Sequence record: OR498728.1
Direction: 5' to 3' (one strand)
Length of the DNA stretch: 64,000 nucleotides
DNA from: Escherichia phage ZX4221
How positions within the stretch are numbered: the first letter of the stretch is position 1; every line of letters begins with the position of its first letter. Positions 1-64,000 of the stretch are shown piece by piece. The notes under the pieces are model-generated. The model was not told the origin of the DNA and searched no databases. It saw only the letters and a list, made by a program, of their open reading frames with translations. Position numbers and translations under genes: made by a program.

Positions 1-1100
1 GCCCCCTTAACATTTTCTTAACAATTTCTTAACAACCCCTACATAGTTATGCTTTTAAGGCACTTGTTAGCAACTTGTTAGCCCCTTGTTAAATATCTGT
101 TAAGACCACGTAAAAGCCTTGTAAGAGTCTTTAGCATAGCCTTTAAAGCCTCTGTAAAGCCCTATAAAGAGGTGTTTGTATAGTTGGGGTGTAATTACTA
201 GGAAGAGACTTAAAAGAGCTTACAAAGAGCTATAGAGAGCTTTTAAGAGGGCTATTTAGAGAATCACTAAGAGGGAAAGGGAACGATAAGAAAAGAGATA
301 GTGACCATGTTAATAGCTTGTTAAAAAGATTAAACACTTGTTAGGAACTTGTTAATTATCTTAACAAAATAACTCTTAAAAATTAACTTGTTAGCTCTTG
401 TTAGTCATCTGTTAAGACTCTGTAAAGTCTATGTATCAACTGTTAAGAACTTGTTACACCCTTGTTAGTTCTGTTAAGAATCTGTTAAGACCTCTGAAGA
501 GATGTTAAGAGGATGTAGTAGCTGTTAAGAGATTGTTAAGGATATTTTAAAATTCTGCAAAGTACTTGTAAGGGAGCTGTTAAGGGCTACCAAGCAGATA
601 TACATCTTCTACAGATATTTTTGAGTTCCTTCAAAGACCCTAAAAAATGACTTGATAGTCCTATTTTATAAAAATTTTAAAATTCTGAATAATTACCTAG
701 ACAGTATTCTAAAAATACAGGCATAAACAGGCTTATAAGATACCTTGTTAATACCGTGTTAGACCTTGTGAGATAAGGTCTGTAAAGATATTCCTGTTAA
801 GTTTGTTAAAACAGTCTATATAGAGGTTTAGTAATACCTAGTGAACACCTATAGAGGGTAACATAGCTGACATAGAGATTAAGAGGTGTATAGGTGCTTC
901 TAAGAGATTATAGAGAGGTGGTTAAGGTGATTGTATAGGTTGTTAAGAAGGCTTGTTAGAAGGCTTGTTAGAGGGCTATTTAGAAGGTTTATACAGAGGG
1001 CTATTAAGACCACTAGATAGATACTAAGATACTATATAGTACTATATAACTATATATATATATATATAGAGAGTAAGCTTAAGAAGGTTGTTAAGAAGGG
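1..1100. repeat. Iteron-like array of short (C/T)TGTTA(A/G) motifs, partly at 10-11 bp phasing; candidate origin or protein-binding array
   Basis: About 30 copies of CTTGTTAG/CTGTTAAG-type motifs read by eye (e.g. 65, 76, 87, 98 are 11 bp apart); second recurring motif TATAGAG(A/G)G; no ORF >=60 aa; window starts inside the region so its left edge is unknown. Confidence 0.55.
1051..1068. repeat. (TA)9 dinucleotide run, possible DNA unwinding element
   Basis: tatatatatatatatata seen directly, embedded in the motif array. Confidence 0.9.
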
Positions 1101-1157
1101 TAGATATTTTATTCACATATGATGGTGACCAAGAGGTTGGGACAACCGATAAAATTT

Positions 1158-1190
1158 TATAAAAATTAAAAAGCCCCCAATTAAGGAGGC
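1158..1190 (-). terminator. Rho-independent terminator ending the leftward operon
   Basis: On the minus strand GCCTCC-TTAATT-GGGGGC hairpin followed by TTTTTAATTTTT; lies just past the stop of CDS 1203..1796. Confidence 0.6.
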
Positions 1191-1202
1191 TCTTAAGATA
1201 TT

Positions 1203-1796
1203 TTAAATCAGTGTTTCCAGAACTGTCTTCAGTGATGACTTGGTTGTCTGATAAAAATGAGTAAATCCATTGTTGTTATCAAATACCTGCATCATGATAT
1301 CATCTCCCTTGATTGGGTACACTCGGATATCATAGTGGAACCCATTAAATACAGCAGAACCATTACAGAATGAACTGAAATCATCCACTGAGATATACTC
1401 CTCATGTCCTGTGATTTTTATACAGATACCCTTACTCGGTCTCTTAGGGTTAATATCTTCCATCACAGACATACTCTGTCCACCAAGAGAGACCATAGTG
1501 ACCACTTTACGGTTCTTCTGTCTGAAGTACATCTTAACTTTCTGCAAAGTGTCTTCATAGAATGGATAAGACCTTTCTACAAAGATTCCTTCTAATGGCT
1601 CTTTACCATTTTCAACTTCTCTGTTATGCCGCACTGCAAAGATAATTTGTTGGAACCAGTCAAGATTTTCTTCGGAGAGTGCTTCCCGAATATCATTCCA
1701 GTCAAGGACTAGGTAGTTGCCTTCAACATCTTTTAAGTTATCTTTTTCCATATCTATCACACCATTATCGTAAAACTTGGTAAGCTGGAACTGCAA
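1203..1796 (-). CDS. hypothetical protein (197 aa)
   Basis: ORF-track ORF; last gene of leftward operon; overlaps next ORF so true start may be internal; no motif recognised. Confidence 0.5.
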   Translation of the reverse strand: MQFQLTKFYDNGVIDMEKDNLKDVEGNYLVLDWNDIREALSEENLDWFQQIIFAVRHNREVENGKEPLEGIFVERSYPFYEDTLQKVKMYFRQKNRKVVTMVSLGGQSMSVMEDINPKRPSKGICIKITGHEEYISVDDFSSFCNGSAVFNGFHYDIRVYPIKGDDIMMQVFDNNNGFTHFYQTTKSSLKTVLETLI

Positions 1797-2229
1797 ACTT
1801 GTTGCCGTTGTTCTTAATGAGGTCTTCTTCTGTTACTAAGAATGTAAGACCAAACAAATGTAAATAGATGCTATCACACTCAAATATCTTAAATAGGTAT
1901 TTACCGTCATGATAAACAGATTCTACTACACCTTTTGCAACAACCTCTCCAGTCTTGAAGTCTTTAAGGCGGTATACATTACCAACTTTAGGAACTGTTT
2001 TCATCTCAGGTTCTTTTAGCTTCTCACCAACTTCTACATCACCTAGTAAGTTAGAACTTTCAAAAGCTATATGTTTCATATAAGCTTCTGAGCATTCCAA
2101 GATAAAACAATGCACAAGAGCCTTAGCAGCATGTCTTGAACAATTCAACTTATCACAAATCTCTTTGTACATTTTATCTTTAGTTGAATTGTTAAGCATT
2201 GCTTTTTGAACTACTACTTTAATTTTCAT
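1765..2229 (-). CDS. hypothetical protein (154 aa)
   Basis: ORF-track ORF, tightly packed with neighbours; no motif recognised. Confidence 0.5.
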   Translation of the reverse strand: MKIKVVVQKAMLNNSTKDKMYKEICDKLNCSRHAAKALVHCFILECSEAYMKHIAFESSNLLGDVEVGEKLKEPEMKTVPKVGNVYRLKDFKTGEVVAKGVVESVYHDGKYLFKIFECDSIYLHLFGLTFLVTEEDLIKNNGNKFAVPAYQVLR

Positions 2230-2641
2230 AAGCTCTCCGAATAACCTTGTTAAGCATCTCTAAAGTCAGCTTTCCAGATTCTAAATGTGGCACAATGAGT
2301 TTTAAAGCTTCTTCAACATCATGCACAACACCTATTATACCTTCTTCATAGGCTTCTACAAGGATGTCTTTTACACCGATATAACCTTCATTGATAAGTA
2401 TTTGCATATCAAAATCTTTTGATTGCTTGTTTAACTTACCTCTCCAATACCCATCAGCATTAAAAGATATCACTTCACACTCTTTAAAATCCATATCATC
2501 TGCATTGAATGGAGTAATTATTGTGCATTGGATTGGATACTCTACACCAGTGTCGTCAACATCAAAGACCTTCACAGAAGTGAGTGGTTTCTTTGTTTTA
2601 GAGCAGTAAACTGTCAATCTTTTACCAATAAGCTCTTTCAT
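2219..2641 (-). CDS. hypothetical protein (140 aa)
   Basis: ORF-track ORF in leftward operon. Confidence 0.5.
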   Translation of the reverse strand: MKELIGKRLTVYCSKTKKPLTSVKVFDVDDTGVEYPIQCTIITPFNADDMDFKECEVISFNADGYWRGKLNKQSKDFDMQILINEGYIGVKDILVEAYEEGIIGVVHDVEEALKLIVPHLESGKLTLEMLNKVIRRAYEN

Positions 2642-2694
2642 TTCGCTACCTTTTAAGTTTCTACAAAGGGGCTATCAAATAACCCCTCAAGCTA

Positions 2695-2919
2695 CTACTC
2701 AGACTTTTCAGTCTTTTTATCGGATTTCTTACTAGTCTTCTTCTCAGCTTTCTGCTCAGGTTCCTTCTCAGAAGTTGCCTTGATAACCATATCAAGAAGC
2801 TCTGATAGGTCACTCTTCAGCAGAGTAACAGGCTGCTCATTGTAGAAGTTTTTGTCAAGATAAACTTTGAACTCTTCAATAGAAGGAAATCCAAAAATTG
2901 GTACAGGTGTCTTAATCAT
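2695..2919 (-). CDS. hypothetical small protein with lysine/glutamate-rich C-terminus (74 aa)
   Basis: ORF-track ORF; C-terminal KKTSKKSDKKTEKSE tail. Confidence 0.4.
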   Translation of the reverse strand: MIKTPVPIFGFPSIEEFKVYLDKNFYNEQPVTLLKSDLSELLDMVIKATSEKEPEQKAEKKTSKKSDKKTEKSE

Positions 2920-2995
2920 TACTTAGTTTCTCCATAGGCATCTTTTAAGATTGCCTTGTTAATCATTTCAGCGATTGCAAAACGAACACATACAG

Positions 2996-3529
2996 CTATA
3001 ATTGTAGGTTGCATTCTTTACTTACCTCTTCAAGTTTAACCTCAGAGTCCTTAAGTCGTTTCTTATGAACTCTAAACCTCATTAGTGAGATGATGATACC
3101 AACTAAAGGGACAGCATACAAGTACCAAACATCATATACCTTTGCAGTAATCTGTGTAATGGTCAAATCTTGAGCTATAGAACTGATTGCTGATACTGCC
3201 AGTAATGTTGCTAAGAAAAATGCCAGTACCATTACTGTACTTAAACAACCTCTGGCATGGTGTTCATGCTTAATGCACTTATTCTTTTCGTCAACAACCC
3301 TGTTGTAGTCGTTTGTAAAGTCTCTGTAGAAAGCTTTCAAGTATTCTTTATTGTAGCCTTCAAAGCAACCTGTACCGTACCAATAATCACCACCGAAATG
3401 TGCTATGATACCAGTTTCTCCGTTTGGTTTAGTTACTCTCAAAGATGTGTGATGACGAGTATCTTGATAGTCTATTTTGTATCTTTCTTCGTAAATCATT
3501 TTCCAATCCCTCTCAATCGTTTGTTCCAC
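2996..3529 (-). CDS. hypothetical membrane protein (177 aa)
   Basis: ORF-track ORF; one clear hydrophobic segment (VMVLAFFLATLLAVSAISSIA). Confidence 0.5.
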   Translation of the reverse strand: MEQTIERDWKMIYEERYKIDYQDTRHHTSLRVTKPNGETGIIAHFGGDYWYGTGCFEGYNKEYLKAFYRDFTNDYNRVVDEKNKCIKHEHHARGCLSTVMVLAFFLATLLAVSAISSIAQDLTITQITAKVYDVWYLYAVPLVGIIISLMRFRVHKKRLKDSEVKLEEVSKECNLQL

Positions 3530-3714
3530 TCAAGGTCAACAAGTCTTTGTAGGACTTTCCCTCTAGGTGTTACACCTTTTAAATCTGCATCGTAGCAATG
3601 GTAAAAGTCACCTTCAGCATGTCTACCATAACATTTTCTGATGTTCTGACTTCTGCGATATTGTTCTAATAATGATATCTTATAGTAATCTTCAACTGTA
3701 GTTAGTTTTTTCAT
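3496..3714 (-). CDS. hypothetical protein (72 aa)
   Basis: ORF-track ORF; stop overlaps start region of downstream gene. Confidence 0.4.
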   Translation of the reverse strand: MKKLTTVEDYYKISLLEQYRRSQNIRKCYGRHAEGDFYHCYDADLKGVTPRGKVLQRLVDLEWNKRLRGIGK

Positions 3715-4379
3715 TCTTTCACCATAGCATTTCTGAACTGACGTTGAGTTTCTCTTGTAATTTCGTCTGGAGTAAACCCTGCTTTCAGCATATCTCTGAA
3801 AAGAACTTCTAAGTGATTCTTTTCAATGATGTAAATTGCATTCTGCACAGATGTTTTAAGTTCCTTCAGGTCACTGCTAATTTCTTCGCACTTGTTGACA
3901 ATCTCTGTATCAACTTTCTTAAAGACTGGCATGGTATATCTACGACCACCATTAGCAGCATCCATGAAAAATTTAAAAGATTCCTCAGAGTCCTTTAAAG
4001 CAATCCCGATAAAGTCCTTGTAAGCACCTGTGAAAGCTAAAGACTCAATCTCAGCAGTTGAGTAAACAGTTCCTGCACACAGTCTTGCAGAGGTACTAAA
4101 TGTGTAGCTTTGTGTTATGTCAAAGTCTAAGTTCTTCAGTGGTCGAAAATAAACTGTGCCAGTATGTGAGACATGTGTTACAACAGCCTCCACACTCTTT
4201 GAAGGGTTCTGTTTAACATACAGGATAATTTTATCGTGTTCTTTCACTTTAGGCATATCTATTCTCCGGAAACTAAAAAAGGGAACTACCTCTCGATAGC
4301 TCCCATCATAGTTAATATTGTATACTCGGTCAAGAGTATTTTTTAGGCAGTAATGCGCTACGCTTGTTGCTCTCTTCAC
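3711..4379 (-). CDS. hypothetical protein (222 aa)
   Basis: ORF-track ORF in leftward operon. Confidence 0.5.
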   Translation of the reverse strand: MKRATSVAHYCLKNTLDRVYNINYDGSYREVVPFFSFRRIDMPKVKEHDKIILYVKQNPSKSVEAVVTHVSHTGTVYFRPLKNLDFDITQSYTFSTSARLCAGTVYSTAEIESLAFTGAYKDFIGIALKDSEESFKFFMDAANGGRRYTMPVFKKVDTEIVNKCEEISSDLKELKTSVQNAIYIIEKNHLEVLFRDMLKAGFTPDEITRETQRQFRNAMVKE

Positions 4380-4911
4380 TCAATAGTGCGATAAATTCAT
4401 CACCTTTCCCTTTCCACGGACTGAATGTAGGGATGTGCTCTCTGATAGCCTCAATCACTGTTTTCAGGGCATTGTTCTTTAACCACCAATCAGACACTGC
4501 CGAAGCTACGATGTAGTAAGCACCATCATCTGTGAAGATTGGCTCAGAGATACATGGTGAAATCATAGTGGTAATGATAGAGCCATTATTCATGTAGTAT
4601 GTTCTTTTTTCAACCTTGTCAAGAAGTCTATGAAGGTCTGCAAAGAGACTTACCACCTCTTTATGGTCAATATCTTTTTCAAGATTTGCCCTGTATTTCA
4701 ATAGTGCAGCATCAACCTCTTTATCATTGAATTTGAAGTATTGGACTTCTTCATTCACACATACACTAATATTGTTGGTGTTTATCGTCAATTTGCACAG
4801 TTTGACTGGAGAGTTGATGTTGGTCTGGAAAAGTGCTACACAGCCTTCTACATTCCCGAAATGTTTGACTAGTGTAACTTCTGGTTGAATGTGCTCATGC
4901 TCTTCTGACAT
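4330..4911 (-). CDS. hypothetical protein (193 aa)
   Basis: ORF-track ORF; ATGA-type overlap with upstream gene at 4911. Confidence 0.5.
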   Translation of the reverse strand: MSEEHEHIQPEVTLVKHFGNVEGCVALFQTNINSPVKLCKLTINTNNISVCVNEEVQYFKFNDKEVDAALLKYRANLEKDIDHKEVVSLFADLHRLLDKVEKRTYYMNNGSIITTMISPCISEPIFTDDGAYYIVASAVSDWWLKNNALKTVIEAIREHIPTFSPWKGKGDEFIALLSEESNKRSALLPKKYS

Positions 4912-5255
4912 TACAGTTTCCTCATTAAATACTTTTTAAGTTGTGTGTTAGGTTTCTCAAAAACTTCTATAGAAGATATCTTGACAGATTCACCGCGCAT
5001 ACCAGTATGCTTGAAAATATAGTACTCTAACATCCCTATGTATTTTGCTGGTAAGTCATATTTTACGTACACCGTTACAGAATCTTCAAATTCAACAATC
5101 TTTGTACCATCTTTGTAGTTAAACTCTTTAGGATGGTTGTAATTGTCGATGTCGTACATTAAAAAGAGTCTTTTACGCTGCATATCTAGCTTATTTGTCA
5201 AAGACTCTTTGATATCTGAAAAGTTTTTATAGACTATGACATGGAGCTTACTCAT
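4911..5255 (-). CDS. hypothetical protein (114 aa)
   Basis: ORF-track ORF. Confidence 0.5.
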   Translation of the reverse strand: MSKLHVIVYKNFSDIKESLTNKLDMQRKRLFLMYDIDNYNHPKEFNYKDGTKIVEFEDSVTVYVKYDLPAKYIGMLEYYIFKHTGMRGESVKISSIEVFEKPNTQLKKYLMRKL

Positions 5256-5541
5256 CGTTAAACTCTCTGACGAAGAAATAGTTGACTTTGTTATTACCTA
5301 CCATAAGGTCAAAGCAGGTATTCTCAAAAGGCTTGTTGTAGGCATCATATGAAGTGTACGTATCAGCTACTTGTTTAGTGTTAAGCTTTTTACTTGATGG
5401 ATTTAAGAGGCCACCATACAGTTTCTTGATAGCCTCTTCTACAACAGACCAGATGATTTCGTCAGTAATTTCTTCGTACAGGTCAAGTTCACGCTCTAGT
5501 GAGAAGTCACAAATAGGGAAAATAACCTGCACTTTACTCAT
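5248..5541 (-). CDS. hypothetical protein (97 aa)
   Basis: ORF-track ORF. Confidence 0.45.
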   Translation of the reverse strand: MSKVQVIFPICDFSLERELDLYEEITDEIIWSVVEEAIKKLYGGLLNPSSKKLNTKQVADTYTSYDAYNKPFENTCFDLMVGNNKVNYFFVREFNDE

Positions 5542-5936
5542 TAACGAATAACCTGTGTGACTTGAATTGCTTCAGTTACGGACAAATCACCTACTTTCTC
5601 TTCTTTGATAAAAGTGAAGGTGAGTTCAACAGGTTCCTCCTCTTCTTGCTCAACTGGAATGCCGTTAAGCTCATCAAAGATTGATTGAGTTGTCCAGTCT
5701 TCTCCACCATCTGGGTAGTGGATTGCGTAAAGTGGAAACTCTAAATTATACCAAGCAAAAACAGGGCAACCATCTGCATCATCTCGACATCTGTGGAGAT
5801 ATGTGTTTGTGCCTTCAAAATGCAAATGGAGATTACCATTCTTCTCAAAGAGAATAGCATCTTGCAGGTCTAGTTCCTCATTTTCGCTGTAACGGCTGAC
5901 ATCAACTTTAACGTGAATATGACTGTTATTATTCAT
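5541..5936 (-). CDS. hypothetical protein (131 aa)
   Basis: ORF-track ORF. Confidence 0.5.
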   Translation of the reverse strand: MNNNSHIHVKVDVSRYSENEELDLQDAILFEKNGNLHLHFEGTNTYLHRCRDDADGCPVFAWYNLEFPLYAIHYPDGGEDWTTQSIFDELNGIPVEQEEEEPVELTFTFIKEEKVGDLSVTEAIQVTQVIR

Positions 5937-6327
5937 AAAAACCTCTCTCTGCTTGTTCGATTTTTGCTCTTAAAATTTCACAATGTTGAAAATGGTAGTT
6001 AGCTTCTTGTTCATGTGTTGCTAACTGCCTTTCAAGAACAGTTTTATAATAACCTGCAAGTTGCTCTTTTGTCAACGGGTGTTCTGAAATAATATCAAGT
6101 CCACTTTCGCCAAGAGGGTTGAATTGTCCATACTCATTGACATTGTAAGTCTCAAACTTGAACAGGCCATTGTTCACAGACTCAATAGGCGACAGTTCAA
6201 CAAGCTCTACAGTAAACCGTGTATACACCTTGTCGCCTCTTGAAACCACATTATTTCCGACAATGCGTACAAGCGAACCATTACGTGTGTACTTAAAAGT
6301 CCCAAAGTCACTAGCCCAAAGCTTCAT
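5929..6327 (-). CDS. hypothetical protein (132 aa)
   Basis: ORF-track ORF; followed on its strand by terminator at 6342..6368. Confidence 0.5.
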   Translation of the reverse strand: MKLWASDFGTFKYTRNGSLVRIVGNNVVSRGDKVYTRFTVELVELSPIESVNNGLFKFETYNVNEYGQFNPLGESGLDIISEHPLTKEQLAGYYKTVLERQLATHEQEANYHFQHCEILRAKIEQAERGFYE

Positions 6328-6341
6328 AATTTTCTCCTTAG

Positions 6342-6368
6342 AAAATAAAAAAGGCTCCCGAAGGAGCC
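6342..6368 (-). terminator. Rho-independent terminator after endolysin gene
   Basis: Minus strand GGCTCC-TTCG-GGAGCC hairpin followed by TTTTTTATTTT. Confidence 0.7.
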
Positions 6369-6378
6369 TATGAAGATA

Positions 6379-6843
6379 TTACTTTGGGTATACACTGTCA
6401 AGATAAATGTCAGCTTCCATTCTACGTCTGTTTTTCAGACCATTTGAAGTGACCTTCTTACCTTTGACTGTAACCTTGTTCCACCACTGCATAGCTTCTG
6501 CACAACCTACCTTGTTACCAGCATTGTGGCGCTTGATAAATGTAGAATCCTGCATAGCTGTGATACCGATGTTGTATGTTTCACTTACAAGTGCATCGAA
6601 CTCATTCTGAGAAGTTGGAGCCTTGATAGCTTTATTCACTGCTGCAACAAACTTCTCAACATCTGCGAGAAGATACTGTTCAGCTTGTTCAGCCGTGATT
6701 TTCATACCCATCTTAACAGGTTTTCCGTCAATACGGATTGTACCATACCCAATTGTTGGGATTCCGGCAGAGTCTTCGTAAGCCTCTAACTTCAGACCTT
6801 CAAAGAACTTAATAGCTTCTAAACCTTTTCTTGAGAGTTGCAT
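6379..6843 (-). CDS. endolysin, T4-lysozyme-like (glycoside hydrolase family 24)
   Basis: N-terminal FEGLKLEAYEDSAGIPTIGYGT matches the T4 lysozyme catalytic Glu/Asp/Thr region; 154 aa. Confidence 0.8.
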   Translation of the reverse strand: MQLSRKGLEAIKFFEGLKLEAYEDSAGIPTIGYGTIRIDGKPVKMGMKITAEQAEQYLLADVEKFVAAVNKAIKAPTSQNEFDALVSETYNIGITAMQDSTFIKRHNAGNKVGCAEAMQWWNKVTVKGKKVTSNGLKNRRRMEADIYLDSVYPK

Positions 6844-8228
6844 TATGCCTCCCCTGCTGGGTTAACTGTAACTGTTGCCGCATTAGATGTCACAGAGCCA
6901 CCTGCACCAGTAACTACACAGGTGTAGCTTCCTGCATCAGTAGTAGTTGCACCTTCTTTGGTGTAAGTTGCAGCAGTTGCGTCTAGGATGTTTTCCTCAC
7001 CCTTCTTCCACTGGTAACCTGTTGCACCTGTTGCCACAACATTCAGCGTTAAGGTCTCACCTTCAGTGATTTCTTGATTGGCTGGTTGTTGAGTGATGAC
7101 AGGAAGAGCATTAACGGTAACCGTTGCAGCATTAGATGTGACTGTTGTACCACCTGCACCAGTAACTACACAGGTATATGAACCAGCATCGGCAGGGTCT
7201 GCTTTAGCTTTCGTGTAAGTTGCACCAGTTGCGCTAGGGATGTTCACATTATCTTTCTTCCATTGATAACCTGTTGCACCTGTGGCCTCAATGCTCAGCG
7301 TCAAACTGCCACCTTCATTGACTACTTGGTTAGTTGGCTGCTTGGTAATAACTGGCAAAGCATTTACCGTGACAGTTGCAGGGTTAGAAGTAACAGAACC
7401 TCCAGCACCAGTTACAACGCAAGTGTAAGAACCTGCATCTGCTGGAAGCGCACCAGATTTGCTATAGTTAGCATTTGTAGCTGATGGGATGTCAGAGCCA
7501 TCTTTCTTCCATTGGTAGCCTGTTGCACCTGTTGCAGTAACTGATAAGTCAATGTTTCCACCCTCATTAATGGTCTGGCTAGAAGGTTGCTGTGTAATCA
7601 CAGGTAGTGCGTTAACAGTAACCGTTGCCGCATCTGAGGTAACACTTGTTCCACCATCTCCAGATACAACACAAGTGTATGAACCAGCGTCAGAAGGTGC
7701 TACAGATTGTTTTGTATAGGTTGCAGATGTGGCACTGGAGATATTCTCACCATCCTTCTTCCATTGATACCCAGTGGCATTAGTTGCGAGAACACTTAGG
7801 GTAAGTGCTCCACCTTCATTGACTGTTTGGTTTGTCGGTTGCTGAGTAATTACTGGTGGCTTAATGGCATCCTTCAACTTAGCATTCAACATTGAGAACG
7901 GTTTAACTCTTGCCAACCATTCACAATACACTGTGTCAACGTCTTTACCATTGATAATTGCATATTGTAAATCCATGAAGAAGTCAGAAGTTCTCATTTG
8001 AGCACCGACGCTGTAAAGCAAATCATCACTAAAAGGAACTTTGTAGTCTGGTTTGTAGTCAAACTTCTTAACCTCTGCGATATCAGCTTCAGGCCAATAT
8101 GAGCTATAGGTGAGTGGTAAAATAGCTTCTTGATATGTTCTAAAATCATATCTCTTACCAGCCTTTACATTTGCGATGAAGCCCTTCACAAATTCTTTGA
8201 AGTCTGGGTAAGTCTTTGCTTTAATCAT
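6843..8228 (-). CDS. protein with four tandem Ig-like repeats fused to an N-terminal domain paralogous to the next gene
   Basis: Four repeats of ~80 aa (VITQQP..NEGG..L..ATGATGYQWKKDG..AGSYTCVV..VTVN); N-terminal ~120 aa aligns by eye with 8225..8596. Confidence 0.6.
   Translation of the reverse strand: MIKAKTYPDFKEFVKGFIANVKAGKRYDFRTYQEAILPLTYSSYWPEADIAEVKKFDYKPDYKVPFSDDLLYSVGAQMRTSDFFMDLQYAIINGKDVDTVYCEWLARVKPFSMLNAKLKDAIKPPVITQQPTNQTVNEGGALTLSVLATNATGYQWKKDGENISSATSATYTKQSVAPSDAGSYTCVVSGDGGTSVTSDAATVTVNALPVITQQPSSQTINEGGNIDLSVTATGATGYQWKKDGSDIPSATNANYSKSGALPADAGSYTCVVTGAGGSVTSNPATVTVNALPVITKQPTNQVVNEGGSLTLSIEATGATGYQWKKDNVNIPSATGATYTKAKADPADAGSYTCVVTGAGGTTVTSNAATVTVNALPVITQQPANQEITEGETLTLNVVATGATGYQWKKGEENILDATAATYTKEGATTTDAGSYTCVVTGAGGSVTSNAATVTVNPAGEA
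6900..7860. repeat. Four ~240 bp tandem coding repeats (Ig-like domains)
   Basis: Nucleotide and protein periodicity visible inside CDS 6843..8228. Confidence 0.7.
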
Positions 8229-8596
8229 TTCTTTTTAGCCTCTAAACGTGCGTTTAATCTAAAATAGCCTTTATGTTGTGGAGACACATCACCAACAACG
8301 ATACCTTCAACTTTATAACCTTTACCGATTACATACTGGATATCCATAAGAAATGTACCAAGTCCTACAATGTGGAACATTGGATATAATAACTTATCTG
8401 AATCTGGGAGATTAATATCTGGGTTGTAGGTAGGTTGTTTACTAGTAGGTGTAATATCTTCTTCAGGCCATTTACTTAGTCTCCATGTCAAAGGTGTTGG
8501 GATAACATCATTAAGATTGTACCTCCCACCATTCTCCACGGAATGGATATAGGATTGTAGGAAGCAATAAAAGTCTTTTGCACTCTTAGCTTTCAT
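8225..8596 (-). CDS. hypothetical protein, paralog of the N-domain of the Ig-repeat protein
   Basis: Shared pattern K.K...DF..F....V..G.RY.......PLT....WPE.DI ... SD.LLY ... MD.QY.I with 6843..8228. Confidence 0.5.
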   Translation of the reverse strand: MKAKSAKDFYCFLQSYIHSVENGGRYNLNDVIPTPLTWRLSKWPEEDITPTSKQPTYNPDINLPDSDKLLYPMFHIVGLGTFLMDIQYVIGKGYKVEGIVVGDVSPQHKGYFRLNARLEAKKK

Positions 8597-8607
8597 TAAA
8601 TATCCTT

Positions 8608-8636
8608 ATAAATAGATAAAGGGGCATTAGCCCCTG
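8608..8636 (-). terminator. Possible rho-independent terminator
   Basis: Minus strand AGGGGC-TAAT-GCCCCT hairpin followed by TTTATCTATTT (interrupted T-run). Confidence 0.4.
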
Positions 8637-8643
8637 TTTACAC

Positions 8644-9234
8644 TTAAGCTTTGGTCTTAAGTAGGTTCTTAAGTTTTTTGAGATTCATGCTCTCGTCAAA
8701 CTTAAAACCAAATCCATTGACATAATCAATGAACTCGGATTTCTTACTAAGTGATAGCGCGTAACTCATATCAAAGTTATTACTTGTTTCTGCGTCTGGA
8801 CTAGAGTTCACATCAAATGAAATTTCTGTAGGCTCTTGCTTGCTACTTCTCATATTATCAATCAATAGGCATGTATAGTTCGCTGGATAGAAGTTTGCAC
8901 TACCATCAACATACCCATACTTATTGTTGTGAATAAGGTTTGAAAATACCTTAAGAAATGTTTCTGAGTCGTGGCATACAAGTTTGAATTGGCTGCATTC
9001 TCCAAGAGCCACTAAAGAATAAGGGCTTTCACTATCAATGTCGTAGTTTGGATTTGATGTTGTAACCGTCACACGCATCAAGTTATTAGCAATAGTCTTC
9101 TGCTTGAAAGAATTTGGGACATAGTGAAGACCTCTATCACACTGATTAACTAACTCTTTAAGTAGGTCATTTGCATATGGTGAATTAATTGATACAGAGC
9201 CATCACTATTATAGTTAAAACTTACTGTTAACAT
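8644..9234 (-). CDS. hypothetical protein (196 aa)
   Basis: ORF-track ORF. Confidence 0.5.
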   Translation of the reverse strand: MLTVSFNYNSDGSVSINSPYANDLLKELVNQCDRGLHYVPNSFKQKTIANNLMRVTVTTSNPNYDIDSESPYSLVALGECSQFKLVCHDSETFLKVFSNLIHNNKYGYVDGSANFYPANYTCLLIDNMRSSKQEPTEISFDVNSSPDAETSNNFDMSYALSLSKKSEFIDYVNGFGFKFDESMNLKKLKNLLKTKA

Positions 9235-9461
9235 TTTTCAGTTCTCCTGCGATTTATGATTTTGCTGCAATAGAGAAACGAAGTAAACTCACTGGAAGAA
9301 ACCATTAAGTGTTGTTCACTAGATTGAGCCATTGCCCTGAAATACATTCCAGTCAAAGCATCGTAGTGACTATTCTTTCCAATTGAGGTTATATAGCCAT
9401 GACTCTTTGCAGTTTTATATAAATCTATAATATCTGCGATTTCTAATTGGGAACTACACAT
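9228..9461 (-). CDS. hypothetical protein (77 aa)
   Basis: ORF-track ORF, first gene region of leftward operon. Confidence 0.4.
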   Translation of the reverse strand: MCSSQLEIADIIDLYKTAKSHGYITSIGKNSHYDALTGMYFRAMAQSSEQHLMVSSSEFTSFLYCSKIINRRRTEKC

Positions 9462-9702
9462 AGATAATCCTCTTGTCTTCTGTAATTTTGAAAGAACAGG
9501 TACAGACCAATTTCAGAGGATGAATAGTAGAGTGACTCTACCCTTTTTGATTCCTTACAGTGATTGGTATTTTTACCTTTCTTCGGGTTGTTTGATTTTC
9601 TCATTAAGTCTCCTTTGTAGAACAAGGCAGACCTACAGCTTTAAGTAAGATGGTACAGTAATCCATACAACAAGTCAAGAACTATTGCAAGTTAAAAAAG
9701 TT

Positions 9703-9727
9703 GTTGACAAAGGACTTGACAAGGTGT
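9703..9727. promoter_or_regulatory. Conserved double TTGACAA motif (copy 1) in divergent switch region
   Basis: GTTGACAAAGGACTTGACAAGGTGT; near-identical copy at 52310..52334; spacing to any -10 is not canonical. Confidence 0.45.
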
Positions 9728-9785
9728 AGGCTTATAAATACTTAGAAGATAACTTAAAAGGTTCCTCTAAAAAGGCTATTTAAAC

Positions 9786-9805
9786 AGATATCTTTCTGGA
9801 TATCT
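9786..9805. promoter_or_regulatory. Inverted repeat AGATATC-N6-GATATCT, operator-like
   Basis: Perfect 7 bp arms seen directly, ~50 bp upstream of CDS 9854. Confidence 0.35.
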
Positions 9806-9853
9806 ATCTTTTATCTTAAAAGCCTTTTAAGAGGTCTTATAAGAGGCATACCA

Positions 9854-10225
9854 ATGAAAAACAGAACAAACAAAGGCCAGTTTAAAAAAGGCCAGTCTGG
9901 AAACCCATCTGGAAGACCAAAAGGCTCTCGTAACAAAAGCTCACTTGTAAAAGCTCAACTGACCATTGATAATTCTGCTGAGTTTGCTGCAAAGTTGTTT
10001 GAGGCGATTGTTACAAGGGATGCTGCTAAGCTTGCAGAGTTCGGTTTAAACACAGATGACGTAACCATCAAGAGCATGATTGAGGTCGGTAAAACTATCA
10101 TGACTCACTCAGCAGGTGAGATGAAAGCAATTGCAGCAGATACTAAGAAGACCCCTGATAATGGTGGTCAACCACAGACAGATAACAAACCAACGTTCTC
10201 TGCTGTAGCGACTCTCAAAAAATAA
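9854..10225 (+). CDS. hypothetical protein with GNPSGRPKG motif (123 aa)
   Basis: ORF-track ORF; AAGAGG Shine-Dalgarno 8 nt upstream of ATG. Confidence 0.55.
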   Translation: MKNRTNKGQFKKGQSGNPSGRPKGSRNKSSLVKAQLTIDNSAEFAAKLFEAIVTRDAAKLAEFGLNTDDVTIKSMIEVGKTIMTHSAGEMKAIAADTKKTPDNGGQPQTDNKPTFSAVATLKK

Positions 10226-10237
10226 TTTTAAAAGGTG

Positions 10238-10267
10238 TTGACAGACTCTACAAAGTTACTCTAAAGT
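10238..10267 (+). promoter_or_regulatory. Possible sigma70-like promoter
   Basis: TTGACA at 10238, 17-18 nt spacer, weak -10 (TAAAGT). Confidence 0.3.
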
Positions 10268-10306
10268 CTGTCACATCAAACAACAAATGAGAAAAGAGAG
10301 TAAAAT

Positions 10307-11722
10307 ATGAGCGAATTATTTAAACATGCGCACCTTCATGCAGGTCGAACTGAAAATGGTGCTGTAAACCATACTTCATCAATGTCTGCTCTGGTAGACT
10401 TCTACAAAGCCGCTGGCTCAAGCCGTAGCAATGTAGAAATCTTACCAGACCTGTTCTACAAAGCTTTGCGTGAGGATGTTGATGTTGCAGTTCGTATTTT
10501 ACTGCATATGCGAGATGTACGAGAAGGTATGGGTGAGCGTAAAGCTTTCCGAACTGTTTTACTTCAAGCGATTGAAGATAAGGTTTTAGAACCTACACAG
10601 GTTCTTCGCATTATGGATAAGATTGCAGAGCTTGGTCGTTTTGATGACTTCAAAATCTTCGTAGGTACTCGTTTTGAGACAGATGCCTTCAAACATTTAG
10701 AAGCAGCATTACTAGACCCTGCAACAGCAGGTTTAGCGGCTAAGTGGTTACCACGAGTAAAACCACGCCACAAACAGTTTGTAAAACGTTTCTGTAAGTT
10801 TGCAAACTTAAGTGAGAAGGAGTATCGCACACTGTTATCTGCACTGTCCGATACGGTTGAGCAAAAAATCTCTGCTAATGAGTTTGGTAAGATTGACTAC
10901 AGCAAGATTCCTTCACTCGCTGCTGCACGTTACCAAAAGCTCTTTAACCGTAAAGATGGTGAACGTTACAAAGCTTATATCGAGTCACTCTCAAAGGGTG
11001 AGGCTAAGATTAACGCTGGTGCTGTTTACCCATACGATGTGATTAAATCTATCAAGTATGGTAATGCAGGTGTTGCTAATGAGCAGTGGAAAGCACTACC
11101 AAACTGGATGGCAGAGGGTGAAAACATCTTGTGTATGACTGATGTTTCAAGCTCAATGTCTTGGGTGAATCTTGGTTCAATCACTGCCCTTGATATTGGC
11201 GTATCACTTGCCTTGTATGTAGCAGAACGCAATACAGGTTGCTTTAAGAATGAGTTAATGGTTTATTCAACAAACCCTCACTTCATCGAACTGAGTGGTG
11301 ATTTGAGAAACCGTCACCGTCAGGTAATGCGTCATGTTGAATATGGTTCAACTAACTTACAAGCAGCTTTTGACCGCATTCTTGAAATAGGTAAGAGAAA
11401 CAACTTGACTCAGAAAGATATGCCAAGTAAGCTTATTATCTTCTCTGATATGGAGTTTAATCAGGTTGATGGTGCAAATGGTCGTACAAACTTTGAAGCA
11501 ATTCAGAGTAAGTACAAAAAAGCTGGATACGAAATGCCACAACTAGTATTCTGGTACTTAGCAAACCGTAATGGTACTTGCGAAGTATCTGTTAAAGATA
11601 ATGGTGTAGCAATGGTATCAGGGTTCTCTCCAGCCACTTTAAAAGCTCTGCTTGGTGGTGAGAAGTTTGACCCAATCAACGTAATGCTCAAAGCAGTAAT
11701 GGTTGACCGTTACATCTGGTAA
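10307..11722 (+). CDS. vWA (MIDAS) domain protein, putatively Ro60/TROVE-like RNA-binding protein
   Basis: 471 aa; C-terminal half has MIDAS-like TDVSSSM ... GSTN ... FSDME; N-terminal TENGAV...ALVDFYKAAGSSR resembles the start of TROVE domains from memory; good RBS; gene is certain, TROVE assignment is inference. Confidence 0.6.
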   Translation: MSELFKHAHLHAGRTENGAVNHTSSMSALVDFYKAAGSSRSNVEILPDLFYKALREDVDVAVRILLHMRDVREGMGERKAFRTVLLQAIEDKVLEPTQVLRIMDKIAELGRFDDFKIFVGTRFETDAFKHLEAALLDPATAGLAAKWLPRVKPRHKQFVKRFCKFANLSEKEYRTLLSALSDTVEQKISANEFGKIDYSKIPSLAAARYQKLFNRKDGERYKAYIESLSKGEAKINAGAVYPYDVIKSIKYGNAGVANEQWKALPNWMAEGENILCMTDVSSSMSWVNLGSITALDIGVSLALYVAERNTGCFKNELMVYSTNPHFIELSGDLRNRHRQVMRHVEYGSTNLQAAFDRILEIGKRNNLTQKDMPSKLIIFSDMEFNQVDGANGRTNFEAIQSKYKKAGYEMPQLVFWYLANRNGTCEVSVKDNGVAMVSGFSPATLKALLGGEKFDPINVMLKAVMVDRYIW

Positions 11723-11730
11723 AAAGTTTA

Positions 11731-11768
11731 AAAAGGGTATTGACAATGTGTTTAATACCCTTTAATAT
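11731..11768 (+). promoter_or_regulatory. Sigma70-like promoter for the tRNA array, embedded in a hairpin
   Basis: TTGACA 11740-45, 17 nt spacer, TAATAT 11763-68; flanked by 9 bp inverted repeat AAAGGGTAT/ATACCCTTT. Confidence 0.55.
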
Positions 11769-11830
11769 GTTCTACATAGAAACGAAATGAGAGCTTTTCT
11801 AAGATACTGAAAAATATTTTAAAAAAGTTC

Positions 11831-11860
11831 TTGACAACCACTAAAAAATAATGTTAAAGT
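11831..11860 (+). promoter_or_regulatory. Possible second promoter upstream of first tRNA
   Basis: TTGACA at 11831-36 with weak -10 about 17-18 nt downstream. Confidence 0.3.
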
Positions 11861-11886
11861 GGTTACATAGAGTTTGAAAAGTTTAT

Positions 11887-11963
11887 CTCTGTTTAGCTCA
11901 GCTTGGTAGAGCGTTCCGTTTGGGGCGGTAAGGCCGGAGGTTCAAGTCCTCCAACAGAGACCA
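11887..11963 (+). tRNA. tRNA-Pro (anticodon TGG)
   Basis: Hand-folded: acceptor CTCTGTT/AACAGAG, D-stem GCTC/GAGC, anticodon loop TTTGGGG, T-arm GGAGG-TTCAAGT-CCTCC, CCA encoded. Confidence 0.75.
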
Positions 11964-11970
11964 AATTAAT

Positions 11971-12048
11971 GTTCCAGTAGACAAAACGGTAAAGTCACCA
12001 CTCTTTCAAAGTGGATATTTGAGGGTTCAAATCCCTTCTGGAACGCCA
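11971..12048 (+). tRNA. tRNA-Glu (anticodon TTC)
   Basis: Acceptor GTTCCAG/CTGGAAC, anticodon stem CCACT/AGTGG with loop CTTTCAA, T-loop TTCAAAT, CCA encoded. Confidence 0.7.
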
Positions 12049-12055
12049 GTCTTGA

Positions 12056-12128
12056 CAGAAGACCAATTGCAGCAAACTTAATCTTATTCATCTGACACGA
12101 AATCGGACAAAGAAGAGATTTGGTCTGG
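12056..12128 (+). ncRNA. Stem-closed structured element A (CAGAAGACC ... GGTCTGG family), Y-RNA-like candidate
   Basis: 5' CAGAAGACCAA pairs with 3' TTGGTCTGG (7 bp); conserved 5' box CAGAAGACCnnnTnCAGCAA; inner hairpin AATCT/AGATT; directly follows tRNA-Glu. Confidence 0.4.
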
Positions 12129-12139
12129 TCATTAAGAAT

Positions 12140-12216
12140 TGCGGGTATAGAGAAAGGGCGTCTCACATGTCTCATTAGCATGGTATCGGCAGGTTCGACT
12201 CCTGCACCCGCCTCCA
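12140..12216 (+). tRNA. tRNA-Met (anticodon CAT), copy 1
   Basis: T-arm GCAGG-TTCGACT-CCTGC, acceptor TGCGGGT/ACCCGCC with mismatch at pair 1-72, anticodon loop CTCATTA; CCA encoded. Confidence 0.6.
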
Positions 12217-12222
12217 ATTTTG

Positions 12223-12283
12223 CAGAAGACCGTATTCAGCAACAAACTACTTTTTGCGGATAAAAGAAAAAAACACGGTCTGG
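12223..12283 (+). ncRNA. Stem-closed structured element B (same family)
   Basis: 5' CAGAAGACCGT pairs with 3' ACGGTCTGG (7 bp); same 5' box as element A. Confidence 0.4.
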
Positions 12284-12294
12284 CAATGTATTAA

Positions 12295-12371
12295 GGTTAG
12301 GAAGCACATAAGGTATGTGCGGTCGCCTGTTAAGCGAATGGCACAGGGTTCGAATCCCTGACTAACCGCCA
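12295..12371 (+). tRNA. tRNA-Asn (anticodon GTT)
   Basis: D-stem GCAC/GTGC, anticodon loop CTGTTAA, T-arm CAGGG-TTCGAAT-CCCTG, acceptor GGTTAGG/ACTAACC, CCA encoded. Confidence 0.7.
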
Positions 12372-12380
12372 AATTTAAAT

Positions 12381-12468
12381 GTGTCGTTATCCCGTAGATG
12401 GTAGCGGTGGGGACTGTAAATCCCTTGTCATTGAGACTCGGTAGGTTCGACTCCTACACGGCACACCA
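12381..12468 (+). tRNA. tRNA-Tyr (anticodon GTA), long variable arm
   Basis: 88 nt; acceptor GTGTCGT/ACGGCAC, anticodon stem GGGGA/TCCCT loop CTGTAAA, T-arm GTAGG-TTCGACT-CCTAC, CCA encoded. Confidence 0.7.
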
Positions 12469-12474
12469 AATAAA

Positions 12475-12552
12475 GGTTATGTAGTTTAATCTGGTTAAAA
12501 TACTCCCCTGTCACGGGAGATGATGAGGGTTCAAATCCCTTCGTAACCGCCA
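12475..12552 (+). tRNA. tRNA-Asp (anticodon GTC)
   Basis: Anticodon stem CTCCC/GGGAG perfect, loop CTGTCAC, T-loop TTCAAAT, acceptor GGTTATG/CGTAACC, CCA encoded. Confidence 0.75.
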
Positions 12553-12639
12553 AATTATAATAAGTATTTCAAGATGATGTTTTGAGAGGGCTATTTAGCC
12601 CCTCCCTTAAAGAGTTCTTACGAGTATTCTTTAAAGGAG

Positions 12640-12713
12640 CAGAAGACCAAATGCAGCAAGAATGTATGAAATTTCAAGCCAATTTAATTTTGAAAATTTA
12701 AACTTGGTCTGGC
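12640..12713 (+). ncRNA. Stem-closed structured element C (same family)
   Basis: 5' CAGAAGACCAA ... 3' TTGGTCTGG; inner hairpin AAATTTCAA/TTGAAATTT. Confidence 0.4.
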
Positions 12714-12725
12714 TCAACAAATTTA

Positions 12726-12857
12726 CAGAAGACCGTTTACAGCAAAACTTAAACAATCTATTTCTCCGGTAAAGAAAAGGCGAAGGTTCGATTCCTTCAC
12801 TCGGCAGATGTCGAGTTGGTGTAATGGTAGCACTTAAGATGATAAACAACGGTCTGG
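12726..12857 (+). ncRNA. Stem-closed structured element D enclosing a circularly permuted tRNA-like module; Y-RNA (YrlA-type) candidate
   Basis: Outer 8 bp stem AGACCGTT/AACGGTCT; inside, in order: anticodon-like arm TTTCT-CCGGTAA-AGAAA, T-arm GAAGG-TTCGATT-CCTTC, ACTCGGC-A-GAT-GTCGAGT acceptor hairpin, D-arm GTGT-AATGGTA-GCAC. Confidence 0.5.
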
Positions 12858-12860
12858 TAA

Positions 12861-12999
12861 TTATCTTTGTAGATAAGTTATTAAGCTTCCCTGTGAGTAT
12901 GCGACCACAAAGGTGAAAGGGTAGATTCTAGATTTAACCCGAAAAGACACATCGCTACAGACCTTAAGCAAGTCTGGGTAGCTTATCTACAAAGATAAT
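12861..12999 (+). ncRNA. Structured element bounded by a perfect 17 bp inverted repeat
   Basis: TTATCTTTGTAGATAAG (12861-77) and its exact reverse complement (12983-99) enclose ~105 nt with internal hairpins. Confidence 0.4.
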
Positions 13000-13004
13000 T
13001 TAAT

Positions 13005-13080
13005 GGAAGTGTAGCAGAATGGTGATGCGGCAGACTTTTAATCTGACAGGCGATGGGTTCGAATCCCTCCACTTCTACCA
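13005..13080 (+). tRNA. tRNA-Lys (anticodon TTT)
   Basis: Acceptor GGAAGTG/CACTTCT, anticodon loop CTTTTAA, T-loop TTCGAAT with imperfect T-stem ATGGG/CCCTC, CCA encoded. Confidence 0.6.
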
Positions 13081-13084
13081 ATAT

Positions 13085-13161
13085 GGTTCAGTCGCAGATA
13101 AGGTAATGCAGGGGTTTCATAAGCCCTATGAATGTGGGTTCGATTCCCATCTGAACCTCCA
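13085..13161 (+). tRNA. tRNA-Met (anticodon CAT), copy 2 (initiator, elongator or Ile-lysidine not resolved)
   Basis: Acceptor GGTTCAG/CTGAACC perfect, anticodon stem GGGGT/GCCCT loop TTCATAA, T-arm GTGGG-TTCGATT-CCCAT, CCA encoded. Confidence 0.7.
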
Positions 13162-13162
13162 A

Positions 13163-13238
13163 GCTGGTATAGTTAAGAAGGTTATAACACTCCCCTGATA
13201 AGGGAACATCGGTGGTTCGATTCCACCTACCAGTACCA
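13163..13238 (+). tRNA. tRNA-Ile (anticodon GAT)
   Basis: D-stem GTTA/TAAC, anticodon loop CTGATAA, T-arm GGTGG-TTCGATT-CCACC, acceptor GCTGGTA/TACCAGT, CCA encoded. Confidence 0.7.
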
Positions 13239-13253
13239 ATTCCAATAAAGTTG

Positions 13254-13282
13254 TTGACATTGAGATGTGACCACTTTATAGT
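13254..13282 (+). promoter_or_regulatory. Internal sigma70-like promoter within tRNA array
   Basis: TTGACA 13254-59, 17 nt spacer, TATAGT 13277-82. Confidence 0.55.
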
Positions 13283-13574
13283 AACTAAAATACTTCATAA
13301 TATGTATAATTCAAACACCAATACATGAGTGTTAGACGTAACACAATGTGGGGAAATTTGTTGTACATATTCTGAATAGTTTTCGTTGCGTAGCGTCTAT
13401 TTTGCAAACTTAAAATAAATGCAAACGACAATGTTTTTCTGGCAGTAGCTTGATAGGCTAAACACCAGTGAGGTCTTCCAACCCCTCATCAAAGAATTTG
13501 GCGTACTCGCCCACGGTATGATTAATAAGGTGGGCATCTTTAAGGGCTTTTTAAGAGAGTCTTTAAAGATTAAT

Positions 13575-13651
13575 GCACCCTTAGTTCAACTGGACAGAGC
13601 AAATGACTTCTAATCATTGAGTTACAGGTTCGAATCCTGTAGGGTGTGCCA
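13575..13651 (+). tRNA. tRNA-Arg (anticodon TCT)
   Basis: Anticodon stem AATGA/TCATT perfect, loop CTTCTAA, T-arm ACAGG-TTCGAAT-CCTGT, acceptor GCACCCT/AGGGTGT, CCA encoded. Confidence 0.75.
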
Positions 13652-13793
13652 AATAGTTAGCAGATTGCTTAGACGACCTTATCGGGTCTCCGTGTAAGGA
13701 GGTGGTCTGTATCTCATGTTTTCCAGAACATGTAAATAATCTGAGAAGGGGCTTTACAGTGTTGCGAAAATACGGTAAGCTTCGAATTATAGT

Positions 13794-13876
13794 GTGGGAC
13801 GATGTTAAGACTCTAAGGCATGAGCAACGGCCTCCAAAACCGTTTCAAAGGGGTTCAACTCCTCCGTCCCATGCCA
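13794..13876 (+). tRNA. tRNA-Trp-like (anticodon CCA) with atypical extended D-region
   Basis: Acceptor GTGGGAC/GTCCCAT, anticodon arm ACGGC-CTCCAAA-ACCGT, T-loop TTCAACT, CCA encoded; about 8 extra nt between acceptor and D-stem, so canonical fold not achieved by hand. Confidence 0.4.
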
Positions 13877-13889
13877 AAGTCTTATTAGG

Positions 13890-13977
13890 GGTAGGTAGCG
13901 GCTAATGGTAGCCAAACTGTCTTGAAAACAGTTGCCACTGTAGAGATACGGTGAGGGTTCGACTCCTTTACTTACCG
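13890..13977 (+). tRNA. tRNA-Ser (anticodon TGA), long variable arm, CCA not encoded
   Basis: Acceptor GGTAGGT/ACTTACC, 3 bp D-stem, anticodon stem ACTGT/ACAGT perfect with loop CTTGAAA, ~20 nt variable arm, T-loop TTCGACT. Confidence 0.6.
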
Positions 13978-14235
13978 CCTAATAAGATTTTACACCGTCC
14001 ATGCTTGCTCGCATTTTCGGTTTATCCCTCGTGTATTGTCGTACACACTGATAAAGCACCTAGTAGGTGTCACGGAGAAGAGATAATATCAAGCTCTCCA
14101 AAGGTTCTAGTCACCGGATTGAACAAGACTATGCAAAGACCTAAATAGGTCTTTTTAGAGGGCTTCTAAGGTTATTACAGCTTGTTGTGGAACCTTGTTG
14201 CTTAGGTTCTTAGAAGTTCTCTAAAAAGATTTAAT

Positions 14236-14312
14236 GCACCTATAGCCCAACTGGTAGAGGCAGCAGACTTAGAATCTGCTCAGTGTGAGTTCGAATCTCT
14301 CTAGGTGTACCA
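14236..14312 (+). tRNA. tRNA-Leu-type anticodon TAG, class I (short variable arm) architecture
   Basis: 77 nt; acceptor GCACCTA/TAGGTGT, anticodon stem GCAGA/TCTGC perfect, loop CTTAGAA, 5 nt variable loop, discriminator A, CCA encoded. Confidence 0.6.
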
Positions 14313-14319
14313 AATTAAT

Positions 14320-14395
14320 GCAGGTGTAGCAAAATGGTTATGCGGCTGACTCTTAATCAGTAAGACGATGGGTTCAATTCCCTCCACCTGTACCA
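14320..14395 (+). tRNA. tRNA-Lys (anticodon CTT)
   Basis: Paralog of tRNA-Lys(TTT): acceptor GCAGGTG/CACCTGT, anticodon loop CTCTTAA, T-loop TTCAATT with same imperfect T-stem, CCA encoded. Confidence 0.6.
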
Positions 14396-14401
14396 AACAT
14401 T

Positions 14402-14477
14402 GGGGATGTAGTTTACATGGTTAAAACATAAGTTTTGCAAACTTAAGTACAGGGTTCAATTCCCTGCTTCTCCACCA
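14402..14477 (+). tRNA. tRNA-Ala (anticodon TGC)
   Basis: G3:U70 wobble pair present in acceptor stem; anticodon stem TAAGT/ACTTA perfect, loop TTTGCAA; T-arm CAGGG-TTCAATT-CCCTG; CCA encoded. Confidence 0.75.
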
Positions 14478-14483
14478 ATTAGT

Positions 14484-14558
14484 GCATCCATAGTTTAAAC
14501 GGGAAAATTACAGTCTTCCAAACTGAGGTTGAGGGTTCGATTCCCTCTGGATGCTCCA
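14484..14558 (+). tRNA. tRNA-Gly (anticodon TCC)
   Basis: Acceptor GCATCCA/TGGATGC perfect, anticodon loop CTTCCAA, T-arm GAGGG-TTCGATT-CCCTC, CCA encoded. Confidence 0.75.
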
Positions 14559-14565
14559 AATTAAT

Positions 14566-14641
14566 GCTCCTATCGTATAATTGGCTATTACGGTTGCCTT
14601 GTAAGCAACTTATCAGGGTTCGAATCCTTGTGGGAGCACCA
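14566..14641 (+). tRNA. tRNA-Thr (anticodon TGT)
   Basis: Anticodon stem GTTGC/GCAAC perfect, loop CTTGTAA, T-arm CAGGG-TTCGAAT-CCTTG, acceptor GCTCCTA/TGGGAGC, CCA encoded. Confidence 0.75.
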
Positions 14642-14645
14642 ATTC

Positions 14646-14731
14646 AGAGGTCAAGTGAAAGACCGCTGGTGTCAACTGAAGACCGTAACAAATTCCACGG
14701 AGTTGAGTTAGCGGCACAACTTCAGACCTCT
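14646..14731 (+). ncRNA. Structured element E, divergent relative of the CAGAAGACC family
   Basis: Outer stem AGAGGTC/GACCTCT; contains CTGAAGACCGTAACAAATT resembling the family 5' box; nested stems CCGCT/AGCGG and CTGAAG/CTTCAG. Confidence 0.3.
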
Positions 14732-14736
14732 TTCAT

Positions 14737-14811
14737 ACTCGCTTAGTTTATATGGTAAAACATCACCCTTACAAGATGGAGAAAAAGGTTCAAGTCCTTT
14801 AGTGAGTACCA
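14737..14811 (+). tRNA. tRNA-Val (anticodon TAC)
   Basis: D-stem GTTT/AAAC, anticodon loop CTTACAA, T-arm AAAGG-TTCAAGT-CCTTT, acceptor ACTCGCT/AGTGAGT, CCA encoded. Confidence 0.7.
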
Positions 14812-14812
14812 T

Positions 14813-14890
14813 GTTCCAGTATCCCAATTGGCAGAGGATGCAAGCTCAAACCTTGTACTAGTGACGGTTCGAATCCGTCTTGGAACACCA
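14813..14890 (+). tRNA. tRNA-Leu-type anticodon CAA, class I (short variable arm) architecture
   Basis: 78 nt; acceptor GTTCCAG/TTGGAAC, anticodon stem GCAAG/CTTGT, loop CTCAAAC, ~6 nt variable loop, T-arm GACGG-TTCGAAT-CCGTC, discriminator A, CCA encoded. Confidence 0.55.
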
Positions 14891-14895
14891 ATTTT

Positions 14896-14971
14896 GCAGG
14901 ATTAGTTCAAATGGATAGAGCAACAGTCTACGAAGCTGTTAATAGGGGTTCGAATCCCTTATCCTGCGCCA
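14896..14971 (+). tRNA. tRNA-Arg (anticodon ACG)
   Basis: Acceptor GCAGGAT/ATCCTGC perfect, D-stem GTTC/GAGC, anticodon loop CTACGAA, T-loop TTCGAAT, CCA encoded. Confidence 0.75.
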
Positions 14972-14989
14972 GATAAGTAAGAGGAATTT

Positions 14990-15232
14990 ATGCAAACATT
15001 AATCGTCGTTGAACATGAAAATTCCAATAGTATTGAGTTTGTAAGGGTTCCCACTATAGATACCCACATTTTCTTGAAAGTCGGATGGGGATGTGACCCA
15101 ATAAAAGTAGAAAATTTTATTGGTCATTACTTTGGTGGAAGACAACTTAAAAGCGTCAATTTTGAGACAATGTTACCAGAAAACTCAGAAACAAATAATA
15201 ATGTTTATCTCCTTACGAGGATTAGACAATGA
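14990..15232 (+). CDS. hypothetical protein inside tRNA array (80 aa)
   Basis: AAGAGGA Shine-Dalgarno 6 nt before ATG; stop overlaps next start (ATGA). Confidence 0.45.
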   Translation: MQTLIVVEHENSNSIEFVRVPTIDTHIFLKVGWGCDPIKVENFIGHYFGGRQLKSVNFETMLPENSETNNNVYLLTRIRQ

Positions 15233-15786
15233 GATATCTGAAGTATGCTTCATGGATTTTCCTAGCTTTGTTAGACCCATTGGCAGCAACCTTAGCAGTT
15301 ATCTTAGCACCCTTTGTAGTCCCATTCTACAGTGAGAAGAAAGGCCATCTACCTTTTGGATTCAGATGGATGGAGACATATGACAACCCGATTGATGGCG
15401 ATGAAGGTCATATGAAACGATGGGCTAAGATTAGAAAGATTGGTAAGCTCGGTGTCTATATGCAGAGAGTTGGCTGGCTCTGGAGAAACAAAGCTTATAA
15501 CTTCTCTTACCATGTGTTAGGAAGAGATGTAAAAGATGTTACTAAGTGGAAAGGTAATATCAACGTGAGTTCTGACCCTGAAGATAATCAGACAGGTTAT
15601 CTCCTAATGTGGAACAGTAATGCTTGGGGATTATTTGCTTTTATCCCATCAATTAAAATCTTTGGTAAACAATTCTACTGGAGAATTTATGTTGGATGGA
15701 AACTTAAAAGTGTTGTCCCAGAAGAAAGAGCATTCTCAAGGGAAAGAGTTATGTTGGCATTCTTTATTCATCCACTGAGAAAGTAA
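15229..15786 (+). CDS. hypothetical protein with hydrophobic N-terminus inside tRNA array (185 aa)
   Basis: ORF-track ORF; translationally coupled to 14990..15232; N-terminal WIFLALLDPLAATLAVILAPFVVPF looks membrane-associated. Confidence 0.5.
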   Translation: MRYLKYASWIFLALLDPLAATLAVILAPFVVPFYSEKKGHLPFGFRWMETYDNPIDGDEGHMKRWAKIRKIGKLGVYMQRVGWLWRNKAYNFSYHVLGRDVKDVTKWKGNINVSSDPEDNQTGYLLMWNSNAWGLFAFIPSIKIFGKQFYWRIYVGWKLKSVVPEERAFSRERVMLAFFIHPLRK

Positions 15787-15794
15787 AGATTTAA

Positions 15795-15870
15795 AGGGGA
15801 TTAGTTTACAAGGTTAAAACCTCGGTCTTTGAAATCGAAGAAGTTGGTTCAATTCCAACATCCCCCGCCA
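15795..15870 (+). tRNA. tRNA-Gln (anticodon TTG)
   Basis: Anticodon stem TCGGT/ATCGA, loop CTTTGAA, T-arm GTTGG-TTCAATT-CCAAC, A1-C72 mismatch at top of acceptor, discriminator G, CCA encoded. Confidence 0.65.
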
Positions 15871-15872
15871 AT

Positions 15873-15951
15873 GCTCCATTACTCCAATTGGCAGAGAGGC
15901 CAGACTTAAAATCTGTGTTATGTATCGGTTCGAATCCGATATGGAGTACCA
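15873..15951 (+). tRNA. tRNA-Leu-type anticodon TAA, class I (short variable arm) architecture
   Basis: 79 nt; acceptor GCTCCAT/ATGGAGT, anticodon stem CAGA/TCTG, loop CTTAAAA, ~7 nt variable loop, T-arm ATCGG-TTCGAAT-CCGAT perfect, discriminator A, CCA encoded. Confidence 0.55.
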
Positions 15952-15956
15952 AATTT

Positions 15957-16032
15957 AGCGGTATAGCATAACTGGCAATGCAGCAGTCTCTGAAGCTGTC
16001 TTATTAAGGTTCAAATCCTTATGCCGCTGCCA
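15957..16032 (+). tRNA. tRNA-Gln (anticodon CTG)
   Basis: Acceptor AGCGGTA/TGCCGCT, D-stem GCAT/ATGC, anticodon loop CTCTGAA, T-arm TAAGG-TTCAAAT-CCTTA, discriminator G, CCA encoded. Confidence 0.65.
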
Positions 16033-16063
16033 CTTCTAAGGGTTCTTACGAGAGTCCTTAAAT

Positions 16064-16139
16064 GTGGCCTTATCATAAATGGTAATGACCCATGCTGTGA
16101 ACATGGTCTATACGGGTTCAAATCCCGTAGGTCACCCCA
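16064..16139 (+). tRNA. tRNA-His (anticodon GTG)
   Basis: Anticodon stem CCATG/CATGG perfect, loop CTGTGAA, D-stem TCAT/ATGA, T-arm ACGGG-TTCAAAT-CCCGT, discriminator C; no encoded G-1 (preceding base is T). Confidence 0.7.
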
Positions 16140-16145
16140 ATTTAT

Positions 16146-16221
16146 AGTCCAAGTAGCTTATATGGTTAAAGCGCGTGTCTGAAAAACATGAGAAGAGGGT
16201 TCAAATCCCACTGGACTACCA
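16146..16221 (+). tRNA. tRNA-Phe (anticodon GAA), irregular acceptor/linker geometry
   Basis: Anticodon stem CGTGT/ACATG, loop CTGAAAA, D-stem GCTT/AAGC, T-loop TTCAAAT; acceptor pairs only as 6 bp or with a 4 nt linker to the D-stem; boundaries uncertain. Confidence 0.55.
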
Positions 16222-16237
16222 ATTTCAAAGGTGCTTA

Positions 16238-16972
16238 ATGAAAGAGATGACAGAACAAGGTAAGGAGATTTTTAATCTCTTAAAAACCGGTAGAGGGTTT
16301 TCTAATCCCCTTATTACTGGTGCAGCAGTTCTCGGTGGAACCGTAGCTGCCTCTACATCACTTGTAAGCTCTATTAGCTCTGTAACAGACCCTACAATAA
16401 AGGATAAGCTTATTGCTGCTGGACTTACAACAGTTCTGCTTAACAGCTTTACAACGAGTCTGACAAGCACTACATCAACCACTAAGACACTGACAGATTA
16501 TGGTCAAAAGTCCATTGATGAGTTTTCATCACGTATGCAGGTAGCAAAAGGATATTCCAATGTTATGGGTGCAGCAGGAGAACAAGTCGGTTGTACACCA
16601 TTTAGTGGTATTATGGGTGTTGCTACAGAATATGGTCAAAAAGCTATTGACACAATTAACAGTGCACTAGATGGTGTTAATGATGTGTTAAGTGACTTAC
16701 AAGATGCTATTGATGAAGGTCTTGATACTATTTCTGATTTAGCTAACCAAGCTGTTAGCAAGATTAATGAAGGTATCTCGAAGATTACAGCTTATGCAGA
16801 TGAAGTTGTGCAGATGATTGAAGAAGAAGCTGCCCTTATTGCAGAGTACCTTAAAACGAATATCAATGGGTTCTTAGCAGGTATCTTACCAGACTGGTTT
16901 GATGATGCTTGTAAAACTGGTGTAATTGATACTATTGCAACACCAGAAATGAAGAACGCATTACAGAAATAA
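16238..16972 (+). CDS. hypothetical Ser/Thr-rich protein (244 aa)
   Basis: ORF-track ORF trimmed to first ATG with RBS (AAAGG) that does not overlap tRNA-Phe. Confidence 0.5.
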   Translation: MKEMTEQGKEIFNLLKTGRGFSNPLITGAAVLGGTVAASTSLVSSISSVTDPTIKDKLIAAGLTTVLLNSFTTSLTSTTSTTKTLTDYGQKSIDEFSSRMQVAKGYSNVMGAAGEQVGCTPFSGIMGVATEYGQKAIDTINSALDGVNDVLSDLQDAIDEGLDTISDLANQAVSKINEGISKITAYADEVVQMIEEEAALIAEYLKTNINGFLAGILPDWFDDACKTGVIDTIATPEMKNALQK

Positions 16973-16973
16973 T

Positions 16974-17066
16974 GGAAGATTAACCCTAAAAGGTAAGGGA
17001 GCAGTTTGCTAAACTGCCAGTAGCTGAGAAATCGGTGTACCAGTTCAAGTCTGGTATCTTCCTCCA
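16974..17066 (+). tRNA. tRNA-Ser (anticodon GCT), long variable arm
   Basis: 93 nt; acceptor GGAAGAT/ATCTTCC perfect, anticodon stem GCAGT/ACTGC perfect, loop TTGCTAA, T-arm ACCAG-TTCAAGT-CTGGT, CCA encoded. Confidence 0.75.
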
Positions 17067-17070
17067 ATTT

Positions 17071-17146
17071 GAATCCGTGACAGAAATGGCTATGTGCCTG
17101 TCTGCAAAACAGGTTTATAAGGGTTCGAGTCCCTTCGGATTCTCCA
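17071..17146 (+). tRNA. tRNA-Cys (anticodon GCA)
   Basis: Acceptor GAATCCG/CGGATTC perfect, anticodon stem CCTGT/ACAGG perfect, loop CTGCAAA, T-arm AAGGG-TTCGAGT-CCCTT, CCA encoded. Confidence 0.75.
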
Positions 17147-17183
17147 AGTTATTTTACTCTCTCTCAATTAAAATAATAATAAT

Positions 17184-17243
17184 GCCCTGCTATAAGTATT
17201 CTTCCTTTCGCTACCGAAGAGTATTTTTAGACAGGGCTTTTTT
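17184..17243 (+). terminator. Possible terminator after tRNA array (long-loop hairpin plus T-run)
   Basis: GCCCTG ... CAGGGC stem with ~42 nt loop containing an inner hairpin, followed by TTTTTT. Confidence 0.45.
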
Positions 17244-17308
17244 ACAGAGTTATACTTTATAAGAAGACTTATACAGTATGTCTCTGACGTACATTGTGGT
17301 TTCTCCTT

Positions 17309-17332
17309 GACGGTCTCTGTACCGTCTTTTTT
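17309..17332 (+). terminator. Rho-independent terminator
   Basis: GACGGT-CTCTGT-ACCGTC hairpin followed by TTTTTT. Confidence 0.7.
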
Positions 17333-17368
17333 AAGGAGAAACATGGTTAATTATTTGGAGAAAACATA

Positions 17369-17569
17369 ATGAGCGAGACCGTTTATAAAGAACTTTATGA
17401 AGCTAATAAGAAGCTAGAATTTATGCAGAACACTATCATGGCAATTGCAGACAGATTGTCTGTAGCAACAGGTATTGATATCAAAGAAGCCTCTATGGAT
17501 GCACTTCTTGATGCTGTTGATGCAAAGTTCGAAGTTAAGAAAGAAGAGACTGCTACAGACTCTGAATAA
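17369..17569 (+). CDS. hypothetical small protein upstream of large terminase (66 aa)
   Basis: ORF-track ORF with GGAGAAA RBS; too small to call small terminase with confidence. Confidence 0.45.
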   Translation: MSETVYKELYEANKKLEFMQNTIMAIADRLSVATGIDIKEASMDALLDAVDAKFEVKKEETATDSE

Positions 17570-17590
17570 TTCTATTTGCGGAGGTGCTTA

Positions 17591-19192
17591 ATGGACTTAA
17601 ATGCTGTTAAGCAGAAGCGAGTGGAAGATGTTAGGAAAGTCCTAGCTGGAGAGTTGGGGCTTTCTGATGAAGTAAAAGAAATTATCAAATCATTCGGTAA
17701 AGACCCCTCTAAATTCCTTCCAACTCAAATTCTGACTTTATTAAGATACACACCAGACCAAGTTAGACTTATCTTCAAATTGATGACTGATAAGAACTAT
17801 GTAGCCCCTCAGCCGGGTTCTCAAGAGGTCTTTTTAAATACTAATGCTGACTTGGTTCTCTATGGTGGTGCTGCTGGTGCTGGTAAAACTGCTGCATTGT
17901 TAATGGACTCTTTAAGGTTTATTGAAGACCCTAACTATAATGCTGTATATTTCCGTCGAAATACAACACAGTTACAAGGTGGTTTGTGGCCTGCTGCAAA
18001 GAAACTATTTGGTAAGTTTGGTGGGGTTCCTCACGAGCAGAAGATGACTATCACATTCCCTTCTGGGGCAACTATTAAGTTCACCTATCTAGAACTTGAA
18101 AAGCACGCTGAAGGTCATCAGGGTATTGAATACTCAGCTATCTACTTTGACGAAGGTACACACTTCTCTGCTTCACAGATTTCATACCTACAGACCCGTC
18201 TACGTTCTGGTGCTGAAGGTGATTCATACATGAAGATTTCTATGAACCCAGATAGAGACCACTTCATTTATGATTGGGTAGAGCCATTCTTAGATGAAGA
18301 AGGTTACCCAGACCCTGAGAAGTGCGGTCGTATTCGTTGGTATGTTATGAATGATGGTGTGATGGTTTCTGATTGGGAAAGAGACAAGATTCTTGAAATG
18401 TTCCCTCTTGAGATTCCCCAGACATACACCTTCATCTCTGGTACGATTGATGATAACCCAATTCTTGACTTCTTAGAACCTAAATATCGTGGTAAGTTGG
18501 AAAACAACACACCTGTAAACGTTGCAAGACTTCGTTTCGGTAACTGGAAGGCTCGTGCAGAAGGTTCAAACTATTGGCAAAGACAATGGTGTGAGATTGT
18601 TGATTCACTCCCAGAAGATGTGTTTGATGTCAGAGCATGGGACTTAGCAGCGACTTTACCATCTGAAATTAACCCTAATCCAGACTGGACAGCGGGTGTT
18701 AAGATGGGTAAATCTAAAAAAGACGGTTGCTATTATATCATTGATGTAGTAAGATTTAGAGATAGACCCTCTGGAGTCGAAACACAAATTAATTTGACTG
18801 CTGAAAGTGACGGTAAGCGAACTGGTATTTTTATCCCTCAAGACCCAGGCGCTGCTGGTAAATCCTATGCAACATCCCTCATCAGGAAACTTGCCGAGAA
18901 AGGTTATCGCGCAAGAGCTAAACCAACAAATAAAGATAAAGTTACCCGCTTTGCGGGATTTTCTGCTGCTTCTGAAGCTGGACTTGTAAAAGTCTTGAGA
19001 GGTAGTTGGAACGAAGCTTACTTTCAAGAACTTGAAGGTTTTTGTGGTGATGGTAAAACTAAAGATGACCAAGTGGATGCTACCAGCGATGCTTTCAACA
19101 GTCTTAACGAAGTTAAATTATTCAAGCCACCATCAATGGGTGCTCACACAGACTTAGTGAGAGGAAACCCATACGAGGGGCTTAGACGTTGA
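17591..19192 (+). CDS. terminase large subunit
   Basis: Walker A-like LVLYGGAAGAGKT near N-terminus; size and position ahead of portal; start set to ATG after GGAGGT RBS. Confidence 0.85.
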   Translation: MDLNAVKQKRVEDVRKVLAGELGLSDEVKEIIKSFGKDPSKFLPTQILTLLRYTPDQVRLIFKLMTDKNYVAPQPGSQEVFLNTNADLVLYGGAAGAGKTAALLMDSLRFIEDPNYNAVYFRRNTTQLQGGLWPAAKKLFGKFGGVPHEQKMTITFPSGATIKFTYLELEKHAEGHQGIEYSAIYFDEGTHFSASQISYLQTRLRSGAEGDSYMKISMNPDRDHFIYDWVEPFLDEEGYPDPEKCGRIRWYVMNDGVMVSDWERDKILEMFPLEIPQTYTFISGTIDDNPILDFLEPKYRGKLENNTPVNVARLRFGNWKARAEGSNYWQRQWCEIVDSLPEDVFDVRAWDLAATLPSEINPNPDWTAGVKMGKSKKDGCYYIIDVVRFRDRPSGVETQINLTAESDGKRTGIFIPQDPGAAGKSYATSLIRKLAEKGYRARAKPTNKDKVTRFAGFSAASEAGLVKVLRGSWNEAYFQELEGFCGDGKTKDDQVDATSDAFNSLNEVKLFKPPSMGAHTDLVRGNPYEGLRR

Positions 19193-19208
19193 TAGCTAGG
19201 TGAGAAGA

Positions 19209-20675
19209 ATGGCAGATATTACAGAAACACAAGAAAGCTTACCACCATTTAGAATGGGTGAAGTAGGTTCTTTGGGTCTGAAGGTTAAGAATGGTAGAAT
19301 CTATGAAGAACCTCGTCAGGCACTAAGGTTCCCTGAAAGTATTAAAACTTTCCAATTAATGATGCGTGACCCTGCTGTAGCAGCATCTGTAAATATTATT
19401 AAGATGTTTGTCAGAAAAGTCAACTGGAGATTCGTACCTCCAAAGGGAAAAGAGCAAGACCCTAAAATGCTTGAAAGAGCAGACTTCTTTAATTCTTTAA
19501 TGGATGACATGGAGCATGATTGGGCAGATTTTATTAACTCTGTAATGTCATTCTGCACTTATGGGTTCTGTGTTAACGAAAAGGTTTATAAGAAACGTCA
19601 GGGTAAAAAAGGAAAGTATCAGTCGAAATTTGATGATGGTCTAATTGGGTGGGCTAAATTACCAATCAGAAACCAGTCAACACTTGATAAGTGGTATTTT
19701 GACGAAGACTTTAGAAAAGTTACTGGTGTTAGACAAAATCTAAGAAATGTTTCACATATTGCTGGAGCAATTAATCTTGGAGAAAGACCACTAACAAGAA
19801 AACTTCCACGAGCTAAATTCATGCTGTTTAAGTATGATGATGAGTATGGTAACCCAGAAGGTCGTTCACCATTACTTAATGCTTATGTACCGTGGAAGTA
19901 TAAAGTACAGATTGAAGAGTATGAAGCTGTTGGTGTTTCAAGAGACTTGGTAGGTATGCCAAAGATTGGTTTACCACCAGATTATCTGGATGAAAATGCA
20001 GAACCTGAAAAGAAAGCTTTCGTACAATACTGCAAAACTGTTGTTAATGATATGATTGCTAACGACAGAGCAGGTTTAATCTGGCCTAGATATATTGACC
20101 CAGATACTAAAGAGGATATTTTTGAGTTCTCATTAGTTTCTAGACAGGGTGCTAAAGCATATGACACAGGTTCTATCATTGACAGATATTCTAAGCAGAT
20201 TATGATGGCATTTATGTCAGATGTTCTTGCTATGGGTCAGTCAAAATACGGTTCATTCTCTCTTGCAGATTCTAAGACAAGCTTATTAGCAATGTCAGTA
20301 GATATTCTGCTGAAGCAAATTAAGAACGTAATTAACCGTGACTTAGTTGCACAGACTTATGCTCTTAATATGTGGGATGACGAAGAACATGTACAAATCA
20401 CATATGATGATATCGAAACTCCAGACCTTGAAGCAATTGGTTCTTATATTCAGAAGACTGTTGCAGTAGGTGCTTTGGAAGTTGACAAAGAGCTATCTAA
20501 CAAACTTAGAGAGCATATTGGTCTTCCTCCTGCTGATGAGTCTCAGCCAGTATCTGAAAAGCTTTCTCCAAATAGCCAAAGCCGTTCAGGAGATGGTTAT
20601 AAGACCGCTGGAGAAGGTACTGCAAAGACACCTTCAGCGAAAGACCCAAGCACAGCAAATAAGGCAAATAAATAA
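19209..20675 (+). CDS. portal protein (putative)
   Basis: ~490 aa ORF immediately after large terminase; acidic C-terminus; assignment by position and size. Confidence 0.6.
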   Translation: MADITETQESLPPFRMGEVGSLGLKVKNGRIYEEPRQALRFPESIKTFQLMMRDPAVAASVNIIKMFVRKVNWRFVPPKGKEQDPKMLERADFFNSLMDDMEHDWADFINSVMSFCTYGFCVNEKVYKKRQGKKGKYQSKFDDGLIGWAKLPIRNQSTLDKWYFDEDFRKVTGVRQNLRNVSHIAGAINLGERPLTRKLPRAKFMLFKYDDEYGNPEGRSPLLNAYVPWKYKVQIEEYEAVGVSRDLVGMPKIGLPPDYLDENAEPEKKAFVQYCKTVVNDMIANDRAGLIWPRYIDPDTKEDIFEFSLVSRQGAKAYDTGSIIDRYSKQIMMAFMSDVLAMGQSKYGSFSLADSKTSLLAMSVDILLKQIKNVINRDLVAQTYALNMWDDEEHVQITYDDIETPDLEAIGSYIQKTVAVGALEVDKELSNKLREHIGLPPADESQPVSEKLSPNSQSRSGDGYKTAGEGTAKTPSAKDPSTANKANK

Positions 20676-21175
20676 TGGCTGAAGTTATCTCTATTTCAAA
20701 TGCTACACGAGTGCATTCGTATAGAGGTGTCCTTATCATTACTGATAAGCTATCTGTAGAGGCTGGCTCAAGGGTCAGCCTTTCAGGTTATGTTAGTGAT
20801 GGTGGAATCTCTGACGTTTTCACTATTTGTAGGTTACTTGATGCACCAATGAGTGGAAAACCGTTTATTTCAGGAAATTGTAGTGAAATTGTTAAAATTC
20901 CATTTGACAGTTCATGCCTTTTGGGTGTAAAGTTATATAACTGCGAGAATAAACGTATCAATGTTAATAGCATTGAAGCCGCTTTCATTACCCTCGACAC
21001 TGCATTTCAATCTCCAATGACAGTTAATAAAGAAACAAACAGACTTGAATACATTTTTTCACAAAATGATTACAAAGTACTTGTCAAAGGTAAAGTATAT
21101 GATATGATTGTAAATGTGGTAGATGAATCTGGTAACCATTCAACAGTCCTTAAACAAAAAGTAAGGTTTAATTAA
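20675..21175 (+). CDS. hypothetical head-module protein (166 aa)
   Basis: ORF-track ORF, start overlaps portal stop. Confidence 0.5.
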   Translation: MAEVISISNATRVHSYRGVLIITDKLSVEAGSRVSLSGYVSDGGISDVFTICRLLDAPMSGKPFISGNCSEIVKIPFDSSCLLGVKLYNCENKRINVNSIEAAFITLDTAFQSPMTVNKETNRLEYIFSQNDYKVLVKGKVYDMIVNVVDESGNHSTVLKQKVRFN

Positions 21176-21507
21176 TGGGAACATTAACTATTGATGGTAA
21201 GAATAAAATCCTCGCCACGCTAACCCCAACGACTATTATTTTACACAATGTAGACCCAACGGCAGACCCTACAGCAAATAAGGTTACTCAGCCAGTGGCT
21301 ATTTATTTTTCTGAACCGGATAATGGCTTAATTGCCTCAGAAGACACAGTTAATATTACTGTTCCAGCTTCTGCAACGGTCTCACACTATAGCTTGTGGG
21401 ATGCTAACGATAAATGCGTGGCAACTGGTGCTCTTAGCAAACCTCAATTCTTTGCTGAAGAAGGTATCTATGTTATCTCTTCAGTCTCTGTAGATTTAAA
21501 CAAATAG
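21175..21507 (+). CDS. hypothetical head-module protein (110 aa)
   Basis: ORF-track ORF, ATGA overlap with upstream gene. Confidence 0.5.
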   Translation: MGTLTIDGKNKILATLTPTTIILHNVDPTADPTANKVTQPVAIYFSEPDNGLIASEDTVNITVPASATVSHYSLWDANDKCVATGALSKPQFFAEEGIYVISSVSVDLNK

Positions 21508-21518
21508 GGTGAGTAAAA

Positions 21519-22865
21519 ATGAGTTCGAATATCTTCAGACTTGCTGATAGATTATTCAACCAACCTTTACTAGCCACTGAATCATTAGCTCACTCAGCAG
21601 CAACTTATGTGAATAACAGATTGCTGGGTGATGTCCAAGCAGCAGTAAACTTTGATAAACCCAAAGGTGATGCAAGAAGTCTTTTAAAAGTAAAAGATGA
21701 CATTGCTATTATCCCTATTATGGGTGGCTTAACTCACCGTATGACATTCATTGATGCAATGTGTACAGGTGGTCTAAGCTCTTATGAAGGTTTACGTAGA
21801 GGCTTTGATGAAGCTTTAGCAGACGAGTCAATCAAGACTATTGTTCTGCATATTGATTCTGGTGGTGGTGAAGCTTCAGGTTGCTTTGAATTAGCACGTC
21901 ACATTATGGCTTCAAGAGGCCAAAAGAAAATTATTGCTTATGTAGATGAGTTCGCTTGTTCCGCTGCATATGCTCTTGCATCTTCTGCTGAAGAAATTAT
22001 TGCGTCACCAGATGCAGATGTTGGTTCTATTGGTGTAATCATGGTTCATCAGGAATTAACTAAGGCATTTGAAAAGAATGGCGTAACAATTAACGTCATC
22101 AAAGCTGGTGAGTTTAAAGGTATGGGTTCACCATTCCAAGCACTTTCAGAAGAAAGCAAAGAAAGACTTCAAAAGAGAATTAATGATACCTACGCAACCT
22201 TTACAGGTTTTGTAGCTGAATCTCGTAATCTCTCTGAAGAAGCTGTAAAGAATACTGAGGCGAATGTTTATTCTGCTCAGGAAGCTCTTGAACTTGGTTT
22301 AATTAACTCAATCATGTCTCAAGATGATTTCTTAAATTACTTACAAGGTTCTGAAGAGGCTCCTGTAAGTTTAAACGTTAACAATTCAGGTGAAGAAATG
22401 ACTGAACAAGAAAAGCAAGAACTAGAAGCTTTGCGTCTTCAGGTTGCTCAAATGAAAGCTAAAGAACAGGAAGCTGCTTTGTCAGATTTGACTAATAAGA
22501 TTTCTGCTTCTGCTGAAGCTTTTGGGTTTGATGCAAAAGAAGCTGCAACGACTATTTTAGGTGCTGGTCTTGATAACCCTCTGAGTGTTCTGTTTATGAA
22601 TGCTATGGAAGGTGCTAACCAGAAACTTAATGAAACTATCGCGTCCCATGCTTCTGCAATGGAAGAAAAAGAATCAGAAATTACCAAGCTGAAAGAAACT
22701 GCTGGTGCTGTTCTTGAACACTCCAACGCTATGGAAGAAGTGGGTAATGACGGCGAAGCTGATTTGGTTGAAGAAGAAAAAGAACCAGCTAAGAATGCTT
22801 CCGAAGACACCGCTGAACAACGCAAACTGGCTCTCCAGAATGCTCTAAAATCTCTTATCAAATAA
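21519..22865 (+). CDS. prohead protease (S49/ClpP-like) fused to scaffold-like acidic coiled-coil C-terminus
   Basis: IAIIPIMGG ... HIDSGGGEASG ... SAAYALASSAEEIIASPDADVGSIGV resembles S49-family serine peptidases; C-terminal half is E/K/A-rich. Confidence 0.65.
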   Translation: MSSNIFRLADRLFNQPLLATESLAHSAATYVNNRLLGDVQAAVNFDKPKGDARSLLKVKDDIAIIPIMGGLTHRMTFIDAMCTGGLSSYEGLRRGFDEALADESIKTIVLHIDSGGGEASGCFELARHIMASRGQKKIIAYVDEFACSAAYALASSAEEIIASPDADVGSIGVIMVHQELTKAFEKNGVTINVIKAGEFKGMGSPFQALSEESKERLQKRINDTYATFTGFVAESRNLSEEAVKNTEANVYSAQEALELGLINSIMSQDDFLNYLQGSEEAPVSLNVNNSGEEMTEQEKQELEALRLQVAQMKAKEQEAALSDLTNKISASAEAFGFDAKEAATTILGAGLDNPLSVLFMNAMEGANQKLNETIASHASAMEEKESEITKLKETAGAVLEHSNAMEEVGNDGEADLVEEEKEPAKNASEDTAEQRKLALQNALKSLIK

Positions 22866-22876
22866 GGAACACAATA

Positions 22877-23254
22877 ATGGCATATCAAGGTTTTACTAAG
22901 TTAGGTAAAAGAGAACCTCTGAATGATATCATTCTTTGGGAACAGGTTACCCCAACAGGCCACTCTCGTAAAGAGTACACTCCACAGGCATCTACAGAAT
23001 ATCGTGTAGGCGAAGTTCTGAAAGCAGATGGTACTAAAGTTACAGCAGGACAAGAAGCTCAGGCTGATTCGGTATGTATCGTTAACTTTTATGCAGACCT
23101 GCAACTGTCTTACCACGGTCAGTTGAAAGTTGTTGGCATTTACCGCGACGCAGAACTAAAAGACCTGCTTACTCTTGAGTCAGGTGTTGATGCTGCCGCA
23201 GTCAAGACAGCTCTGGCTGCTAAAGGTATTGATTTCGTACCAACTGGCCTGTAA
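22877..23254 (+). CDS. hypothetical protein, possible head decoration protein (125 aa)
   Basis: Position between protease-scaffold and major capsid gene. Confidence 0.4.
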   Translation: MAYQGFTKLGKREPLNDIILWEQVTPTGHSRKEYTPQASTEYRVGEVLKADGTKVTAGQEAQADSVCIVNFYADLQLSYHGQLKVVGIYRDAELKDLLTLESGVDAAAVKTALAAKGIDFVPTGL

Positions 23255-23287
23255 TAACAATAATAAGACATTCTGGAGAATTTTACA

Positions 23288-24394
23288 ATGTTGACTAATT
23301 CTGAAAAAAGCAGATTTTTCCTTGCTGACCTGACTGGTGAAGTCCAGTCTATCCCAAATACTTACGGGTATATTTCCAACTTAGGTCTGTTCCGTTCAGC
23401 ACCAATCACCCAAACTACTTTCCTTATGGACTTGACTGATTGGGATGTTAGCTTGCTTGATGCGGTAGACCGTGATAGCCGTAAAGCAGAGACTAGCGCA
23501 CCTGAGCGTGTTCGTCAAATCAGCTTCCCAATGATGTACTTCAAAGAAGTTGAAAGCATCACTCCTGACGAGATTCAGGGTGTACGTCAGCCAGGCACTG
23601 CAAACGAACTGACTACTGAAGCTGTAGTACGTGCTAAGAAGCTGATGAAGATTCGTACCAAGTTCGATATTACTCGTGAGTTCCTGTTTATGCAAGCTCT
23701 GAAGGGTAAAGTTGTTGATGCTCGTGGTACTCTGTACGCTGACCTGTACAAGCAGTTCGACGTTGAGAAGAAGACTATCTACTTCGACCTTGACAACCCT
23801 AATGCTGACATCGACGCTGCTATTGAAGAACTGCGTATGCACATGGAAGACGAAGCTAAGACTGGCACTGTAATCAACGGTGAAGAAATTCACGTAGTTG
23901 TTGACCGCTTATTCTTCAGCAAACTGGTTAAGCATCCTAAGATTCGTGACGCTTATCTTGCACAGCAGACTCCGCTGGCTTGGCAACAGATTACTGGTTC
24001 TCTGAGAACTGGTGGTACTGACGGAGTTCAGGCTCACATGAACACTTTCTACTACGGTGGTGTTAAGTTTGTCCAGTACAACGGTAAGTTCAAAGACAAG
24101 CGTGGTAAGGTTCACACTCTGGTGAGCATTGACAGCGTAGCGGCAACTGTTGGTGTAGGTCATGCTTTCCCTAACGTTTCTATGCTGGGTGAAGCAAACA
24201 ACATCTTCGAAGTGGCATATGGTCCATGTCCTAAGATGGGTTATGCAAATACACTTGGTCAGGAACTGTACGTATTCGAATACGAAAAAGACCGTGACGA
24301 AGGTATTGACTTTGAAGCTCACTCTTACATGCTGCCATACTGCACACGTCCTCAGTTGCTGGTAGACGTTCGTTCTGACGCTAAACCAGACTAA
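23288..24394 (+). CDS. major capsid protein (putative)
   Basis: 368 aa ORF after protease-scaffold with strong AGGAG-type RBS; assignment by position and size. Confidence 0.6.
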   Translation: MLTNSEKSRFFLADLTGEVQSIPNTYGYISNLGLFRSAPITQTTFLMDLTDWDVSLLDAVDRDSRKAETSAPERVRQISFPMMYFKEVESITPDEIQGVRQPGTANELTTEAVVRAKKLMKIRTKFDITREFLFMQALKGKVVDARGTLYADLYKQFDVEKKTIYFDLDNPNADIDAAIEELRMHMEDEAKTGTVINGEEIHVVVDRLFFSKLVKHPKIRDAYLAQQTPLAWQQITGSLRTGGTDGVQAHMNTFYYGGVKFVQYNGKFKDKRGKVHTLVSIDSVAATVGVGHAFPNVSMLGEANNIFEVAYGPCPKMGYANTLGQELYVFEYEKDRDEGIDFEAHSYMLPYCTRPQLLVDVRSDAKPD

Positions 24395-24415
24395 TATTCT
24401 TAAGGAGGGTTATGA

Positions 24416-24865
24416 ATGTGTTATACAGGCGACCCAGCCAATAACCCTCTTGATAGAGTAAGAATCCTCTGCACAGACACCAATAATGATGAAATTCTTA
24501 TTGAGCAGTCTGTGCTAGAGTGGTTCTATCTAGAATCTGGAAAGGATGAAAAGAAAGCAGCCATCAAAGCTCTTAAATATTTACTCTTTCAAGTAGCCAA
24601 GATGGGAGATGAGAAAGTTGGTGGTGTTTATTTACGTAACTCTTCCAGATTCAAATCTCTGAAAGCTGTTTATGACGACCTTGTTAAAAGCTCTGTTTCA
24701 GGACTGCCCTATGCAGGTGGTATTAATCAGTGCGATATTGACATGCGTCGTCAGAATCCTTGCTCTGTCAAGAAATACACAGAATATGGTGATGCTGCCA
24801 GATACGAAGGCAGAGATTACTGCAACCGTGTTAATGGCGTATTTATTATCGAGCGAGATGAATAA
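24416..24865 (+). CDS. hypothetical protein, head-tail connector region (149 aa)
   Basis: ORF-track ORF with AAGGAGGG RBS. Confidence 0.45.
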   Translation: MCYTGDPANNPLDRVRILCTDTNNDEILIEQSVLEWFYLESGKDEKKAAIKALKYLLFQVAKMGDEKVGGVYLRNSSRFKSLKAVYDDLVKSSVSGLPYAGGINQCDIDMRRQNPCSVKKYTEYGDAARYEGRDYCNRVNGVFIIERDE

Positions 24866-25347
24866 TGGTTAAAAGGGTTATTCACCCCGCTAGAGCAAAA
24901 TTAGTCGGGGCTATGAAGAACTTGCAAACGGCTAATGCTCAAGTTGGGTATTTTCAAGAACAAGGTCAACATAGCTCTGGTTTTTCTTATCCTGCTTTAA
25001 TGTATTTACAAGAAGTTATTGGGGTTCCTTCAGCTTCTGGTAAAGTATATCGTAGGTTGTTTGAAATCACTATGATGCTAAACAGACAGACCTTGTTAGA
25101 GCAGACTAAGAAGAATCTATATAAGCAACTTAGTAGTCTTAACACAGACCCTTCAAATACCTTAGAAGCATTTGCAAAGAATGCTCAGAAGGCAATTAAA
25201 AGAGGTTTTGGTAATTCTGCTATCCTCCCTCCTAACGCACCTTCCACAGTCAAGAAAAAAGGCTTTAATGCACCTCTTGTTGAGACAGGTGACTTAAGGG
25301 AGAACCTTGCTTATAAAATTTCTACTAAGAAGGGTATTAAAAAATGA
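24865..25347 (+). CDS. hypothetical protein, head-tail connector region (160 aa)
   Basis: ORF-track ORF, overlapping start/stop with neighbours. Confidence 0.45.
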   Translation: MVKRVIHPARAKLVGAMKNLQTANAQVGYFQEQGQHSSGFSYPALMYLQEVIGVPSASGKVYRRLFEITMMLNRQTLLEQTKKNLYKQLSSLNTDPSNTLEAFAKNAQKAIKRGFGNSAILPPNAPSTVKKKGFNAPLVETGDLRENLAYKISTKKGIKK

Positions 25348-25745
25348 GGCTCTTAAACAGACACAGCTTTGTAGTAAAGCGTAAAGTCTCTGAAGATGGT
25401 TATTATAATGATGATGGTGATTGGGTAGCTTCACAAGATATTGTAGAGGTTAACTGTAAAGGTAATATCCAGCCGTATATCAAAGGTTCTGTAAAGAATG
25501 GTACACAGATTGCTTTACCGGAAGGTATTAGGCTTACCGATACAAGAATCCTGTATACCACATATAAACTTAGAACTTCAGATGATGTAGAGTGGAATGA
25601 GTCTGACATTGTTATGATTGATGGTCATGAGTATGAAGTATTTATGACTATGGATTGGTCACAGCAATTAGCCCATACGTCCCATTATGAATATATCATT
25701 ATTAGAAGGGATAAAATGAATGCAGTTAGAAACAGCAGAACTTGA
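25344..25745 (+). CDS. hypothetical protein, head-tail connector region (133 aa)
   Basis: ORF-track ORF. Confidence 0.45.
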   Translation: MRLLNRHSFVVKRKVSEDGYYNDDGDWVASQDIVEVNCKGNIQPYIKGSVKNGTQIALPEGIRLTDTRILYTTYKLRTSDDVEWNESDIVMIDGHEYEVFMTMDWSQQLAHTSHYEYIIIRRDKMNAVRNSRT

Positions 25746-26319
25746 AAAAGGTCTAGTTAGAACCTTAGTGGATGTTATTGGTCACAGACTAGCTCGTGAT
25801 AAAAATAATAGACCAAATGTAATTAGAGCTTACCCTTCTGATAACTCAAATGACAAAGGTTTAAAACCTGACCAACCATTTATTACCGTATATTGTCAAG
25901 ATGCTGCAACACCTTATGGTTGGGTTCTTGATAAGTTTGTTGAGGATGATGTAGTTTGCTACAGAATTGCTTTTCAGATTCCAGTATTAATTACGGTGAA
26001 TGGTAAAGGTGCTCACAGTATTATGCTTGAGCTTAAACAACGATTAGAGATGAGTTCAGTCAGGGATTTAATTCTTGAAGAGACAGGAGCTACAGTTTTA
26101 GACACTGGAGCTATCCCAAATGACTACACTTATCTTAATACAGATTTCGAAAATTCTGCACCTCTTGTTGTAACTCTTGTAAAAAATTCAGTCCTGAAAG
26201 ATGAACGTGGAGGTATTATTGAACGTGTCATTGTTGATGGTGAATTAGTTTACGAAGAAGGACAAGAGCCACCAGAATATACTATCCATCTAGATGTAGA
26301 CTCCAAAGGGGTAAAATAA
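25720..26319 (+). CDS. hypothetical protein, tail completion region (199 aa)
   Basis: ORF-track ORF. Confidence 0.45.
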   Translation: MQLETAELEKGLVRTLVDVIGHRLARDKNNRPNVIRAYPSDNSNDKGLKPDQPFITVYCQDAATPYGWVLDKFVEDDVVCYRIAFQIPVLITVNGKGAHSIMLELKQRLEMSSVRDLILEETGATVLDTGAIPNDYTYLNTDFENSAPLVVTLVKNSVLKDERGGIIERVIVDGELVYEEGQEPPEYTIHLDVDSKGVK

Positions 26320-27672
26320 ATGTGGAATCCAATTGTTAATGTAGATATTACATTGAACACCGCAGGAACTACAAGAGAAGGTTTTGGGCTACCACTATTT
26401 TTAGCTTCAACAGATAACTTTGAAGAAAGAGTCCGTGGTTACACTTCCTTAACTGAAGTTGCTGAAGATTTCGATGAAAACTCTGCTGCATATAAGGCTG
26501 CTAAACAACTTTGGAGTCAGACTCCTAAAGTAACCCAGCTTTATATTGGTAGACGTGCTATGCAGTACACTGTATCAATTCCTGACTCTGTTACTGAAAG
26601 TACCGATTATTCTTTAACTGTAGCTGTTAGAGGTGGAGTTTCTCAACCATTCCAGTACACTTCACAGTCAGAAGATACTGCTGAGAAGGTGTTACAGCAG
26701 CTTAAAACACAGATTGAAGCAGAACCTTCTGTAAAAGACCTTGTTACTGTCAATGTAACTGGTACTGGTGGTTCAGCAACAATGGTAATCACCAAAGCTG
26801 GTGACAACGACTTCGTGAAGGTTACTACTACAGCACAAACAGTGTCAATTGCAAGCACAACTGCTGACACAGCATCGACTGCTCTGGCAGCTATTGAAGC
26901 TTATTCGACTGACTGGTATTTCATTGCAGCAGAAGACAGAACTCAACAGTTTGTCTTAGCAATGGCTTCTGAGATTCAAGCTCGTAAGAAGATTTTCTTT
27001 ACAGCTAACTCTGATGTAGCAGCACTGCAAGGTACAGAATTAGCCAGTGCAAATGACGTTCCAGCACAACTTGCTAAGAATAAGTACACTCGTACAGTTT
27101 GCTTGTGGCATCACACAGCAGCAGAAGATTATCCAGAAATGGCATACATTGCTTATGGTGCTCCATATGATGCAGGTTCAATTGCTTGGGGTAACGCACA
27201 GTTAACTGGTGTAGCTGCTTCTCTACAGCCATCTAATCAAAGACCTCTGACAAGTATTCAGAAGTCAGCTTTAGATGCACGTCACTGTAACTTTATTGAC
27301 CTTGATGGTGGTGTTCCAGTGGTTCGTAGAGGGATTACTTCTGGTGGGGAATGGATTGATATCATCCGTGGTGTTGACTGGTTAGAATCAGACCTGAAAA
27401 CTTCTCTGAGAGACTTGCTAATTAACCAGAAGGGTGGTAAGATTACTTATGATGATACTGGTATTACCCGTATTCGTCAAGTCATTGAAACCTCTCTGCA
27501 AAGAGCAGTCAACAGAAACTTCCTGTCATCTTACACAGTTAATGTTCCTAAAGCCTCTCAAGTTGCTTTAGCAGACAAGAAAGCTCGTATCCTGAAAGAT
27601 GTTACCTTCGCAGGTATCTTAGCAGGGGCTATCTTGGATGTTGACTTGAAAGGTACAGTGGCTTACGAATAA
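26320..27672 (+). CDS. tail sheath protein (putative)
   Basis: 450 aa ORF directly upstream of a ~150 aa tube-like gene and the tape measure gene; assignment by synteny. Confidence 0.55.
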   Translation: MWNPIVNVDITLNTAGTTREGFGLPLFLASTDNFEERVRGYTSLTEVAEDFDENSAAYKAAKQLWSQTPKVTQLYIGRRAMQYTVSIPDSVTESTDYSLTVAVRGGVSQPFQYTSQSEDTAEKVLQQLKTQIEAEPSVKDLVTVNVTGTGGSATMVITKAGDNDFVKVTTTAQTVSIASTTADTASTALAAIEAYSTDWYFIAAEDRTQQFVLAMASEIQARKKIFFTANSDVAALQGTELASANDVPAQLAKNKYTRTVCLWHHTAAEDYPEMAYIAYGAPYDAGSIAWGNAQLTGVAASLQPSNQRPLTSIQKSALDARHCNFIDLDGGVPVVRRGITSGGEWIDIIRGVDWLESDLKTSLRDLLINQKGGKITYDDTGITRIRQVIETSLQRAVNRNFLSSYTVNVPKASQVALADKKARILKDVTFAGILAGAILDVDLKGTVAYE

Positions 27673-27687
27673 TAGAGGTAAATTGGA

Positions 27688-28134
27688 ATGGCTATGTATC
27701 AGCAATATTCCCCTAAAGACGTTGTGTGTAGCTGGAATGGTATTGCCATTGAAGGCTTTGCCCCAGACTCATTCTTACGTCTACAGAGAACATCACCACT
27801 TGTGACACCAGTTGTAGGTGCAGGTGGTCAAGTTGCTCTGACAAGAAATGCAGACAAGACAGGTACTATTGAGATTGAGCTAATGCAGACTTCTCTCTCT
27901 AATCAGATGCTTTCTGCAATTCAAGCTAAACAAGACAATATGGAACTTGAAGAAGATATCTCTTCTAACTTCGTAATCTACGACCCATCAGGCTCTGTTC
28001 TGGCAACTGGTATTAATGCTTGGTTGCAGGAACTACCACAGATTGAACTTGGTCGTGACCAGAACTCTAAAACTTGGATTTTTGGTTGTGAGAAGCTAGA
28101 CTACACTTCTACAATTCCAGCGTCAAGTGTTTAA
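27688..28134 (+). CDS. tail tube protein (putative)
   Basis: 148 aa ORF after sheath, followed by a strong terminator. Confidence 0.5.
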   Translation: MAMYQQYSPKDVVCSWNGIAIEGFAPDSFLRLQRTSPLVTPVVGAGGQVALTRNADKTGTIEIELMQTSLSNQMLSAIQAKQDNMELEEDISSNFVIYDPSGSVLATGINAWLQELPQIELGRDQNSKTWIFGCEKLDYTSTIPASSV

Positions 28135-28146
28135 TAAATCCTATAA

Positions 28147-28178
28147 GGGGGAGACTTTAAAAGGTCTTCCCCTTTTTT
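28147..28178 (+). terminator. Rho-independent terminator after tail tube gene
   Basis: GGGGGAGAC ... GTCTTCCCC hairpin followed by TTTTTT. Confidence 0.7.
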
Positions 28179-28207
28179 GTTTCTTTTAAAAGTATTAAGG
28201 AATCACA

Positions 28208-28606
28208 ATGAAAACAGAAGCTAGAGTAATTAATGGTAAGAAAGTAAATATCGTTCTGCTTGGGGCAAGAGATGGTATTAAGATGTCTATGAAGTTGGGT
28301 AAAATTGTTGTTCCAACCTTTGCACAGATGCTGTCAAGCCTGACTGATAAAGATAAGAAAGAAGCTCCAATGGTTCCATTTAAAGAACTTGTTGAGGCTT
28401 GTTTTGACAGAATTGAAGAAATTAACCTTGAAGAAATGGCTACCCTGCTATTTCAAGGGGCAACTGTTGATGACTTCCCACTTAATATTGATACATACTT
28501 CCAAGCAAACTATGGCGAATTTATTGATTACTTAGCATTTGCGCTGGAGGCAAACTTCGGAAGTTTTTTCGAAGCAAGCATTTTCAAAAGCCTAACTTCT
28601 CAGTAA
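28208..28606 (+). CDS. tail assembly chaperone (putative)
   Basis: 132 aa ORF upstream of tape measure. Confidence 0.4.
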   Translation: MKTEARVINGKKVNIVLLGARDGIKMSMKLGKIVVPTFAQMLSSLTDKDKKEAPMVPFKELVEACFDRIEEINLEEMATLLFQGATVDDFPLNIDTYFQANYGEFIDYLAFALEANFGSFFEASIFKSLTSQ

Positions 28607-28608
28607 AC

Positions 28609-28847
28609 ATGGGTAACACTCTACAGACACCACTAACTGATGCTGCTGTAGAGGCAACCTATGAAGAAGCAGACGAGATGAAATTTGTGCTTGCTATTTA
28701 TGGTATGGAAGGGTGTAAAGAAACACTTGACCAACTCTTTGCTATGACATTCTCTGATTTATTATCATTGAGACAATTTCTTGAAATTCAGAGGTCGTAT
28801 AAAGAGGAAATTGCTTACAACGAACTTAGAAGAGCAGGAAAAATGTA

Positions 28848-28848
<1 letters not shown>
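28609..28848 (+). CDS. hypothetical protein, possible second chaperone (79 aa)
   Basis: Small ORF abutting tape measure start. Confidence 0.4.
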
Positions 28849-34235
<5,387 letters not shown>

Positions 34236-34236
<1 letters not shown>

Positions 34237-35705
34237 TGGCAGGATTAACTACAACAGGATTACAAACTCTAAGATATCAGGAGATTTTTGATAATATCAA
34301 ATCAAGACTTCTTAGAGATATTTCACCCAACCTTGACGTTTCTGAAGATAGCCAATTAGGACTCTTCCTAGCTTCAATTGCAAGGTCTTTAGCAGATACT
34401 CATGAGATTCTATCAGAAATCTACGATGGGGGTACAATTGATAAGGCTGAAGGCTTTAACCTTGATGATATTACAGCTTTAAATGCGGTATACAGATATG
34501 TTGCTCAGGCAACAAGAGGTCAAGTTGAGTTTACTGGAACGACTGGTGCTACCATTCCTTCAACAACAAGATTAAGAAGTACTGCCGGAAACATCTTTTA
34601 TCCAGTTAATAATATTACCCTTACTCCATCATATTGTGTTGAAGCTATCCTTGAAGTTAACTCTTTACGAACTGATGCAGATTATGTTATTATTATTGAT
34701 AACGTCATTTTCTCATATAAACCAACCTCATCAGACACAATCACCACGCTTCTAACAAAATTAGCAGAAGCTATTAATGGTGGTATTGTAGCAAAAGCAG
34801 AAGTCATTAATGATGGAGCCTCACTAAGAGTCTATAAAGAAGAGGGTGATATCATTGCAAGAACAAACCCTATGGTTGTCACTGCAACAACATTTCTGAC
34901 CTTTACAAAAATTACAACTATTTCAGATGTAGTAGCTGAAGAGGTTGGTGCTACCCCTGCTTTGGCTGGTACGCTTATTGAGATTGAGACAACTGTTGAT
35001 GGTCTTGACAGTATTTATAACAGGTATGACTTAACAACTGGTAGAAACGAAGAAACTGACACAGAACTTAGACAGAGATATTTAGAATCTTTAGCAGTTA
35101 CTGGTGTAGGGACTTTGGATGCAATTGTAGCTGCTGTTAAAAGAGTTCAAGGTGTCTCAGATGCTTCAGGTGTTGAGAATGATACTGAAGAGACAAGCTC
35201 AGAAGGTCTTCCACCAAAATCTTTTAAGATTGTTGTAGTTGGTGGTCAAAATGATAATGTTGCTCAAGCAATCTGGGATACAAAACCTGCTGGTATTAGG
35301 GCTTATGGCTCAATTTTTGGTACAGCCCATGATTTAGGTGGTTTGGCACATAATATTTATTTTAGCAGACCAACACCAAAATACGCATTTGTTAAAGTCT
35401 CTTACTCTTTATATGATGAAGAAAGCTTGACAATCCCTGAAGAGGATATCAGAGACAGCATTGTACAAGGTATTAATGCTTATGGGAGAACTCTTAAGGT
35501 TGGTAATGATGTTATCCCTAACAGAATCTATGGATATATCTATGACGTAATTAAAGGTATTGAGATTAATGAGGTTAAAGTAGCCTTATCAAACAGTCAA
35601 TCAGTCCCACCTAGTGACGGGCAGTATACTACAGCAAGAATTACTGTTGACGGTGACCAATATACTGTTTGGGAAAGCAGCCAGTATACCATCACTAAGG
35701 AGTAA
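34236..35705 (+). CDS. baseplate J-like protein (putative)
   Basis: 489 aa ORF in wedge position; assignment by synteny. Confidence 0.45.
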
Positions 35706-35707
35706 TA

Positions 35708-36562
35708 ATGTTTGAAAAGATTGATAGTGTTTATTACAAAACACTTGATGAAAGGACTGTAACACAGTTTAAAGATAAATTTATCTATACAAGTATCTTG
35801 AAAGCAATCACTGATGAATTACAAACTCTAGAGGATGTTTGCTGGCAGATGCACACAGAGAGAAATATCAGGACGTCAGTAGGCCAACAACTTGATAACA
35901 TTGGCTCACTGATTAAAGTTCCTAGACCTTTAGGTGCAGATGATGAAACATATAGGGCTATGCTTTATATCCAAATCTTCCTAAGACGCTCTGACACCAC
36001 CCCAACATTCTTGCAAAAAGCAATTATGACGCTATATGGTGCAACTTTCTCTCAGATTTTTGAGCATATTACTCCTAAGACTGGTGGTATCGTTATCCGT
36101 ATCAACACTAGAAAAAGCGTTCTAGATGCTGCATATACATTGTCAAAGATTTCTGCAACAACTACTGGCTCCGCTGTCATCTTAAGAGATGTTACTTTAA
36201 ATGGAACTGCTTGGACTCCTGTAGAGGTTGCTGATTCATCACTTGCTATTGTTGATGATAAAGAGAACTGGTTTGTAACTGATGCTAACAGAGGTCTTGT
36301 CACAAATAACACTGGTGGCTCTCTGGAATCCAACTTAGTAGGTAGTCTTGCAGATGCTGGTGTTATTGATGGTTACTTTAGGGTTGACAGAACAGCAAAC
36401 TCACAGAGTGATGATTATATGACTGTAGATAGGTCCAATAATAGTGGCTATTTCATCGTTGGTAAAGAAGCTATCGCAGGTGGTGCATATGGAATCATGG
36501 CTGAGGTTGCACAAATTGTCAAAGGCAGAAAAGATAAATCACAACAAGAAGGAAATTCTTAA
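35708..36562 (+). CDS. baseplate wedge protein (putative) (284 aa)
   Basis: Position. Confidence 0.4.
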
Positions 36563-36864
36563 TGGCAGTTTTAAATTGGTCTACAAATGAAGTAGATACT
36601 GATGGTAACCAGTTAAAAGTTTTACCACCACCGGAAGTTCAAGAGACAGGTCTTTTAAAGGGTGAACCTATGGGTAGGCAGTGGTTCAACTATATTATCA
36701 ACTACCTGCTTAATAAAGTAAACGGCACTGTTGGTGAAGTTCGCTCATATGCAACTGAGCAACCAGATTTAGTGGCTAATGGCTGGAATCTGATTAAATC
36801 TGAGACAGGGACTGCATCAACAAGTACAGGAAACCTTTACACATATGAATATGTAGGAGCTTAA
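36562..36864 (+). CDS. hypothetical tail protein (100 aa)
   Basis: ORF-track ORF. Confidence 0.4.
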
Positions 36865-36866
36865 TA

Positions 36867-38042
36867 ATGGCAGTAGGTGAAATTCAAATTAGTGCCTTGC
36901 CACAAGCGGCCTTACCAGTTGATTTAAGTGATATCTTCCACCTTAAGCAAGGTGTTGAGGATAAAAGATGTACGCTTGAACAGTTGTTAGCACCTCACGC
37001 ATCTCTGAGGAATAATCCTCATGGTGTAACTAAATCACAAGTGGGTCTTGATAATGTTATTAACTCTCTCCAATTAGTTGCAGCCAATAACTTGTCAGAC
37101 ATTGTGAATGTTGCTGAGGCAAGAGCAAATCTACAAATTATGTCGTCAGAAGAAGTGAATAACTCAATTCAGCAACATATTGACGACAAAAGTAACCCAC
37201 ACAATACAACGAAAGCACAGGTAGGTTTAAGTAATGTTCAGAACTGGACAACATCTAATCTGTACAATGAAGATGCTGATAAGTACGCTACCGCGAGAGC
37301 AGTGAATAATTTATACAAAGCTATTCAAGCATCATATCCAGTAGGGACTATTCACCTATCTGTTAACTCTGCCAACCCATCCACTTACTTGCTTTGTGGA
37401 GGTACTTGGGAGTTAGTTTCTAAAGGTAGAGCACTGGTTGGTTATGATACAGATTCTAGACCTGTTGGTTCAACTTTTGGTTCTCAGACTGTAGTATTGA
37501 CAAATAACAATTTACCAGCACATACTCACTCTATCTATCTAACAGGGGGTGGTCATACACACTCTGCAAGTGTATCTATCTCTAGTTTTGATTATGGTTC
37601 AAAGAGTACATCAACTTTTGACTACGGTACGAAGGCAACTAACAGTGCTGGTGCTCACACCCACACATTTAGTGGAACGACAAGTAATGCTGGTAACCAC
37701 AACCATAGAGTACCTCTGAGGGGTAATGATAGAAGTGGGTCAAATGCTATTACCGCATCTGCTGATGCTGGGGTTGGTAATGCTTCATATACTGACTTAG
37801 CTGGTGCTCACACCCATAGCTTCTCAGGTACAACTGCATCATCTGGTGCTCATAGTCATACTGTTGCAATTGGTGCTCACAGCCACACTGTCAATATTGG
37901 TTCACACAGTCATACGGGCACTGTTACTGTTTCTAGCTCTGAGCATACACACTCAGGGACATCTGGTTCTGTTGGTGGTGGTCAAGCTTTCAGTGTTGAG
38001 CAGCCATCTTTTGTAGTATATGTGTGGCAGAGAACAGCTTAA
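36867..38042 (+). CDS. tail fibre protein (short), C-terminal His-box repeats
   Basis: Repeated HTHS/AHTH/HSHT motifs and C-terminus ...FSVEQPSFVVYVWQRTA shared with the next gene. Confidence 0.6.
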   Translation: MAVGEIQISALPQAALPVDLSDIFHLKQGVEDKRCTLEQLLAPHASLRNNPHGVTKSQVGLDNVINSLQLVAANNLSDIVNVAEARANLQIMSSEEVNNSIQQHIDDKSNPHNTTKAQVGLSNVQNWTTSNLYNEDADKYATARAVNNLYKAIQASYPVGTIHLSVNSANPSTYLLCGGTWELVSKGRALVGYDTDSRPVGSTFGSQTVVLTNNNLPAHTHSIYLTGGGHTHSASVSISSFDYGSKSTSTFDYGTKATNSAGAHTHTFSGTTSNAGNHNHRVPLRGNDRSGSNAITASADAGVGNASYTDLAGAHTHSFSGTTASSGAHSHTVAIGAHSHTVNIGSHSHTGTVTVSSSEHTHSGTSGSVGGGQAFSVEQPSFVVYVWQRTA

Positions 38043-38051
38043 TTTCTTTAC

Positions 38052-38072
38052 AGGGGCTTTGTAGCCCCTTTT
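38052..38072 (+). terminator. Rho-independent terminator
   Basis: AGGGGCT-TTGT-AGCCCCT hairpin followed by TTTT. Confidence 0.65.
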
Positions 38073-38088
38073 AAGAGGAAAATTTATA

Positions 38089-40638
38089 ATGGCAGATTAC
38101 AAATTGAGTCAATTAAACTCAATCGACACAATTCGTTCAGAAGACCTATTGCACATCAGAGTTAAGAAAAGACCTGAAATGTTGGGTGACGAAGACCGTA
38201 GAATGACCTATCAAGACTTCTTAGCTTCCTTCAAACTAGAAAGGTTTGTTCAGATTGCTGGGAGTACTATGGTTGGGGATTTAGGTATTGTCAAGTTACT
38301 TTACGGTGGTAAGGCAGTATTTGACCCAACAGGCTCTTCTGAGATTACTATTGGGGATATTTTAAAGACTTTTAAAATTAACTCAAATGGGCTTAAACTC
38401 ACTATTGCAGATGCCACAAGGTCGGCAACTGTTTATCATACTTTGAATAAACCAAGCCCTAATGAACTTGGTATGAGAACTAATGAAGAGAATGATGCAA
38501 GATATGCAAGGCTTGCTGTTACAAACACATTCTCTGGGACTCAGAACATTCAAGGTGATGCTAACTTACTTCGCCTTAGAAACCGAAATGCAAACAATGC
38601 ACAATACATTGAAGGTGTAAACCCAGATGGTTCAGCTAGATGGTGGGTTGGTATTGGTAGCAATGGTTCTGACGAAGTAAAACTGTACAATAACAAATAC
38701 AACTCAGTCTTGACTGTTGCAAGTAATATCTCTGTTAATAAGTCTTTAGCAATCACTGGACAAGTCCAACCTTCAGATTTCTCTAACTTAGATGCTAGAT
38801 ACTTTACTCAGACAGTTGCTAATCAGAGATTTGCACAGTTAGCTGGCAATAATACTTTTACAGGTGCTAACACATTTAGGACTATGAGTGTTATTTCAAA
38901 TGCTGCTGCTATCACACTGCAATGTGCATCAGCAAACGAATCACTGTATCTACTTGCAAAAGATTATGAAGGTGGAAACTTATGGTATCTTGGTAAAGGT
39001 AGTTCAGGTGCTGGTGTAACTATCTACAACTATACCACTAACACCTCTTTGGTCTTAGATGCTGCTGGAGTATCAGCAAATAAAAATGTCAGAATCACTG
39101 GACAAGTTCAACCTTCAGATTGGGCTAACATTGACTCTAGATATATTCCGGCAGCAACATTAAGTACAATTGCAAGAACTAATGCAAGGAATACTTTTAA
39201 TGGTGTACAGACAGTTGTTACGGATAATGAAGGTCTGATTGTTAAAAACTCTACTCAGAATAGACCATTATATATTCGTGGTGTGGACACTGCTAATGTA
39301 TCAAGATGGTGGATTGGTGTTGGTGGTGCTGATACGAATGATGTTACCCTAAATAACAGTTATTCTGGAACCCAATTGGTTCTCGGGAATACAACATCAT
39401 ACATTAACAAAACATTGACTATTGCTGGACAAGTTCAACCTTCAGATTTTTCTAACTTAGATGCTAGATACTTTACGCAAAGTGCTAGTGATAGCAGATA
39501 CCTAAGAATCAGAAGCACTAGCTTCAATGTGGGAAACACTGAGAAGTGGGCTAAAATTGCCACTGTTGTGATGCCACAATCAGCATCAACTGCTGTTATT
39601 GAGGTATTTGGTGGGTCAGGTTTTAATATTAATACACCACAACAAGCAGGTAAATGTGAAATTGTTCTGCGAACTTCAAATAACAATCCAAAGGGCTTAA
39701 ATGTTGTTGCTTGGAGAACATCAGATAACACCATCGTCAGGGATATTGGTTATGTGAATACTTCTGGAGACACCTATGATATTTACTATCTTGCTGGTAC
39801 GTATCAAAACAGCACAACGACAAGGGTTCAGTCTTCTAGGAATGCAAGTGTACAGTTGTTTGAAGTCCCACAGACATTTGATGATGCTCCACAAGGTATT
39901 GTGAAGGGTACAATTGCAAAATACTACACAAGTTTGCAAAAACCAACCCCTTCAGATATTGGTGCATACACTAAAGCAGAGACTGACCAGAAGATTGCAG
40001 ATGCAATTAGTGACTCTACAGACCTGAATAAAATCTATCCAGTAGGTATTGTGACGTGGTTTAACAGCAATGTTAACCCTAATACAGCACTTCCTGGGTT
40101 AACTTGGACGTACCTGAACAATGGTGTTGGTAGAACTATTAGGATTGCAGCAGCAAATGGTTCAGATGTTGCTACAACTGGTGGTTCAGATTCTGTAACG
40201 TTATCTGTTGGTAACTTACCTTCACACACGCATAGTTTCTATGCTACCACTTCATCATTTGATTATGGTACTAAGACGACAAATACGACTGGCAACCATG
40301 CTCATGATAGAGGTAACATGGAAATTTCTGGTGTGTTTGGTTGGTTCAGAAGTGATAACGGTGCATTCTACACTGCTAGTGGTGCATTTGTGATGGGTGG
40401 TAGTCAGGCTTCGCATGGCTTCACAGGCTCTAACTTCACTTATGGTGCGCCTGTTGATTTCCACGCGTCAAGAACTTGGACAGGTGTAACCAACACGACT
40501 GGTAACCACGCCCACAGTGTAGGTATTGGCGCTCACAGCCACACAGTTAGTGGTAACACAGGTGGTACTGGTTCTGGTTCAGCATTTAGTGTTACTAACC
40601 AGTTCTATAAGCTAATGGCTTGGGTAAGAACTGCTTAA
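38089..40638 (+). CDS. tail fibre protein (long), internal repeats and C-terminal His-box domain
   Basis: 849 aa; three internal copies of ...ITGQVQPSD(F/W)(S/A)N(L/I)D(A/S)RY...; C-terminal NLPSHTHSF ... GNHAHSVGIGAHSHTV ... MAWVRTA. Confidence 0.65.
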   Translation: MADYKLSQLNSIDTIRSEDLLHIRVKKRPEMLGDEDRRMTYQDFLASFKLERFVQIAGSTMVGDLGIVKLLYGGKAVFDPTGSSEITIGDILKTFKINSNGLKLTIADATRSATVYHTLNKPSPNELGMRTNEENDARYARLAVTNTFSGTQNIQGDANLLRLRNRNANNAQYIEGVNPDGSARWWVGIGSNGSDEVKLYNNKYNSVLTVASNISVNKSLAITGQVQPSDFSNLDARYFTQTVANQRFAQLAGNNTFTGANTFRTMSVISNAAAITLQCASANESLYLLAKDYEGGNLWYLGKGSSGAGVTIYNYTTNTSLVLDAAGVSANKNVRITGQVQPSDWANIDSRYIPAATLSTIARTNARNTFNGVQTVVTDNEGLIVKNSTQNRPLYIRGVDTANVSRWWIGVGGADTNDVTLNNSYSGTQLVLGNTTSYINKTLTIAGQVQPSDFSNLDARYFTQSASDSRYLRIRSTSFNVGNTEKWAKIATVVMPQSASTAVIEVFGGSGFNINTPQQAGKCEIVLRTSNNNPKGLNVVAWRTSDNTIVRDIGYVNTSGDTYDIYYLAGTYQNSTTTRVQSSRNASVQLFEVPQTFDDAPQGIVKGTIAKYYTSLQKPTPSDIGAYTKAETDQKIADAISDSTDLNKIYPVGIVTWFNSNVNPNTALPGLTWTYLNNGVGRTIRIAAANGSDVATTGGSDSVTLSVGNLPSHTHSFYATTSSFDYGTKTTNTTGNHAHDRGNMEISGVFGWFRSDNGAFYTASGAFVMGGSQASHGFTGSNFTYGAPVDFHASRTWTGVTNTTGNHAHSVGIGAHSHTVSGNTGGTGSGSAFSVTNQFYKLMAWVRTA

Positions 40639-40645
40639 TCCCTTG

Positions 40646-40674
40646 TTGACTGATTGTTAAGATGGTGTTAATAT
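40646..40674 (+). promoter_or_regulatory. Sigma70-like promoter
   Basis: TTGACT 40646-51, 17 nt spacer, TAATAT 40669-74. Confidence 0.45.
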
Positions 40675-40717
40675 TCTTTATGGGTATTCTCACCATCTTG
40701 GCTGATGAGGTGATTAA

Positions 40718-40915
40718 ATGCCTACAATCCTAGCAATTCTTCTAAAAAATCTAGGTAGCTTCTTCTGGAAACTCATTTTATCCCTTCTAAGTGAATACAT
40801 GATTGAGAAAGTGTTCTTTAAGCTTGCAAGATATCTTGCGAGTAAAACAGACACACCTATTGATGATGAGTTCGTAGATAACTTAGAAAAAGCTTTTAAG
40901 GGGGAGAATAAATGA
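40718..40915 (+). CDS. hypothetical small protein with hydrophobic N-terminus (65 aa), possible lysis-associated
   Basis: ORF-track ORF. Confidence 0.35.
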   Translation: MPTILAILLKNLGSFFWKLILSLLSEYMIEKVFFKLARYLASKTDTPIDDEFVDNLEKAFKGENK

Positions 40916-41283
40916 AGTGGCTAGAGGAAGCTTTTAAAAATAATATTGGTGCAATTGTAGTTGGTATTTTTAGTGTTATTGGGATGTATACCACCATGCA
41001 AGTCTCGGATGGTAAGCAAGAAGTGTCTGTCACAACAAAGTTACAGCAGCTAGATAATTATAGCAAATCTAATTACTCAGCTATTCGTGATTTACAGTCT
41101 GACATGAGACTGATTCAGCTAGGGATGGAGAACCAGAAAGTTCAGTTAGAGAATGTTAAGGGTGAGAATGCAAAACTTACTAAGACTCTTGATAAATTCT
41201 CTGACAGTGTGAACAATCTGGCTCAATCAGTATCAGCCTTGCAAGCTATTACTGAAAAGAACACAAAGAATACTGAAAAATAA
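40912..41283 (+). CDS. membrane-anchored coiled-coil protein (spanin- or holin-like candidate)
   Basis: One N-terminal TM (IGAIVVGIFSVIGMYTTM) followed by heptad-like Q/L/N-rich sequence. Confidence 0.4.
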   Translation: MKWLEEAFKNNIGAIVVGIFSVIGMYTTMQVSDGKQEVSVTTKLQQLDNYSKSNYSAIRDLQSDMRLIQLGMENQKVQLENVKGENAKLTKTLDKFSDSVNNLAQSVSALQAITEKNTKNTEK

Positions 41284-41290
41284 AATTTAA

Positions 41291-41315
41291 GGCTCCTTTT
41301 TACGGGAGCCTTTTT
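41291..41315 (+). terminator. Terminator at convergence point of rightward and leftward modules
   Basis: GGCTCC-TTTTTAC-GGGAGCC hairpin followed by TTTTT. Confidence 0.65.
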
Positions 41316-41318
41316 GTT

Positions 41319-42218
41319 TTACTTGCCTACTGACAGAGGTGCTTCAATCTTACCTGCATGTTGGTAGTTATTAATCCCACCAATAAAATCACTTGCTGTA
41401 AGATGTTTTAAGTCACTTAAAGTGTTAAGTGAGATACCAATCTCAAAAGTTGGTGCATGGAACTCTTCATTGTTCATCAGTTCATAAACCTGTTTCATAT
41501 GGTTCTGATAAATCTGAGTATCTCCAAAGACACCTATCAAGTACCGTGGAGTGTATCCAGTCATCTTACAAAGAACTTCCAGAATAAAACCGTAAGATGC
41601 AATATTAAACGGAAGTCCTAAAAAGGTGTCTACTGAACGTTGATACCATTGTAAGTCAACTTCACCCTCGTTAGTGATATAAATCTGAAACAGAACATGA
41701 CAAGGTGCTAAAGCCATTGAGTTTGCTGCAATATCTGCTGCATTCCAAGCATTAACAAGCATGTAACGGTCTGTGATATCACCCTTCATCTTCGCTACTA
41801 AGGTCTCTAGTTGGTCTACAACACAACCATTATGACCTTCAAAGTTTCTCCACTGAACTCCGTAGATTCTTCCACCTGCATCTTCTAACCAATCTTGTTC
41901 AGAGGAATAATTAGAGCTTAACCAGCGTTTAAAATCGTCTGACCAGATTGTCCAGCGTTCTCCATCATTTTCACCCCAAGTACGGTAACGGAGTTCACCC
42001 AGCTTATTCTCACCGTTCAGAAACCATAAAGCTTCACCGATAACTTGTCGTGTAAACACCTGTTTAGATGTTAAGAGTGGGAAACCAGTTCGCATATCAA
42101 AACGAAACTGAGGTGGAGCAAATGCAGAGATAACATCTCCAGTTCGTGTAGTACGCAGTTCACCAACTGATAAAACATGGTTCAGAATATTTTTGTAACT
42201 TGTATCTGCTTGTGACAT
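41319..42218 (-). CDS. thyA: thymidylate synthase
   Basis: ALAPCHVLFQIY ... QLYQRSVDTFLGLPFNIASY matches the ThyA active-site region (E. coli ALAPCHAFFQFY ... LYQRSCDVFLGLPFNIASY). Confidence 0.9.
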   Translation of the reverse strand: MSQADTSYKNILNHVLSVGELRTTRTGDVISAFAPPQFRFDMRTGFPLLTSKQVFTRQVIGEALWFLNGENKLGELRYRTWGENDGERWTIWSDDFKRWLSSNYSSEQDWLEDAGGRIYGVQWRNFEGHNGCVVDQLETLVAKMKGDITDRYMLVNAWNAADIAANSMALAPCHVLFQIYITNEGEVDLQWYQRSVDTFLGLPFNIASYGFILEVLCKMTGYTPRYLIGVFGDTQIYQNHMKQVYELMNNEEFHAPTFEIGISLNTLSDLKHLTASDFIGGINNYQHAGKIEAPLSVGK

Positions 42219-42219
42219 A

Positions 42220-42765
42220 TCAAAAGTGTCCTTTTACTTGTGGTGTATAGATATCAAAAGTTGCTTTTCCATCTGCTGATGGTCTTGACTGAATCTTAGC
42301 GAAAATTTTACGGTCATGCAACTTGTCAAAGAAGTTCTCAAAAGGTAGATACACAGTTGCCTCTTCAGTAACTTCATGGAAAACTGTATGGAACACTACA
42401 TCAGCATATGGTAAAGCACTGACAAGGATACCTGCACCACCAATTACGAAAACATCCTCTTCAATATTACTATCAAGATACTTTAAAAATGCTCCAAAAG
42501 AGTCTTTATGAGCTTTAGCAAACATAACATCATCTTTACTAAAATCTATACCGTAATAAGGCACAGAGTTTGTCAAGATAAGATTTTCACGTTCAGGTAA
42601 AGGTTTACTTCCCAGAGTCTTGAAAGTCTCGTTACCCATTACTACTAAATTGTCTTTAGTGAGTCTCTTAAACTCTTGCATATCCTCTTTATGTCGAGGC
42701 CACGGCATACCAGTTGGAGTACCAAACTCACCATTTTCACCACTTGCAAAGATTAATTTAATCAT
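42220..42765 (-). CDS. dihydrofolate reductase
   Basis: N-terminal MIKLIFA..NGEFG...MPW...LVVMGNETFKTLG..LPER.NLILT resembles DHFR; immediately upstream of thyA on the same strand. Confidence 0.8.
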   Translation of the reverse strand: MIKLIFASGENGEFGTPTGMPWPRHKEDMQEFKRLTKDNLVVMGNETFKTLGSKPLPERENLILTNSVPYYGIDFSKDDVMFAKAHKDSFGAFLKYLDSNIEEDVFVIGGAGILVSALPYADVVFHTVFHEVTEEATVYLPFENFFDKLHDRKIFAKIQSRPSADGKATFDIYTPQVKGHF

Positions 42766-43022
42766 TTTGTAAACCCTTTCTTAATGAACCAGTTGATAAC
42801 ATTCTTCACAGCTTTATTGCTATGGTAGATTAAGTGTGGCGTAGGCTGGTATGAACCATAAGCCCAGAAAGCAATAACTTCACTACACCCTGTACACCTT
42901 GTACTCTCTTCAGCAATATGACCGTTGACTATTTCACTTACCTCACCTTGTAAGTCTGTGCATCCACAATGTGGACAACGGATAGGTGCTCCGTCAGACT
43001 CATAGCAGTGTTCAATTTTCAT
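42762..43022 (-). CDS. zinc-ribbon protein (86 aa)
   Basis: CPHCGC ... CTGC cysteine pairs. Confidence 0.5.
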   Translation of the reverse strand: MKIEHCYESDGAPIRCPHCGCTDLQGEVSEIVNGHIAEESTRCTGCSEVIAFWAYGSYQPTPHLIYHSNKAVKNVINWFIKKGFTK

Positions 43023-43538
43023 TTATTTAACCTCAAAAACTGGTTCAAGAACCAATATAAAATCTACACAGTCATCTTCTTCATCCAGAATACCATCAAA
43101 GTTCTTAGGAACGAAGTCGAAGAGGCTCATAACAAAACAGTCAGAAGTAACCCTGATAGTTCCTCCCATGTTCTCTACAGTCAACACTGTACGACTTTCT
43201 TTTACCTCTCTCAGAAGATTACTCACAAAGTCATCTAAGAAGTACTTCATCAGTGACTTAAAACCTTTAGGGTAATCTGTACCAGAGTATGTTTCAATCT
43301 GGGGTACAAGCTTAACATTTATACTAGTCTTTGTTAAGAATGTGCTAGAGAACATGCTATCAGGTAACTTACAAACAGTCTTTCCAGTACCTTCATGCTC
43401 AATCTCAACAAAACCAGCTTCGTCGCCACATGTAACTATTTTAAAAGATGCTTCATTCTCATACTGTGAAGCCATAAACTTTTTAAGCATCACTTTAAGG
43501 AAATCTGCATGAGCATCTTGTAAGTATATATCAATCAT
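43023..43538 (-). CDS. hypothetical protein (171 aa)
   Basis: ORF-track ORF. Confidence 0.5.
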   Translation of the reverse strand: MIDIYLQDAHADFLKVMLKKFMASQYENEASFKIVTCGDEAGFVEIEHEGTGKTVCKLPDSMFSSTFLTKTSINVKLVPQIETYSGTDYPKGFKSLMKYFLDDFVSNLLREVKESRTVLTVENMGGTIRVTSDCFVMSLFDFVPKNFDGILDEEDDCVDFILVLEPVFEVK

Positions 43539-43551
43539 AGTTAATCACCTA

Positions 43552-43911
43552 TTATGGGAACAGACACTTGATGTCATCGTTTTTAAAAACAAAACTTGTG
43601 TAGTTGTGACCGTCAACATCCAGCCAAACCGCCTGAACATCTACACCATCAAGATTGTGGTGAAGCTCTTTGATGAAGTGGTCTTTCACAATCTGACTGC
43701 TGGTTGTTTCCAGCTTAATGTTTGAGATTGCTGAACCTACAGCCATATAACCCATGACGCGTTTCTTCTCAGTATGCTTAATCTTACCATCTTTGTAGGC
43801 CATAATGAGATTGGAAAGAATCTTCACACCATAATATTTTTCAAGGTGAGTCGGTACACCATAAAAACCTAATGCGAAGTTTTCAGAGTGGATAATGTTT
43901 TCACGTTTCAT
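43552..43911 (-). CDS. hypothetical protein (119 aa)
   Basis: ORF-track ORF. Confidence 0.5.
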   Translation of the reverse strand: MKRENIIHSENFALGFYGVPTHLEKYYGVKILSNLIMAYKDGKIKHTEKKRVMGYMAVGSAISNIKLETTSSQIVKDHFIKELHHNLDGVDVQAVWLDVDGHNYTSFVFKNDDIKCLFP

Positions 43912-43912
43912 A

Positions 43913-44242
43913 TTAATCTGCCAGCCTTAAATTAAAATTAACACCAAATTTTTCGCATACTTCCAACATATACTCAAGGGAGACATTACCAGTGAGGTGG
44001 ATTATGTTGGATACACGAGCCTGAGAGATACCACAAATTTTAGCAACTTGCTCTTGGGAAAGACCTCTGGATTTAATCTCTCTCTTAAAACGATGTGCAA
44101 CGAAATCTCTCATTTCGTCTACATCCATTGGACAAACATAACTCTCCATTTCAGCCTCTCTGTCAGCCTCCCAATCATCTTGTGGAGCATAAGGGTCAAA
44201 AACCTCATTCATCTTTCTTCTTCCGTTTGCGTGAAGTATCAA
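43913..44242 (-). CDS. helix-turn-helix DNA-binding protein (XRE-like)
   Basis: GLSQEQVAKICGISQARVSNI is a typical HTH signature. Confidence 0.6.
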   Translation of the reverse strand: MILHANGRRKMNEVFDPYAPQDDWEADREAEMESYVCPMDVDEMRDFVAHRFKREIKSRGLSQEQVAKICGISQARVSNIIHLTGNVSLEYMLEVCEKFGVNFNLRLAD

Positions 44243-44417
44243 TCAATGAATCTATGTTTGTAGCCCTAACCTTTTCACGTTCATCGTTAAGATAATCATC
44301 AAGAGCCTTTTCAATCTGTGAATCATCTTGACAGATAACTGTAAAGACTGTAAAGCCATCTGTATCGTCAATTATCTTACCATAACCGCTTCTGGGATGT
44401 AACTTTTTAAGAGCCAT
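44205..44417 (-). CDS. hypothetical small protein (70 aa)
   Basis: ORF-track ORF. Confidence 0.4.
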   Translation of the reverse strand: MALKKLHPRSGYGKIIDDTDGFTVFTVICQDDSQIEKALDDYLNDEREKVRATNIDSLIDTSRKRKKKDE

Positions 44418-44418
44418 A

Positions 44419-44802
44419 TTAGATACCTGTGCAGCTTCTGTTTTCTAAGAAATATTCAACACCGTACATAGATTTTTGCATCAAATCTTCTTTAAACTGG
44501 ATACGATGGTTGAGCATAGCCTGTACATCAATATCGTCATGGTGCTTCTCTTTAATATTTGCAGATTGCAGGAAATACTCTGCAAGAACACGATACTGAT
44601 AGTCAGTCACCTTATCTGTCATCTCTGTCAAAGACTCTTCAGAGATTGGTTTAAGTAGCTCACCATTAGCTAGGGCAACACCTTTTACAATCTGGCAAGT
44701 GTCTTCTGGAACACCTGATAAGTCCACATTTGGAAGTTCTGTTGCATTGACTGGTAAATTCATTGCCATAACCATTGCAGCAGCTAATAAAATCTTTTTC
44801 AT
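44419..44802 (-). CDS. secreted/periplasmic protein with N-terminal signal peptide
   Basis: MKKILLAAAMVMAMNLPVNA then polar sequence. Confidence 0.55.
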   Translation of the reverse strand: MKKILLAAAMVMAMNLPVNATELPNVDLSGVPEDTCQIVKGVALANGELLKPISEESLTEMTDKVTDYQYRVLAEYFLQSANIKEKHHDDIDVQAMLNHRIQFKEDLMQKSMYGVEYFLENRSCTGI

Positions 44803-44917
44803 AATGACCTCAAAGTTATATTAAATTTTGTATTACATTGAGTATAAAAATAAGCTATAACACCTGACTTGTCAACAGACTTTATAGCTTATTTGGCAGA
44901 TTTTTTATAAGGTTACT

Positions 44918-45291
44918 GCCATCCTTCCATACCAAACCTCACCTGACCTCGCCTAACCCTACCTTACCCCACCATACAGCACCTTATTAAAACACCCTGT
45001 TTAAAGACCTTTTAAAAAGGTAAGTCTCATTTTAATGTAGCTGAGACTAACTACCCATACCTCACCCTACCAGACCCTACCAGACCAGACCTTACCCTAC
45101 CAGACCCTACCGAACATCACTTAAAAACCCTCTTAGAAGACTCTTAAGTGATGTAATCGAATTTTAATGTAGCTCCGATTAACTACCCATACCTCACCTC
45201 ACCCAACCATACCATGCCTTGCCAGACCGCACCTTACCTCATTAAAAGACCCTCTTAAAAGACCTTTTAAAAAGGAGCCTCCGAAGAGGCT
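44918..45291. repeat. Composite intergenic repeat block I: three units of a pentamer-periodic CC tract (NNACC)n plus a conserved hairpin module
   Basis: Tracts such as ATACC TCACC CTACC AGACC CTACC AGACC AGACC TTACC...; conserved modules TTAAAAGACCCTCTTAAAGACCTTTTAAAAAG, GTCTCATTTTAATGTAGCTGAGAC and ATCACTTAA...TTAAGTGAT recur here and at 46428..46730. Confidence 0.7.
45265..45291 (-). terminator. Rho-independent terminator downstream of CDS 45303..45743
   Basis: Minus strand AGCCTC-TTCG-GAGGCT hairpin followed by CCTTTTTAAAAGG. Confidence 0.6.
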
Positions 45292-45302
45292 ACCTAGTCA
45301 AC

Positions 45303-45743
45303 TTAGAAAGGTTTTCTACGTTGCTTGTTAATGTTAGCTTTCATAGCAGCTAAATGGTTTTGCTGTTCAATCAGTCGTGAACGTTCTTGATGACTAAGCG
45401 CCATAGTGTTCACATTCTCAATTGCTTGAGTGGCTTGCTTTAAAGCTCGACCAATCTTACCAGACATTTTGCGTTTTGCAATAGTTGCTTGATGCTTAGG
45501 TTCAACCACACGATAACCAACACCCATTGAAGCAACCAGGTAAATCTTCTCTTCTTTAAGAAGCTTTTCAATAAACTTCTCAAGTCGGTTTAGACGTGTA
45601 AGTGCATAAGCCTTCATTTCATCTTCGTACTTAACAATGTCACCTTGATAAGTTGGCTTCACAATACCTAAGAAGGTGTCCATCTCGGAATGTGATACAG
45701 TGTCGCCGTAACTAAACTTTGCTGCTAATGCTTTTGTATTCAT
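45303..45743 (-). CDS. hypothetical protein (146 aa), cassette gene 2
   Basis: ORF-track ORF; flanked by the composite repeat blocks. Confidence 0.5.
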   Translation of the reverse strand: MNTKALAAKFSYGDTVSHSEMDTFLGIVKPTYQGDIVKYEDEMKAYALTRLNRLEKFIEKLLKEEKIYLVASMGVGYRVVEPKHQATIAKRKMSGKIGRALKQATQAIENVNTMALSHQERSRLIEQQNHLAAMKANINKQRRKPF

Positions 45744-45745
45744 AA

Positions 45746-46351
<606 letters not shown>

Positions 46352-46427
46352 TTAGTTGATTGTTAAGTTGTTTGTAAAGAACCCTCAACAGAAGACTCTT
46401 TAGAAACTTGGTAGATTTTTAACGTGG

Positions 46428-46730
46428 CTACTACCATCCACCCACACCGTGCCACACCACACCACACCATACCCAACTCCACCTAATCCTACCACACCTT
46501 ATTAAAAGACCCTCTTAAAGACCTTTTAAAAAGATAAGTCTCATTTTAATGTAGCTGAGACTAACTACCCATACCGAACCTCACCGCACCATACTACACC
46601 TGACACCACCTTACACCACCGCACCATACCTGACCGAGCTACACATCACTTAAAAACCCTTTTCAAAGACTCTTAAGTGATGCTGGTGAGTACCCGTTGG
46701 TTTATGCTGCTCAGTATACTCACCAAATTT
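46428..46730. repeat. Composite intergenic repeat block II: two units of the same CC-tract plus hairpin module
   Basis: CTACCATCCACCCACACCGTGCCACACCACACCACACC... tract and the same hairpin modules as block I; ends with inverted repeat GGTGAGTA/TACTCACC. Confidence 0.7.
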
Positions 46731-46736
46731 TCTATG

Positions 46737-46925
46737 TCAACAAATTTCTAATAAAGTTTTATGAAGATTTTGCTTAACAACCCGCCTCACATGCCTGTGC
46801 TCTTTCTTAATAAAGAGTGACCTCTTCTTGATAGAGCGCCTATTCTTGTAAGTGTTGCTAGGGTACTTATCATGAACCGGACAACAACTACCCGTATTTG
46901 TAAACTTGATAATCTCTCTTTTCAC
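46737..46925 (-). CDS. hypothetical small basic protein (62 aa)
   Basis: ORF-track ORF; Arg/Lys-rich. Confidence 0.35.
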   Translation of the reverse strand: MKREIIKFTNTGSCCPVHDKYPSNTYKNRRSIKKRSLFIKKEHRHVRRVVKQNLHKTLLEIC

Positions 46926-48061
46926 TATTCATAATCCCTAATAACTAGCCCGACAGGGAACTGTAAAGAACCCTTACGAGTCATCTTCTGGAACTGTACT
47001 GTTAAAGGCTTCCCGATAAACTCATCAGGATGCTCAGCAAGATACTGTTTCTTCTCATGAGTAGTCTTCCATGAGACATCTACAAAGACGTTAGGAAGAG
47101 TCTCTACAACGAACTTACCGTGGCCACGCTTATCAGTCTTTACACCAGTCACTTTAAACTCTTCAGTGTGCATCTTCTTATGCTTAATCAAGAAGTATGA
47201 ACGGTGACCACACTCGTAGAAAGATTCTTCAGAGATTGAGCGGTACATTGCACCTTCAAACTTAGCTTCAACCCACTTATCATGAGCTTCATCAAACTCT
47301 TCCCAAGAGTTAACACGGATAGTCTGTACAGGAACAACTCTACAGGTATCACCAAACTCAACAATGGGTGAGTTATCAATAACTTCACGACGCTCAGGCC
47401 AAGTTTTTGAATTGTCGCAGATATCATACCAGTAGAACTTAAGAAGGTGACGGTCTGGATTGTCAGCATTCTTAATCATAGACACAATATCTTCTAAGTC
47501 CCAACCATGAGCATAAATCTCACCATCAAAGTCTTCTACTTGTGGATGCAATTTAAGCAACAAAAGCAAATCTGGGATTAGTTCTTCTGGGACGTTGTAA
47601 ATAGTATTCTCACGAGAATAAGCCGTGAAGCTAACTAAATCAGCATCTCTTGAAATTCTACAACGTACACCATCAAGTTTTGGTTGAGCATCAGCAGGGA
47701 ATATTAAATACTTTGCATGACTCACCTTTGCAGCATCATGAGCAAGCTGCACACCTACCTTCTCAGTATTCTGTGCAGACTCTTTTGTGTAAGCATAACC
47801 TTTACGGTCAACTTGCTTTTTATACTTAGCAGCAACTTCAAAGAGAGCTTGCTGTTCAGCGTTACGCTCATTCTTTTTACCGATGTTTTTAGGTTCTGCT
47901 GTATACTCTTCAAACATCATCTTGCCATTTTCTTTACCGTAGGTTGTAATAACTTTGTCACCTACAGCAACACATGACCAGACATTGAAAGAGCCATCTT
48001 TATTTTGTTTGTACAGTATTGTCATTTTTAACCTCTGAGTGATACCAAGTGTAACAAGCAT
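46925..48061 (-). CDS. ATP-dependent DNA ligase
   Basis: KxDG adenylation motif (PKLDGVRC) in a 378 aa protein. Confidence 0.8.
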   Translation of the reverse strand: MLVTLGITQRLKMTILYKQNKDGSFNVWSCVAVGDKVITTYGKENGKMMFEEYTAEPKNIGKKNERNAEQQALFEVAAKYKKQVDRKGYAYTKESAQNTEKVGVQLAHDAAKVSHAKYLIFPADAQPKLDGVRCRISRDADLVSFTAYSRENTIYNVPEELIPDLLLLLKLHPQVEDFDGEIYAHGWDLEDIVSMIKNADNPDRHLLKFYWYDICDNSKTWPERREVIDNSPIVEFGDTCRVVPVQTIRVNSWEEFDEAHDKWVEAKFEGAMYRSISEESFYECGHRSYFLIKHKKMHTEEFKVTGVKTDKRGHGKFVVETLPNVFVDVSWKTTHEKKQYLAEHPDEFIGKPLTVQFQKMTRKGSLQFPVGLVIRDYE

Positions 48062-48218
48062 TACATGCGTAAAGCTCTAAGTCATTTTTATCTGGTTTAT
48101 GGAAACAGTTTGACCCACAACGACACCGGAATAGTTTACCATCAACACGAAGAATGAATGTTTCAAGCTCACCATCTTCTGTAAGAACTGCGTTCTTAAA
48201 TTTATCTTCTACAGTCAT
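48000..48218 (-). CDS. hypothetical Cys-rich small protein (72 aa)
   Basis: CRCGSNC ... CNAC cysteine pairs. Confidence 0.4.
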   Translation of the reverse strand: MTVEDKFKNAVLTEDGELETFILRVDGKLFRCRCGSNCFHKPDKNDLELYACNACYTWYHSEVKNDNTVQTK

Positions 48219-48520
48219 TTTCTCTTACCACCAATCTCTACGTCGATAACTTGAACATCGCCAGCAACATCAAACTTATGAATGATGCTTTCCACAGTGT
48301 AAGTCCAACCCCCAATGCGAACCAACTCACCTTCTCGTGGGACGATTGGATTACGTTGAGCTACGGTTGTAGTGGAGTGAACAACATCATAACAGTAGAT
48401 ATAGTTTACTAGGACTTCCATCGTAAAAACCTCACTCAATAACCGTAGTATGTGATTGACTATTTTTATCATATCTATAAGATGTTGTTGTTTGAGAGTT
48501 TGGACATCTGACAACAACAA
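48215..48520 (-). CDS. hypothetical protein (101 aa)
   Basis: ORF-track ORF; start probably internal as it overlaps the next gene. Confidence 0.4.
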   Translation of the reverse strand: MLLSDVQTLKQQHLIDMIKIVNHILRLLSEVFTMEVLVNYIYCYDVVHSTTTVAQRNPIVPREGELVRIGGWTYTVESIIHKFDVAGDVQVIDVEIGGKRK

Positions 48521-48668
48521 TATCTGTGCTTATTGCATCACCATTTAACTTATAGACTTTGCAATCTTGCATCTCTGGTGGGAGGCTATAAGAAGCGTTT
48601 TTGTCCTCGTAAGAGGGATTACAGCCAGATAGAAAAATAACACCAAGCGCAATTACTACTTTCCACAT
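48432..48668 (-). CDS. putative lipoprotein (78 aa)
   Basis: MWKVVIALGVIFLSGC: signal peptide with lipobox-like LSGC. Confidence 0.5.
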   Translation of the reverse strand: MWKVVIALGVIFLSGCNPSYEDKNASYSLPPEMQDCKVYKLNGDAISTDIVVVRCPNSQTTTSYRYDKNSQSHTTVIE

Positions 48669-48855
48669 AATACTTCTCCTATTTACTGTTCACGATGTTC
48701 TACTTCTCTGTACGTTCGTCGATAGTTTATAATAAGCTGTGCTAATTCGTTGCTTTTAACATCTGAACGTAGCAGTTGCCAATCAAAACCTTTACCGACT
48801 CTTCCATATAAACTAAAGAATTTTACTTTGCGTTTCATTTTGGTGTTCCCAATAC

Positions 48856-49083
48856 TCAGAGGTCAACGCTAATACGTTCACCCTTAAGGACTCCTGTACG
48901 GTCTCTTGCAATCTTACCGTCAACAATAAGGATATGCGCAGACTTTAAAGATTCACTATTAAAACCTTTTACGAACTTACTAGGCATCACCACAATAAGC
49001 ATCTCTTGAATCAACTCTGGAGTGTAGCAATTATCGTGAAGTTGCTGAATAACGTCTGCAAGTGTCATTTTTGATGTCTCCAA
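48856..49083 (-). CDS. hypothetical small protein, paralog of 49271..49489
   Basis: Shared C-terminal pattern (I/F)(V/A)(D/G)GKIA(R/K)D(R/K)TG.LKGER(I/V). Confidence 0.45.
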   Translation of the reverse strand: METSKMTLADVIQQLHDNCYTPELIQEMLIVVMPSKFVKGFNSESLKSAHILIVDGKIARDRTGVLKGERISVDL

Positions 49084-49274
49084 TATTCAATATCAATAAG
49101 TTCTTGTGCAATGCTTTTCAGATTACCTTTCAAGAAAACCTTCTCAGAACCTGAAAGAGATGAATTGTCAATTAACCTGTTCATTCTCTCAAACAACTTC
49201 TGCTTACGGTTCTTGATAGTTTCCTTTGAAGCACCTTTCATCATCGCTGCATGGGTTCTTCCACGGTGGCTCAT
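49065..49274 (-). CDS. hypothetical small protein (69 aa)
   Basis: ORF-track ORF between the two paralogs. Confidence 0.4.
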   Translation of the reverse strand: MSHRGRTHAAMMKGASKETIKNRKQKLFERMNRLIDNSSLSGSEKVFLKGNLKSIAQELIDIEYWRHQK

Positions 49275-49489
49275 AGTAAACTCTCAATATTTACACGCTC
49301 ACCTTTTAAGTAGCCTGTCTTATCTTTTGCGATTTTACCTCCAGCAATAAAGATATCTACTCTACGTAGAACTTCAGGGTTTACCTTCAAATTCCTACAG
49401 CTACTGCAAAGAACAATAAACATCCCTTCAATCTCTTTTTGAGAATAACCTGCACATTGCAACTGAACTTCAATCTCTGAAAGTGTCAT
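49271..49489 (-). CDS. hypothetical small protein, paralog of 48856..49083
   Basis: See paralog. Confidence 0.45.
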   Translation of the reverse strand: MTLSEIEVQLQCAGYSQKEIEGMFIVLCSSCRNLKVNPEVLRRVDIFIAGGKIAKDKTGYLKGERVNIESLL

Positions 49490-49550
49490 GTGACCTCCTA
49501 TACAAGATATAGTATAAGGTACTCTTCCATGAGCACCTTGTCAATACTAA

Positions 49551-52250
49551 TTAGTGTACTTCAAGCCAGCTTTTGCCAACCTTACCAGTACCTGTAACAA
49601 GCGTTTCTTTCTTAAGACCTAAGTTTTTAGAAGCTTGTCCATAATACCAGTCAGTAACTGCTTTCACATCTGCCGTCATACTCTCTGGACATTCCCAACT
49701 CGTCTCGTCGTGATATGCGCAGAGCAAACGAGCACCAATAGCTGGTTGACGACCATTCAACTTCATCAAACCTTCGTCAATCATACGACGACAAGCAAGG
49801 TTAATCGCCTCATTTTGAATCTGAGCCTCTGAACCCATTAGCAAATAATTCAATAACTTATGTGGAGATTTACACCACAACCAAGCTCCAGCAACCCTTA
49901 CAAAACCCCCTTTAGAGATTGCAGCAGTTTTACCAAACACCTCTTCAAGTGCCTTTTTAGTTGCTTTGTAGTCAGCTTCCAAGTCATCTAGCAACTTCTT
50001 AATTTTAGGCAAACGAATAAAGTAAGTCTGTTTAGTCAGTGCACCTTCCTGAGTAGTTGCAGCTTTAATCGTCTTAGCAAACTTCTCATCACCTGCACCG
50101 AACAGTAGTGCATAGATACCATTCTTAGCTTTCTTACGGCCCTTGCTAATCTCATGGAGAAGGTTCTCATCCTGAGTAGCTCGACAAGTCAAGATATCCT
50201 GCTCATCATTCAAGCTAAAGTAAATACTGTTCAGTGTGTGTGCATCAGTCCCTGAATAGACAACGTAAAGGTCGTTCTCAGAGTCATAGCGAAGGTACTT
50301 ATCAATCTCTGGGTTGAGGTACTCATCAAAGTGTTTGCAGTAATAGCGTCCATCTTCTTGACGAATAAACTCAATCTCTTCTTTACCTTGCGTTACCGCT
50401 TTGGTGAAGTCTTTGTCACCCATAAAGTTACAAAGAAGAACTAGCTGGGCTGAGTTCATGTCTACAGAGACAACGTTAGTACCTTCCTCACAAATCCATA
50501 CTGCCCTCATTGGTTCCCCATAGACAGCAGCACCAGACGGTACGTTTACAATACCATACTGTGTCATACGTCCAGTTGAAGTACCAAATACCATTGCACC
50601 AGCACTAAGGCGACCATCTGGACGAATCTGGTTCAACCAACCTTTTTCATCATCCTTTGAGTTCTCAATAGTTCTGCGTCGGTGCATCAAGGTATAGTAC
50701 TTAGCAATCTTCTGTCCAAGCTCACCTTCAATCGTATCATAAGATGATTCAGTAAGTTTTGGTGAAGTACGGATTAAGCAAGGCTCAAGCAAATCTGTGT
50801 ACTTCTTCACAGACCAGTTATGCTCAATGTATTGGACACCTTCATGTTCAACATAACTCAAACCACACCGTTCAACCATCTCCTGCCACTTAGGATGCTT
50901 GGTAATCATCTTTTTGTTGTCTTTGAAACGACAAACCTTAACAGGACGACCATCTGAGTCTTTCTTGTAGTTCCAGTCATCTGGAATCCAACCAACTGAT
51001 TTCAAGTAGTCTTTAACAACTGCTACCTGAGTCATACGAGAAACTTCGAACTCAATTGGTGTATATGGTGCATCAATCAAACCTGTGTAGCGACTTGACT
51101 CAAGTTCAAAGTGGTTAACAACATGACTGTTATAGTACTTCACAGTCTTAACTGTTTTTACTGGCTTCCAGTCTTTGCACTTCTTACCAATCTTTGCATT
51201 CAACTCATTGCAAATTGCACGAGCATCCTTCATTGCTACAAAACCTTCCTTGTACTCTTCACCAGTTACAGAGTTGGTTGGGGTATAGCAATTCCGCTTT
51301 TCAATGTTAAAAATCTTGGTAGTTGGTTTACCAAATGGCTTGATTTCATATGTCTGCATCTCACCGTTACGTACCTGTTGACGATACTTTGTCTTAGGGT
51401 ACTTGGTAATTCTTTTCAGTCCATCTGCATGACCAAACGCTTCAACATACTCATTCCAAGCTTTTGCAAACTCTTCTCCAGTAACTTTACCTTTGGTTTT
51501 AATAGTTGGAGGAAGATGTGGTTCAACTTCTGAAGCAAGCTCATTAGTCAACTTGTCAAGTTCCTTTACATGGAACTCCATAAGCTCTTTATCAGCTTTC
51601 CAACCATTGATAGCCTGTTGACTCATCCAGAAAGATGTTTCTTTAGCTCGCATGTAGGTTTCATAAGTATCTACGCCACACTTCTTCAGCTTGAGATATT
51701 CATTATCCAGTGCACGTTTAGTTTTGGCGTTAATACGAATATCCTCTACGACACGAGTGAAGATTTCTGCATTCCACACACCCCAATGTTCAATCTCTGG
51801 TTTACGTACACCAACACGAGCACCCCATGCTGCCAAGCCATGAGCACCTTTATAGCCCTTTGGAGTTGGTCTATCCATCCACTGAACACGAGACTGGATA
51901 AGAGAATCCTGAAAGAAATTACTCCACGGCTTACACTTTGGATTATCAAAGTTCCATAAATCAGGTGCAATGTGATTGAAAACCCACCAGTCATAACCCA
52001 GACCATTATGGATGCAAAGTCGTTTTGCCTTTAACGCAAACTCAATACCTTCACGCAAACCACCCTTGATGTACTTGGTGTATTTGTGACCGAGGATAGG
52101 CTCATCTGTAAAGACCCATACAGGTGGCTCTTCATCGTCAGATTTATAGTCTGCGAAAGCCATTACGTGCACTTTAGTGAACTCAAGGAGTAAACCATCA
52201 GTTTCTGTATCACCAACTAAATGTAAGTTTTTAAAATCTACGTTTTCCAT
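49551..52250 (-). CDS. DNA polymerase, family A, with 3'-5' exonuclease domain
   Basis: N-terminal DTETDGL (exo motif I); VDMNSAQLVLL (motif A-like); KNGIYALLFGAG (motif B-like); YHDE (motif C); start set to ATG following AGAGGGAG RBS. Confidence 0.85.
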   Translation of the reverse strand: MENVDFKNLHLVGDTETDGLLLEFTKVHVMAFADYKSDDEEPPVWVFTDEPILGHKYTKYIKGGLREGIEFALKAKRLCIHNGLGYDWWVFNHIAPDLWNFDNPKCKPWSNFFQDSLIQSRVQWMDRPTPKGYKGAHGLAAWGARVGVRKPEIEHWGVWNAEIFTRVVEDIRINAKTKRALDNEYLKLKKCGVDTYETYMRAKETSFWMSQQAINGWKADKELMEFHVKELDKLTNELASEVEPHLPPTIKTKGKVTGEEFAKAWNEYVEAFGHADGLKRITKYPKTKYRQQVRNGEMQTYEIKPFGKPTTKIFNIEKRNCYTPTNSVTGEEYKEGFVAMKDARAICNELNAKIGKKCKDWKPVKTVKTVKYYNSHVVNHFELESSRYTGLIDAPYTPIEFEVSRMTQVAVVKDYLKSVGWIPDDWNYKKDSDGRPVKVCRFKDNKKMITKHPKWQEMVERCGLSYVEHEGVQYIEHNWSVKKYTDLLEPCLIRTSPKLTESSYDTIEGELGQKIAKYYTLMHRRRTIENSKDDEKGWLNQIRPDGRLSAGAMVFGTSTGRMTQYGIVNVPSGAAVYGEPMRAVWICEEGTNVVSVDMNSAQLVLLCNFMGDKDFTKAVTQGKEEIEFIRQEDGRYYCKHFDEYLNPEIDKYLRYDSENDLYVVYSGTDAHTLNSIYFSLNDEQDILTCRATQDENLLHEISKGRKKAKNGIYALLFGAGDEKFAKTIKAATTQEGALTKQTYFIRLPKIKKLLDDLEADYKATKKALEEVFGKTAAISKGGFVRVAGAWLWCKSPHKLLNYLLMGSEAQIQNEAINLACRRMIDEGLMKLNGRQPAIGARLLCAYHDETSWECPESMTADVKAVTDWYYGQASKNLGLKKETLVTGTGKVGKSWLEVH

Positions 52251-52309
52251 TTTTACTCCCTCTAAAATCATTAACCTCATACATTACTGCAAAAAATTAT
52301 AAAAAGCAA

Positions 52310-52334
52310 GTTGACAATGTACTTGACAAGGTGT
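52310..52334. promoter_or_regulatory. Conserved double TTGACAA motif (copy 2) in divergent switch region
   Basis: GTTGACAATGTACTTGACAAGGTGT; matches 9703..9727 at 22 of 25 positions. Confidence 0.45.
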
Positions 52335-52422
52335 TAATCTTTGCGAAGTGGGTTTTTACTTAAAAGGTTACTTAACAGTTTAACTATACAGATACTTTAA
52401 AACTCTTAAAAGATTATTTAAT

Positions 52423-52464
52423 AGCTTTTAAAAAGCTTTAAAGTATAACGTATAGAATACGTTA
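52423..52464. promoter_or_regulatory. Two operator-like palindromes upstream of the rightward replication module
   Basis: AGCTTTTAAAAAGCT (perfect 15 bp palindrome) and TAACGTA-TAGAA-TACGTTA (7 bp arms). Confidence 0.35.
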
Positions 52465-52507
52465 AGATAAAAGATTAAAACTTAATAGTTACTTAAAAGA
52501 GGCTTAC

Positions 52508-52930
52508 ATGCAGAAAATGTTTGTTCACCCAGACATAGCTGACTTTGTTAGAGCTTTGCAGAAGTTGGAAGAACTTGACATTGCTGCTCAACGGGAATAT
52601 GCTCACCATCACAGGAGAATGGTTGATATACAACATGAAATAGAGTTGTCTGAAAACTATGAAGATGACTTAAAATGCTCTGTATTTGAGCATATGAAAG
52701 ATGTTGCTACAGCGAGACGTAAAGCTAAAGACACAGTTGCTTTACTAGATTCTCTTAAAAAGAGGTTGCAAAGTGGTACAGACCTGTGTAATCTAGCGTC
52801 ACTGATTAATGATGTTGAAACTTCTTGGGATAGACATTACTATCCACGTTCTGAAAAGACACTTGACTTTTCTTCATCCGAAAACTTAAAATGTTCTAGA
52901 AAGAAACTTAACCAACTGAGAGAGAAATAA
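52508..52930 (+). CDS. hypothetical protein (140 aa)
   Basis: ORF-track ORF, AAAGAGG RBS. Confidence 0.5.
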   Translation: MQKMFVHPDIADFVRALQKLEELDIAAQREYAHHHRRMVDIQHEIELSENYEDDLKCSVFEHMKDVATARRKAKDTVALLDSLKKRLQSGTDLCNLASLINDVETSWDRHYYPRSEKTLDFSSSENLKCSRKKLNQLREK

Positions 52931-52931
52931 T

Positions 52932-53744
52932 ATGAACACTACTGTAGACCAAATGCTTAAAGAAAAAGGTATTGACGAAGCATTCTTAATCAATGCCGTA
53001 GAAAGCATGGCTATGATTCTTCGTGGAAACAACTACACAGAACGGTTTATGCCTGCAAGCTATAACTTGCCTAAAGACAAGTCTGATAACGGTGCTTTTG
53101 CAGAACAGGTTAACATGATGTTGACAGACACTTCACTAGCTCTGGCATCTATCGCTGTTGGTGTTGACGCACTTGCTGAGTTCATTTTTTATGAAATGCA
53201 AAAGAATGACTATATCAGGATGTCAGACGAAAATAAAGAGCTGTTGCTGACTCAGGATAATGATTCCCTTATTGATACAATCATTGCATCAACAAGTGCT
53301 GTTATGGCTGCTCTTGAGAAGCGCATGGAAGAGAAGCTTTCACGATATGAAAAGTTTGATTGGGGTGTAGAAGAGTTAACCCCACGAATCAGAGAGATTA
53401 TCCAGCAAACTAAAGAGTCTTTAGCAGAAGCTGTGAAAGATGATTCTGTAGCTGATGTAGAACCACTACAGGTGAAGGTCGCTCTGATGATTCCAGCTAT
53501 TTCTACAATGATGAATATCGTTGCACTAATCCAACTTGCTCAGATGTTGGGTGTAACCATTGAGTTCGTTGAGGAGATGACTGGTGGTGTCAGTATGCAA
53601 GCAATCAATGATGTTTTGGTAAACATTGGTGCTTCAATCATTGAAGAGAAGCTTCGCATTCACTTTGGTGACGATTTTGTGAAGCAAGTCTCAGCTATGG
53701 CTGAAAAAGAGCACTCACAAATTACTAGTGAACAACTTCACTAA
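52932..53744 (+). CDS. hypothetical protein (270 aa)
   Basis: ORF-track ORF. Confidence 0.5.
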   Translation: MNTTVDQMLKEKGIDEAFLINAVESMAMILRGNNYTERFMPASYNLPKDKSDNGAFAEQVNMMLTDTSLALASIAVGVDALAEFIFYEMQKNDYIRMSDENKELLLTQDNDSLIDTIIASTSAVMAALEKRMEEKLSRYEKFDWGVEELTPRIREIIQQTKESLAEAVKDDSVADVEPLQVKVALMIPAISTMMNIVALIQLAQMLGVTIEFVEEMTGGVSMQAINDVLVNIGASIIEEKLRIHFGDDFVKQVSAMAEKEHSQITSEQLH

Positions 53745-53763
53745 GCATTTATAAATCTTACAA

Positions 53764-53786
53764 GCCTCCTTAATTGGGGGCTTTTT
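53764..53786 (+). terminator. Rho-independent terminator
   Basis: GCCTCC-TTAATT-GGGGGC hairpin followed by TTTTT; same hairpin sequence as the minus-strand terminator at 1158..1190. Confidence 0.7.
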
Positions 53787-53804
53787 AGTAATTAAGGGGA
53801 TAAA

Positions 53805-54548
53805 ATGAGTAATATTATTGCGTTTACTGGGAAGGCACGTTCTGGAAAAGATACCTCATGTTCTATTGTTAAGAATATCTTAGAAGATGAGTATGGCTAC
53901 AATGTTGCAGTAATGGCCTATGCAGACAATCTTAAGCTGTCTGCATCAAAGATATTTGACTTGACATGGAATGACCTGTACGGTGAAACTAAAGAGACTC
54001 CACAGGTTTTTGATTTATCATACTCTGAACTGATGTTCAAAGTTACAGAAGCTATGGAGTTCACCTTCAGAGATGAACGTTACCATATGGACTTTAAGCT
54101 TATGTCGGAGTTAACCGGACGATTAATCATGGAACTTAAGAAGGTTGCTAAGCCAACTCTATTGACACGTCTGGGATTTAGCAAGAAGTATAAATTCTCA
54201 TCAAGACAAATTCAACAGATTTGGGGCACTGAAGTAATACGTAAAGTTATGGGTGACAAATTCTGGGCTAAAGACCTTGAAAAAAGAATGGTAAACTTCT
54301 TTGACGTTTGCTCACTTAGGAATCAAGAAGGTGTTGTTTTAATCAGTGACTTAAGGTTTGACTCTGAAGCTGAGTGGCTGAGTAGATTTGCACACCAGAT
54401 TATTGAAGTAAAAAGAGACAATGTGGACAAGGTTTCATCACATGTTTCAGAAAATGGAATTTCTACTAAATATGCGCGTGACATTATCCATAATAATGGT
54501 ACTCTTGCAGACCTTGAAAGTAAGCTGAGAGCTATCCTGAAAATTTAA
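53805..54548 (+). CDS. deoxynucleoside monophosphate kinase (putative)
   Basis: N-terminal P-loop IIAFTGKARSGKDT typical of phage dNMP kinases. Confidence 0.55.
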   Translation: MSNIIAFTGKARSGKDTSCSIVKNILEDEYGYNVAVMAYADNLKLSASKIFDLTWNDLYGETKETPQVFDLSYSELMFKVTEAMEFTFRDERYHMDFKLMSELTGRLIMELKKVAKPTLLTRLGFSKKYKFSSRQIQQIWGTEVIRKVMGDKFWAKDLEKRMVNFFDVCSLRNQEGVVLISDLRFDSEAEWLSRFAHQIIEVKRDNVDKVSSHVSENGISTKYARDIIHNNGTLADLESKLRAILKI

Positions 54549-54556
54549 AAGAGAGA

Positions 54557-54757
54557 ATGAAGATGAGAGTAAAAGATAATTTTAAGGTTATTGACCATCG
54601 TTTAGTGGAACTCTCATCTCTTTCCAATGAGGTAATGATTGAACGTCTTAAGAGAGTTGAATCACGAAGGAAAGAGATTGCAGATGAGATTCATGAACTG
54701 GACAAGATTGAAAATGGATTGAAGGCAGAACTACAACGAAGAGGTGCTAATGTCTAA
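54557..54757 (+). CDS. hypothetical small coiled-coil protein (66 aa)
   Basis: ORF-track ORF. Confidence 0.4.
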   Translation: MKMRVKDNFKVIDHRLVELSSLSNEVMIERLKRVESRRKEIADEIHELDKIENGLKAELQRRGANV

Positions 54758-56735
54758 AGGTCGTAAATTGAAAGAGGCTGGTCAGTTTATTGGTCATTGT
54801 GCATGTCCACGTTGTGGTTCATCAGATGCTGGTTCAATCTACCATCATGACGATGATTCTTATTCAATGACTTGCTTTAGCTGTAACAAAGGTTTCCCAG
54901 AGTGGGATTTTGATAAAGGACAAATCGTGAGCACTTATTCTACTGGTTCAGATAATAAAAACCGTACTTTCCGTGGAATGGATTTAGACGATGTAAAAGA
55001 AAACCTAGAAGCAATGGACTTGAAAGATAGGAAGATTCCTGCAAAAGTCCTTGAACGTTTAGGTATCAAGGTTGACATTGATAGTGACGGTGAAATTGAT
55101 GCACATTTCTATCCAACTTACAAACGTAATGAAGATGGCAAACTAGAACATGTTGGTTATCGTGTTCGTCACCGTTACCCAGAAGACCATCCAAAAGAAC
55201 ACCTACGTGGTAAGTTAAAAGACTTTTCAGGTGGTGTTGGAGATATTAAAGGTGAACTGGCAATGTTCGGTTCATGGATTGCTCCAGAAGGTGGGAACCG
55301 ACTGTTCATCTGGGAAGGTGAGATGGAATGTGCGACAGCTATCTACATGACTTCTTTGGCGATTAAAGATAAGTCTCGTCGTAAGAATTACTGTCACGTA
55401 TCTGTTCCATCAGGTGCAAACATTAAGTCTATCAAAGACAACTATCAGTACATCACATCATTTGATGAGATTTACTTGTGCTTTGATAACGATGAAGCAG
55501 GTGCTAAAGCTACCAAAGAGGCGGCTGGTATCCTACCTATTGAGAAGGTTCGTTTGTTCCAGTATCCAGAAGGTGTAAAAGACCTTAACGAATGGTGGAC
55601 AAAGTTCTATAAAGAGAAAGACACAGTTCTGGAAGGATTTAAACAGCGTATCTACAACGCACCTCGTTACTGCCCTGCTGGTATCAAGAACTTTGCAGAT
55701 GGTTTTGAGGCAATGAAGAATCGTGGTCAGATTCCATTGATTCCTTTCCCAGAATCTTTCGGGGATTTGAACAGGTTGACTTATGGTGGTTATGGTTTAG
55801 GTGAGATTACAACTCTGGCAGCACCATCTTCAGTAGGTAAATCAGCATACACCCGTGAAATGATTTACACTGCTTGGAAGGAAACCGATTACAATATTGG
55901 TGTAATTCCAGTTGAAGATACCTATGAAGAGTTGATGGAGATGCTCTGTGCAATCCACCTGAGCAAGCAGATTTCTGAGATTCCTTATGACGAACGTGAT
56001 TGGGATGAATTAAAGGAAGCACACGCAGAACTATCTAAAGGTCGTCGTATCCACATCGTAGACCATCAAGGGGCAATTGACCAAGATAACCTGCTGGAAT
56101 TTGTTGACTATCTTGTTAACAGTTTAGACTGTAAGATTATTATTCTTGACCCTATTACGTTGGCTCTGTCACGTTCAGATACGGATGAAGAGGAAGTTTT
56201 GTCTGAACTATTGCGTCGTTGCAAACGCTACCAGTATGCACAGGTTAACGTCTGTCACGTTCGTAAGAGTGCAGGTGGTCAGAAAGCTAACTCTGAAGGT
56301 GGGGATATTTCTGAAGAGGATATCAAGGGTTCTGGTGCATACTTCCAGATTTCCATGAACAACATTCTGTTAATGCGTAACAAGGTTGACCCAGACCCTG
56401 TTAAGAAAAACTTGACAAAAATCAAGTTAACTAAGTGTCGTCGTCATGGTAAGTCAACAGGTATTGCTGGACACACTTGGTACAATCCAGATACAGGCCG
56501 CCTTATCAAAGCTTCTGGATGTGGTGTTGACATTGATGGTGCAGCAGAAAATATCCGTCAACAGTTTGGCATTGGTGAAGCTGAAGACCATTACGATGAC
56601 TCTTTACCTCATTATGAGGATGAAGTGTTTGACCGTGAGACTGGTGAAGTCTATACTGAAGAACAGCGTCAAAGCTCAACGATTCCACCTGTATTAAGTG
56701 AGGATGCAGATGACTGCCCGTTCGAAACTGAGTGA
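54750..56735 (+). CDS. bifunctional primase-helicase
   Basis: N-terminal zinc-binding CPRCGS ... CFSC; TOPRIM-like E ... CFDNDEAG; helicase Walker A AAPSSVGKSAYT; start set to first ATG after GAAGAGG. Confidence 0.8.
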   Translation: MSKGRKLKEAGQFIGHCACPRCGSSDAGSIYHHDDDSYSMTCFSCNKGFPEWDFDKGQIVSTYSTGSDNKNRTFRGMDLDDVKENLEAMDLKDRKIPAKVLERLGIKVDIDSDGEIDAHFYPTYKRNEDGKLEHVGYRVRHRYPEDHPKEHLRGKLKDFSGGVGDIKGELAMFGSWIAPEGGNRLFIWEGEMECATAIYMTSLAIKDKSRRKNYCHVSVPSGANIKSIKDNYQYITSFDEIYLCFDNDEAGAKATKEAAGILPIEKVRLFQYPEGVKDLNEWWTKFYKEKDTVLEGFKQRIYNAPRYCPAGIKNFADGFEAMKNRGQIPLIPFPESFGDLNRLTYGGYGLGEITTLAAPSSVGKSAYTREMIYTAWKETDYNIGVIPVEDTYEELMEMLCAIHLSKQISEIPYDERDWDELKEAHAELSKGRRIHIVDHQGAIDQDNLLEFVDYLVNSLDCKIIILDPITLALSRSDTDEEEVLSELLRRCKRYQYAQVNVCHVRKSAGGQKANSEGGDISEEDIKGSGAYFQISMNNILLMRNKVDPDPVKKNLTKIKLTKCRRHGKSTGIAGHTWYNPDTGRLIKASGCGVDIDGAAENIRQQFGIGEAEDHYDDSLPHYEDEVFDRETGEVYTEEQRQSSTIPPVLSEDADDCPFETE

Positions 56736-56991
56736 TAGTTATAAAAGAGAGGGGTTCATACCCTTCTTTGAAGAAAAAAGTTTAAATAAATTTCAGGAAG
56801 AGTGTTTGACAAAGATTGATAGGTTCTATAGAATGCTCCTCATGAAATGCGATGGGGAGGTTGCTATAAAAGAAGACTCCTACCAAAGCACGATTACAGT
56901 CATCATTACACTGCCTCAGCATAATATTAGTTGGCTGTTTATAATTAAAGAAAATGTGTTTGAATATCAAGTATATCGGAGAATATCATGA
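56698..56991 (+). CDS. hypothetical protein (97 aa), overlaps primase-helicase 3' end
   Basis: ORF-track ORF only. Confidence 0.3.
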   Translation: MRMQMTARSKLSDSYKREGFIPFFEEKSLNKFQEECLTKIDRFYRMLLMKCDGEVAIKEDSYQSTITVIITLPQHNISWLFIIKENVFEYQVYRRIS

Positions 56992-57137
56992 AACACTCTA
57001 AAGCATTTGAAAAAGTTTTTGGGGATTCCTTAAAAGCCACTGCTGGCAAACCAGCAAAATACTATGAAGAGAAGCGTGTAAGAACTGGAAAAACTGCACG
57101 CAAAGCAGCTTCTAAAGATAAGCACAACTTCCAGTAA
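56988..57137 (+). CDS. small basic protein (49 aa), not in ORF track
   Basis: ATG preceded by GGAGAA; reads MKHSKAFEKVFGDSLKATAGKPAKYYEEKRVRTGKTARKAASKDKHNFQ, lysine-rich. Confidence 0.3.
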   Translation: MKHSKAFEKVFGDSLKATAGKPAKYYEEKRVRTGKTARKAASKDKHNFQ

Positions 57138-57144
57138 TTAATGT

Positions 57145-57173
57145 TTGACAATAGAGTATCAACAAATTAGAAT
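57145..57173 (+). promoter_or_regulatory. Sigma70-like promoter
   Basis: TTGACA 57145-50, 17 nt spacer, TAGAAT 57168-73. Confidence 0.5.
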
Positions 57174-57209
57174 TGGTACTCTTCATAAATTGAGATAGAG
57201 GTTTAAATA

Positions 57210-58067
57210 ATGTCTAAAGTTGTTAAAATGAAAGCTCCGGTAGAGAAGTACAATGGTACTGAACGTCAAACTCTGCGTTACCTGCTGAAAGATGTTTGGT
57301 TTTATTACCTGAACACTTCCCCACGTCCGGGAAAAGGTAAATCCATTGATAAGAAATTCCCAGGAAAAGACTGCAACTACAGTGTTTCAATTCTGGCAGA
57401 AGATGGTAACAAGCTGTTTAAAGAGTTCACTAAGTCTAAGAAAAACCCAGAAGGTTGGGATAAGGTTACTACTGAAGCAGTTGATGCAGATGACTTCGAA
57501 GAGAAGTTTGGTTGCAAACCACCTTTTGAAGCAGACACTTACTACATCTTGAAAGTAAGTCGTGCAGCAGCTTATAAAGATGGTGCTGTGTGGACAGCTA
57601 AACAGTCATTCCCTGTAATGCTGATTGAAGAAGTAAATGGTAAGCGTGTAGCTGTTAAACAGCCGATGAAGAAAATCAAAGCTCAAGCATCTGATAAGCA
57701 TGAAGATGACAAGAACTATGATGTAATTCATCCAGATATTGCAGTTGGTAACGGTTCTTTTGGTAGTGTGATTCTTTCTACTCACTTCTACACCTTTGAG
57801 AACAATGTTCTGACAAAACCTATTCAGGAACAGTTTATCATTGATACACTTGTACCTTACACTGGTGGTAATGGTGCTAATGGCGAACCTGAACTGGATG
57901 AAGACGAACTGGCTATGCTTGGCCTTGATGGTGTTGAAGATAACGGTGAAATCACTGAAGAAGATGCAACAGACCACAAACCTTCGAATGATTCTGATGA
58001 TGGTGACGATGAAGACTTACCAGACCCAGATGACGAAGAAGATGAAGACTTCGATACAGAAGACTAA
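57210..58067 (+). CDS. single-stranded DNA-binding protein (putative) with acidic C-terminal tail
   Basis: C-terminus DSDDGDDEDLPDPDDEEDEDFDTED resembles the acidic tails of phage SSBs; strong RBS and promoter; terminator follows. Confidence 0.45.
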   Translation: MSKVVKMKAPVEKYNGTERQTLRYLLKDVWFYYLNTSPRPGKGKSIDKKFPGKDCNYSVSILAEDGNKLFKEFTKSKKNPEGWDKVTTEAVDADDFEEKFGCKPPFEADTYYILKVSRAAAYKDGAVWTAKQSFPVMLIEEVNGKRVAVKQPMKKIKAQASDKHEDDKNYDVIHPDIAVGNGSFGSVILSTHFYTFENNVLTKPIQEQFIIDTLVPYTGGNGANGEPELDEDELAMLGLDGVEDNGEITEEDATDHKPSNDSDDGDDEDLPDPDDEEDEDFDTED

Positions 58068-58086
58068 TCTCTAAAAGTTACTTTAA

Positions 58087-58113
58087 AGCCCTGTACTTAG
58101 TATGGGGCTTTTT
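58087..58113 (+). terminator. Rho-independent terminator
   Basis: AGCCC-TGTACTTAGTAT-GGGGCT hairpin followed by TTTTT. Confidence 0.6.
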
Positions 58114-58129
58114 CATATGGAGAGTCACA

Positions 58130-59170
58130 ATGGAGAAGTATACGCTAACAAAACTTCCCGATTCAGTTACACATGTCTTTATTGACTCTGATAGTATTGC
58201 CTATAAGGGTGCTTGTGTAGTTGAGAAAGCAAAATATAAATACGTCAATAAACTCACAGCAGAAGAATCTGAACCATTTGATAATGCAAAAGATGCTGCA
58301 AGATGGTTAGCAGACCAGAGAATCCTTGTAGAAGAGCTTGGCCTAACATTTGATGAAGATGAATGGGAAAGACAGACTTGGAAAGAAGCTAAGAGTGAAA
58401 AAGAAGCTATAATGGCGACTCAGCAGGTTCTTCAGGAATGGCTTAAGGTTGTTGGTAAAGAAAGAACTTGGGTAGGTTACTTAACAGAGAAGGGTGTACA
58501 TAAACATAAAGACGTTAAAGGTCTTGAGCACCAATATCAAGGTAACCGTAAAGATGCCGTCACACCAACACACTTAGTCGCTTGTCGTGAATATCTTTTA
58601 TCCAGACCAGAGTTCAAACTCTTAAAGGGAGGCTTCGAAGCCGATTCCATCGTAATTGCTAAAGCTGAAAAGATGGGTAAGAAGGCTGCTCTTATGAGTA
58701 TTGACAAAGACCTTCGACAAGCTGAAGGTACTTATTGCATTGATATGACTTATGAAAAGTCACCACTAATTTTTATTGCTGATAATAATGTTGGTGATAT
58801 CTGGGATTGTCCTATCAAATCAAAACCAAAAGCTGCAAAAACAGTTGGTGTAGGTTTTAAATTTTTGTGTTATCAGGCTGTTGCTGGAGATAATGCAGAT
58901 AACTACTTTGGCCTTAAAGGTGCTGGAAAAGTAGCTGTGATGAATGCTTTAGATGGTAAAGAGACTTATAAAGAGTGTCTTGATGCTATCTATGAACTCT
59001 ATGCTAAAAAAGAGTCTTATACCTATGTATCGTGGGATGGACAGACTGTTACCAAAACACCATTAGAGTTAATGGAACAGCATTTCTGGATAGCATATCA
59101 AGAGAGAAATCCAAAAGATAATTTCTCTTTTAAGAAATATAATTGGGAGCCGTGTATGAATGAAGATTAA
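58130..59170 (+). CDS. 5'-3' exonuclease / flap endonuclease (FEN family)
   Basis: VFIDSDSIAY, YQGNRKD, EADSIV and SIDKDLRQ match the conserved FEN/RNase H-like nuclease motifs. Confidence 0.7.
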   Translation: MEKYTLTKLPDSVTHVFIDSDSIAYKGACVVEKAKYKYVNKLTAEESEPFDNAKDAARWLADQRILVEELGLTFDEDEWERQTWKEAKSEKEAIMATQQVLQEWLKVVGKERTWVGYLTEKGVHKHKDVKGLEHQYQGNRKDAVTPTHLVACREYLLSRPEFKLLKGGFEADSIVIAKAEKMGKKAALMSIDKDLRQAEGTYCIDMTYEKSPLIFIADNNVGDIWDCPIKSKPKAAKTVGVGFKFLCYQAVAGDNADNYFGLKGAGKVAVMNALDGKETYKECLDAIYELYAKKESYTYVSWDGQTVTKTPLELMEQHFWIAYQERNPKDNFSFKKYNWEPCMNED

Positions 59171-59657
59171 AGGATTTGGCAATTGTCCTACCTATGGTCA
59201 TTGGGTATCTTTATGTGGGGAAGTTGACCCCACTAAACATTTTGGTTTTGTCTATTTAGTACACTGTAAGAAAACCGGACAATATTATATTGGAAAGAAA
59301 CAGCTTAATAGCGTGACCAAAAGAAAAGTTGCTGGCAAGACTCGGAAGAAAGTAGTCACTAAGGAGAGTGATTGGATGACTTATGAGACTTCTTCTGAGT
59401 ATATTAAAAAAGATATTGAGAACTTTGGAAAAGAATTTTTTGACTTTTACATTATCCAAACCTACTACACGAAAGGTGGTCTAGTTTATGGTGAAGCAAA
59501 CCTCCAACATAAATTCGATGTAATGACAAAAAGGATTGACTCTAAGCTCAGACTCTTCTACAATGCCAATATTGCAGCAATTAAGTTTATCACTAAAGAA
59601 ACTTATGAAGATGCTGAAAAAAGAATCCATAAGGTAATGAAAGCAAATTGTGCTTGA
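59160..59657 (+). CDS. GIY-YIG-like endonuclease (candidate)
   Basis: FGFVYLVHCKKTGQYYIGKK has VY(L)...YIG spacing like GIY-YIG nucleases; remainder not diagnostic. Confidence 0.4.
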   Translation: MKIKGFGNCPTYGHWVSLCGEVDPTKHFGFVYLVHCKKTGQYYIGKKQLNSVTKRKVAGKTRKKVVTKESDWMTYETSSEYIKKDIENFGKEFFDFYIIQTYYTKGGLVYGEANLQHKFDVMTKRIDSKLRLFYNANIAAIKFITKETYEDAEKRIHKVMKANCA

Positions 59658-59663
59658 TAACTA

Positions 59664-59909
59664 TTGAGAGAGAATAAAATGTTTAACAAAAGTAAAGCTG
59701 TGAGTCATGTAGCAAAGGTTGACAGCAAGATTGAAGAACTTGAGCGCATTCTTGCAAATGCCAGAGAGTCAATAATTAAAGAGGTTGAAGCTGTTGAATC
59801 TCAAATGCAGCACCTAATGCTTAAACGTCAAGAGTTACGTGAGCATCTGGAATATATTGAAACACGAGAGCTAAAAGTTAACAGATTTTTAAGGAGTCCG
59901 AATGTTTAA
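59664..59909 (+). CDS. hypothetical coiled-coil protein (81 aa)
   Basis: ORF-track ORF. Confidence 0.4.
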   Translation: MRENKMFNKSKAVSHVAKVDSKIEELERILANARESIIKEVEAVESQMQHLMLKRQELREHLEYIETRELKVNRFLRSPNV

Positions 59910-60657
59910 CTCAAGAGAATCAGTAAAAAACTGGAATCTTCGTTGCGGAAACACCCAAAAGCAACCTTACAGTGATGAGTATTGGGAATCTTTGAAATCC
60001 CAATCTCTGTGTATGCTTGAAGAAGCAAAAGAGCTTGTAAAAGCAATTGAAGAGAAAGACCCCATTGAGACACTGGATGCTCAGGCAGATTTGCAATACG
60101 TTCTTGACGGTCTGATTTATCTGTCACAACATGACCACAATGGCGCTATGGAAGCTGTTTGTCATAATAATGACCTGAAGTATACAGACAACTATGAAGA
60201 AGCTTTAAAGCGTCTTGCAGATGTTGAGAAGCGTACTGGTCAAGAGTGTATCATCAGAATGTCAGTGGTTGATGGTAAAGAATGGTATGCGATTGTCCGT
60301 GCAGCCGATGGGAAGATTATGAAGCAATCAAATCTCCCTAAAGTACAGCTTGGTGAATACATTGTAGAGCTTGAAAGCCAAGAACTTTTTGTGGTAGTAT
60401 CTGAGACATGCGTTATCTGCAAAGGTATTGTAGGTAGCTTAAAGGATTTGGGTGTAGATGGTTTTGTAGAAGTTAATCCAATTACCTCTAAAGCAGATAA
60501 AGATTTCTGTAAAGAGAATGGACTATGGATTGCAGATATTGTCTACTACGATGGTGAGCAGTTCCATGTAACCTCATACCCGAAACTGAATTATGATGCT
60601 AATAACCTGAAGTGCTGGTTAAAAGGGGTTGGTTATAATGGATTCACAGAACATTAA
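59902..60657 (+). CDS. hypothetical protein (251 aa)
   Basis: ORF-track ORF; acidic helical N-terminal region. Confidence 0.5.
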   Translation: MFNSRESVKNWNLRCGNTQKQPYSDEYWESLKSQSLCMLEEAKELVKAIEEKDPIETLDAQADLQYVLDGLIYLSQHDHNGAMEAVCHNNDLKYTDNYEEALKRLADVEKRTGQECIIRMSVVDGKEWYAIVRAADGKIMKQSNLPKVQLGEYIVELESQELFVVVSETCVICKGIVGSLKDLGVDGFVEVNPITSKADKDFCKENGLWIADIVYYDGEQFHVTSYPKLNYDANNLKCWLKGVGYNGFTEH

Positions 60658-60961
60658 TAAAGAAGGTGTGGCTCAGAAGAGCCACTTCTCAAACTACAAT
60701 ATTTCTATGACGGTGTTTATGAATGACCCGTTACTTGAGAAGTATGGTGAGACTCCAGATACACTTCTGGATAATGAACAAGTTTTAAAAGCAGTCCTGT
60801 ACAAATATGGGATTGATATTGAGAAAGAGTATTCCTTTGAAATCTGCCAACACAGAAATACTTTTGGTAAAGTTGTGATGGCTCCACTCTTCATGGGTGT
60901 AGAAAGAACTGACTATGGTTGGTTATATCTAAAAAGAAACTTGGAGAAATACCGTGTCTAA
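60629..60961 (+). CDS. hypothetical protein (110 aa)
   Basis: ORF-track ORF. Confidence 0.45.
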   Translation: MVIMDSQNINKEGVAQKSHFSNYNISMTVFMNDPLLEKYGETPDTLLDNEQVLKAVLYKYGIDIEKEYSFEICQHRNTFGKVVMAPLFMGVERTDYGWLYLKRNLEKYRV

Positions 60962-61295
60962 AGCAAAAAAGTTATCTTATGATGACATTATCTCAGGTGC
61001 TAAGTTAGGTGTTGACAGTATCGGACAAGACGTTAAGCACGGAGACACAGTTATGTACTGTGATGACCGAAGAGGGAGAAGTGCAATCTTGTTTGGAAGG
61101 ATTGTTTGCAAGATGCGAGGTAATTACGTTGTTGCAGACATGGATGTGAACGTTACACAAAAACTTGAAACACTTATGGATGATAATACATCATCATCAT
61201 GGTTCTTCCTGAATTGTATGCACACTTCTTCAGTCACAAAAGTAAGTGATAAGTTTTACGATATGTGGCAGAATGAGCAAATTTTCAAGATTTAA
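60954..61295 (+). CDS. hypothetical protein (113 aa)
   Basis: ORF-track ORF. Confidence 0.45.
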   Translation: MSKAKKLSYDDIISGAKLGVDSIGQDVKHGDTVMYCDDRRGRSAILFGRIVCKMRGNYVVADMDVNVTQKLETLMDDNTSSSWFFLNCMHTSSVTKVSDKFYDMWQNEQIFKI

Positions 61296-61301
61296 ACTAG
61301 G

Positions 61302-61324
61302 GAGCCTCTTTGGAGGCTCTTTTC
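61302..61324 (+). terminator. Rho-independent terminator
   Basis: GAGCCTC-TTTG-GAGGCTC hairpin followed by TTTTC. Confidence 0.65.
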
Positions 61325-61341
61325 ATCTGTAGGATTTAAAA

Positions 61342-63576
61342 ATGATTAAGACAATTAAAAAATCAAACGGTACAGTAGTAAACTTTGACCCAGAAAGACT
61401 GAATAAGTGGGCATCATGGGCAGATAAGCGTGGTATTATCTGGTCAGAAGTCACTATGGAAGCTATGAAACGTGTCTATGAAGGTTGCACTACAAAAGAG
61501 ATGCACCAAGCCATGATTGATGTTTGTGTTGATAAACAAACTCAAGAGTACTCAGATATGGCTGGACGGCTACTGCTGGGAATTATCTACAAAGAAGCCT
61601 TTGGAGGCTTTACTAAGGTTCCTACGTTGGTTACCTTCGTTAAAAATATGGAGAGAGCAGGACTTTGGGAGAAGATGGACTATTCTCAGGAAGAGCTTGA
61701 ATATCTGCAAGGGTACATTGTACACTCAAAAGATATCTCTTACGGTTATGCAGTCCTGAAACAGTTCAGAGACAAGTATGGTATCCGTGATATTAAAACG
61801 GGAAGACTTTTTGAGTCACCACAATTTATGTTTATGGGTATGGCTATGAAAGCCTTTGAGAAGCAACCAAAGCACCGTAGACTGCAAGATGTTATCAAGC
61901 TGTACACTTACCTATCTGACCTGAAGATTAACGCTCCTACGCCTTATCTGAATGGTTTAAGAGCTACTAAATCAGGTTATGCGTCATGCTGTTTGATTAA
62001 GGCGAATGATACCGCTGAATCACTTGGTATTGCTGCAAAGGTTGCTTATGATATGACTACAAAGCAAGCTGGTATTGGGATGCTGATGGAGACTCGTACT
62101 ATTGGTGATGGTATCCGTCAAAATACTATTGAGCACATGGGTAAACTACCTTATTACAAGCTTGTACGTTCATCTGTAGAGGCAAACAAACAAAAGAGCC
62201 GTGGTGGTTCAGCTAACAACTTCTACACCGCTCTAGACCCGCAGATTGAAGATTTACTGCGTTTGAAGCACCCTACAACGGTTCCTTCGAAACGTATTAA
62301 CGAGATGGACTACTCATTTGGTACAAATGATTATTTCTGGCAGTGTGTTCAATATGATACAGACTGGTTGCTATTCTCTTACAAGGATGCACCAAAGCTC
62401 TATGACATGTTCTACACAGCATCTGCTGATGAGTTTGCTATGGCAGTTGGTCACGCAGTACATTCAGGTGTTAAGCACAGACGGGTGAAGGCTCGTGAAA
62501 TTGCTAAACTGTTTATCCAGCAGCGTTATGCAACAGGCCGTGTGTACCCATTCTTCACGAATAATGCAAACACACATACACCATTTAAAGAGCCTTTGAA
62601 GATGTCAAACCTTTGTATGGAAATTGTGTTGCCAGTGTACGGCTTTGAGAAAGAGACAGACCTTTACAGAGATGATGCTGTGAAAGAGGATGGTGAGGTA
62701 GCTCTTTGCTTCCTAGCTAGTTTGGTTGCAGGGAGAATTTCAGAAGATGAATACGCTGACGTTGCTTATTATGCTCTTGCAATGGTTGACTCCGTTATTG
62801 ACCTTATGGATTATCCGTATCCGTCGATGCGTAACCATGTTCAGAAGCGTCGTTCTGTTGGTATTGGCCTTACAAATGTGGCTCATTACCTTGCAAAAAA
62901 CTACGTGAACTACTCTTCAAGAGCAGGTAAGACGAAGCTTCATGAGCTTGCTGAAATGCACTCTTACTACTTACACGAAGCTTCTTTAAGACTTGCTAAA
63001 GAACGTGGTGTACCTGAGTATATGCAGTTCACTAAGTATCCTGAAGGTTGGGTTCCTCCGAAGACAGCTAACAGGAAGATTGATGAGAAGCATGATGCAA
63101 AACTTCGTTATGATTGGGATGACTTAGCACAACGTATTAAAGAAAATGGTGGAATCCGTAACTCTGTATTAGAAGCTTACATGCCTAATGAGAGTTCTTC
63201 ACTGGCAACTAATACGACAAACGGCTTGTACCCAATTCGTGACTTTATTTTAACTAAAAAGTCTGCAACTGGTAACGTACTGTTTATTGTTCCAGATTAC
63301 GAAGAGTTGAAGTATGTCTATGAAATTGCTTGGGATATTGACACCTTTGACCTGATTGATTGTTATGCAATTGTTCAAAAGTTCACTGGTCAAGCTATCT
63401 CTTCAGATTTCTATGTTGACTACGCAAAAGCTAAGAAGGTATCATTGGCTCAAGCTTTGAAGTATATGATTTATGCCAACTCAGTAGGTATGAAAACCAT
63501 GTACTACCTTAACAGTCGCATTGGTGTAGGTAAATCTGCACTACAAGATGCTTATTGCGAGGGTTGTGGTGTTTAG
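61342..63576 (+). CDS. nrdA: ribonucleotide reductase large subunit (class I)
   Basis: 744 aa; active-site-like SNLCMEIVLP and C-terminal CEGCGV cysteine pair. Confidence 0.85.
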   Translation: MIKTIKKSNGTVVNFDPERLNKWASWADKRGIIWSEVTMEAMKRVYEGCTTKEMHQAMIDVCVDKQTQEYSDMAGRLLLGIIYKEAFGGFTKVPTLVTFVKNMERAGLWEKMDYSQEELEYLQGYIVHSKDISYGYAVLKQFRDKYGIRDIKTGRLFESPQFMFMGMAMKAFEKQPKHRRLQDVIKLYTYLSDLKINAPTPYLNGLRATKSGYASCCLIKANDTAESLGIAAKVAYDMTTKQAGIGMLMETRTIGDGIRQNTIEHMGKLPYYKLVRSSVEANKQKSRGGSANNFYTALDPQIEDLLRLKHPTTVPSKRINEMDYSFGTNDYFWQCVQYDTDWLLFSYKDAPKLYDMFYTASADEFAMAVGHAVHSGVKHRRVKAREIAKLFIQQRYATGRVYPFFTNNANTHTPFKEPLKMSNLCMEIVLPVYGFEKETDLYRDDAVKEDGEVALCFLASLVAGRISEDEYADVAYYALAMVDSVIDLMDYPYPSMRNHVQKRRSVGIGLTNVAHYLAKNYVNYSSRAGKTKLHELAEMHSYYLHEASLRLAKERGVPEYMQFTKYPEGWVPPKTANRKIDEKHDAKLRYDWDDLAQRIKENGGIRNSVLEAYMPNESSSLATNTTNGLYPIRDFILTKKSATGNVLFIVPDYEELKYVYEIAWDIDTFDLIDCYAIVQKFTGQAISSDFYVDYAKAKKVSLAQALKYMIYANSVGMKTMYYLNSRIGVGKSALQDAYCEGCGV

Positions 63577-63631
63577 TTTTAATAACTATGAGGGTCGTAA
63601 AAGACCCTCTAAAATTAACTTTGGAGAAACT

Positions 63632-63889
63632 ATGAAAGACCTAATAGAAAAACATGAGAGACCAATATACCTGTTCTACAAACCCCGCAAAACATTATAC
63701 TACGTGAGCAGCACAGGCATCATGATAAAGCAGAATGATGACTTATGGGTAACTGGAGCCTCTTACATCTCTACAGCAGATGGTAAAATCTACGCAAGAC
63801 CTTACGAGATGTTCAATGAAGAAAATTGGGAAGTTTTAGACAGAAAACAAGCCTTAGAGATGATAAAGAAAGGAGAAATCACACTATGA
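63632..63889 (+). CDS. hypothetical small protein between RNR subunit genes (85 aa)
   Basis: ORF-track ORF trimmed to ATG after GGAGAAA RBS. Confidence 0.4.
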   Translation: MKDLIEKHERPIYLFYKPRKTLYYVSSTGIMIKQNDDLWVTGASYISTADGKIYARPYEMFNEENWEVLDRKQALEMIKKGEITL

Positions 63890-64000
63890 TTAACCAACAC
63901 CCAATCTTTTTAGGTGGTGAAAGAAAAACATTTGACTCCCTTAATAAACACTACCCAAAAATCTTTGAGCTATACAAACAACAAAAAGCGCAAGACTGGT
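63886..64000 (+). CDS. ribonucleotide reductase small subunit (putative), 5' partial at window edge
   Basis: ATG after AAAGGAG RBS; N-terminus ...KHYPKIFELYKQQKAQDW resembles the NrdB N-terminal region; truncated by window. Confidence 0.45.
   Translation, partial: MINQHPIFLGGERKTFDSLNKHYPKIFELYKQQKAQDW

What the first reader, a model, noticed from the sequence alone, without database searches (positions are those of the whole stretch)
12759..12834. Circularly permuted tRNA-like module inside element D
Read 5' to 3' the module is: anticodon-like arm TTTCT-CCGGTAA-AGAAA, canonical T-arm GAAGG-TTCGATT-CCTTC, 3' acceptor strand ACTCGGC plus A, a 3 nt loop GAT, 5' acceptor strand GTCGAGT (6 Watson-Crick pairs plus one G-U with the 3' strand), then canonical D-arm GTGT-AATGGTA-GCAC. 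All tRNA parts are present but the 3' half precedes the 5' half and the acceptor stem is closed into a hairpin, so it cannot be aminoacylated as encoded. This matches the tRNA-mimic domain described for bacterial Y RNAs, or could be a permuted tRNA gene needing processing and ligation.
Basis: partly seen in the sequence, partly recalled or inferred. Interest (0 to 1): 0.8.

Follow-up and report, generated by a model that had tools for sequence, protein, structure and literature searches.

The report
Phage Y-RNA with tRNA-mimic domain
The rearranged tRNA look-alike is real and conserved, and it is most likely the tRNA-mimicking part of a small phage RNA that partners with a Ro60-like protein encoded just upstream, a pairing suspected in this phage group but whose RNA had not been identified in the literature I could search.

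Summary
Window 12761-12834 holds an anticodon-like arm, T arm, closed 7-bp acceptor hairpin and D arm in permuted order; un-permuted in silico, ARAGORN calls it tRNA-Thr(GGU).

It is not a decayed tRNA pair. In 252 FelixO1-like and Moogle-like phage records the T and D arms are invariant, while the acceptor hairpin changes by compensatory substitutions. The "anticodon" loop drifts and even loses a base.

The module sits inside a 138-nt stem-closed RNA (element D, 12723-12860). This is the last of four tandem elements that share a terminal stem and a (UUA)CAGCAA box. They lie in the tRNA operon, on the same strand, 0.3-1 kb downstream of a 471-aa gene whose predicted structure matches Ro60 (Bas63 gp130 counterpart, reported to counter the ppl defence).

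Distant phages, including a mycobacteriophage with no tRNAs nearby, place the same scaffold and the same T/acceptor/D module next to homologues of this gene. Rfam's YrlA model hits several of those at sub-threshold scores.

Verdict: a divergent YrlA-type Y RNA, a new variant of a known kind. RNA expression and protein binding are inferred, not shown.

The scaffold also matches the signature of Dictyostelium Class I RNAs.

The parts
10307..11722 (+). Gene for a 471-aa Ro60-like protein (helical ring plus vWA domain with a DxSxS MIDAS motif); counterpart of Bas63 gp130
   Evidence: Pfam DUF2828 + DUF7788 + weak VWA_2. PHROG 850 'RNA-binding protein'. Invariant D279/S281/S283. AlphaFold2 model with pLDDT 85.9. 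The 12 best Foldseek PDB hits are all Ro60/TROVE, E 4e-8 to 3e-6, aligned over 515-567 columns. Same position as bas63_0130, which PhageMaP reports as Ro60-like and a ppl counter.
11740..11860 (+). Two sigma-70-like promoter matches between the Ro60-like gene and the first tRNA; candidate start of the tRNA/element transcript
   Evidence: TTGACA-17-TAATAT at 11740-11768 and TTGACA-18-TAAAGT at 11831-11860. These are consensus matches only, and their number does not exceed the shuffles.
12053..12131 (+). Element A: stem-closed RNA (outer TGAC/GTCA, AGA/G internal loop, AGACC/GGTCT stem, CAGCAA box at 12070-12075) between tRNA-Glu and tRNA-Met
   Evidence: Repeat family D11/D12, fold, conservation across Ounavirinae
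12220..12286 (+). Element B: same scaffold (outer TTGC/GCAA; CAGCAA at 12237-12242) between tRNA-Met and tRNA-Asn
   Evidence: Other phages carry TTAC/GTAA at this outer stem, a change on both sides. Rfam Dicty_Class_I_RNA gives 22.9 bits over 12228-12282.
12637..12715 (+). Element C: same scaffold (outer GAGC/GCTC; CAGCAA at 12654-12659)
12723..12860 (+). Element D: 138-nt stem-closed RNA (outer TTAC/GTAA, AGA/G loop, AGACCGTT/AACGGTCT stem) that carries the tRNA-like module
   Evidence: All 24 5' bases and the 3' ACGGTCTGGTAAT are invariant in 16 variants.
12737..12745 (+). TTACAGCAA box directly 3' of the 5' stem strand; family signature and candidate protein-binding site
   Evidence: Exact 9-mer: 35 copies on the gene strand and 0 on the opposite strand in 564 kb of distant loci. 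Same 9-mer as in the Dictyostelium Class I search pattern.
12761..12777 (+). Anticodon-arm-like hairpin TTTCT/CCGGTAA/AGAAA (loop not conserved)
   Evidence: The loop is CCGGTAA, CGGTAA, CTGGTAA, CTATAAA or CTATGAA. Moogle-type phages have a different hairpin at this position.
12782..12798 (+). T arm GAAGG/TTCGATT/CCTTC
   Evidence: Invariant in all Ounavirinae variants; canonical G53, T54, T55, C56, A58, C61
12799..12816 (+). Closed acceptor hairpin ACTCGGC-AGAT-GTCGAGT; candidate RNase P cleavage site between 12809 and 12810
   Evidence: 3 of 7 pairs change on both sides and 99% of cells are paired. Three hairpin types. Relatives carry N73+CCA in the loop in 5 of 13 lineages. The cleavage itself is inferred from M. 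smegmatis YrlA.
12819..12833 (+). D arm GTGT/AATGGTA/GCAC, preceded by U8 G9 (12817-12818)
   Evidence: Stem invariant; G18 G19 present

Best explanation
The module is the tRNA-mimicking effector domain of a phage Y-like RNA (element D, about 138 nt).

Proposed mechanism. The RNA is transcribed with the tRNA operon, on the same strand and just downstream of a Ro60-like gene. Its 5' and 3' ends pair into a terminal stem that carries a conserved internal loop and a UUACAGCAA box. That scaffold is shared with three shorter sister RNAs (A-C). By analogy with Ro60 and Y RNAs, it is the likely docking site for the Ro60-like ring protein.

The apical part folds like a tRNA whose acceptor end is closed into a hairpin. 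It would therefore be recognised by tRNA-handling enzymes (RNase P, CCA-adding enzyme, TruB, DusA) without being chargeable as encoded. In lineages whose acceptor loop encodes N73-CCA, RNase P and 3' trimming probably open the loop. That would give a two-piece RNA with a tRNA-like CCA end, as documented for M. smegmatis YrlA.

Shown here: the sequence, the pairing potential, covariation, conservation, the gene-RNA linkage across distant phages, and the Ro60 fold of the protein.

Inferred: transcription and processing, binding to the protein, and what the RNP does (RNA surveillance or counter-defence).
For: - **Anatomy.** All arms are confirmed, and ARAGORN calls the un-permuted sequence a tRNA.
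- **Conservation within Ounavirinae.** In 16 variants of element D the T arm, D arm, terminal stem and box are invariant. The acceptor hairpin covaries at 3 of 7 pairs with 99% of cells paired.
- **Chance control.** Ordinary tRNA junctions never reach 7/7 cross-pairing (0 of 55); 10 of 13 module lineages do.
- **Neighbouring gene.** The gene upstream has a Ro60 fold, an invariant MIDAS motif and weak Pfam vWA_Ro60 matches in 6 of 32 relatives. Bas63 gp130 was independently called Ro60-like.
- **Co-occurrence.** 252 Ounavirinae phage records hold element D, and the same number hold the protein at 60% identity or more.
- **Distant phages.** At 31-47% protein identity, stand-alone T/acceptor/D modules lie beside the gene: within 600 nt on the same strand in L050 (two copies), L053, L071, L111, L059, L112 and L104, and about 150 nt downstream in mycobacteriophage Archie. 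None overlaps an ARAGORN tRNA. Archie has no tRNA in 9.4 kb.
- **Rfam YrlA (RF02553).** It matches L059 (41.4 bits, full length), L050 (38.2), L053 (35.8), L111 (26.7) and Archie (20.2).
- **Scaffold enrichment.** The strict stem plus CAGCAA scaffold occurs 90 times on the gene strand, 27 on the opposite strand and 20-31 in shuffles. Of these, 54 lie within 700 nt of the gene, in 39 of 65 loci.
- **CCA in the loop.** N73+CCA is encoded in the acceptor loop in 5 of 13 lineages (P about 1e-6).
Against: - The window's own copy gives no YrlA match at E<=10. No relative reaches the 69-bit gathering score.
- The YrlA 5' motif GNCGAAN0-1G is absent; CAGAAGAC and UUACAGCAA stand in its place.
- The protein is DUF2828/DUF7788 by Pfam, not TROVE.
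- Canonical YrlA closes the tRNA-like domain with a helix in the anticodon-stem position. Here a local hairpin sits there, and the candidate closing helix CUUAA/UUAAG is not conserved.
- The A15:C48 pair is not a canonical Levitt pair, and position 48 varies.
- gp130 alone, without phage RNAs, rescues T7 on ppl, so at least that activity may not need these RNAs.
- I had no expression or binding data.
- Within Ounavirinae the covariation rests on only three hairpin types, that is, few independent events.
Confidence: 0.72

Rival explanations
1. Operon punctuation only. The four stem-closed elements and the tRNA-like module are processing signals that help cut the long tRNA precursor (an RNase P site in the closed acceptor loop, RNase III/E sites in the stems). 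They have no partnership with the Ro60-like protein.
For: The elements sit between tRNA genes in the window. A 7-bp acceptor stacked on a T arm is an RNase P-type substrate, by established knowledge and by the YrlA precedent. gp130 works without these RNAs in T7.
Against: The same scaffold and module lie beside the gene in mycobacteriophage Archie, where no tRNA exists within 9.4 kb. In other phages they lie directly upstream of the gene (L053, L071, L111, L050). The exact box is conserved across very distant phages, which a mere cleavage site would not require.
Confidence: 0.1
2. tRNA decoy that acts on its own. The closed or RNase P-opened tRNA mimic soaks up a host tRNA-targeting defence nuclease or toxin, independently of the Ro60-like protein.
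For: Full cloverleaf mimicry including an anticodon-like arm. N73-CCA ends in relatives. The phage carries 26 tRNAs and a polynucleotide kinase, a tRNA-repair and counter-defence theme. The neighbouring gene is a defence counter.
Against: It does not explain the shared scaffold with elements A-C, which have no tRNA-like part. It also does not explain the tight linkage to the gene. The anticodon loop, the usual target of anticodon nucleases, is the least conserved part.
Confidence: 0.1
3. A genuine circularly permuted tRNA-Thr(GGU) gene whose transcript is cut and religated into a working tRNA.
For: All four arms are present and the un-permuted sequence passes ARAGORN. One GenBank record annotates a 131-nt tRNA-Thr(GGT) ending at window 12806. 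The phage encodes a polynucleotide kinase.
Against: Position 33 is C rather than U. The loop is 6 nt in 5 of the 16 variants and has other sequences in the ESh22 and Moogle types, so no anticodon is conserved. There is no bulge-helix-bulge motif at the ends: the conserved loop is 3x1. Distant relatives often lack a proper anticodon arm. A tRNA-Thr(UGU) is already present. ARAGORN in intron mode finds nothing.
Confidence: 0.03
4. A dead remnant: the 3' half of one tRNA and the 5' half of a tandem duplicate, left by deletions, with no function.
For: Permutation by tandem duplication is the likely origin. The Moogle-type loop GCCA-AACA looks exactly like this phage's tRNA-tRNA spacers.
Against: There are compensatory changes in the acceptor hairpin while the T and D arms stay invariant. 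The module is retained in all 252 related records. Independent occurrences lie beside the homologous gene in unrelated phages.
Confidence: 0.03
5. The region encodes small proteins, as several GenBank records annotate (minus-strand hypothetical proteins, or a plus-strand micro-ORF in element C).
For: Hypothetical CDSs are annotated over this stretch in several records. ORFs of 30-72 aa exist.
Against: Length differences between variants are not multiples of three: the module is 52, 56 or 50 nt, and there is a 1-nt deletion in the loop. The ATG of the element C micro-ORF is ATA or ATT in other phages. The variation pattern follows base pairing, not codons.
Confidence: 0.02

Closest known systems
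YrlA, the tRNA-like bacterial Y RNA bound by Rsr/Ro60 (Chen et al. 2014, PMC4201824; Rfam RF02553)
   Same: Encoded near a Ro60-type gene and on the same strand. Domain order T arm, closed acceptor-like stem-loop, D arm, with tRNA-invariant nucleotides. Accompanied by sister Y RNAs that lack the tRNA part (YrlB there, elements A-C here). A 7-bp acceptor as in M. smegmatis YrlA, which RNase P cleaves and which receives CCA. The Rfam model matches the homologous modules of related phages at 20-41 bits.
   Different: No match for the window's copy at E<=10, and none of the relatives reaches 69 bits. UUACAGCAA and CAGAAGAC replace GNCGAAN0-1G. A self-contained anticodon-like hairpin replaces the helix that closes the domain. 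The partner protein is DUF2828/DUF7788 rather than Pfam TROVE. The RNA is embedded in a tRNA operon.
Thermus phage phiLo Ro60 with Yrl1/Yrl2 (PMC12135203; PDB 9KOP, 9L5Y)
   Same: A phage-encoded Ro60-fold protein with adjacent Y-like RNAs. 9KOP is the top structural hit for the window's protein. Several RNAs per locus.
   Different: As described in the passages read, the phiLo RNAs were picked by a CGAA motif in a bulge and lie upstream of the gene; no tRNA-like domain is mentioned there. Protein sequence identity is only 14-17%.
Dictyostelium Class I RNAs (Rfam RF01414; PMC7919456, PMC5054030)
   Same: A terminal stem of 6-8 bp joining the 5' and 3' ends. The box ...UUACAGCAA directly after the 5' strand. 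UG after the 3' strand. A variable A-rich interior. About 60 nt. Genes in tandem clusters. RF01414 is the only Rfam family that hits the short elements, always full length.
   Different: All hits are below the 41.5-bit gathering score. The Felix elements add an outer 4-bp helix and an AGA/G loop. Element D is 138 nt with a tRNA-like insert. Class I RNAs are reported as unique to dictyostelids and bind the RRM protein CIBP. I could not test whether Dictyostelium has a DUF2828-type protein.
Circularly permuted tRNA genes of Cyanidioschyzon merolae, and two-piece tmRNA from permuted ssrA genes (from my own knowledge: Soma et al. 2007; Keiler et al. 2000)
   Same: The 3' half of the tRNA-like fold is encoded before the 5' half. 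In relatives the acceptor strand is followed by N73-CCA, a spacer and the 5' strand, as in permuted ssrA, where the spacer is excised to give two pieces.
   Different: No bulge-helix-bulge ends and no conserved anticodon, unlike the algal tRNAs. No tag reading frame or pseudoknots, unlike tmRNA. ARAGORN finds no tmRNA.

Membership tests
YrlA / bacterial Y RNA (RF02553; Chen 2014) | Encoded within 4 kb of a Ro60 orthologue, on the same strand | tested here: met
   Element D starts 1.0 kb after the stop codon of the gene at 10307-11722, on the same strand. The Ro60 fold comes from the AlphaFold2 model and Foldseek. The protein is not Pfam TROVE.
YrlA / bacterial Y RNA (RF02553; Chen 2014) | tRNA-like domain in the order T arm, closed acceptor-like stem-loop, D arm, with tRNA-invariant nucleotides | tested here: met
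   U8, A14, G18, G19, G53, T54, T55, C56, A58 and C61 are present. The Levitt pair is non-canonical (A15:C48).
YrlA / bacterial Y RNA (RF02553; Chen 2014) | GNCGAAN0-1G motif near the 5' end | tested here: not met
   The 5' region reads TTTACAGAAGACCGTTTACAGCAA and contains no CGAA. CAGAAG differs from NCGAAG at one base.
YrlA / bacterial Y RNA (RF02553; Chen 2014) | Reaches the Rfam gathering score (69 bits) | tested here: not met
   No YrlA match at E<=10 on window 12540-13010. The model is in the library and gives 20-41 bits on relatives.
YrlA / bacterial Y RNA (RF02553; Chen 2014) | Helix in the anticodon-stem position that closes the tRNA-like domain and leads to the Ro-binding stem | tested here: not met
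   A local hairpin (12761-12777) occupies that position. The candidate helix 12748-12752 with 12834-12838 is 86% paired, shows no compensation and is absent in several variants.
YrlA / bacterial Y RNA (RF02553; Chen 2014) | Bound by Ro60/Rsr; modified by TruB and DusA | not testable with these tools
   Needs immunoprecipitation and modification mapping.
Canonical tRNA gene | Contiguous cloverleaf detected by ARAGORN or by Rfam tRNA at 29 bits or more | tested here: not met
   ARAGORN finds none. Rfam tRNA gives 22 bits, partial. It passes only after in-silico un-permutation.
Canonical tRNA gene | Conserved 7-nt anticodon loop with U33 and a stable anticodon | tested here: not met
   C33; a 6-nt loop in 5 of 16 variants; five or more loop sequences.
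Permuted tRNA gene (C. merolae type) | 3' half encoded upstream of the 5' half | tested here: met
Permuted tRNA gene (C. merolae type) | Bulge-helix-bulge motif formed by the transcript ends for endonuclease cutting and circularisation | tested here: not met
   The conserved terminal structure is 4 bp, a 3x1 internal loop (AGA/G), then 8 bp. There are no paired 3-nt bulges.
Dictyostelium Class I RNA (RF01414), for the scaffold | Short terminal stem plus the 11-nt motif (CCUUACAGCAA) next to its 5' strand | tested here: met
   Element D has GUUUACAGCAA, with T3, C6, C9, A10 and A11 all present. Many relatives carry the exact CCTTACAGCAA.
Dictyostelium Class I RNA (RF01414), for the scaffold | Reaches the Rfam gathering score (41.5 bits); length 42-65 nt | tested here: not met
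   22.9 bits (window element B), and 28.2-31.9 bits in relatives. Elements A-C are 67-79 nt and D is 138 nt.
Ro60 / TROVE protein (for the neighbouring gene) | Helical-repeat ring plus vWA domain with MIDAS | tested here: met
   The 12 best PDB matches are all Ro60, aligned over 515-567 columns, with TM-scores (normalised to the query) of 0.38-0.66. DxSxS is invariant.
Ro60 / TROVE protein (for the neighbouring gene) | Sequence match to Pfam TROVE or to solved Ro60 chains | tested here: not met
   No TROVE hit at E<=1 in 32 members; only weak vWA_Ro60 in 6 of them. No PDB sequence hit.

The most novel reading that the evidence does not exclude
The terminal-stem plus UUACAGCAA-box RNAs may form one RNA family that serves as the ligand of the DUF2828/DUF7788 branch of Ro60-like proteins. 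The family would reach from mycobacteriophages and enterobacterial phages to eukaryotes, with Dictyostelium Class I RNAs as its eukaryotic members. Class I RNAs are abundant, their mechanism has been unknown since 2004, and they are thought to be unique to dictyostelids. The permuted tRNA-like module would be an optional add-on. In lineages that encode N73-CCA, RNase P would open it into a two-piece, CCA-ended tRNA mimic.
Probability: 0.3. Interest if true: 0.9.

Novelty: new variant of a known kind. Interest (0 to 1): 0.72.

Why it matters
- **A concrete partner for gp130.** Bas63 gp130 is a Ro60-like counter-defence protein. Its discoverers only guessed that "some tRNA genes are possibly Y RNAs". 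The coordinates given here name specific candidate RNAs in a stretch that most records leave unannotated or label as hypothetical proteins.
- **A wider Y-RNA concept.** The protein branch is invisible to the TROVE model yet present in 709 phage records. Its RNA signature (UUACAGCAA box) differs from the classical Ro-binding motif.
- **A testable processing prediction.** Encoded N73-CCA in the closed acceptor loop of several lineages predicts RNase P opening and a two-piece tRNA mimic.
- **A lead on an old question.** The same box and architecture define Dictyostelium Class I RNAs, which suggests a direct experiment on what those RNAs bind.

Tried and rejected
- **ARAGORN with introns** on 12553-13004 found nothing. 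The 131-nt tRNA-Thr(GGT) annotated in phage REP5 would need the 5' strand GCCAATT (5 of 7 pairs) and has no D arm, so I rejected it.
- **Closing helix CUUAA/UUAAG** around the module is not conserved.
- **K-turn or bulge-helix-bulge** readings of the AGA/G loop do not fit on inspection: there is no tandem G-A, and only one 3-nt bulge.
- **My covariance model R1** scores the Felix module (29.5 bits) no better than ordinary tRNA-tRNA junctions (28.2 bits). I therefore used it only together with the ARAGORN overlap filter.
- **False positives.** L070 (tRNAs with about 45-nt insertions) and L083 (a true Met-Ile tRNA junction with 6/7 pairing).
- **Unresolved.** In L076, L077 and L091 the 5' strand pairs at least as well with the next T-arm unit downstream, and ARAGORN in intron mode calls tRNAs there.
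- **Local hairpins between neighbouring elements** (GGTCT of one with AGACC of the next) are rejected because the outer 4-bp helices and the stem extensions covary within elements.
- **Sequence searches of the protein** against the PDB found nothing; only the fold comparison worked.
- **The afdb50 structure library** was unavailable, so I could not look for Dictyostelium homologues.
- **Supplementary tables of the YrlA paper** are not held, so I cannot say which 22 phages it listed.

Full report
**Setting.** The window is a FelixO1-like myovirus (Felixounavirus). The stretch 12553-13004 is 95-99% identical to 181 phage records. A cluster of 26 tRNA genes runs from 11887 to 17146 on the + strand. 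The finding lies in a 452-nt gap between tRNA-Asp and tRNA-Lys.

- Re-ordering the halves gives a sequence that ARAGORN calls tRNA-Thr(GGU).
- In its native order ARAGORN sees nothing, and Rfam's tRNA model aligns only the anticodon and T arms at 22 bits.
- The free-energy fold of 12722-12860 recovers all four hairpins inside a long terminal stem.

**It is conserved as a structure.**
- 252 phage records hold the element. I collected 16 distinct variants from Felixounavirus, Mooglevirus and related contigs.
- The T arm, the D-arm stem, the first 24 bases of the element and its last 13 are invariant.
- The acceptor hairpin comes in three forms: ACTCGGC-AGAT-GTCGAGT, ACACG-TTACGG-CGTGT and ACCCTTC-GCCAAACA-GAAGGGT. 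Three of its seven pairs change on both sides, and 99% of cells remain paired.
- These are few independent events, so I added an outside control. In 55 distinct ordinary tRNA-tRNA junctions the corresponding strands pair at 1-5 of 7 positions, once at 6, never at 7.
- The anticodon-like loop is the least constrained part: C at position 33, five or more loop sequences, and a 6-nt loop in 5 of the 16 variants. That argues against a decoding tRNA.
- Length differences that are not multiples of three argue against the small ORFs some records annotate here.

**The module is part of a larger repeated unit.**
- Four elements share one design: A 12053-12131, B 12220-12286, C 12637-12715 and D 12723-12860.
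- The design is an outer 4-bp helix that differs between elements (TGAC/GTCA, TTGC/GCAA, GAGC/GCTC, TTAC/GTAA), an AGA/G internal loop, the helix AGACC/GGTCT with covarying extensions, and a CAGCAA box a few bases after the 5' strand.
- In element B, other phages carry TTAC/GTAA instead of TTGC/GCAA, a change on both sides.
- Only D carries the tRNA-like insert.

**The neighbouring gene gives the context.**
- Directly upstream of the tRNA cluster, on the same strand, 10307-11722 encodes a 471-aa protein with Pfam DUF2828 and DUF7788 and a weak vWA match. It belongs to PHROG 850, "RNA-binding protein".
- The family has an invariant DxSxS motif.
- An AlphaFold2 model (pLDDT 85.9) has Ro60/TROVE structures as its twelve best PDB matches. 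These include frog and human Ro60, Deinococcus Rsr and the Ro60 of Thermus phage phiLo, all aligned over 515-567 columns at E of 4e-8 to 3e-6. Sequence searches against the PDB found nothing.
- The gene occupies the same position, with the same length, as bas63_0130 of phage Bas63. A 2024 preprint reports gp130 as structurally similar to Ro60 and as a counter to the ppl defence. [quoted passage not shown]
- Mycobacteriophage annotators already call this family "Ro-like RNA binding protein".

**The gene and the RNA travel together.**
- The protein family occurs in 709 phage records.
- I fetched 65 loci from distant phages at 38-47% identity, plus mycobacteriophage Archie.
- Stand-alone T arm / closed acceptor / D arm modules that overlap no ARAGORN tRNA lie within 600 nt of the gene, on its strand, in L050 (two copies), L053, L071/L073, L111, L059, L112 and L104.
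- In Archie, three tandem elements follow the gene and end at a terminator-like hairpin. The middle one carries the module, and there is no tRNA in 9.4 kb.
- Each module sits in the same scaffold as in the window: a 6-8-bp stem, 2-4 mostly T/A bases, CAGCAA, the variable interior, the stem complement, then G or TG.
- A strict scan for that scaffold finds 90 on the gene strand, 27 on the opposite strand and 20-31 in shuffles. Of these, 54 lie within 700 nt of the gene, in 39 of 65 loci.
- The exact 9-mer TTACAGCAA occurs 35 times on the gene strand and never on the other.

**Comparison with YrlA.**
- The YrlA paper defines the class as follows: within 4 kb of Ro60 and on the same strand; T, acceptor-like and D stem-loops in that order; and a GNCGAAN0-1G motif. 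It warns that tandem tRNAs are false positives.
- Rfam holds the model (RF02553). It matches the modules of L059 (41.4 bits, full length), L050, L053, L111 and Archie, all below the 69-bit threshold.
- The window's own copy gets no match at E<=10, lacks the motif, and replaces the closing helix with a local anticodon-like hairpin.
- I therefore file it as working like YrlA and as a divergent relative, not as a member by Rfam's criteria.

**Processing.**
- In five of thirteen lineages the 3' acceptor strand is followed by N73 and CCA before the spacer and the 5' strand (P about 1e-6 if random). The Moogle-type phages are among them.
- M. smegmatis YrlA has a 7-bp acceptor, is cut by RNase P and receives CCA. 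The same fate is likely here, but I have not shown it.
- The FelixO1-type loop is only four bases, so cleavage is less certain for the window's copy.

**An unexpected resemblance.**
- The only Rfam family that hits the short elements is the Dictyostelium Class I RNA, RF01414. The hits are always full length, fall on the boundaries I had defined, and score 22.9-31.9 bits against a threshold of 41.5.
- Published descriptions of that class match point for point: a 6-bp stem joining the ends, the motif CCTTACAGCAA next to its 5' strand, TG after the 3' strand, about 60 nt, a variable interior and clustered genes.
- The class is reported as absent outside dictyostelids. One of its four pull-down proteins has no known function.
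- I could not test whether Dictyostelium has a DUF2828-type protein. This remains a lead.

**Limits.**
- Nothing here shows that the RNAs are made, stable, or bound by the protein.
- The promoter matches after the gene are consensus hits only.
- gp130 alone suffices against ppl in T7.
- E-values from my own model are rough, and that model cannot separate the Felix module from tRNA junctions.

Noticed in passing
window 12855-13004: Directly after element D and before tRNA-Lys, a 24-bp perfect stem encloses about 95 nt. The fold is -45.6 kcal/mol, z = -4.96, and 0 of 200 shuffles fold as well. It has no CAGCAA box, and its role is unknown.
   Followed up: partly
window 12228-12282 (element B); L071 7630-7682; L057 5410-5470; L052 5791-5851: The short stem-closed elements match Rfam's Dictyostelium Class I RNA model at 22.9-31.9 bits, full length. 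They share its published pattern: stem, CCTTACAGCAA, variable interior, stem complement, TG. That class is reported as unique to dictyostelids.
   Followed up: partly
L113 5440-5760 (Mycobacterium phage Archie): Three tandem stem-TAACAGCAA...stem-CCAG elements follow the 'Ro-like RNA binding protein' gene and end at a terminator-like hairpin. The middle one carries the T/acceptor/D module. There is no tRNA gene within 9.4 kb.
   Followed up: yes
L104 6328-6428: One scaffold element encloses a tRNA-like fold in normal order: D arm, anticodon arm with UUU, T arm. It has no acceptor stem of its own, and the terminal stem takes that place. Rfam tRNA gives 55.7 bits on model positions 5-66.
   Followed up: no
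L051 2254-2296: A minimal variant: the T arm is joined to the D arm by six bases, with no acceptor hairpin. It sits inside the same scaffold, 83 nt upstream of the gene.
   Followed up: no
L091 7480-7980; also L076 and L077: In these jumbo-phage contigs the T arm / D arm units are chained. Each 5' acceptor strand pairs at least as well with the next unit downstream, and ARAGORN in intron mode calls tRNA-Ala and tRNA-Val with 42-nt and 47-nt introns. In L091 a hairpin followed by a CCGCAA box lies between the T-arm/D-arm units. Whether this is a permuted or an intron-bearing arrangement is unresolved.
   Followed up: partly
L070 5895-6137: Two Rfam tRNA matches are 121 and 113 nt long, that is, tRNA genes with insertions of about 45 nt. 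Their junction mimics a permuted module with 6/7 pairing, a false positive for my scan.
   Followed up: partly
window 11887-17146: ARAGORN's 26 tRNA calls cover 19 of the 20 amino acids; no tRNA-Trp is called.
   Followed up: no
window 12585-12634, 13543-13560, 16038-16062, 17233-17250: A G+C-rich hairpin (GAGAGGGCTATTTAGCCCCTCCC) is followed by the repeat AAGAGTTCTTACGAGTATTCTTTAA. Related copies occur at three other places in the tRNA cluster (repeat families D14 and D16). It may be a punctuation or regulatory signal.
   Followed up: no
MZ501086.1 82748-83022 (roughly window 12670-12950); L003 856-984; L004 389-535: Several GenBank records annotate small hypothetical proteins over elements C and D. 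Indels that are not multiples of three, and a start codon that is not conserved, make these calls doubtful.
   Followed up: partly
L032 15554-16249 (Bas63 bas63_0087): This phage group encodes a polynucleotide kinase, but no RNA ligase is annotated in the Bas63 record. That is relevant to any RNA-repair role of the Ro60-like RNP.
   Followed up: no

What the first reader, a model, noticed from the sequence alone, without database searches (positions are those of the whole stretch)
12861..12999. Perfect 17 bp inverted repeat enclosing a ~105 nt structured insert
TTATCTTTGTAGATAAG and its exact reverse complement bracket a segment with internal hairpins (CAGAC-CTTAAGCAA-GTCTG, CCCT...AGGG). A 17 bp perfect stem is far beyond chance and lies between element D and tRNA-Lys. 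It could be another stable ncRNA, a processing site or a recombination hotspot.
Basis: seen in the sequence. Interest (0 to 1): 0.5.

Follow-up and report, generated by a model that had tools for sequence, protein, structure and literature searches.

The report
Conserved structured RNA in phage tRNA array
The inverted repeat is the 24-base-pair closing stem of a roughly 142-nt folded RNA, absent from Rfam and unannotated, that FelixO1-like phages keep just upstream of their tRNA-Lys gene, 1.1 kb downstream of a Ro60-like RNA-binding protein gene; its function is unknown.

Summary
The perfect inverted repeat is 19 bp, not 17 (12859-12877 / 12982-13000), and G·U pairs extend it to a 24-bp helix. 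No dinucleotide shuffle of the window gives a 17-mer inverted repeat. It is an RNA feature on the + strand, not a DNA feature.

An element of the same design sits at the same site, 1-30 nt 5' of a tRNA-Lys. It is found in about 249 of 257 FelixO1-like phage records and in ten sequence lineages whose Ro60-like proteins are only 52-63% identical.

- **Closing stem:** always 20-30 bp, with largely different sequence. Cognate arms average -28 kcal/mol against -9 for non-cognate arms, and every stem holds 1-5 G·U pairs.
- **3' hairpin:** it co-varies and carries a conserved 9-nt loop, CYUWWGYAA. That loop appears to pair with the strand just after the 5' arm.
- **Databases:** nothing matches in Rfam or in E. 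coli genomes.
- **Context:** it occupies a tRNA-like slot in a promoter-driven tRNA array, next to four Y-RNA-like units and downstream of a Ro60-fold protein gene.

Best reading: a stable small RNA excised by tRNA-processing enzymes, possibly with RNase III, and possibly a partner of the phage Ro60-like protein. Expression and function are untested.

The parts
12859..12882 (+). P1 5' arm (AAUUAUCUUUGUAGAUAAGUUAUU). The first 19 nt are the perfect repeat; the last 5 pair through G.U and A-U.
12883..12889 (+). J1/2, single-stranded. GCUU (12885-12888) is the proposed pseudoknot partner of loop positions 4-7 (AAGC, 12966-12969) of the 3' hairpin.
   Evidence: The exact partner 4-mer lies at nt 25-30 of the element in 9 of 11 representatives. 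It matches each lineage's own loop variant (AAGC/GCUU, UAGC/GCUA, UAGU/ACUA). This is inferred, not proven.
12890..12913 (+). H2, a predicted hairpin (CCUGUG / CACAAAGG) with loop AGUAUGCGAC. It varies between lineages.
   Evidence: Energy prediction only. Weak comparative support: helix 2 is 73% paired.
12919..12940 (+). H3 hairpin (GGGU...ACCC) with a conserved apical GAUUCUAGAUU in Felixounavirus, Suspvirus and Mooglevirus.
   Evidence: GC->AU compensatory change and AU->GU changes. Not recognisable in the more distant lineages.
12941..12957 (+). J3/4, with a semi-conserved CACAWC stretch (ACACAUCGCUA).
   Evidence: Cmsearch alignments and the sequences.
12958..12976 (+). H4 hairpin, CAGAC-CUUAAGCAA-GUCUG. 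A 5-6 bp stem with a conserved 9-nt loop, CYUWWGYAA.
   Evidence: it occurs once per locus, always 5' of a tRNA-Lys. In one search, 5 of 5 pairs show changes on both sides.
12977..13000 (+). P1 3' arm (GGUAGCUUAUCUACAAAGAUAAUU).
13001..13004 (+). UAAU spacer before tRNA-Lys. It is the same A/U-rich ..UUAAU leader that precedes most tRNAs of the array, so an RNase P cut at 13005 would leave the RNA's 3' end at the base of P1.
   Evidence: table of leaders. The processing step is inferred.
13005..13080 (+). tRNA-Lys(UUU), the constant downstream neighbour (context).
12723..12860 (+). Context: unit D, a Y-RNA-like RNA that contains a circularly permuted tRNA (V arm, T arm, closed acceptor stem, D arm). 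It abuts P1.
   Evidence: ARAGORN calls the re-permuted sequence a tRNA. The layout matches that of YrlA as described in PMC4201824.
11831..11860 (+). Context: sigma-70-like promoter (TTGACA-18-TAAAGT), with another at 11740-11768, upstream of the tRNA-Pro...tRNA-Ile block that holds the element. No + strand terminator-like site lies between them and 13238.
   Evidence: consensus scan only
10307..11722 (+). Context: a 471-aa protein with a Ro60/TROVE + vWA fold (Pfam DUF2828 + DUF7788), 1.14 kb upstream on the same strand.

Best explanation
The inverted repeat is the closing helix (P1, 24 bp) of a small-RNA gene of about 142 nt, read from the + strand. The gene occupies a tRNA-like slot in the phage's tRNA array.

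SHOWN. The helix and the 3' hairpin H4 are kept by compensatory change in every relative examined. Conservation is strand-specific through G.U pairs. The site is constant, just 5' of tRNA-Lys. The RNA matches no known family.

SUPPORTED BUT NOT PROVEN. The 9-nt loop of H4 pairs with the strand that follows the 5' arm. This pseudoknot would lock the junction at the top of P1.

INFERRED.
- The element is co-transcribed with the tRNAs from the sigma-70-like promoters at about 11740 and 11831.
- It is released like a tRNA. RNase P would cut 4 nt downstream at the 5' end of tRNA-Lys, and RNase E or exonucleases would trim back to P1.
- A helix of two or more turns is also a natural RNase III substrate. 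That would separate the upstream Y-like RNAs from the downstream tRNAs, much as rRNA processing stems do.
- The excised RNA then persists as a stable, compact ncRNA.

MOST LIKELY ROLE, the least certain step (about 0.3). It is a protein-binding platform for the phage's Ro60-like protein, which is encoded 1.1 kb upstream. In that case it is a Y-RNA-like partner with the topology of Deinococcus Yrn1: a long terminal stem plus a structured module. It would act alongside the four shorter Y-like units A-D.
For: **Repeat and fold.**

**Orthologues.**
- The element sits at the same site in 189 Felixounavirus-type records plus 60 records with a diverged Suspvirus/Mooglevirus-type allele. That is about 249 of the 257 records that hold the neighbourhood.
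- The diverged allele has the same length and keeps the pairs. In one search, 7 pairs change on both sides. In one search, 99.8% of cells are paired, against 26-50% when the partners are slid.
- Remote lineages L033, L034, L035, L036 and L111-L115 carry a 20-30 bp closing stem of largely different sequence at the same place.

**Covariation in the stem.**
- Cognate 5'/3' arms average -28.4 kcal/mol, against -8.6 for non-cognate arms.
- Every P1 holds 1-5 G.U pairs.

**Model search.** A covariance model built only from the close clades recovers the remote copies as the top + strand hit in five of the seven distant loci. It recovers them as the top remaining hit in L112 and L034, after the strongest match on a tRNA-Asn region in L034. 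E-values run from 2e-5 to 0.29 with filters off.
- On those four remote copies, P1 is 100% paired with 15 of 23 pairs changed on both sides.
- On the same copies, H4 has 5 of 5 pairs changed on both sides.

**H4 and the pseudoknot.**
- H4 with its loop occurs once per locus and always 5' of a tRNA-Lys.

**Array context.**
- All tRNA leaders share the UUAAU-like spacer. In L113 and L114 the element starts directly after tRNA-Ala.
- Promoters lie upstream and no terminator lies inside the block.

**Ro60-like protein.** The predicted structure (pLDDT 84, pTM 0.85) has all six best PDB matches to Ro60 proteins, at full length. The protein is homologous to the mycobacteriophage 'Ro-like RNA binding protein' and to the Listeria P100-like protein.

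**Neighbouring unit D.** It is a permuted tRNA of YrlA layout (PMC4201824).

**Precedents for phage Ro60 with nearby Y-like RNAs.** PMC4201824, PMC12135203 and PMC12282133.
Against: - No expression, end-mapping or binding data exist for this RNA, so stability and processing are inferred.
- P1 carries no conserved bulge. It also lacks the GNCGAAN0-1G / GGUCCGA Ro-binding motif.
- Neither the Rfam Y_RNA model nor the YrlA model matches the element.
- The interior lacks T- and D-arm features.
- The four neighbouring units A-D share a motif (AGA/G loop + AGACC/GGUCU + CAGCAA) that the element lacks. They may be the true Ro60 partners.
- One natural genome (L011) has lost the whole element together with half of unit D and half of tRNA-Lys, so it is dispensable at least for propagation.
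- A 47%-identity relative (L037) has tRNA-Ala, tRNA-Lys(CUU) and tRNA-Lys(UUU) adjacent to each other with no such element.
- The interior hairpins H2 and H3 are not conserved across lineages.
- All loci were fetched through the Ro60-like gene, so the co-occurrence with that gene is not an independent observation.
Confidence: 0.55

Rival explanations
1. It is purely a cis-acting processing or insulating hairpin. P1 is an RNase III site, like the stems that flank 16S and 23S rRNA or the T7 early-region sites. Its job is to cut the polycistronic precursor between the Y-like units and the tRNA-Lys/Met/Ile block. The interior is only a tolerated insert and is degraded afterwards.
For: - P1 is 20 bp or longer in all lineages, which is the length RNase III needs (established knowledge).
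- Other long hairpins with little or no insert precede other tRNAs in the same arrays. Examples are 14150-14229 before tRNA-Leu and 13536-13570 before tRNA-Arg.
- Their 5' arms resemble P1: UCUUUUUAGAG against UCUUUGUAGAU. L033:10906-10993 has CUUUGUAGAU.
- The interior hairpins H2 and H3 vary widely between lineages.
Against: A simple cleavage hairpin does not need the following conserved features:
- a co-varying internal hairpin with a conserved 9-nt loop;
- a matching partner strand for that loop;
- a semi-conserved J3/4.

The insert length of about 90-140 nt is retained in every lineage rather than lost.
Confidence: 0.2
2. It is an RNA functionally tied to tRNA-Lys(UUU). It could be a decoy or inhibitor for host nucleases that attack tRNA-Lys, such as PrrC, RloC or PARIS AriB. 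Alternatively it could be a helper for folding or maturation of the adjacent phage tRNA-Lys.
For: - The element is always immediately 5' of a tRNA-Lys: ten of ten loci scanned, covering nine of the ten lineages, plus L115 and four further contigs.
- tRNA-Lys(UUU) is a classical target of anticodon nucleases, and phage tRNA-Lys variants can neutralise such defences. This point rests on my own knowledge and was not checked here.
- The H4 loop begins CUU, like the tRNA-Lys anticodon loop.
Against: - Gene order in these arrays is inherited as a block, so the adjacency may be synteny only.
- The H4 stem does not co-vary with the anticodon stem of the neighbouring tRNA-Lys (sequences).
- The H4 loop seems engaged in a pseudoknot rather than exposed.
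- L037 keeps tRNA-Lys without the element.
Confidence: 0.08
3. It is a self-cleaving ribozyme of an undescribed class that releases the neighbouring RNAs.
For: - It has a compact junction with a probable pseudoknot and lies between RNAs that need end formation.
- Self-cleaving ribozymes are known next to phage tRNAs. This point rests on my own knowledge.
Against: - No match to any Rfam ribozyme family at E <= 10.
- Few invariant nucleotides outside the H4 loop.
- The flanks already carry the generic RNase P and RNase E context.
Confidence: 0.04
4. It is a DNA-level element: a miniature inverted-repeat transposon, a recombination hotspot, a cruciform, or a palindromic protein-binding site. A small ORF is a further possibility.
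For: - A 19-bp perfect inverted repeat is typical of terminal inverted repeats.
- Several GenBank records annotate a 'hypothetical protein' over the region.
Against: - One copy per genome, and none in E. coli genomes.
- No target-site duplication (sequence).
- Orthologous copies at one site carry compensatory changes and strand-specific G.U pairs.
- The one deletion seen is T-arm recombination, not excision.
- The ORFs are only 30-36 aa, and 1-nt indels among close relatives break their frames.
Confidence: 0.02

Closest known systems
Bacterial and phage Y RNAs, in particular Deinococcus radiodurans Yrn1 (PMC4201824) and Thermus phage phiLo Yrl1/Yrl2 (PMC12135203)
   Same: - Encoded within about 1 kb of a Ro60-fold protein gene.
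- The 5' and 3' ends form a long stem that closes a structured module.
- The topology (stem, then internal arms, then stem) is that of Yrn1, not the permuted YrlA layout.
- Several Y-like RNAs are present per genome.
   Different: - No GNCGAA / GGUCCGA motif and no conserved bulge in the stem.
- No T-arm or D-arm.
- No hit to the Rfam Y_RNA or YrlA models.
- The Ro60-like protein is of the DUF2828 type.
- Binding is untested.
Bacteriophage T4 species 1 and species 2 stable RNAs (rnaC, rnaD), annotated at the end of the T4 tRNA cluster
   Same: - Non-tRNA RNAs of about 120-140 nt embedded in a phage tRNA cluster on the tRNA strand.
- Strongly folded: rnaC z = -4.6.
- From my own memory, not checked here: function unknown, processed with the tRNAs, and cleavage of species 1 RNA by RNase III was reported in the 1970s.
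   Different: - No sequence relation.
- rnaC carries a canonical T-arm (CCGGGUUCGAAUCCCGG) and a short terminal helix rather than a 24-bp stem.
- T4 has no Ro60-like gene nearby.
RNase III processing stems (flanks of 16S and 23S rRNA; T7 early-region sites)
   Same: - A helix of two or more turns, formed by sequences that bracket a structured RNA inside a polycistronic precursor.
- Placed where a cut would separate functional RNAs.
   Different: - Cleavage is not shown.
- The enclosed RNA here is small and of unknown function.
Abundant unannotated RNAs next to the DUF2828 / Rsr-like gene of Listeria phage CKA15 (P100-like), proposed to be Y RNAs (PMC12282133)
   Same: - The phage protein is homologous, at about 29% identity over the full length for P100-like Listeria phage records.
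- Unexplained, highly transcribed non-coding regions lie within 2 kb of it.
   Different: - A different phage group.
- Those RNAs are shown to be expressed but have no defined structure. For this element the opposite holds.

Membership tests
Y RNA (Ro60-associated; YrlA / Yrn1 / metazoan Y) | Encoded close to a Ro60/TROVE gene | tested here: met
   ORF 10307-11722 has a Ro60 fold: the top six PDB hits are all Ro60 proteins, with query TM-scores of 0.47-0.64. The element starts 1137 nt downstream on the same strand.
Y RNA (Ro60-associated; YrlA / Yrn1 / metazoan Y) | Long stem formed by the 5' and 3' ends | tested here: met
   A 24-bp P1. It is conserved by covariation in ten lineages.
Y RNA (Ro60-associated; YrlA / Yrn1 / metazoan Y) | Conserved Ro60-binding motif (GNCGAAN0-1G or GGUCCGA) with a bulged helix in the stem | tested here: not met
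   P1 is a near-perfect helix with no conserved bulge. A CGAA occurs only in the interior of the window's own variant and its close variant L015, and it is lost in most close relatives. No Rfam Y_RNA or YrlA hit at E <= 10.
Y RNA (Ro60-associated; YrlA / Yrn1 / metazoan Y) | tRNA-like module (T arm, D arm) as in YrlA | tested here: not met
   No tRNA or YrlA model hit and no ARAGORN call on 12859-13000. The neighbouring unit D does meet this feature.
Y RNA (Ro60-associated; YrlA / Yrn1 / metazoan Y) | Physical binding to Ro60 | not testable with these tools
   Needs RIP, CLIP or EMSA.
RNase III substrate / processing stem | Double-stranded helix of about two turns (roughly 20 bp or more) | tested here: met
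   20-30 bp in every lineage.
RNase III substrate / processing stem | Staggered cleavage that depends on rnc | not testable with these tools
   Needs end mapping in wild-type and rnc hosts.
T4-type stable RNAs of phage tRNA clusters (rnaC / rnaD) | Non-tRNA RNA gene inside a phage tRNA cluster, on the same strand, with no promoter or terminator of its own | tested here: met
T4-type stable RNAs of phage tRNA clusters (rnaC / rnaD) | Sequence or structure homology to rnaC or rnaD | tested here: not met
   The folds differ: rnaC has a T-arm and a short end helix. The shared GAGUAKGC-like string proved too common to mean anything.
T4-type stable RNAs of phage tRNA clusters (rnaC / rnaD) | Accumulates as a stable RNA in infected cells | not testable with these tools
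   No RNA-seq data are available here.
MITE / transposon with terminal inverted repeats | Multiple copies, target-site duplication, presence/absence by excision | tested here: not met
   A single copy. No duplication at the flanks. Orthologous diverged copies lie at one site. The deletion in L011 is T-arm recombination.
Intrinsic terminator | G+C-rich stem followed by a U run | tested here: not met
   The stem is A/U-rich and is followed by UUAAUGG. The scan finds no + strand terminator-like site there.
Any Rfam 15 family (including self-cleaving ribozymes, tRNA, tmRNA, 6S) | Covariance-model match | tested here: not met
   No match overlapping 12859-13000 at E <= 10.

The most novel reading that the evidence does not exclude
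The element is the founding member of an undescribed class of phage small RNAs. It would be a pseudoknot-locked module on a two-turn helix that works with the phage Ro60-like protein, or against a host nuclease that targets tRNA-Lys. Either way, it would protect or quality-control the phage's own tRNA pool during infection.
Probability: 0.15. Interest if true: 0.75.

Novelty: new variant of a known kind. Interest (0 to 1): 0.5.

Why it matters
Phage tRNA clusters have been known since the 1970s to carry extra stable RNAs, such as T4 species 1 and 2, whose function is still unknown. Bacterial and phage Ro60/Y-RNA systems are also poorly understood.

This is a well-defined case in an easily grown phage group: FelixO1-like phages of E. 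coli and Salmonella, with hundreds of sequenced isolates and use in typing and biocontrol. The locus combines three components:

- a Ro60-fold protein gene;
- four Y-like RNAs, one of them a permuted tRNA;
- a further conserved structured RNA with clear covariation.

All three sit in one promoter-driven array, and a natural deletion variant is already available. That makes the role of such RNAs directly testable. In hundreds of GenBank records the element is unannotated or overlaid by spurious 'hypothetical protein' calls.

Tried and rejected
- **Rfam.** A scan with permissive thresholds found nothing on the element.
- **PDB sequence and profile searches.** These were run with the upstream protein and found nothing useful. 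Only the fold search showed Ro60.
- **MAFFT alignment.** An alignment of all lineages put the distant 5' arms out of register, so it was not used for pair counts. I used the model-fitted alignment A4 and arm-swap energies instead.
- **Breadth.**
  - Model R1 with default filters found no copy in 79 more distant Ro60-like loci.
  - A descriptor scan of 80 metagenome loci found only close relatives.
  - As detectable here, the family is confined to Ounavirinae-like phages.
- **Mimic of the tRNA-Lys anticodon arm.** In the window, H4 reads CAGAC/GUCUG and the anticodon stem reads CAGA/UCUG. The two stems do not co-vary in other lineages, so I rejected this idea.
- **Link to T4 rnaC.** A GAGUAKGC motif seemed to connect the two, but the pattern is common and also occurs inside ordinary tRNAs.
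- **Pseudoknot test.** A permissive shuffle test on single sequences was not significant. Only the position-specific comparative test was informative.
- **Literature.** Searches for DUF2828, for Felixounavirus ncRNAs and for YrlA in phages found no description of this element. The search for T4 species I RNA returned nothing relevant.
- **E. coli genomes.** No similar sequence.
- **Small ORFs.** The ORFs 12824-12916 (+) and 12861-12971 (-) were rejected. They are 30-36 aa, and indels among close relatives break their frames.

Full report
**What the window is**

The 801 nt around the finding match 257 phage records at 80-99% identity. Nearly all are FelixO1-like myoviruses of Escherichia, Salmonella, Shigella and Citrobacter. 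The finding lies inside an array of 26 tRNA genes on the + strand, at 11887-17146.

**Checking the observation**

- The 17-mer and its exact reverse complement are at 12861-12877 and 12982-12998. They have no other near-matches in the window.
- The perfect repeat is in fact 19 bp (12859-12877 / 12982-13000).
- As RNA the helix continues through G-C, U.G, U-A, A-U, U.G and U.G to 24 bp (12859-12882 / 12977-13000).
- None of 100 dinucleotide-preserving shuffles of the window contained a 17-mer inverted repeat within 300 nt.
- The + strand folds at -45.6 kcal/mol, z = -4.96. The - strand folds almost as well, as any long palindrome must, so energy alone does not choose the strand.

**Conservation**

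- The 150-nt element is found at 92-100% identity in 189 phage records.
- A diverged allele is found in 60 more: Suspvirus, Mooglevirus, Shigella Sf13-like phages and some Felixounavirus. Together that is about 249 of the 257 records with the neighbourhood.
- In every record it is unannotated or covered by a 'hypothetical protein' call.
- The diverged allele sits at exactly the same place, between the last CAGAAGACC...GGTCTGG unit and tRNA-Lys. It has the same length (144-145 nt), and its changes in the stem are compensated.
- RNAalifold on 17 distinct sequences gives 37 pairs, 7 with changes on both sides.
- Pair counting gives 99.8% of cells paired, against 26-50% when partners are slid by 1-3 columns.

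**Remote relatives**

I fetched contigs that encode 52-63% identical homologues of the upstream protein.

- In L033/L111, L034, L035, L036/L115, L112, L113 and L114 there is again a 20-30 bp closing stem around 90-140 nt. It ends 1-30 nt before a tRNA-Lys.
- The arm sequences share only 8-75% identity. Each 5' arm pairs with its own 3' arm at a mean of -28.4 kcal/mol. It pairs with the 3' arms of other lineages at a mean of -8.6.
- Every stem contains 1-5 G.U pairs, 31 in all. These would be A.C mismatches on the opposite strand or in a DNA cruciform. Single-base variants among close relatives are mostly U.G or G.U (L002, L024), with one C.A (L009).
- The selected object is therefore an RNA read from the + strand, the strand of the tRNAs.

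**Model search**

A covariance model built only from the two close clades recovered L033 at E = 9e-14. With filters off it recovered L113, L035, L115, L114, L036, L112 and L034 as full-length + strand matches, with E from 2e-5 to 0.29. Five are the top hit in their locus. In L034 a match over a tRNA-Asn region scores higher.

On the four best remote matches:
- P1 is 100% paired, with 15 of 23 pairs changed on both sides.
- The 3' hairpin has 5 of 5 pairs changed on both sides.
- Slid controls fall to 32-46% paired.

That alignment is fitted to the model, which favours the structure, but the margin is large.

**Anatomy**

- **Conserved core.**
  - P1.
  - A short strand after its 5' arm (J1/2).
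  - A semi-conserved CACAWC stretch (J3/4).
  - Hairpin H4 (12958-12976), with a 5-6 bp stem and the 9-nt loop CYUWWGYAA.
- **H4 is specific.** H4 with that loop occurs once per locus and always 5' of a tRNA-Lys.
- **Variable interior.** The hairpins between J1/2 and J3/4 (H2, H3) differ between lineages. H3 is supported only within the close clades.
- **Probable pseudoknot.** The exact complement of loop positions 4-7 lies at nt 25-30 of the element in 9 of 11 representatives.
  - It follows the loop variant: AAGC with GCUU, UAGC with GCUA, UAGU with ACUA.
  - It occurs nowhere else in the interior.
  - L114 pairs in a shifted register. L036 and L115 are unclear.
  - I treat this as probable, not shown. 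A permissive per-sequence shuffle test was not significant.

**Transcription and processing context**

- Consensus scans find sigma-70-like sites at 11740-11768 and 11831-11860 upstream of tRNA-Pro, and another at 13254-13282 after tRNA-Ile. No + strand terminator-like site lies between.
- The element therefore lies in a block that reads Pro, Glu, unit A, Met, unit B, Asn, Tyr, Asp, unit C, unit D, the element, Lys, Met, Ile.
- Nearly all tRNA leaders end in a UUAAU-like spacer. The element's 3' arm is followed by that same spacer (UAAU), just where the CCA end of a preceding tRNA would be.
- In L113 and L114 the element starts directly after tRNA-Ala.
- It thus fills a tRNA-like slot, and the tRNA-processing enzymes would release it. 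This step is inference.
- A helix of two or more turns is also what RNase III needs (established knowledge). Other long hairpins with little or no insert precede tRNA-Leu (14150-14229) and tRNA-Arg (13536-13570), and their arms resemble P1. A processing role for the stem is therefore plausible.

**The neighbourhood points to a Ro60 system**

- The ORF at 10307-11722 matches only Pfam DUF2828 and DUF7788/vWA, and it has no sequence match in the PDB.
- Its predicted structure (pLDDT 84, pTM 0.85) has its six best PDB matches to Ro60 proteins at full length: Thermus phage phiLo, Deinococcus Rsr and Xenopus Ro60. Isolated vWA domains follow after a large gap.
- It is homologous over its full length to the mycobacteriophage 'Ro-like RNA binding protein' and to the Listeria P100-like protein. 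Abundant unexplained RNAs were reported next to that Listeria protein (PMC12282133).
- The four repeated units A-D share three features:
  - a co-varying outer 4-bp helix;
  - an AGA/G internal loop;
  - an AGACC/GGUCU helix followed by CAGCAA.
- Unit D holds a V arm, a T arm, a closed acceptor stem and a D arm in the permuted order described for YrlA (PMC4201824). ARAGORN calls the re-permuted sequence a tRNA.
- The element of the finding has a different design and lacks the described Ro-binding motifs. Its overall topology is that of Deinococcus Yrn1: a long terminal stem closing a structured module.

**What it is not**

- **Not a mobile element or recombination hotspot.**
  - There is one copy per genome and none in E. 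coli genomes.
  - There is no target-site duplication, and the orthologues are inherited vertically.
  - The one natural deletion found (L011) joins the T-arm of unit D to the T-arm of tRNA-Lys, removing the element with half of each neighbour. That also shows it is dispensable for propagation.
- **Not a terminator**.
- **Not a coding region**.
- **Not a member of any Rfam family**.
- **Not an obligate companion of tRNA-Lys.** A 47%-identity relative has tRNA-Ala, tRNA-Lys(CUU) and tRNA-Lys(UUU) adjacent to each other without it.
- **Not detectable in more distant Ro60-encoding phages**.

**Verdict**

The finding is a real, conserved, previously unannotated structured RNA gene of Ounavirinae-like phages.

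| Claim | My confidence |
|---|---|
| It is a selected + strand RNA structure | about 0.95 |
| It accumulates as a discrete stable RNA released by tRNA-type processing, possibly with RNase III | about 0.6 |
| It works with the phage Ro60-like protein | about 0.3 |

The closest analogues are the Y RNAs of Ro60 systems and the unexplained stable RNAs of the T4 tRNA cluster. It belongs to neither family by sequence or motif.

Noticed in passing
window 10307-11722 (+): A 471-aa protein known to Pfam only as DUF2828 + DUF7788. Its predicted fold is a full-length Ro60/TROVE + vWA ring. The family is widespread in phages: 692 phage records, including Vibrio, Aeromonas, Campylobacter, Listeria, Staphylococcus, Bacillus and mycobacteriophages.
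   Followed up: yes
window 12053-12132, 12220-12286, 12637-12716, 12723-12860 (+): Four Y-RNA-like units (A-D). They share a co-varying outer 4-bp helix, an AGA/G internal loop, an AGACCNN/NNGGUCU helix and CAGCAA. Unit D contains a circularly permuted tRNA (V arm, T arm, closed acceptor, D arm), as in YrlA. None reaches an Rfam threshold; units B and D get only sub-threshold matches.
   Followed up: partly
window 14150-14229 (+): A second long hairpin, with 21-nt arms that are 90% complementary and a 38-nt insert. It ends 6 nt before tRNA-Leu(UAG). Its 5' arm UCUUUUUAGAG resembles P1 of the finding. The L033 orthologue (10906-10993) has the identical core CUUUGUAGAU.
   Followed up: partly
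window 13876-13889 / 13978-13991: A 14-nt inverted repeat brackets tRNA-Ser(UGA) and would extend its acceptor stem. A shorter one brackets tRNA-Pro (11879-11893 / 11953-11967).
   Followed up: no
window 13796-13880 (+): A tRNA-like sequence with a 7-bp acceptor stem (TGGGACG/CGTCCCA), a T-arm and a ..GCCA end. ARAGORN does not call it, and Rfam tRNA-Sec scores only 23 bits. It may be a pseudo-tRNA or a tRNA-like RNA.
   Followed up: no
window 13254-13574 (+): A strong promoter-like site (TTGACA-17-TATAGT) lies right after tRNA-Ile. About 300 nt of non-tRNA sequence follow, containing an imperfect 27-nt inverted repeat (13283-13387). The region has weak sub-threshold tmRNA-like Rfam hits.
   Followed up: no
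L011 8450-8540 (IMGVR_UViG_2706796742): A natural deletion of about 268 nt made by recombination between the T-arm of unit D and the T-arm of tRNA-Lys. It removes the whole element of the finding and leaves a chimeric gene.
   Followed up: yes
L014, L019, L021, between tRNA-Lys and tRNA-Met: An insert of about 150 nt with its own inverted repeat (CCCTTAACTGAGAAAC...GTTTCTCTAACTAGGG). It is present in some relatives and absent from the window, where the two tRNAs are 4 nt apart.
   Followed up: no
L034 8839-9028, L036 8800-8995, L112 6587-6789, L113 6779-6973, L114 6673-6865, L115 6908-7076: In the 52-56% relatives, which lack units A-D, another element with a 21-30 bp closing stem and a 117-161-nt insert lies between the Ro60-like gene and tRNA-Pro. 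In L034 it begins CAGAAGAC, like units A-D.
   Followed up: partly
window 15229-15786 and 16175-16972 (+): Two ORFs (185 and 265 aa) interrupt the tRNA array. They were not examined. T4 has a homing endonuclease gene (segB) at a comparable position in its tRNA cluster.
   Followed up: no

Follow-up and report, generated by a model that had tools for sequence, protein, structure and literature searches.

Irregular tRNAs that carry an extra loop, the 'E-loop', between the acceptor stem and the D-stem, and that are predicted to adopt an 8/4 arrangement, have been described from tRNA polycistrons in soil metatranscriptomes, where they were inferred to be acidobacterial and were found among the false positives of a tRNA-Sec model (Mukai et al. 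2017, PMC5389517). E-loop and (8/4) allo-tRNA-like sequences have also been reviewed (Krahn et al. 2020, PMC7609411). The E-loop tRNAs are bacterial, are linked to toxin-antitoxin genes and have anticodons other than the one considered here (GCU, with U73), and the one tested was not charged in vitro.

Here we analysed 64,000 nucleotides of Escherichia phage ZX4221 (OR498728.1), the whole stretch being called the window, in which an 83-nt tRNA-like gene, GTGGGACGATGTTAAGACTCTAAGGCATGAGCAACGGCCTCCAAAACCGTTTCAAAGGGGTTCAACTCCTCCGTCCCATGCCA, lies at 13794-13876 on the + strand. The E-loop tRNAs are its nearest structural precedent, with the extra loop between acceptor and D-stem, the predicted 8/4 arrangement, the location in tRNA polycistrons and a sub-threshold match to tRNA-Sec in common. 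On the other hand, the present gene is phage-encoded, has a coherent set of Trp identity features and a clear canonical ancestor, and lacks a long variable arm. Since its nearest relative is a canonical phage tRNA-Trp, the comparison suggests an origin independent of the published E-loop tRNAs. The gene is probably the tRNA-Trp gene of the Felixounavirus/Mooglevirus/Suspvirus/Wc4-P778 lineage (Ounavirinae) in a structurally remodelled form.

Compared with the canonical tRNA-Trp of E. coli (trpT) and of Kolesnikvirus, the latter encoded in the same phage tRNA array, the gene retains CCA in a YUCCAAM loop, G73, A1-U72 in most copies, a TTCRANT T-loop and GG in the D-loop. However, it has 9-10 unpaired nucleotides in place of 2 between acceptor stem and D-stem, a 3-bp D-stem with a new 5' strand, a covarying 26-44 pair, an A49.C65 mismatch and likely an 8/4 rather than a 7/5 acceptor/T arrangement. 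It also follows tRNA-Arg(TCT) and precedes tRNA-Ser(TGA), whereas the Kolesnikvirus gene lies between tRNA-Gly and tRNA-Thr. With tRNA-Sec it shares a possible 8-bp acceptor stem and, if C31.A39 is counted as the sixth layer, a six-layer anticodon stem. However, its anticodon is CCA and not UCA, it has a 5-nt variable region instead of a long arm and no 6-bp D-stem with a 4-nt loop, and it scores only 23 bits against 47 in the tRNA-Sec comparison given below.

The tRNA-Trp-like gene and its array

The source is a Felixounavirus-type myovirus; the 801 bases around the gene have 97.9% identity to Escherichia phage HMD-P10, and hundreds of Felix-O1-like genomes match them as well. ARAGORN called 26 tRNA genes in the window at 11887-17146, all on the + strand and together covering 19 amino acids. 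The statement of the initial annotation that Trp is the only specificity missing from the array was borne out, Trp being the sole amino acid without a called tRNA, and the same is true of the complete genome of phage JH2. The gene sits in the 238-nt gap between tRNA-Arg(TCT) at 13575-13651 and tRNA-Ser(TGA) at 13890-13979, and keeps the style of the array: it is on the + strand, a U stands at -1, the encoded CCA leads into A-rich sequence, and 13 nt separate it from the next tRNA. Note that CCA is encoded in 25 of the 26 called array tRNAs. The parts of the gene are as follows.

13794-13876, + strand: whole tRNA-Trp-like gene, from position 1 to the encoded CCA; scored by family covariance model R1.
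13794-13800, + strand: acceptor stem 5' strand GTGGGAC, pairing with 13866-13872; compensatory changes at 1-72 and 2-71.
13801-13810, + strand: extra connector or 'E-loop', GATGTTAAGA; invariant in 18/18 versions, where a normal tRNA has 2 nt.
13811-13824, + strand: D-arm, with stem CTC (13811-13813)/GAG (13822-13824) supported by covariation and loop TAAGGCAT with its invariant GG.
13826-13844, + strand: anticodon arm, with stem AACGG/CCGTT (4 of 5 pairs covary), 9-nt open loop CCTCCAAAA and anticodon CCA at 13834-13836.
13845-13849, + strand: variable region TCAAA, 5 nt; invariant in 18/18 versions.
13850-13865, + strand: T-arm, with stem GGGG/CCTC and loop TTCAACT (13850-13864), then C13865; pair 50-64 covaries.
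13866-13876, + strand: acceptor 3' strand GTCCCAT (13866-13872), discriminator G (13873) and CCA (13874-13876); G73 and CCA invariant in 18/18 versions.

The acceptor stem, T-arm, CCA-anticodon arm and encoded CCA noted initially are thus all visible in the sequence, with an acceptor stem in the window copy of G1.U72 and six Watson-Crick pairs. The two-nucleotide connector of the canonical cloverleaf (positions 8-9) is absent; in its place stands GATGTTAAG(A), 9-10 nt at 13801-13810. Between the acceptor 5' strand and the D-stem supported by covariation there are 10 unpaired bases (13801-13810), or 9 if the invariant A10.C25 mismatch is counted in the D-stem. The connector of 9-10 nt (GAUGUUAAGA) therefore exceeds the 2 nt of a normal tRNA by about 7-8 nt, in agreement with the roughly 8 extra nucleotides first reported.

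Detection by tRNA finders and annotation

Checking with ARAGORN under relaxed and intron-aware settings had been proposed; no Trp call was obtained at the gene in the standard, relaxed (-ps, down to 50%) or intron (-i) mode, and the metazoan-mitochondrial mode (-mt) alone called mtRNA-Trp(cca), at 13795-13872. In seven further gaps between array tRNAs, this mode called nothing on the + strand. In Rfam, the sole matching family was tRNA-Sec (RF01852), at 13796-13870 and below threshold, with 23 bits against a gathering score of 47. The tRNA model RF00005 had no match listed for the gene at E<=10; note that for the tRNA clan Rfam reports the best-scoring model alone, here tRNA-Sec. A covariance model built from the family gave the window copy 110.9 bits, a score that is high by construction, and the best matches outside the family reached 39 bits, where the canonical tRNA-Trp of Erwinia phage phiEa21-4 tied with the tRNA-Arg(ACG) of the window.

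About 238 phage records contain the gene, 89 of them at >=99% identity. Among the roughly 120 matches listed and the regions fetched from these records, none had a tRNA annotated at the site, and the gene was also missing from those inspected records that had been annotated with tRNAscan-SE. In some GenBank records a hypothetical protein is annotated across the site (small ORF 13702-13905), and Trp was absent from every tRNA set examined in Felix-O1-like records. Literature searches found no published description of the gene. Seven extra bases between acceptor stem and D-arm thus cause the gene to be missed by standard tRNA finders and by about 240 public annotations. Among phages used for typing and therapy, Felix O1 and its relatives are classics, and the tRNA missing from their sets is present in a shape that detectors reject.

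Conservation and covariation

Rejection by the standard finders, a single-sequence minimum free energy z-score of only -1.5 and the hypothetical protein annotated across the site would all be consistent with a dead gene, that is, a pseudogene inactivated by an insertion or a chance tRNA-like sequence, or alternatively a part of the small ORF 13702-13905. We therefore describe the conservation of the gene with respect to this explanation, which we consider highly improbable on the evidence that follows.

The gene is hosted by Felixounavirus, Mooglevirus, Suspvirus and an unclassified Pectobacterium/Yersinia group (Wc4, P778), and occurs also in IMG/VR and metagenome contigs, so that at least four genus-level lineages and metagenomes keep it, which is not expected of a dead gene. 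We compared 18 distinct versions, with a subset of 13 sequences used for pairing statistics. In the 13-sequence alignment, standard pairs made up 99.6% of cells, and double compensatory changes affected 8 of the 19 pairs, every helix having one or more. With the 3' partners slid by 1-3 columns as a control, 31-51% of cells were paired and no compensatory change was seen. The compensatory pattern persisted in the 18 distinct versions, and RNAalifold predicted the cloverleaf de novo, no structure being supplied.

The changes are distributed over the whole molecule. The anticodon stem occurs as AACGG/CCGTT, GTAAG/CTTAC, GTAGG/CCTAC, GACGG/CCGTT, GTAAG/CTTGC and ACTTG/CAAGT, and the D-stem as CTC/GAG, CAC/GTG, TAC/GTG and CGT/ACG, its middle pair being U-A in 11 versions, A-U in 6 and G-C in 1, and its third pair C-G or U-A. 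The T-stem is GGGG/CCTC or TGGG/CCTA, with pair 50-64 as G-C or U-A, and the acceptor top is AT../..AT, GT../..AT or GC../..GC, with A-U, G.U or G-C at 1-72 and U-A or C-G at 2-71 among the 18 versions. Positions 26-44 also form a covarying Watson-Crick pair. Among 44 distinct loci, 63% of the columns of the gene were invariant, the highest share in the region, against 30% in the adjacent tRNA-Ser and 3-13% in the flanks, a sign of purifying selection. The D-loop GG was invariant, and the T-loop was TTCRANT in 17 of 18 versions, the exception being the low-quality A132 record.

These results indicate that the gene is a genuine, conserved and unannotated non-canonical tRNA gene, a structural claim that we regard as strong. 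Since covariation, the RNAalifold cloverleaf and the invariant-column share all bear on it, a degenerate copy, a chance resemblance and the small ORF are excluded; compensatory substitutions in all four helices and a share of invariant columns above that of a genuine neighbouring tRNA are the opposite of what inactivation would leave. As for coding, the D-loop varies in length (+1 in metagenome contig L210, +2 in Wc4 and P778, with a further +1 in the acceptor 3' strand of P778), and these indels shift the frame of ORF 13702-13905, whose open stretch ranges from 31 to 116 codons across lineages; the coding explanation was accordingly rejected. Two further origins of the extra segment were also rejected. 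An assembly artefact does not apply, the segment being identical in about 238 independent records and in metagenomes. An intron was rejected as well, ARAGORN having returned no Trp model with intron and relaxed settings; 7 nt are too few for a group I intron, and to our knowledge bacteria lack a tRNA splicing endonuclease.

Some positions remain irregular in all copies. A10.C25, C31.A/C39 and A49.C65 were never Watson-Crick in the 18 versions. Position 31.39 was C.A in 16 and C.C in 2 versions, so that the 31-39 pair that closes a 7-nt loop is absent and the loop is effectively 9 nt. In divergent lineages the acceptor top is irregular, Wc4 and P778 each having a single base bulged out and L210 two mismatches.

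A first scan with the 14-mer GGGACGATGTTAAG gave mostly chance matches, and structured patterns were used instead. In 185,579 bacterial and archaeal genomes the pattern scan found no copy of the gene, only chance pattern matches and ordinary tRNAs. Note that in the leader-motif scan of viral contigs the pattern was too degenerate to inform outside Ounavirinae.

The invariant connector

The connector was identical in all 18 distinct versions, and remained unchanged even in the divergent lineage L210, where D-stem and anticodon stem both have a new sequence. Furthermore, it was carried unchanged by 19 of 19 metagenome contigs that had been retrieved with a bait pattern of variable loop, T-arm and acceptor. 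Since these contigs were found without the connector as bait and all carry it, its invariance cannot be put down to ascertainment. That 10 unpaired nucleotides stay strictly invariant suggests a role that ordinary tRNAs do not have; tertiary contacts, a protein handle and protection from a nuclease are candidate reasons.

RNAalifold paired the invariant G13801 (G8) with C13865 (C65), which gives an 8-bp acceptor stem on a 4-bp T-stem. The predicted shape is accordingly an 8/4 acceptor/T arrangement, which also fits A49.C65 never being Watson-Crick; all three bases are invariant, however, so that the G8-C65 pair carries no covariation signal. The choice of D-stem, on the other hand, could be decided by covariation. 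The alternative stem GUU/AGC, to which the tRNA-Sec model aligns, was rejected as a 3' A-to-U change breaks its pairing in Mooglevirus and Wc4, whereas CUC/GAG is compensated, and the D-arm TTAA/TGAG of the ARAGORN -mt call is not supported by covariation.

Tryptophan identity and canonical relatives

The anticodon, G73 and the first base pair are major Trp determinants in E. coli and B. subtilis, and U31-A39 is a computationally predicted determinant in E. coli (PMC9976931). The anticodon CCA (C34-C35-A36) and the discriminator G73 were each invariant in 18 of 18 versions, and the first pair 1-72 was A-U in 11, G.U in 4 (including the window) and G-C in 3. Position 31.39 is never paired in the gene, in contrast to the predicted U31-A39. 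The loop CUCCAAA is that of E. coli trpT, a single-copy gene whose sequence we verified in 5,426 genomes.

Phage JH2 is identical (100% over 116 nt) to the window in the gene and its flanks, and in its complete genome ARAGORN called 26 tRNAs in one array, none of them for Trp, while the family model found one copy of the gene. No canonical tRNA-Trp thus occurs elsewhere in this complete close relative, and no match to one was found in the Felix-like records. Conversely, the representatives of the sister genus Kolesnikvirus (Erwinia phages phiEa21-4 and FIfi106) have a canonical tRNA-Trp of 76 nt between the tRNA-Gly and tRNA-Thr genes, which in the window are adjacent and 7 nt apart. A search of the first 50 kb of phiEa21-4, where its whole tRNA array lies, found no copy of the expanded form. 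The phiEa21-4 tRNA-Trp shares with the gene a 15-nt anticodon-arm core, CGGCCTCCAAAACCG, the C31.A39 mismatch, A1-U72 and G73; in FIfi106 the core is the variant GGCTTCCAAACCC, which is also present in Wc4. A canonical tRNA with the T-arm of the gene was not found in viral contigs.

The canonical and the expanded forms are therefore homologous and mutually exclusive, which more than anything else argues that the expanded form does the job of tRNA-Trp. The three origins first offered for the gene fare differently: a Trp-type tRNA with an unusual fold brought about by an insertion fits CCA and G73 in every version and the replacement of the canonical gene of the sister genus, while a degenerate copy is contradicted by the compensated helices and the invariant segment. 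Judged from its sequence features, the gene product is probably charged with Trp and decodes UGG, for which these features provide good support.

An altered mode of decoding by such a tRNA-Trp may also be imagined, namely a Hirsh-type UGA reader or a frameshift suppressor, acting through the D-arm and connector or through the open 9-nt loop. Mutations of tRNA-Trp at D-arm position 24 and at position 9 permit UGA reading, and the change in the gene falls in this same region; a loop that is effectively 9 nt, as 31.39 never pairs, would also fit. However, we found no in-frame TGA readthrough candidate in the window, where long extensions were only antisense shadows of the DNA polymerase gene. TGA was not depleted either: it accounts for 17-25% of the stop codons in the window and in JH2, and for 20% in phiEa21-4 with its canonical tRNA-Trp. 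Furthermore, the open 31.39 is common to the canonical Kolesnikvirus tRNA-Trp, indicating that it is not linked to the insertion. We thus regard altered decoding as quite unlikely.

A possible role outside translation

We also considered whether the gene product might be a tRNA mimic that derives from tRNA-Trp but acts outside translation, as a decoy for a defence nuclease that targets tRNAs, as a ligand of TrpRS or of some other protein that binds tRNAs, or as the RNA bound by a Ro-like protein, the connector being the recognition site. Such a role is possible but, to our mind, doubtful. It would account for the invariance of the 10-nt connector and the 5-nt variable region while the stems drift, which exceeds what looping out would need, as well as for the irregular acceptor top of Wc4, P778 and L210 and for the permanently open 31.39. 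E-loop irregular tRNAs were moreover not chargeable in vitro, and a regulatory role has been suggested for the related allo-tRNAs (PMC5389517). Against this, every feature needed for charging and decoding has been retained under selection, including the CCA anticodon in a U33 loop, G73, the encoded CCA, the T-loop and the D-loop GG. The gene is also present exactly where canonical tRNA-Trp is absent, which argues that it took over that job.

A 471-aa Ro-like RNA-binding protein is encoded at 10307-11722, just upstream of the array, and may be regarded as a candidate partner. This vWA protein was assigned to DUF2828/DUF7788, and a TROVE domain was not reported in the Pfam scan. A tRNA-like RNA near the gene of a Ro-like vWA protein recalls the Y RNAs (YrlA) and their Ro60-like proteins. 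In YrlA, however, the stem that binds Ro is built from the 5' and 3' ends, and there is neither an anticodon arm nor a CCA-ended acceptor, whereas the ends of the present RNA form an acceptor stem with G73 and CCA; the YrlA model of Rfam (RF02553) had no match at the gene. In addition, Ro-like proteins are widespread in phages that do not have the gene (KVP40, Aeh1, mycobacteriophages, A511), and no Ro-like gene lies beside the tRNA array of phiEa21-4, both of which count against this role. The gene is not a tRNA-Sec, a Y RNA or a pseudogene.

With regard to defence, it is known that phages use tRNAs to counter host defences, some of which cleave the D-loop (PMC12916289); examples cited there are T5 tRNA-Lys against PARIS, phage tRNA-Tyr against retron or Septu systems, and anticodon-loop variants (eLife 2023). 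By analogy, the present gene resembles these tRNAs in being phage-encoded and in departing from the host isoacceptor in regions that can be targeted by nucleases (D-arm and anticodon stem-loop). No defence system that targets tRNA-Trp was identified in enterobacteria, and the link to counter-defence is purely one of analogy.

A remodelled tRNA-Trp that is used in translation could itself make use of the connector. We tentatively propose that the connector may be a functional module on a working tRNA-Trp, which would leave the tRNA fit for charging and use but shield it from a host factor directed at the D-arm and core of tRNA-Trp, or block such a factor, or which would serve as a handle for a phage protein such as the Ro-like neighbour; we hold this refinement to be possible rather than probable.

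Proposed fold and use in translation

In the predicted fold of the remodelled tRNA-Trp, an 8-bp acceptor stem (seven pairs and G8-C65) would be followed by the 9-nt connector and a 3-bp D-stem and completed by a 4-bp T-stem. The GG of the D-loop would dock on the T-loop to form the elbow, and a 5-bp anticodon stem with an open 31.39 would present CCA. Stacked lengths would remain near canonical, with 8+4 = 12 pairs in the acceptor/T stack, and with the 3-bp D-stem, the covarying 26-44 pair and positions 27-31 in the D/anticodon stack. In a canonical tRNA, positions 8-9 lie in the deep groove of the D-stem beside the variable region, on the face where the long arm of class II tRNAs projects, and therefore a looped-out connector could be tolerated by EF-Tu and the ribosome.

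From the array style of the gene and the CCA encoded by nearly all of its neighbours, co-transcription and standard processing are expected: the gene would be transcribed with the array, RNase P would cut the 5' end after the U at -1, and exonucleases would trim the 3' end back to the encoded CCA. Host TrpRS would then charge the RNA by way of the CCA anticodon, G73 and the first base pair, and the charged RNA would read UGG, adding to the supply from the single tRNA-Trp gene of the host.

If the RNA is charged and used in this way, the translation machinery tolerates a 9-10-nt connector from acceptor to D-stem at a position that has been treated as fixed at 2 nt. The poorly understood E-loop tRNAs would in that case gain a tractable model in E. 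coli/Salmonella phages, together with a canonical sister form, and counts of phage tRNA repertoires, as well as arguments from "missing" specificities, would be biased by the blind spots of detectors. If, in addition, the connector is a functional module as proposed above, the gene would provide the first natural 'E-loop' tRNA to be characterised for which the amino-acid identity is defined and a canonical origin can be traced. If the RNA acts outside translation, it would be a conserved tRNA mimic whose invariant loop points to some partner.

Origin of the connector

When the two forms were aligned, the connector sequence GATGTTAAG stood opposite positions 8-16 of canonical tRNA-Trp (TAGTTTAAC or TAGTTCAAT), and the additional bases followed the connector. 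We infer that the ancestor was a canonical phage tRNA-Trp(CCA) like the Kolesnikvirus gene, and that an insertion of about 7 nt in its D region may have provided a new 5' strand, CUC, that pairs with the 3' strand of the D-stem. The displaced ancestral segment, positions 8-16 (GAUGUUAAG), would have been left as the single-stranded connector, with the old 5' strand GUU unpaired. The old pairing GUU/AGC can still form in Felix-type copies but no longer in Mooglevirus and Wc4, whereas compensatory changes preserve the new stem. An origin of the insert by tandem duplication, with GUUAAGAC and UCUAAGGC identical at 5 of 8 positions, is possible but weak.

Finally, part of the connector and the adjoining D-stem (TAAGACT, 13806-13812) is complementary to the trailer (AGTCTTA, 13878-13884). 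Pairing between the two was rejected as a conserved feature, since, as judged by eye, it is confined to Felix-type copies and is not found in the SUSP2, Wc4 and L210 trailers, and we treat the complementarity as due to chance or as lineage-specific.

Anticodon stem of tRNA-Trp and a tRNA-like neighbour in Kolesnikvirus

Kolesnikvirus, the sister genus, carries 'canonical' tRNA-Trp genes, which were located in two phages as follows.

L192:24578-24653, 'canonical' tRNA-Trp of phiEa21-4
L195:3503-3578, 'canonical' tRNA-Trp of FIfi106

The anticodon stem of both tRNAs has only three Watson-Crick pairs, position 27.43 being U.C or U.U and position 31.39 being C.A or C.C. It follows that an open anticodon stem-loop is the ancestral state of Ounavirinae tRNA-Trp, independent of the connector insertion found in the Trp-like element.

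phiEa21-4 additionally has a tRNA-like sequence at the place in the array where Felix-like phages carry the Trp-like element.

L192:23959-24044, 86-nt tRNA-like sequence of phiEa21-4, 3' of tRNA-Arg(TCT)

In this sequence AGTGATT/AATCACT makes up an acceptor stem and GAGG-TTCGAAT-CCTT a T-arm, the 3' end reads CGCCA, and the score with R1, the covariance model of the element family, was 18 bits. Neither a D-arm nor an anticodon arm was recognisable, and ARAGORN made no call for it.

Flanking sequences of the Trp-like element

A conserved three-part leader precedes the element by approximately 45-95 nt, and further copies were found in other loci.

13698-13749, + strand, leader in the window
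L192:24413-24475, leader copy in phiEa21-4
L210:1247-1310, leader copy in a divergent metagenome contig
L198, - strand, leader copy

The first part, GGAGGTGGTCTGTATCTC, can fold as an invariant hairpin (GAGGUG/UAUCUC), and the 3' end of 16S rRNA is nearly complementary to it. The second part is a hairpin whose sequence varies with compensation (CATGTT..AACATG, CCTGAC..GTCAGG, CCAGAC..GTCTGG and CGTGA..TCACG), and the third is a small GNRA-type hairpin, CTGAGAAG / CTGTGAAG. No Rfam family matched the leader, and no conserved ORF spans the region. The same leader precedes the Gly and canonical Trp tRNA genes of Kolesnikvirus. It is not present upstream of the element copies in Wc4 and P778, unclassified Pectobacterium/Yersinia phages.

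On the 3' side, the trailer directly past the CCA of the element, AGTCTTA (13878-13884, + strand), is perfectly complementary over 7 bases to TAAGACT (13806-13812, + strand), which runs across the connector and the first D-stem bases. This complementarity was seen in Felix-type copies and was absent in the trailers of L210, Wc4 and SUSP2.

The spacer 5' of the element is a rearrangement hotspot. In Shigella phage Sf16, an annotated HNH homing endonuclease gene ends ~160 nt 5' of the element, and in Shigella phage ESh22 a CDS without a name occupies the same coordinates. In Felix O1, ORF100 is annotated within the spacer, and ARAGORN did not call tRNA-Arg(TCT) upstream of the element.

Other features of the window

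The following features belong to the tRNA array or lie directly 5' of it.

10307-11722, + strand, 471-aa protein with DUF2828 and DUF7788/vWA domains, directly 5' of the array
12749-12800, + strand, weak partial tRNA match (22 bits, model positions 7-64)
13254-13282, + strand, best match to a sigma-70-like promoter within the array (TTGACA-17-TATAGT, 11/12)

The protein, annotated as 'Ro-like RNA-binding protein' in some records, had tblastn matches in 709 phage records, many of them from tRNA-rich phages (including KVP40, Aeh1, mycobacteriophages, Listeria A511 and Klebsiella FBKp34), and is possibly a tRNA-related factor. The partial tRNA match sits inside the 452-nt gap from tRNA-Asp to tRNA-Lys, and the T-arm within it, GAAGG-TTCGATT-CCTTC, looks intact; the match probably represents either a piece of a tRNA or a further irregular tRNA. 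The roughly 250 nt that follow the promoter match (13327-13574, + strand) gave weak sub-threshold tmRNA and permuted-tmRNA matches. For phage Mordin, ARAGORN called a 'permuted tmRNA' of doubtful validity in the equivalent stretch (L002:1871-2620).

Outside the array, the DNA polymerase gene (49551-52280, - strand) is a single ORF of 909 aa. In the complete close relative JH2, the annotation splits the polymerase (L193:35586-39087) into two CDS separated by an additional ORF, suggesting an intervening element in some relatives.
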